Made by a program: the position numbers and the translations under genes
Source of the DNA: Promethearchaeota archaeon
GTDB taxonomy: Archaea > Asgardarchaeota > Lokiarchaeia > Sigyniarchaeales > SOKP01
Assembly (NCBI GenBank): GCA_048940925.1
Contig: JBHLOC010000036.1
Location: forward strand, 1-15,822
DNA: 15,822 nucleotides
Direction: 5' to 3'
The notes under the pieces: generated by a model
What the model saw: only the letters and a program-made list of their open reading frames with translations
What the model was told of the DNA's origin: nothing
Databases searched by the model: none
Shown here: positions 1 to 15,822 of the stretch, one piece after another
Layout: every line of letters starts with the position of its first letter
Numbering within the stretch: position 1 is the first letter of the stretch

Positions 1-2
1 TT

Positions 3-74
3 GGGCCTATGGATTAGTGGAAGATCGTTCGCTTGGCATGCGAAAGGCCGCGGGTTCAATTCCCGCTAGGTCCA
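3..74 (+). tRNA. tRNA-Ala (anticodon GGC), intronless, CCA not encoded
   Basis: Folds into a cloverleaf: acceptor stem GGGCCTA(3-9)/TAGGTCC(67-73) with the G3:U70 alanine identity pair, D-stem GATT/GATC, anticodon stem TTCGC/GCGAA with loop TTGGCAT (GGC at 35-37), T-arm GCGGG-TTCAATT-CCCGC, discriminator A74. Confidence 0.97.
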
Positions 75-275
75 TTACTAACTCTCACTATTGGTAAAAA
101 AAAATTTTGGTAAATTAATAGATCGTGTATCTTTATTAAGATTTTAAAAAAAGATCCTTAATTTTATTGTGATTTCAAATTTAGGGGAAAAAAAGAGGAA
201 ATCTTAGTTATTCTTCTTTAAATCGTCTCTATTCTGTTCAGTTTCAAACTTTAGCCATTAAATAAAAGAAAGGAA

Positions 276-524
276 TTAAAGGTAATTTCTTTTCCTTGAT
301 AGGCTGAATTGGTAGTTAACCAGCATTTCATTGAAAAGATCTTTTCCAAGACCCATTTCAAAGCATTCACCATGAATTTCCCTTCCTTCTATGGGTCCTC
401 CACTAGTTTTTTTGGTGATTTTATAGTTAAAACCAAATAACTCTTGTATTTGAATAAGGAAATCTCTACTCCCACAATTGATTCTTGAAGTCCTAACTTT
501 TCCATACCAATTCTTAGATTTAGC
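276..524 (-). pseudogene. Start-less C-terminal fragment of a LAGLIDADG-like homing endonuclease
   Basis: Stop-to-stop frame absent from the ORF track: AKSKNWYGKVRTSRINCGSRDFLIQIQELFGFNYKITKKTSGGPIEGREIHGECFEMGLGKDLFNEMLVNYQFSLSRKRNYL*. The pattern (D)G..TSRI.CGS..FL..I...F ... LG..LFNEML.NY..SL.RKR resembles the segment after the second LAGLIDADG helix as I recall it. The catalytic helix and a 5' start codon are missing (TAG at 527-525). Confidence 0.6.
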
Positions 525-659
525 CTATATTTTGGAAAAAACCAGTTAAACCGAATCAGATTTCTCAAGATATTAATTAATGAAAAATAAAAGTAAGGTT
601 TCTCATAAAAAGAAAAAAAAATTTTAATTTTCAAAATTCTATAGGTTAAAACGTTTAGG

Positions 660-667
660 TTTAAATA
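660..667 (+). promoter_or_regulatory. Putative archaeal TATA box for the subtilase gene (leaderless-type spacing)
   Basis: TTTAAATA 23-30 nt upstream of ATG 690, with no Shine-Dalgarno before the ATG. The AT-rich background lowers confidence. Confidence 0.45.
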
Positions 668-689
668 ATTGCTTATACTTGCATAATCT

Positions 690-3600
690 ATGACTAAATT
701 TAAAAATAAATACCACAGATTAGTTCTTACATTTATTTTTACCAGTTTACTTTTTACGCCGATTATTGGAATAGGAGTTATCCAAAGTAATTCTAATGAT
801 TTCAGTCAAAAATCAATATCAAATTTTGATCCTTTGTCGTCATCGATTAAAAACCATTTAAATACAGAGGATCAAGAATTGGATACCCAATTAGATAACA
901 AATTCACTAAATATGATGCAGGCCTTAAAGATTATTTGTTTAATCTAACTATTTCTAATCAAAATAGTCCAAAAAACACGAAAGTAATAGTCCTATTTGA
1001 TTCTAAGATAAATAAGGTAAAAAGAATTGGGATTTTGGATTCTACTTTTGAAGAATATGAAATTTTGGCAAATTATGACATAATTCCTGGAACTTATATT
1101 AAAGTAAGTTCCGACCAGCTCATTGGAGAAGAGAAAATAATAGAGGGAATTCAATCAATAAAAAAAGTCTATAAACCGAAAATGTTTCAAAATCCTTACA
1201 TTTCTGAAGATAATCTTCAGTTGAGTGCGTTAAAGCAAAATTCTTATCCAAATTGGTGGCTTCCTGCTATTGGTGCCGAAAATTTAGCTTATAATGGAAG
1301 TGGTGTTAGAGTTGCTGTTGTTGATACTGGTATGTTTGATCATCCTGCCTTAAATATTGTTGAAAACAAAAATTTCGTCTCAAATGAAAGCGCTTCGAAC
1401 TATCAGGATGATGTAGGTCATGGAACCCATGTTGGGGGGATCATTGCTGGCGATGGAACTGGTTCAGATGGAGAATATCGAGGTGTTGCGCCTGGTGCAT
1501 TGCTAATTAATGCAAAAGCTGGAAATGCTAGCGGATTGGGAGAAGCAGATATTATAAGTGCTATTGAATGGAGTTCAGAGCCAAAGGGACTAGGTGGTGC
1601 GGATGCTGATATAATATCAATGAGTTTTGGTGGAGGATATCCTTATATTTCAGACTTAATAACTCAAGCAATATCCAATGCTAAAGAGAAGTATGGGGTC
1701 ATTTTTGTAGCATCAGCAGGTAATGAAGGACCAGATTATTTTACAGGATCTACACCAGCTGCTGGAGTTAATGTAATATCTGTAGGTGCTAGCGATAAAA
1801 ACAATGAATTGGCATCTTTTAGTAGTTGGGGTCCTACATTTGGGTATTTAGGTTATCCAGATGTCGTTGCTCCTGGAGTTAATATTATTTCAACAGAAGC
1901 GAAAGATTCTATTATATCATCTGAAGAGCATTATAAAGGTGATTATTTTGACTTTACGGGAGACGCTGATTATATTCCATTAAGTGGTACTAGCATGTCA
2001 TGCCCTATGGTTTCTGGAGCTCTAGCTATTTTAAAAGAAGCTTTTCCTAATCTTACGCCTGAAGCTGCTAAGATAGCTTTGTTAGAAGGGGCAAGAAAAC
2101 TTCCTAATGAGCAAGATGAGGGGGTCCTTAAATCGGGGGCAGGTTTAATAAATGTTTCGGCATCATTAAGCTATTTAGATAGTCAAAAACCAAATTATAA
2201 TGATGTTGCTAAAGTCTTTCCAGATAATTTGCCTATTAAACCATTTAACCTATTAAATTTTCCAGGTGATCACTTAAAATTTAATTTAACAATAATTTCT
2301 GGTGATAGTAATACATACGATATAAATATACCATCTAGTATACAAGGTTTATCATTTTCAGTAGATAAACCAAGCATAGATTTTACTGAAGGAGGTATTG
2401 ATTTAATTGAATTAGATATTGCTATAAAAAACATTGCGAAAGCTGGTCTTAGAAACTTTGAGTTAAATATATCATCCGATGGACAGATTTATGATAGGGT
2501 AGATATAAAATTAGATATCCACTTACCAGAATATCGTGTTTTAATGGAATCTTATCACGGAGTAAATGATTGGTTTCCTGACTTTTCATTTAATCAAATG
2601 GGATTTTTTGAAGCGATGAATGATCTTGCTGAAATGAATATCTCAATTGATTATCAAATGGAGCATTGGACTCCAGATTATAATAAATACACGAATAATT
2701 CGATTTTAACAGAAGAAAAGTTAGCACAGTATGATATAGTAATTTTACAGACACCAATCTTACCTTTTAGTCCTTTAGAAATAAATAATCTGAGAAATTA
2801 TTTTGATAATGGAGGGAATTTAATATTTTTAGGAACAAGATATCAGGATATGGCAGTAGAAAACGTAAATTACCTATTTTCTCAATTAGATTTAGGTATT
2901 CAAATGAACGAAGAAAATATCATGGATGATAAGTGGTTAGGAATAGGAGCTAGTGTAACGTCTCAACCTGTTTATAATTTCACCAATAACTATATCTTTA
3001 ATAATGTTAGCAAGTTCTATTGGGGATATGGTAATAGCTTTAATGTGTTAAATGCAGCAGATTCCATTGCTACCCTTAGTAATGCAACAGTTGTAGCTTT
3101 TTATAACGGAACCACTGAAGGTAAAGGGCAATTTTTAGCTTTTGGAGATTTACATTGGATTTATAATAAATATAAATCACAAAATTATGCTCAAGATCAT
3201 GCAACTTTATTAAAGAACATAATAAATTCTTTTCTATCTAAAAGAGAAGTCTCAATAAATATTGAATTAAATTCGGAACGTACTTCGTCCTCTCAGAACG
3301 AAATTTCTCTTTATTTAAAATACCAAAAAACAGAATCTCCAATTACTTCTTATGGTGACTTGGAATTAACAATTCAAAATGAAGCTTACTCGCAATCAAT
3401 TATACTTGATACTAGTTTGTCAAATGAAGGAATTTATTTCAACAATTCTTTTAGTTTACCCTCTCCAAGTTATATTCCTTATTCAATTATCGCTAATTTA
3501 ACTATAGATTCAAAACAGTATAATAAAGAAACAAAAATCCTTTATTATAATCAAAGTAAGGTTCCAAAGATACTTAACATCACAACAAGCCAATCTTCTG

Positions 3601-4676
3601 TATCAAGAGAAAGCGGTAGCACTATAAATCTGATTGCTAAATTAGATAAGACAACTTATGCTAATTTTGAAGGCTTTTTATCAATCTATTCATATTCTTT
3701 CTTCAACACTAAGACGACTGTTAATAAAACTTTAAAATTTGATCATATTTCAAATGAATACATAGAAACATTTAATCCAGATGCTAGTGATCCTTCGGGT
3801 CAAGCTATTTTCTACGTTATTCCTTCAAATGATAACTATAGTACTCCAAATTCACCTAGATTTACTTTTCAGATTATAAATAATCCCCCTGAAATTTTAA
3901 AATCAAGTTCTACTTTCAATATAGATGGAAATCAAGATATTTATTTTAAAGATACTGAAACAGATAAACATACTAATGTTTATAGTGCCTCTCAAGGTAG
4001 TAAAATTAATTTCATAATAGATGCTAAAGATTCAGTTAATTATGAAGATAAAATTTCAGAACTGCGAGTTTTTGTTAATTTAATAATTGCTACGGTATCT
4101 GGAGAAGGATATTTGATATTTATTTACCCAAGTAATATCATAGTTGATGAATTGCTTTTTCAATCTGATTCAAGTAAATATGAGGGAACTTTTATAATTC
4201 CAAATAACATGGAATATGATTCCATTTCAGGAACTAAATCAATATCAACAGCTACAAATTTCGATAGTTCTACGGGGAAAGGATATTTAGGTGTATTATA
4301 CATTACTGTTTATGATAGTGAAGGAAAGTATGATGATTTTTTGATTGTAGTTACAATTGCTAGTAAACCAATCGATATGATGATGATACTATTAATTGTG
4401 TTACCAATCATTGCCGTAATTGCTATAGCTAGTATGCTATTATATTATTCAAGAAGACGTAAAAGAAGACAGTATTCACAAACACAACCAGGATTTCGTG
4501 ATTATTATTATCAACCTTCTTATGAGCCTCAAGAACAAACTTATACTACTCCTGAACCTATACCCGAATTAGGACCTGGAATGTATTGTCCTTTCTGTGG
4601 AAAGTTAATAAAGACGCCTAAAAAGTTTTGTCCAAATTGTGGGGAATCACTTGATCTCAATAAACAAAATGAGTAA
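690..4676 (+). CDS. Membrane-anchored S8 (subtilisin-family) serine peptidase with a GATase/GldG/DUF4350-like domain, C-terminal TM helix and zinc ribbon; Site-1-protease-like architecture
   Basis: N-terminal hydrophobic signal, propeptide-like region, catalytic D212 (VAVVDTG), H244 (HGTHVGG), oxyanion N345 (AGNEG) and S435 (SGTSMSCP). These are followed by an 'LAQYDIVIL...FSPLEINNLRNYFDNGGNLIFLG...FLAFGD' domain, a TM ILLIVLPIIAVIAIASMLLYY with RRRKRR stop-transfer, and CPFCG...CPNCG. Confidence 0.95.
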   Translation: MTKFKNKYHRLVLTFIFTSLLFTPIIGIGVIQSNSNDFSQKSISNFDPLSSSIKNHLNTEDQELDTQLDNKFTKYDAGLKDYLFNLTISNQNSPKNTKVIVLFDSKINKVKRIGILDSTFEEYEILANYDIIPGTYIKVSSDQLIGEEKIIEGIQSIKKVYKPKMFQNPYISEDNLQLSALKQNSYPNWWLPAIGAENLAYNGSGVRVAVVDTGMFDHPALNIVENKNFVSNESASNYQDDVGHGTHVGGIIAGDGTGSDGEYRGVAPGALLINAKAGNASGLGEADIISAIEWSSEPKGLGGADADIISMSFGGGYPYISDLITQAISNAKEKYGVIFVASAGNEGPDYFTGSTPAAGVNVISVGASDKNNELASFSSWGPTFGYLGYPDVVAPGVNIISTEAKDSIISSEEHYKGDYFDFTGDADYIPLSGTSMSCPMVSGALAILKEAFPNLTPEAAKIALLEGARKLPNEQDEGVLKSGAGLINVSASLSYLDSQKPNYNDVAKVFPDNLPIKPFNLLNFPGDHLKFNLTIISGDSNTYDINIPSSIQGLSFSVDKPSIDFTEGGIDLIELDIAIKNIAKAGLRNFELNISSDGQIYDRVDIKLDIHLPEYRVLMESYHGVNDWFPDFSFNQMGFFEAMNDLAEMNISIDYQMEHWTPDYNKYTNNSILTEEKLAQYDIVILQTPILPFSPLEINNLRNYFDNGGNLIFLGTRYQDMAVENVNYLFSQLDLGIQMNEENIMDDKWLGIGASVTSQPVYNFTNNYIFNNVSKFYWGYGNSFNVLNAADSIATLSNATVVAFYNGTTEGKGQFLAFGDLHWIYNKYKSQNYAQDHATLLKNIINSFLSKREVSINIELNSERTSSSQNEISLYLKYQKTESPITSYGDLELTIQNEAYSQSIILDTSLSNEGIYFNNSFSLPSPSYIPYSIIANLTIDSKQYNKETKILYYNQSKVPKILNITTSQSSVSRESGSTINLIAKLDKTTYANFEGFLSIYSYSFFNTKTTVNKTLKFDHISNEYIETFNPDASDPSGQAIFYVIPSNDNYSTPNSPRFTFQIINNPPEILKSSSTFNIDGNQDIYFKDTETDKHTNVYSASQGSKINFIIDAKDSVNYEDKISELRVFVNLIIATVSGEGYLIFIYPSNIIVDELLFQSDSSKYEGTFIIPNNMEYDSISGTKSISTATNFDSSTGKGYLGVLYITVYDSEGKYDDFLIVVTIASKPIDMMMILLIVLPIIAVIAIASMLLYYSRRRKRRQYSQTQPGFRDYYYQPSYEPQEQTYTTPEPIPELGPGMYCPFCGKLIKTPKKFCPNCGESLDLNKQNE

Positions 4677-4698
4677 GACTTTAATCCACTTTTAAGTA

Positions 4699-4708
4699 TT
4701 TTTTTTTT
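4699..4708 (+). terminator. Oligo-T archaeal terminator candidate after the subtilase gene
   Basis: Run of 10 T about 22 nt after the stop codon, in the gap between convergent genes. Confidence 0.5.
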
Positions 4709-4718
4709 AATTTTTATA

Positions 4719-5429
4719 TTATTTTTTTTCTAAAATTATTACTTCGCCATTTTTGGTTCCTATATATACTTTAGAGGCAATATTAATAAATAATCCTGTA
4801 TCAACTACGCCAGGAATTTTCATAATCTTTAAATCAAGTGCTTTAGGATTTGTAATTTCACCAAAATCAGTATCGATTATAAAATTGCCATTATCAGTTA
4901 TTAATGGTCCACTTTTCGATTGAGCCATCCGAAGAATCGGTTTTCCGCCTAGCTTTGACAGTTTTTTCATTATTGGAATGTAAGCCATGGGAATTACCTC
5001 AATAGGAACTCCCTTTTTCCATTTAGTGCCTAAGATTTCTGATTTTTTTCTAAAATCAGCAATGATAACTAACTTTTTTGAATTTGAAGCTAAAATCTTT
5101 TCTTGTACTAAGCAGCCTCCTCCACCTTTAATTAAGTTAAGATCTTTATCAATCTCATCAGCACCATCAATATCTAAGTCAATTTCTGGAAATTGTTCCA
5201 AGGAAGCTAAATCTAAATTATTTTCAATTATTAATTGATATGATTGAAATGAACTTGGGATACATTTTAGGTTTAAAGAGCTCTTTTGATTGATTCTGGC
5301 TATATGTTGGACCGCATAGACGATGGTTGAACCGCTTCCTATTCCTATAATCATGTTTTTTTTCACATTTTCTTCTACAGCTCTTTCTGCTGCTAATCTC
5401 TTTCCCTTTTCGATTATATCTTCAGTCAT
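4719..5429 (-). CDS. rpiA: Ribose-5-phosphate isomerase A
   Basis: Signature motifs IGIGSGST, DGADEID, LIKGGGG(C)LVQEK, VPIEV, TDNGNFIID and IPGVVDTGLF. AGTGAT RBS-like motif upstream of the ATG. Confidence 0.97.
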   Translation of the reverse strand: MTEDIIEKGKRLAAERAVEENVKKNMIIGIGSGSTIVYAVQHIARINQKSSLNLKCIPSSFQSYQLIIENNLDLASLEQFPEIDLDIDGADEIDKDLNLIKGGGGCLVQEKILASNSKKLVIIADFRKKSEILGTKWKKGVPIEVIPMAYIPIMKKLSKLGGKPILRMAQSKSGPLITDNGNFIIDTDFGEITNPKALDLKIMKIPGVVDTGLFINIASKVYIGTKNGEVIILEKK

Positions 5430-5447
5430 AGGATCACTATAAAATTA

Positions 5448-5846
5448 TTATTTCATTAAATTTAGAATTCTAATAGCTAAATGTGCCGCATTATCACCTC
5501 TATCAATTCCCACACTTGCAACTGGTACTCCAGGAGGCATTTGTACAATTGATAATAGAGCATCTAATCCACCTAATTTTGCGCTAACAGGAACACCTAT
5601 TACAGGTTTATCTGTTTTGGATGCAATCATCCCAGGTAATGCAGCTGATAAACCTGCAACAGCAATATATACTAAAGAATCACACTTTTCTAAGTATTCA
5701 TTTAATTTTTCAGGATTTCTATGAACAGAAATAATTTGTAAATCATATTTTATATTATTTTCTCTTAAAATTTTCTCTGCTTTTTCATAAACTTCTTTAT
5801 CAGAAGTACTAGCCGCAAGAATTGATACTAGTGGTCGTTCAGCCAT
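5448..5846 (-). CDS. purE: PurE (AIR carboxylase / N5-CAIR mutase family)
   Basis: [30 protein letters not shown] and [22 protein letters not shown] motifs. An 18-nt gap to rpiA suggests co-transcription. Confidence 0.93.
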
Positions 5847-6021
5847 AATTAATCTAGCAATTTTAAAAATAAAAATGATATTAATTGTTTCTTAATCTTC
5901 AATTCATATTAACGAAAATAAAGATCTCCTTATCAAAAAGTTTAATATTTCCTTTAAATTTCCACAATTAACATTTAAATTTGATAATAAAACTGTAAAA
6001 AATATAGAGTGATATTAAGAT

Positions 6022-7308
6022 ATGGTAGATCTAAATGAAGTATGGCTTGTGGATTATGCGAGAACTGCTTTTTCTCGTTCCAGACCCAGAGAACCTGAAA
6101 GAGATGTATTTGGTGAAGTTAGAGGTGATGAACTGCTTGCAACCTTACTAATGAAATTTTTTGACGAAAAACTGGCTGATAAAGGAATCGAAAAGAAAGA
6201 AATTGAAGAATTCACTGTTGGTAGCGCAATGGGTGTTTATGAAGCATGGACTTATGGGGGTAGACTTCCACTGTTTTTAGCAGAATTTCCTGCTCATGTA
6301 CCTGCCATGTTTGTTGATAGACAATGTGGTTCTGCAGGAAGTGGTATGCATGTTGGTATTATGGAGATTATGACAGGTAACAGCAAAATCTGCTTAGCTG
6401 GGGGAGTAGAACATATGACACGTGTTCCAATGCAAAATAATTGGATAAGTCCTAACATGGGTATAATCAATAGAAAAAGTAAATGGTTTCGCCCACAATT
6501 CGACTTTATGACAACAAGTAATATGATTCAAACAGCTCAAAAACTTTATGAGGAAGAAATTCCAGCTTTTACAAAGGAAGATTTAGATAAGTTTGGAGTA
6601 AGAAGTCACAATTTAACTGTAAAATATACAGAAGAAGGTTGGTATAAAGGCGAGATAATTCCTGTGGAAGGACATGTTGAGGGGAATGTTGAGGAGAAAA
6701 TGATGGTAGATAGGGACATGGCAGCACGAAAATCCACATTAGAGGGAGTTGGTGGATTACGACGATTATCCAGAGCATTTTTCCTAGAAAAAAATGGAGG
6801 GAAAGAAGGTTATGAAAAAAGAGAAGGAACAGCAGAAGGAGTAATTACTGCTGGTAATTCTTCACCGTTAAATGCGGGTGCTACTACGTGTTTAGTAATG
6901 GATGCAAAAGAAGCGGAAACACGTGGATTAAACCCCATGGCTAGAATTGTTTCAATAGGTTGGGCTGCTGTAGATCCTACAGTTATGGGACGAGGCCCAG
7001 TTCCAGCAACTGAAAGAGCATTAAAATATGCTGGTTTGACTCCAGATGATATTGATTATTGGGAAATAAATGAAGCATTCACCATTGTAACTCTTAACTG
7101 TATGAAAGCATTTAACATTCCTGAAGAAAAAGTTAATGTTATGGGAGGTGCTACTGCTATTGGACATCCATTAGGAGCAACAATGATAAGATTACCAGGT
7201 ACTCTTGCTCGAATTTTAAAAGATAAAAAAGCTAAATATGGTGTTGCCAACGCTTGTGTTGGTGGCGGACAAGGTGTCGCGACCATATTAGAAAACCTTG
7301 ATGCATAA
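6022..7308 (+). CDS. Acetyl-CoA C-acyltransferase (thiolase)
   Basis: Catalytic motifs RQCGS, GGVEHM, TAGNSSPLNAGA, EINEAF, GHPLGA and ACVGGGQG are intact. GAGTGAT RBS upstream. Confidence 0.96.
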   Translation: MVDLNEVWLVDYARTAFSRSRPREPERDVFGEVRGDELLATLLMKFFDEKLADKGIEKKEIEEFTVGSAMGVYEAWTYGGRLPLFLAEFPAHVPAMFVDRQCGSAGSGMHVGIMEIMTGNSKICLAGGVEHMTRVPMQNNWISPNMGIINRKSKWFRPQFDFMTTSNMIQTAQKLYEEEIPAFTKEDLDKFGVRSHNLTVKYTEEGWYKGEIIPVEGHVEGNVEEKMMVDRDMAARKSTLEGVGGLRRLSRAFFLEKNGGKEGYEKREGTAEGVITAGNSSPLNAGATTCLVMDAKEAETRGLNPMARIVSIGWAAVDPTVMGRGPVPATERALKYAGLTPDDIDYWEINEAFTIVTLNCMKAFNIPEEKVNVMGGATAIGHPLGATMIRLPGTLARILKDKKAKYGVANACVGGGQGVATILENLDA

Positions 7309-7470
7309 AAAAATTTTTAATAACTTATTTTTAATTTTTTTTGTTTCCTTTAATTTTTCAGCCATTTACTTTTTCTATTAAAATACCTTTAGAATTATTG
7401 GTTTTCTGAGTAATATTTAAATATTAACCTATAACAAATTTACTTACATAAACTCTAAATTTTAAGGGAA

Positions 7471-7683
7471 ATGAAAATGCCTGTTTATAAAAGTATACAG
7501 TTAGTCGGCACTTCCGATAAAAATTGGGCAGATGCTGTCAAAAGTTGTTATGAAGAAGCGAAAAAAACCTTACGCGGAATTAGAAATATTCAGATAATTG
7601 AATCCGATGTAAAAGTTAAAGAAGATGTAGATAAATTGATTTATCGTGTAAGGGTTCAAGTAAATTTTCAATTAGAAAGATAA
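7471..7683 (+). CDS. Dodecin-family protein (start may be ATG 7477)
   Basis: About 70 aa with the VYKSIQLVGTS..W..AV...A.KTLR.I ... YRVRVQVNF pattern typical of dodecins. TTTAAATA at 7416-7423 upstream. Confidence 0.88.
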   Translation: MKMPVYKSIQLVGTSDKNWADAVKSCYEEAKKTLRGIRNIQIIESDVKVKEDVDKLIYRVRVQVNFQLER

Positions 7684-7697
7684 TCTTTAAAAATTCA

Positions 7698-7706
7698 TTT
7701 TTTTTT
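7698..7706 (+). terminator. Oligo-T terminator candidate after dodecin
   Basis: Run of 9 T starting 14 nt after the stop codon. Confidence 0.45.
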
Positions 7707-7830
7707 CTTATTTCTATTTTTCACGAATCTTTGGAGGGAATGAAGGGTTTAATAGATTTCTTTAAATCTACGAGAATATTCAAATATGATTAAGTATTAA
7801 GTTTTAAATAATTCAAATATCTTTTTAGAT

Positions 7831-7838
7831 TTTATATA
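7831..7838 (+). promoter_or_regulatory. Putative TATA box for the small ORF at 7857
   Basis: TTTATATA 19-26 nt upstream of ATG 7857, matching the archaeal consensus. Confidence 0.45.
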
Positions 7839-7856
7839 TTCTTGAATTAGCAATAT

Positions 7857-7988
7857 ATGACTCTATTCGATATAATCTCTGAATTGTTTTCAAATCCAAC
7901 ATTGATAAGATACATAATAGGTGGTATTATCTTAATTGTCGTTATCATTGTATGTTATGCTATTCATAATAAGTTAGTAAATGAATAA
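7857..7988 (+). CDS. Small single-pass membrane protein (43 aa), not in the ORF track
   Basis: MTLFDIISELFSNPTLIRYIIGGIILIVVIIVCYAIHNKLVNE*. One clear TM segment, an upstream TATA box, and it fills an otherwise empty 350-nt gap. Confidence 0.65.
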   Translation: MTLFDIISELFSNPTLIRYIIGGIILIVVIIVCYAIHNKLVNE

Positions 7989-8032
7989 CTCTTTTCAGAG
8001 GATAAATTTCTTTTAAAAATTTCTTACTTATT

Positions 8033-8773
8033 CTAAGAGTTAAAATTCTCGATGTATTTTAATAATTCAGGTAAAGTTTCTTTATTTAAGGTAAGAAAAT
8101 CTCCATCAATTTTCACCTGAAATTTTTCTCCCAGATCAATTAATAAATCGTACAATTTTGTTTTATCGATATTTAATAAGTTTTCAATCATATCAATTCT
8201 AATCTGGTTAGACATTTGAAGTAAAGAAATTAATTGTGAACGCTTTTGTGTTTGATTCTTTAAAACCTTACTTTTTTTAAGTTCGTCTAATTCACTTCGA
8301 ACATGGGATCTAGCTTGAAGTGCGTATGTAAATTTCGGATCGATTTCTAATGCTCTTTCATAGTATGTTAAAGCTTCTTGTAGTTCGCCATTGCATTCAT
8401 AGAGCAATCCTAAATTATATACGCAATGCTTATAATCTGGTTTCAAACTAAGTGCTTTCTCGTAGTATTCTTTTGCTTTTCCCACTTCCTTTAAGTTAAA
8501 ATGAGCAATTCCTATGTTATAATAAGCCCTATAATTATTAGGATCTATAAGAATAATCCTATTGAAAATATTCTTGGCTTTCTCGAATTCTAGGACATAG
8601 ATATCGTTGAGATACCCTCCATAGAAAAGTAAGGTGTCTATAAGAGAATTTTTCACGAGTTCAGAGGTAGGTTGACTCTTATACAAATCTTCTAAAATTT
8701 CTAACGCTTCCTCAAATTTTTCTTGATCTCTTAACCTTATTGCTTTTTTAATAAGTTCCTCGATAGTATTTAT
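8033..8773 (-). CDS. Tetratricopeptide-repeat protein with C-terminal winged-helix (PCI-like) domain; start extended to ATA 8773
   Basis: TPR consensus repeats (AYYNIGIAHFNLKEVGKAKEYYEKALSLKP; CVYNLGLLYECNGELQEALTYYERALEIDP). The frame stays open upstream of TTG 8686 and encodes another TPR-like helix pair (IEELIKKAIRLRDQEKFEEALEILEDL). GGTG lies 8 nt before ATA 8773. The start position is less certain than the TPR call. Confidence 0.85.
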   Translation of the reverse strand: MNTIEELIKKAIRLRDQEKFEEALEILEDLYKSQPTSELVKNSLIDTLLFYGGYLNDIYVLEFEKAKNIFNRIILIDPNNYRAYYNIGIAHFNLKEVGKAKEYYEKALSLKPDYKHCVYNLGLLYECNGELQEALTYYERALEIDPKFTYALQARSHVRSELDELKKSKVLKNQTQKRSQLISLLQMSNQIRIDMIENLLNIDKTKLYDLLIDLGEKFQVKIDGDFLTLNKETLPELLKYIENFNS

Positions 8774-8832
8774 GTGTTTTACACCAAGTTATAACTTAAT
8801 TATCTATATGCTTGGAAATAAATAATAAACAG

Positions 8833-9297
8833 CTATATCTCATGTTCGTACCAGATAAATTTTGATTTTTTTATTCCAAGTTTTATAAGTAGACTACGAA
8901 AGGCACTGTCAGAGTCAGGGCAAATGAAATAGACTTTATCTATTTTAAGTGTTCTTTTAATATACAATTGTAATTCTCGAATTAATTTTTCTTCAATTCC
9001 TTTTTTGAAAGAATCTTCCTTTCTTGTCATGATTTGATGGATTATGACTCTATCATTTCCTAAATAGTCTCGAAATATAGTATACATTCCAAACCCTACG
9101 ATTTTTCCCTCTTCCTTCCCGATGATCATGCCGTTTCTGTATTGTAAATCTAATGTTCTTTTGTTCAGTTCTTCCTCAAATTTTTGCCAATGTGAAAAGA
9201 AATATGATTTATTCTCAATAAAATCATTAAATAACGCTTTTAATGCTTCTTTATCGCTCCTAGGGTCATATCTATCAATAACGATCAAATTTATCAC
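8833..9297 (-). CDS. GNAT-fold protein (degenerate acetyltransferase-like); true start possibly TTG 9288
   Basis: GNAT strand pattern 'MIIGKEEGKIVGFGMY...VIIHQIMTR...KKGIEEKLI...KVYFIC...LIKLGI'. The called GTG lies inside a GGTGAT RBS-like motif that precedes TTG 9288. Confidence 0.7.
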   Translation of the reverse strand: MINLIVIDRYDPRSDKEALKALFNDFIENKSYFFSHWQKFEEELNKRTLDLQYRNGMIIGKEEGKIVGFGMYTIFRDYLGNDRVIIHQIMTRKEDSFKKGIEEKLIRELQLYIKRTLKIDKVYFICPDSDSAFRSLLIKLGIKKSKFIWYEHEI

Positions 9298-9439
9298 CAG
9301 TAGAAATATTATTATTTATTATTTATTATTTAATTGTTTAAATGAATAATAATTTTATAAGATTATTTTCTTTACAGATTTAATTAGTCTTTAATAAGAA
9401 TCATTTTTTAACATTTAGAATAACTAAAATTGAGGTATA

Positions 9440-9970
9440 ATGAGTCGAGACAATAATAATTCATATGAAAATCAAGAAAAAGTATCAATTTTCATTAAGA
9501 AACTAAGGAAAGATGTAGAAATTCCTAATCCATCGAAACCGGGTGACGCAGGAGCAGATGCAAGAATAGTGGGATTCAAAAAAATTAGTAAAAAAAAAGA
9601 TAAAAAACACCTAATAGAAGTTGATTCTGATTCTTATACTCTAAAACCCCTGGAACGTGTAGGTTGTCAGTTGGGTTTTGCGACTGCGATTCCTGAAGGA
9701 TATTATTTTAAAGTAGTTCCTAGAAGTGGGTTATCATTATGGGAAGGAATATCCATTGTTAATAGTCCTGGCACGATAGACGCTGGATTTAGAGACGAAT
9801 GGATGGCGATAATCGTAAATCTCTCAAATGACAACGTTATTCTAAAAAAAGGTGATAGAATTTGTCAAATCGTTTTGTCTAAGATGAATAATTATGAATT
9901 TGTTGAAACTGATAATCTTCCTGAGTCCGATCGGGGAAAAGGGGGTTTTGGGAGCACAGGAAAGAATTGA
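9440..9970 (+). CDS. dut: Trimeric dUTP diphosphatase
   Basis: All five motifs present: AGAD, PRSG, GTIDAGFR, DRICQ and RGKGGFGSTG. GAGGT RBS upstream. Confidence 0.96.
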   Translation: MSRDNNNSYENQEKVSIFIKKLRKDVEIPNPSKPGDAGADARIVGFKKISKKKDKKHLIEVDSDSYTLKPLERVGCQLGFATAIPEGYYFKVVPRSGLSLWEGISIVNSPGTIDAGFRDEWMAIIVNLSNDNVILKKGDRICQIVLSKMNNYEFVETDNLPESDRGKGGFGSTGKN

Positions 9971-10117
9971 TGTTAGAATTCATGTGTGTGAAAAACTTTG
10001 TCCTATCATAACTCCGATAAAGTGTTTAAAATACATCTAATCATAAAGACCTTCTAATAATAAACCTCTTATTTTTTTCAATATTTTCCTTTCTAATATT
10101 ATAGTTTTAGGGATATT

Positions 10118-11641
10118 ATGAGTGAAAACAATAAGGATTCAAGTAAAAGACATTTTATTGAAGATTTCTTAAATCCAAAGAGCCTTACAGTCTTTGGGGC
10201 AAACAATAATCTGATGACAACTATGGGTTCTATGCAACTTCGCAATATCATCGCTGGTGGTGGGCTTGAGGAAGAGATTTATCCTGTTCATCCTCGATTA
10301 GAGAAAGTTCAAGGATTTAAAGCATATAAATCTGTGTTTGATATCCCCATAGTTCCTGATTTAGCTTTTTTAATATTGCCGACTCAGATAGTGCCAGAAG
10401 TAATGGAACAATGTGGTCAAAAAGGTATAAAACGGTTAATTATAACTTCAGGGGGATTTAGAGAAAGTGGTTCAACTGGGCGTGAATTATCTCGGAAGAT
10501 TGATGAAATTGCAAATAAATATAATATGAGATTTATTGGCCCTAATTGTTTAGGGGTTTTTAATGGTTGGTTTCGCTATCCAGAGAAAAAAGATGCATAT
10601 TTAAATACATTTTGGATCTATCTCCCACATAAAAGGGGTAATATTTCAATTGTGAGTCAATCAGGCACAATAGCTGCCCAAACAACGTGGTATACTAATG
10701 ATATGGGGGTAAAAATTGGCAAATCTATATCAGTTGGTAATGAGAGAAATGTTGATATTGTAGATTTGCTAGAGTATTTTAAGAATGATCCTCAAACAGA
10801 GGTTATTGGACTCTATATAGAAGAAATAAAGCGTGGAAAAGAATTCATAACACTAGCAAAAGAAATTACACCAAAAAAGCCAATTGTAGCTATATATGCT
10901 GGAGGAACTGATGCAGCAGCGAGATCCATCATGTCTCATACAGGTTCTATTAGTGGTGATGATAAAATTTTTGATGCAGTGTTTAAAGAAACGGGAATTA
11001 TTTCTACTAATTCAATATTAGATTTCTTGTGTTTTCTCAGAACATTATCTCAAGCACAGTCTTATCATGTATATCCCAGGGGAAAACGGGTGGGAATTAT
11101 TACAGATTCTGGAGGTCCTGGGGCAATGATGACTAAAACGGCAGAGCTATATGGATTGGAGATACCAGAATTCTCTACAAGGTTACAGGAAGAAATTGCT
11201 AAGGATTTACCGACTACTGCAAGTGCTATGAATCCTATCGATGCAACATTTCATGAAAACTTTTTAAATATGTTAATTAAGTTTCCAAAAATGTTAATCA
11301 AATCTAAAGAGGTTGACAGCATTATCGCTTTTGGTATATATGATTTTGACGAGATTATAGACGTTATCCAGAGTTCAGGCGGACAAGTCAATGAGAGGAT
11401 GAAAGAAATGGAAAATATGATAGATAAAATGGTGATATTCCCTATAAAAAAGTTAATGAAAAAGTACTCAATTCCTGTGTTTTATGCGGGCCCGGTTCCT
11501 TATAGGTCTTCTTTGATGAAAAAATTCAGTTCTTCAGATATTCCCGTGTTTTCGCTATGGGATCAACCTACAAAATGTCTTGCATTATTATGTCAATATT
11601 CAGATTATCGAAGGAAGCATAACATAATTTTATCATCTTAA
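10118..11641 (+). CDS. Acyl-CoA synthetase (NDP-forming) alpha-subunit-like, CoA-binding protein
   Basis: FLNPKSLTVFGA, YPVHP, ITSGGFRE, GPNCLG, VSQSG, SVGN, SHTGS (phospho-His at 10937-10939), TDSGGPG and NPID motifs. No ATP-grasp beta domain in this ORF. Confidence 0.92.
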   Translation: MSENNKDSSKRHFIEDFLNPKSLTVFGANNNLMTTMGSMQLRNIIAGGGLEEEIYPVHPRLEKVQGFKAYKSVFDIPIVPDLAFLILPTQIVPEVMEQCGQKGIKRLIITSGGFRESGSTGRELSRKIDEIANKYNMRFIGPNCLGVFNGWFRYPEKKDAYLNTFWIYLPHKRGNISIVSQSGTIAAQTTWYTNDMGVKIGKSISVGNERNVDIVDLLEYFKNDPQTEVIGLYIEEIKRGKEFITLAKEITPKKPIVAIYAGGTDAAARSIMSHTGSISGDDKIFDAVFKETGIISTNSILDFLCFLRTLSQAQSYHVYPRGKRVGIITDSGGPGAMMTKTAELYGLEIPEFSTRLQEEIAKDLPTTASAMNPIDATFHENFLNMLIKFPKMLIKSKEVDSIIAFGIYDFDEIIDVIQSSGGQVNERMKEMENMIDKMVIFPIKKLMKKYSIPVFYAGPVPYRSSLMKKFSSSDIPVFSLWDQPTKCLALLCQYSDYRRKHNIILSS

Positions 11642-11799
11642 TGAAGATTTATTTTTTTATTTATCCTTATATGTATTGATATAATCCCAATATTTTTTGT
11701 TTTAGAATAATTTTAAATAATTGGTTTTAATATTAAATTAAAAATTACATTAACAATCCTATTGCTGAGTTAAAAGAATATAATTATTTCATATAATAG

Positions 11800-12957
11800 G
11801 TGTCTCTAATTTCAAAGGATATAAGCAAACATAAAATTGATAAACAGATTCAAAAAAAACCAGAAGAATTATATCGTAAATTGTTTGAAACTTCACCAAA
11901 TATGATTATTTTAATTAATAATCAGGGTGAAATAATAGATCTGAACACTAAAACTTTAGAATTTCTCAATCTTGAAAAAGAAAATGTGATAGGAAAGGAT
12001 TTAGAAGCATTATCCTTCATTCCTGCGGAAATGTATCATAATTTAAAAAAAAAGTTTAGAAAAATACTTGAAAAGCGTAGTATAGATTCAATAGAACTAC
12101 AACTTGAAAATTTAGGAACTGGAAGAAAGTGGATAAGTACCCAAGGATCATTGGTACAATTAAAAGATGAAAATCTAATACAGCTTACAATTCAAGATAT
12201 TACTACCAAAAAAAAAGCTGAATTTTTAATTAAAGAACAAGTAAAGAAACTTCAAGAATTAGATCAGAAAAAAACTGATTTTGTAAATCGAGCATCTCAT
12301 GAGATAAAAACACCTATAGCGTCAATATATGGAGCATGTCAATTACTTTACGAATTATATAAAGATGATTTAAATGAAGAAGCCTCAGAATTATTAAACA
12401 TTGCTTTAAGAAGCGGAGCCAGACTTAAACATCTTATCTATAATTTATTTGATGTTTCAAAAATTGATGCATACCAATTTAAATTAACAAAGCATAGAAT
12501 GGATTTAATCACAATATTTAAGGAATGCATAAATGATTTATCATACCTTATTAATACTAATAGTTTACAAGTTTCATTAGATTGCCCAAAAGAATTATAT
12601 ATAGTAGCAGATGAATTTAAAATAGAAGAAGTCATCTTAAATATTCTCATGAATTCAATTAAAAATACTCCTTCTGGAGGAAGTATTTTTTGCCATATAA
12701 GAAAGAAGGAGAAATATGTTGAGGTTTCTGTTAAAGATACCGGCATTGGAATTACTAAAAATGAGATAAAAAAATTATTTACAAAATTTGGGAAATTAGA
12801 AAGGCGTGGAATAAAGGTTAAAATTGATAGTGAAGGTTCAGGTTTAGGGTTATACCTTTCTAAAAAGATTATTAACTTACATGAAGGTCAGATATGGGCA
12901 GAATCAGAAGGTAGAAACAAGGGTACTACAATTATTTTTACTTTACCATTGACCTAG
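11800..12957 (+). CDS. Cytoplasmic PAS-domain sensor histidine kinase
   Basis: PAS domain (YRKLFETSPNMIILIN..GEI...N...LQ.TIQDIT..KKAE), H-box ASHEIKTP, N-box NILMNSIK, G1 DTGIGI, F-box LFTKF and G2 GSGLGLY. No TM segment. Confidence 0.95.
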   Translation: MSLISKDISKHKIDKQIQKKPEELYRKLFETSPNMIILINNQGEIIDLNTKTLEFLNLEKENVIGKDLEALSFIPAEMYHNLKKKFRKILEKRSIDSIELQLENLGTGRKWISTQGSLVQLKDENLIQLTIQDITTKKKAEFLIKEQVKKLQELDQKKTDFVNRASHEIKTPIASIYGACQLLYELYKDDLNEEASELLNIALRSGARLKHLIYNLFDVSKIDAYQFKLTKHRMDLITIFKECINDLSYLINTNSLQVSLDCPKELYIVADEFKIEEVILNILMNSIKNTPSGGSIFCHIRKKEKYVEVSVKDTGIGITKNEIKKLFTKFGKLERRGIKVKIDSEGSGLGLYLSKKIINLHEGQIWAESEGRNKGTTIIFTLPLT

Positions 12958-13034
12958 GATTTTTTTAAATAAAAGAAGATCTTATTTGTTTAATAATTCT
13001 TATACATATTAATCATCCTAAGGTATGTAAATAA

Positions 13035-13583
13035 ATGAAACCAGATTATATATTAAAAATGTGTATATTAGGGCAGAGTGGAGTTGGAAAAACTTCTTTA
13101 GTTAGAAGGCTTTGTTATAATACTTTTGATATAAATACAAAAGAGACCATAGGTCTTGATTTTTATTCGTACGATCTTATCTTTCCTATACAAGAAAGGG
13201 AAGTTTTTGTAAAACTCTCGATCTGGGATTTTGGTAGTCAAGAACAATTTCGAAATTTATTTAGATATTATATTACGGGAGTTAATGGGCTTTTTTTAGC
13301 TTTTGATCTTGTAAATATTCAAAGTTTATTTAATTTAAAATGGTGGTATGATAGCCTACTTGAATATAATCATGAAAATGTCCCAATCATACTCTTAGGT
13401 ACAAAAAATGATTTAATTTTCAATTCTTCAACAAATAATAGTATTGATGAAACTACTATTTACAAAACACAAGAAGAATTTAACATTAAGGACTTTATTC
13501 GAACTTCCTCAAAAGATAATTATAATATTTTACATAGTTTTGAAAAATTAGTAGAAGAAATCTTACTATATTATGAATTGTAA
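13035..13583 (+). CDS. Rab-like small GTPase (Ras superfamily)
   Basis: G1 GQSGVGKTS, G2/RabF1-like TIGLDF, RabF2-like KLSIW, G3 variant WDFGSQ, G4 variant TKND and G5 TSSK. No C-terminal prenylation cysteine. Confidence 0.92.
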   Translation: MKPDYILKMCILGQSGVGKTSLVRRLCYNTFDINTKETIGLDFYSYDLIFPIQEREVFVKLSIWDFGSQEQFRNLFRYYITGVNGLFLAFDLVNIQSLFNLKWWYDSLLEYNHENVPIILLGTKNDLIFNSSTNNSIDETTIYKTQEEFNIKDFIRTSSKDNYNILHSFEKLVEEILLYYEL

Positions 13584-13739
13584 TATACTAAATTTTATCG
13601 AACGATTCCTTAATAATTAAATCTTAATCAAATCCACCACTAATTTTTTATATATATTATTTCTATGATCAAATGAAAAAGAGAAATAAAAACTGTGGTT
13701 AATTCATTTTAATATTCAAATCTTAAATTGTGTTTCAAT

Positions 13740-14738
13740 GTGTCTATAGAATTTTATAATCCACCCTCGGCAATATTGGCATCTGGATCAAAACTTGGAG
13801 TAGAACTTGGAGGTTCAAAGAGTATTCTCAGTATTGATTCACTTCATAATTTATATACTGAAGGTGTAATTTTTAGCGAGTTAAGTTGGGGTGCATTCTA
13901 TCAAGAAGAGGGGCTTGAAGACCAAATTGATACTTTTCAGACAAAAGAATATGACTCTGTACGAGAGGATCCTGAAGCGTTAGTCAATACAATTGTGGAA
14001 AGTGTATATAGTATCATTAATAACAAAAAACTTTTCTATGGGATTGCTGATTTTGAAGTAGATGCATTTCTTAATCAGAATACAATTATTCCAGGATTAA
14101 AATTAGATTATACAATTGTAAACAAACTATTAGAAGCTCATAAAAAAACTAGAGATGCGGAATTATTCCCAAAATTATTATCAGACGCTAAAGGTAGTCA
14201 TAGAGTCAGAGTTGAATTTCAAGGTAATAAAAAAAGGAAACTTCATCTTTTGGGTACTAAGTTAGAAGATTTTGCTGATTTATTGAGATTAGCTAATGGG
14301 TTCGCTACAGGAATTGTATGTACTTCCCGAGGTGCTGCTAATCTTTATATCATGAGCGATAATATTGTATTTAAAGATGATGTACTTCCGGAGCTTTATA
14401 TTGATGAGGAAAATCTTCAAATAATTGATTTAGGGATTGAAAGAAAATTATTATTTCCTATTAGTTGGTTCAGAATTGACCTTGGTATCAAATCATTAGA
14501 AACTTTAGAACTTTGGGATGACATTAAAGATAATTCAAAATTAAAGAAAGCGTTTGAATATTATGACCGATATATTACTGGATTAGTCTATAAAAAATTT
14601 CAAGTCTTAGCTTCTACTGAAAAAATAGGGAGAAATGGAGAAGAAGATTTCGATACGCTTAGTCCTGAAGAAAGAAGGCAGGCACTAAGAGATATGGCTG
14701 AAGCGATAAAAAAGTTGACAGAAGAGTATAAGAAATAG
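13740..14738 (+). CDS. Hypothetical soluble protein (about 332 aa; ORF track start TTG 13728, preferred start GTG 13740)
   Basis: Long ORF with globular composition. TTTAATAT at 13708-13715 lies 25-32 nt upstream of GTG 13740. No family recognised. Confidence 0.85.
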   Translation: MSIEFYNPPSAILASGSKLGVELGGSKSILSIDSLHNLYTEGVIFSELSWGAFYQEEGLEDQIDTFQTKEYDSVREDPEALVNTIVESVYSIINNKKLFYGIADFEVDAFLNQNTIIPGLKLDYTIVNKLLEAHKKTRDAELFPKLLSDAKGSHRVRVEFQGNKKRKLHLLGTKLEDFADLLRLANGFATGIVCTSRGAANLYIMSDNIVFKDDVLPELYIDEENLQIIDLGIERKLLFPISWFRIDLGIKSLETLELWDDIKDNSKLKKAFEYYDRYITGLVYKKFQVLASTEKIGRNGEEDFDTLSPEERRQALRDMAEAIKKLTEEYKK

Positions 14739-14745
14739 AATATAA

Positions 14746-15051
14746 TTATTCTTTTAGAATTCGTGGGGCCTTAAAAAACCCATCTTTTTTATGCTGAGCA
14801 TTTTTTAAGGCTTCTTCATGTGAAAGGGACTTCCAAGGTATATCTTCACGAAAAACGTTCTTCAAACCATCTATAGGATGAGTGGTTGGTTTTACATCAC
14901 TAGTATCTAAATCATCTAATTTCTTGAAATAGTTTAAGATATCACCTAATTGTTCAGAAAGTTTTTCTTTTTCTTCCTCTGTTAAATCTAGCAAAGCTAA
15001 TTTTGAAATGTGCTCTATAGTTTCTCTAGAAAATTCTTTTTTCTTAGACAT
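14746..15051 (-). CDS. gatC: Asp-tRNA(Asn)/Glu-tRNA(Gln) amidotransferase subunit C
   Basis: IEHISKLALL.L.EEE...L..IL.YF..L...DT..V.PT ... NVFRED ... ALKNA....DGFFKAPRI. The start is taken at ATG 15051 (MSKKKEF), with a TATA-like TTTAAAA at about 15079-15073, rather than 15099. Confidence 0.93.
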   Translation of the reverse strand: MSKKKEFSRETIEHISKLALLDLTEEEKEKLSEQLGDILNYFKKLDDLDTSDVKPTTHPIDGLKNVFREDIPWKSLSHEEALKNAQHKKDGFFKAPRILKE

Positions 15052-15167
15052 ACTGAATTCAATAAAATATAGTTTTAAATGATAATTAAGCTTAACCATC
15101 TTAGAATTGTAGTAAGTAATTATTTATAATAAAAAGAGTTAATTACTATGTTCCTTTTATTTGAAAT

Positions 15168-15521
15168 ATGAGTGATAAAGAAGATTTGAGGCTTGAAATT
15201 CCTAGTTATGCTTATATCTCTCTTGCTCGTAGGGGTATGGAAAAAATTTCCTTAGATCAATGCTTTTTAGAAGATTGTGATAATGAAGACTCTAAATTAT
15301 TAGAACCTTTTAAAAAGGAGGAATATGAGGAGGAAAATAAACATATTAAAAAAATCCATATCAAATGTAAAAAGTGTGATGGAATCTTTATTTTAAAGTT
15401 AGTGACTGTGAAGAAAGTTGCAAAATCAACTAAAAATGAAAAGGAAGAACCTTTATCAATGGGTATAGTATACGCATTAGATGAAAATGAAAATTCTCTT
15501 GGTCATATTGGCTATTTTTAA
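15168..15521 (+). CDS. Hypothetical protein with four cysteines (CFLEDC...CKKC), putative zinc-binding
   Basis: 117-aa ORF divergent from gatC, with C-x4-C and C-x2-C pairs. TTTATAAT at 15123-15130 upstream. Confidence 0.8.
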   Translation: MSDKEDLRLEIPSYAYISLARRGMEKISLDQCFLEDCDNEDSKLLEPFKKEEYEEENKHIKKIHIKCKKCDGIFILKLVTVKKVAKSTKNEKEEPLSMGIVYALDENENSLGHIGYF

Positions 15522-15565
15522 AAAAAATTTATCTTAACTTTAATTTTTCTATAGAGGTATAATCT

Positions 15566-15822
15566 CTATTTATTAGATTTTTTTAGCAAGTCTTTTTTGT
15601 CTTTTTTTCCCCTTATCTTTTCTTCTTCATATGGTTTAATAGGTTTTGAGAGATCTAAGGGGGCATTACATACCCAACACGCATTTTCTAAGTTAGTTAA
15701 TGCTCGAGCACAATTCTCACAATAGATTGTATCACATTTACAGATATACATGTACCCTAGTACTTCACCTCTACAAACTAGGCAGACTTTGCGTTCTTTA
15801 TGAATTGAAACTTCTTCCTCAG
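15566..15822 (-). CDS. 5'-truncated gene (runs off the window) ending in a C4C4 RING-like domain
   Basis: Frame open from 15820: EEEVSIHKERKVCLVCRGEVLGYMYICKCDTIYCENCARALTNLENACWVCNAPLD...KK*. The ATG at 15751 in the ORF track is internal to the domain. Confidence 0.88.
   Translation of the reverse strand, partial: EEEVSIHKERKVCLVCRGEVLGYMYICKCDTIYCENCARALTNLENACWVCNAPLDLSKPIKPYEEEKIRGKKDKKDLLKKSNK

Follow-up and report, generated by a model that had tools for sequence, protein, structure and literature searches.

An S1P-like membrane-anchored subtilase in Asgard archaea

A gene encoding an S1P-like Asgard membrane subtilase has been identified in a Promethearchaeota archaeon (contig JBHLOC010000036.1; the window is the whole analyzed stretch of 15,822 nt), while its orthology to Site-1 protease (S1P, MBTPS1/SKI-1) in function is not supported. 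The three-domain core, composed of the Peptidase S8 domain, a beta-sandwich and a GATase-like GIFT domain, is predicted to share the order, spacing and packing of S1P, and within our searches this protein is the closest prokaryotic S1P counterpart. Descent of the fused S8-beta-GIFT module from one common with S1P is plausible and unproven, with a likelihood that we place slightly below even. The best overall explanation, for which we see an even chance, is an active, self-activating S1P-like surface subtilase whose fused module has a common origin with that of S1P.

Gene and domain layout

The open reading frame is a real gene, as its full-length relatives are 47–84% identical to it and every domain is conserved in them. 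The order of elements listed in Table 1, from the signal peptide through the D/H/N/S subtilase and the GATase-like domain to the cytoplasmic tail, had been proposed in a preliminary description of the sequence, and is borne out by Pfam, AlphaFold2 models and sequence reading.

Table 1. Features of the subtilase gene (positions in the window, all on the + strand)
Feature	Residues	Nucleotides	Basis or remarks
Whole ORF, type I membrane-anchored subtilase (P0001)	1-1328	690..4676	1,328 aa; single ORF over the span
N-terminal signal peptide or signal anchor	1-33	690..788	Inferred by reading the sequence
Propeptide region	34-189	789..1256	Tk-SP alignment over part of it
Peptidase S8 catalytic domain	190-497	1257..2180	Pfam PF00082, E 1.5e-51
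Beta-sandwich domain	498-614	2181..2531	AlphaFold2 models; position of the S1P "P-like" subdomain
GIFT (GldG/IFT52-type, GATase-like) domain, alpha/beta	615-854	2532..3251	Pfam IFT52_GIFT; AlphaFold2
Beta-rich stalk, further ectodomain	855-1229 (~375 aa)	3252..4376	Conserved; 6 N-x-S/T sequons
Single C-terminal transmembrane helix	1230-1253	4377..4448	Read from sequence: MMMILLIVLPIIAVIAIASMLLYY
Cytoplasmic tail	1254-1328	4449..4676	Basic stop-transfer, Tyr/Pro/Glu-rich stretch, zinc ribbon

The Peptidase_S8 match itself covers residues 203–476, and the catalytic set is complete: D212 (nt 1323), H244 (nt 1419), the oxyanion N345 (nt 1722) and S435 (nt 1992). The domain also carries a family-specific insert of 12 residues at positions 413–424. 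The IFT52_GIFT match (residues 664–745, E 4.8e-10) scores 39.4 bits, compared to the cut-off of 27.2. The AlphaFold2 model of residues 190–900, built with no templates, has pLDDT 87.8 and pTM 0.85, with a confident domain arrangement. Upstream of the core, residues 95–197 can be aligned to residues 34–131 of Tk-SP (3afg_A), which span the N-propeptide and start of that protease; downstream, the stalk yields neither Pfam matches nor any likeness to the C-terminal region of S1P. The ectodomain contains 20 N-x-S/T sequons.

As read from the sequence, the N-terminus combines a basic n-region (K/K/K/H/R) with a hydrophobic stretch of 21 residues, and the C-terminal hydrophobic segment is followed by SRRRKRR, in agreement with the positive-inside rule. 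The zinc ribbon CPFCG-x9-FCPNCG occupies residues 1300–1318 (nt 4587–4643), near the protein end; zinc-ribbon Pfam models match residues 1299–1320 with E 2e-4 to 3e-4, under their cut-offs, and the CxxC pairs of the tail are kept across the Asgard S8-GIFT family. An unrelated polytopic membrane protein from the same genome ends in a nearly identical tail.

Similarity to S1P in structure and sequence

Foldseek comparison of the predicted S8-beta-GIFT core with the PDB places S1P first (9csd_A, E 9e-39; 8uw8_A, E 1e-37; TM 0.61/0.59 across ~760 columns), the next match being Vpr (E 2e-31, TM 0.41). VIA superposes 574 residues at 5.0 Å, model residues 1–661 on S1P residues 193–872, compared to about 250–300 residues, essentially the S8 domain, for most other listed chains (383 for Vpr and 327 for KP-43). 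The top cluster in the ESM Atlas is eukaryotic S1P as well (TM 0.67/0.61, 579 residues aligned). When the S8 domain is left out, Foldseek still puts S1P first, with a match that spans the two other domains (E 8e-13, 437 columns), the beta-sandwich being paired to S1P residues 479–616.

The same trend is observed in profile comparisons. Three-domain alignments are matched by hhalign in a single collinear alignment of 585 columns (probability 100%, E 2.5e-46); without S8, 298 columns are aligned to S1P (97.5%, E 5e-12), versus E 0.17–0.73 for reversed and shuffled controls, so that the earlier suggestion of likeness beyond the S8 core holds. BLASTP against mammalian S1P gives one alignment, residues 198–728 against 206–738, with domain boundaries offset by at most about 10 residues, and the overall identity is only 24–25%. 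Four of the local parallels quoted in the preliminary description fall in register within this alignment (the helix after the catalytic Ser; FNLTIISG/VNVTILNG; RVLMESYH/RILWDQYH at nt 2535; AQYDIVILQ.../NQYGTLLMV...), a fifth, GKGQFLAFGD/GGGRIVLYGD, is paired by hhalign, and the 36-residue S1P peptide cited there is exact (human S1P chain 8uw8_A, residues 688–723). The S1P layout that it saw in this protein (S8, beta "P-like", GIFT, transmembrane helix) is borne out too.

One more common feature is the loop tyrosine of the GN[DE]GP.Y motif (Y350 here, Y345 in S1P), kept in 89% of S1P, 75% of the Asgard family and 16% of other S8 sequences. In S1P, packing of the loop 338–348 on the GIFT domain has been reported, and the S1P-SPRING structure paper describes this subdomain as distinctive for S1P among proprotein convertases (PMC11231238).

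Considered separately, the domains point in other directions, and some of them suit a history of independent fusion, where an archaeal envelope subtilase of the Tk-SP/pyrolysin type separately gained an ordinary prokaryotic GIFT domain, and the likeness to S1P is architectural convergence, the common packing stemming from the docking modes open to a GATase-like domain on S8. We regard this history as a serious possibility, if a doubtful one. By sequence, the GIFT domain resembles generic GIFT/IFT52 proteins more than it does S1P: its hhalign score is 251 versus generic GIFT and 76 versus S1P GIFT (97.0%, E 8e-11), with E 1e-37 for prokaryotic single-domain GIFT proteins, and VIA ranks IFT52 (Z 19.1, 209 residues) and OST48 (Z 16.9) above S1P (Z 15.9). 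Pfam models MBTPS1_3rd and MBTPS1_4th fail to match the subtilase; across 53 family members IFT52_GIFT is found in 50, ABC_transp_aux in 42, MBTPS1_4th in five and MBTPS1_3rd in none. The family profile run against the PDB finds IFT52 (E 2e-5) and not S1P, and eukaryotic S1P is absent from the 150 best representatives, where dozens of generic GIFT proteins are present.

Also consistent with independent fusion, the propeptide and S8 domain have Tk-SP as the best sequence match (E 2.6e-49, residues 95–497 against 34–419), and the beta domain by itself matches that of Vpr (Z 12.4, rmsd 2.0, 101 residues). In hhalign comparisons with the S1P counterparts, the isolated beta domain gives E 0.023 and the prodomain E 0.076, both at the noise level, and there is no match to MBTP1_N. 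The S1P S8 domain in turn scores 58 bits to the S8-GIFT subtilase, 83 bits to a 423-aa S8 protein of this genome and about 100 bits to Bacillus subtilisins. An S8 domain followed by a beta-sandwich is common elsewhere (Vpr, Tk-SP), and pairs of beta and GATase-like domains are found in unrelated enzymes. Against independent fusion stand the conjunction of three domains in a common order, whose boundaries agree to within about 10 residues along 530 residues, the rigid-body arrangement that in the model is the same as in S1P, and the top rank of S1P in two structure libraries.

Ancestry and distribution

In maximum-likelihood S8 trees the backbone is unresolved, and S1P, placed on a long stem (0.9–1.8), does not adjoin the Asgard family; still, the AU test allows a clade of the two (p 0.36). 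The S1P S8 domain is 64–70% identical between animals and plants, which together have a long separate stem. The GIFT tree is similarly unresolved, the higher likelihood belonging to Asgard sequences as a single clade apart from S1P (p-AU 0.62). While the topologies with separate families fit independent fusion, the allowed joint S8 clade argues against it. Of the suggestion that this protein is an archaeal relative of S1P, the layout, the structure and the collinear profile stand, and the GIFT affinity, the S1P-specific Pfam models and the grouping in S8 trees do not. Judging by architecture rather than phylogeny, the most likely history would make an Asgard-type protease the source or the sister of the S1P module.

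The membrane-anchored subtilase occurs across several Asgard archaeal lineages. A scan of species genomes confirmed 91 matching stretches; the 80 loci kept all have titles naming Promethearchaeota, a different Asgard candidate phylum or an "uncultured archaeon", all named relatives are Asgard archaea, and at least nine of 20 sampled families have the gene. In a comparison of the non-catalytic profile with 1.84 billion representatives, all S8-bearing matches share this architecture, and source names, available for five of ten looked-up clusters, are Asgard in all five. No separate bacterial S8-GIFT family is seen among the 150 best representative matches, all S8-GIFT proteins there forming this single Asgard family, again contrary to independent fusion. 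In the ESM Atlas, a cluster of Methanobacteriota S8 proteins superposes well too (TM 0.62, residues 1–628), and therefore the layout may extend beyond Asgard archaea and eukaryotes.

Mean column identity in 94 full-length relatives is 0.79 for S8, 0.69 for the beta domain, 0.74 for GIFT and 0.62 for the stalk. The gene is present as a single copy in this genome, and the gene order around it is conserved, the conserved neighbors in a comparison of 81 loci being rpiA and the genes for AIR carboxylase (purE-type) and thiolase.

Possible role and comparison with known systems

The S1P-like surface subtilase, in our favored reading, would be exported via Sec, fold with the help of its propeptide and then undergo autocleavage, as do Tk-SP and other subtilases. 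Its C-terminal transmembrane helix would anchor the enzyme to the outside of the cell membrane, and the stalk of ~375 aa would act as a spacer between the two. The GIFT domain is predicted to pack against S8 loops beside the oxyanion-hole Asn, and this may, by analogy with what has been described for S1P, steady the loops and shape access to the active site. The Tyr-rich zinc-ribbon tail would be a cytoplasmic module shared with other membrane proteins, probably used for sorting or partner binding.

The high conservation of the entire ectodomain, together with the single copy and the conserved gene order, suggests that the enzyme cleaves exported or membrane proteins at the cell surface in a limited and site-specific manner. 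Under independent fusion, it could mainly be a nutritional cell-surface protease feeding peptides to a peptide-fermenting archaeon, but it would be unusual for a nutritional exoprotease to be single-copy, to keep its gene order and to show 47–84% identity across 1,300 residues.

The preliminary description had further envisaged a two-step system, in which membrane-tethered regulators are cut first by the subtilase, outside the cytoplasm, and then released by an M50 (S2P) protease. The S1P-like ectodomain, the predicted membrane tether and outside active site, an arrangement suited to site-1 cleavage, and six Peptidase_M50 matches at four places of the genome, in four open frames, agree with such a function. 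However, all 14 control genomes have M50 as well, which makes its presence uninformative, and neither an M50 gene nor a membrane-anchored transcription factor adjoins the subtilase in 81 loci. Site-1 cuts in bacteria are made by unrelated proteases, e.g., DegS and PrsW. A SPRING1 homologue was not found in the genome, and the SPRING1 family gave no match in the control genomes either. SREBP-like substrates and S2P coupling thus find no support, and we consider functional equivalence to S1P very improbable.

Maturation of surface glycoproteins or the S-layer is an unlikely role, although somewhat better placed, and compatible with the favored reading rather than exclusive of it. In this case the GIFT domain and stalk would bind glycans or envelope components instead of regulating the active site. 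GIFT domains do occur in the oligosaccharyltransferase subunit OST48, which the fold matches, and in GldG, the ectodomain carries its 20 sequons, and the long conserved stalk suggests a fixed placement in the envelope. On the other hand, neither a glycan-binding site nor an envelope partner was found, and the target of the GIFT domain in S1P is the protease itself (PMC11231238).

Among known systems, S1P (PDB 8UW8, 9CSD; plant SBT6.1) is likewise a type I protein with a prodomain, S8, beta "P-like" and GIFT domains, a transmembrane helix and a basic cytosolic tail; the catalytic D/H/N/S are intact in both, and the three-domain arrangement is similar (TM 0.6). S1P differs in having neither the stalk and zinc-ribbon tail nor the 12-residue S8 insert of the Asgard subtilase, in its unrelated prodomain, and in its partner SPRING, with none found for the Asgard enzyme. 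Tk-SP from Thermococcus kodakarensis (PDB 3AFG) and pyrolysin-type archaeal subtilases (9UES) also have S8 followed by a beta domain, and the S8 domain superposes best on that of Tk-SP (Z 44, rmsd 2.0, 36% identity), which is likewise the best sequence match for propeptide and S8, but Tk-SP is a soluble secreted enzyme lacking the GIFT domain, stalk, transmembrane helix and zinc-ribbon tail. Vpr from Bacillus subtilis (PDB 8JMW), the third-best Foldseek match, shares S8 and the beta-sandwich, but is bacterial and has no GIFT domain or membrane anchor. Finally, IFT52, OST48/Wbp1 and GldG-type proteins (ABC_transp_aux, DUF4350) show that the middle domain of the Asgard subtilase is a true GIFT domain; theirs is not fused to a protease, whereas the Asgard one is predicted to pack on S8, like that of S1P.

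Anatomy and distribution of the Asgard S8-beta-GIFT proteins

P0001, the membrane-anchored subtilase of the window, is a member of peptidase family S8: the catalytic triad and the oxyanion Asn are present, and PF00082 matches above its cut-off. It also belongs to the GIFT superfamily by the Pfam model, again above cut-off, and by a modelled GATase-like fold matching solved GIFT domains. The domain order given in the preliminary description is correct, its "GATase-like domain" being the GIFT domain. The N-terminus is basic and continues into a hydrophobic stretch, and the propeptide of Tk-SP can be aligned with residues 95-197. Within the S8 domain, an insert of 12 residues (413-424; window 1926-1961) is present only in the Asgard S8-beta-GIFT proteins (hereafter, the family), being absent in the eukaryotic site-1 protease (S1P; MBTPS1/SKI-1) and in the remaining S8 sequences of the alignment. 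The source genome (G000) comprises 4.8 Mb at approximately 29-31% G+C, and the window is one complete 15.8-kb contig of it.

Features of the window, of P0001 and of two further proteins of the source genome
Feature	Position	Strand	Details
tRNA-Ala (anticodon GGC)	window 2-75	+	very start of the contig
P0001	window 690..4676	+	ORF, 1,328 aa
Peptidase_S8 (PF00082)	P0001 residues 203-476		Pfam E 1.5e-51; 175.9 bits, cut-off 21.8
Catalytic set	D212, H244, S435 and oxyanion N345		all present; triad order Asp-His-Ser
IFT52_GIFT	P0001 residues 664-745		Pfam E 4.8e-10; 39.4 bits, cut-off 27.2
TM helix, single	P0001 residues 1230-1253		followed by RRRKRR, Tyr/Pro-rich tail, CPFCG-x9-FCPNCG
Zinc-ribbon models	P0001 residues 1299-1320		Pfam
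Protease / rpiA (-) / AIR carboxylase, purE-type (-) / thiolase (+)	window 4719-7308		order kept in 46-59 of 81 loci
ORF, 154 aa	window 8833-9297	-	no Pfam match
Ras/Rab-like small GTPase	window 13035-13583	+	Ras family, E 4e-32
ORF, 336 aa	window 13728-14738	+	no Pfam match
ORF, 117 aa	window 15168-15521	+	no Pfam match
Second protein with the tail	G000:C49:26494-27588	-	364 aa, polytopic; tail C-terminal
S8 protease, 423 aa	G000:C78:41334-42161	+	best G000 match of the S1P catalytic domain; its branch in the S8 tree is very long

The cytoplasmic tail of P0001 (window 4449-4676) combines a Tyr/Pro-rich stretch with CPFCG.LIKTPKKFCPNCG, and an unrelated polytopic membrane protein has an almost letter-for-letter copy of it at its C-terminus. 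Similar zinc ribbons terminate 15 ORFs of the source genome, with a hydrophobic stretch shortly before the ribbon in seven of them by a crude test. This recurrence fits a shared cytoplasmic module consisting of a Tyr/Pro-rich segment and a zinc ribbon, which may serve sorting or partner binding.

With residues 498-900 as the query, a word-based search yielded 192 proteins. Nearly all of the top 120 are approximately 1,320-1,340 aa long; these 120 come from MAGs of Promethearchaeota, Loki-, Thor-, Hermod-, Hod-, Odin- and Heimdallarchaeota, and are named in their sources only as "S8 family serine peptidase". Identity to P0001 over the full length is 47-84%, with every part of the ectodomain conserved. 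Scanning 1.84 billion representatives in full with HMMER added divergent subfamilies (approximately 1,240-1,380 aa, and a form of approximately 810 aa), which keep the order of S8, beta and GIFT domains and mostly also the TM helix and the zinc-ribbon end; those members that carry a source name are Asgard. Scanning one genome per prokaryotic species gave 91 confirmed matching stretches, and all 80 retained loci are titled Asgard MAG or "uncultured archaeon".

Of 61 evenly sampled Asgard genomes, 17 are positive at E<=1e-10, and with weaker forms included at least 9 of the 20 Asgard families are positive. The family is widespread in the Asgard phylum and not universal; the source genome has one copy. 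Sequencing runs containing matching DNA are sediment and mangrove metagenomes, with no RNA runs among those listed.

Genomic neighborhood

The genes around the protease in the window are housekeeping ones, encoding rpiA, AIR carboxylase, thiolase, dUTPase, ADP-forming acyl-CoA synthetase and a PAS histidine kinase, and no functional link is evident within the recurrent protease, rpiA, AIR carboxylase and thiolase order. Moreover, a Ras-family GTPase is encoded divergently upstream of the protease in 15 of the 81 loci (e.g., at 851-1393, minus strand, of the related locus L012, E 1e-47). It is absent at this position in the window because the contig begins 689 nt upstream of the protease. The source genome has many paralogues of this GTPase.

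A role for P0001 in signalling coupled to site-2 proteolysis had been proposed, with an M50 (S2P) protease performing the second step. M50 genes do exist in the source genome, on contigs other than that of the protease, but every control genome has them as well. The proposed link is not borne out. In none of the 81 loci does an M50 protease or a membrane-tethered regulator adjoin the protease, and we consider an S2P-coupled role highly improbable. SPRING1 (PF10218) has no match in the source genome; as it is absent from all control genomes too, this result is uninformative.

Sequence comparison with S1P and trees

BLASTP of P0001 against mammalian S1P yields one alignment (residues 198-728 and 206-738, respectively; 24% identity, E 3e-23). 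Four of the motif pairs listed in the preliminary description lie in register within it, and the S1P peptide quoted there is found exactly at residues 688-723 of 8uw8_A. For a diverse alignment of 53 family sequences, hhalign produced one collinear three-domain alignment with S1P (E 2.5e-46, 585 columns). The suggestion that the likeness extends beyond the S8 core holds, as with S8 removed the match has a probability of 97.5% (E 5e-12, 298 columns), compared to E 0.17-0.73 in controls with reversed or column-shuffled S1P alignments. Significance is reached only once the divergent subfamilies have joined the family alignment. A low-diversity comparison (32 Asgard sequences against 10 animal S1P) was also tried, and gave only 5% probability and E 0.007.

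The GIFT domain carries the signal obtained with S8 removed (E 8e-11); E values against S1P are at shuffle level for the beta domain (0.023) and the prodomain (0.076). In hhalign, the Asgard GIFT domain has a score of 251 with single-domain GIFT proteins of prokaryotes and of 76 with the GIFT domain of S1P, which in turn has 98 with that generic prokaryotic set. Judged by these comparisons, the GIFT link between the family and S1P is not specific.

In a Pfam scan of the 53 members, begun at residue 190 and hence with the prodomain outside, IFT52_GIFT (E<=0.01) matched 50, ABC_transp_aux 42, MBTPS1_4th (E<0.01) five, and MBTPS1_3rd (PF23094, the P-like domain) none. The best of the five MBTPS1_4th matches has E 4.5e-8, and one family member, P0229, passes the cut-off of this model (31.2 vs 27). 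For P0001 itself, the MBTPS1-specific models, including MBTPS1_4th (PF23090), gave no match at E<=1, nor did MBTP1_N (PF23001, prodomain) match the whole protein. The family profile run against PDB found IFT52 and did not find S1P.

For the catalytic domain, the S8 domain of S1P matches the 423-aa S8 ORF of the source genome with 83 bits and the window gene with 58 bits, and the window gene is not its reciprocal best match in this genome. Bacillus subtilisins reach approximately 100 bits. In the 61 Asgard genomes the top two are S8-GIFT proteins of divergent subfamilies (111 and 109 bits), and S8 proteins without GIFT from Asgard genomes have 98-113 bits.

S8 trees (87-row and 45-row) were built from quick searches with SH-aLRT support only, plus AU tests. 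S8 domains were sampled from 19 S1P (animals, plants and unplaced eukaryotes), from 36 members of the family, from 22 further Asgard proteins and from 10 of bacterial or haloarchaeal origin; the outgroups, Asgard paralogues and 10 S8 proteins from plasmid records, cover S8 diversity sparsely. Among short S8 proteins nearest to S1P, only S1P fragments (plant, insect, cnidarian) were returned, and no outgroups. In both trees S1P forms a clade on a long stem, the backbone is open, and S1P does not adjoin the family, itself monophyletic or nearly so (SH-aLRT 87). A single clade of S1P and the family is not rejected by the AU test (delta lnL 3.0, p 0.363). In the free GIFT tree S1P joins the Asgard sequences, with 21 generic GIFT domains on the other side (support 91), and the tree with Asgard sequences constrained to one clade has a higher likelihood (p-AU 0.62). 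One tree put a Haloterrigena S8 protein close to the Asgard cluster; the 1,000 residues read of this protein contain an Ig-like domain and lack GIFT.

S1P and the family exclusively share two S8 residues, one of them Tyr350 (Tyr345 in S1P), situated in the loop that contacts GIFT in S1P; compared to one such residue in the control comparison, these are too few to argue from.

Structural comparison with S1P and origin of the module

In the eukaryotic secretory pathway, S1P is a protease with a central role in processing, with SREBP, ATF6, GlcNAc-1-phosphotransferase and viral glycoproteins among its substrates. According to the S1P-SPRING cryo-EM structure, mature S1P has three subdomains ahead of its TM helix, namely peptidase S8, a non-canonical beta "P-like" one and GIFT (617-998); GIFT, distinctive for S1P among proprotein convertases, packs on S8 loops 338-348 and 372-384, steadying the oxyanion Asn338 (PMC11231238).

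We modelled residues 190-900 of P0001 with AF2 (pLDDT 87.8, pTM 0.85) and, separately, residues 498-900 (pLDDT 76). In Foldseek against PDB, the 190-900 model ranks S1P first (E 9e-39, TM 0.61/0.59, approximately 760 columns), followed by Vpr (E 2e-31, TM 0.41) and Tk-SP. VIA superposes 574 residues of the predicted structure on 8uw8_A with rmsd 5.0 A; among the other chains listed, most cover approximately 250-300 residues, essentially S8, and Vpr (383) and KP-43 (327) somewhat more. The nearest ESM Atlas cluster to the model is eukaryotic S1P (TM 0.67/0.61); the second is a Methanobacteriota S8 cluster (approximately 839 aa, 202 members), with TM 0.62 over model residues 1-628. With S8 left out, S1P is again first in PDB, over both domains (E 8e-13, 437 columns); IFT52 is second, over the GIFT domain only (E 4e-11).

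Taken singly, the domains give another picture. In VIA, the GIFT domain alone gives its best fits with IFT52 (Z 19.1) and OST48 (Z 16.9), ahead of S1P (Z 15.9, with both domains counted), and the beta domain fits that of Vpr (Z 12.4, rmsd 2.0). At the level of single domains we largely observe what the preliminary description had named as speaking against its proposal of an S1P homologue. These single-domain fits, as well as the separate position of S1P in the S8 trees, would sit well with an independent fusion of the module in the family and in S1P, and the first rank of S1P in the multidomain searches sits less well with it; we regard such convergence as a realistic, lesser possibility. That the fused module is common to the family and S1P by descent is the reading we prefer, at slightly under an even chance.

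That P0001 is an archaeal protein with the architecture and fold of S1P is well supported. For the designation "specific homologue of S1P", the basis is the fused module held in common, and not the own phylogeny of any domain. We tentatively suggest, with confidence somewhat below even, that S1P descends directly from, or is sister to, the archaeal S8-beta-GIFT membrane protease of Asgard; in a wider version of this reading, Asgard GIFT domains would also be the root of those of eukaryotic IFT52 and OST48. A sound phylogeny and biochemical work are required before the claim of shared ancestry can carry weight. If it is true, the SREBP/ATF6 pathway would start with a protease that is an Asgard-derived eukaryotic signature protein, and S1P would have been inherited as a ready-made fused module, from which the stalk and the zinc-ribbon tail later disappeared and which came under SPRING control. 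An Asgard family with an S1P-like three-domain core would be a candidate eukaryotic signature protein, and would offer a prokaryotic model for GIFT control of a subtilase.

Our literature search found no prokaryotic counterpart of S1P and no paper tying Asgard archaea to S1P, and as far as this literature shows, the S1P architecture and fold are new for an archaeal protein. Based on Pfam and AF2 models, P0001 is predicted to have the same architecture as S1P, that is, S8, a beta "P-like" domain, GIFT and a single TM helix, in this order, and the spatial arrangement of the three domains in the predicted model matches that in solved S1P.
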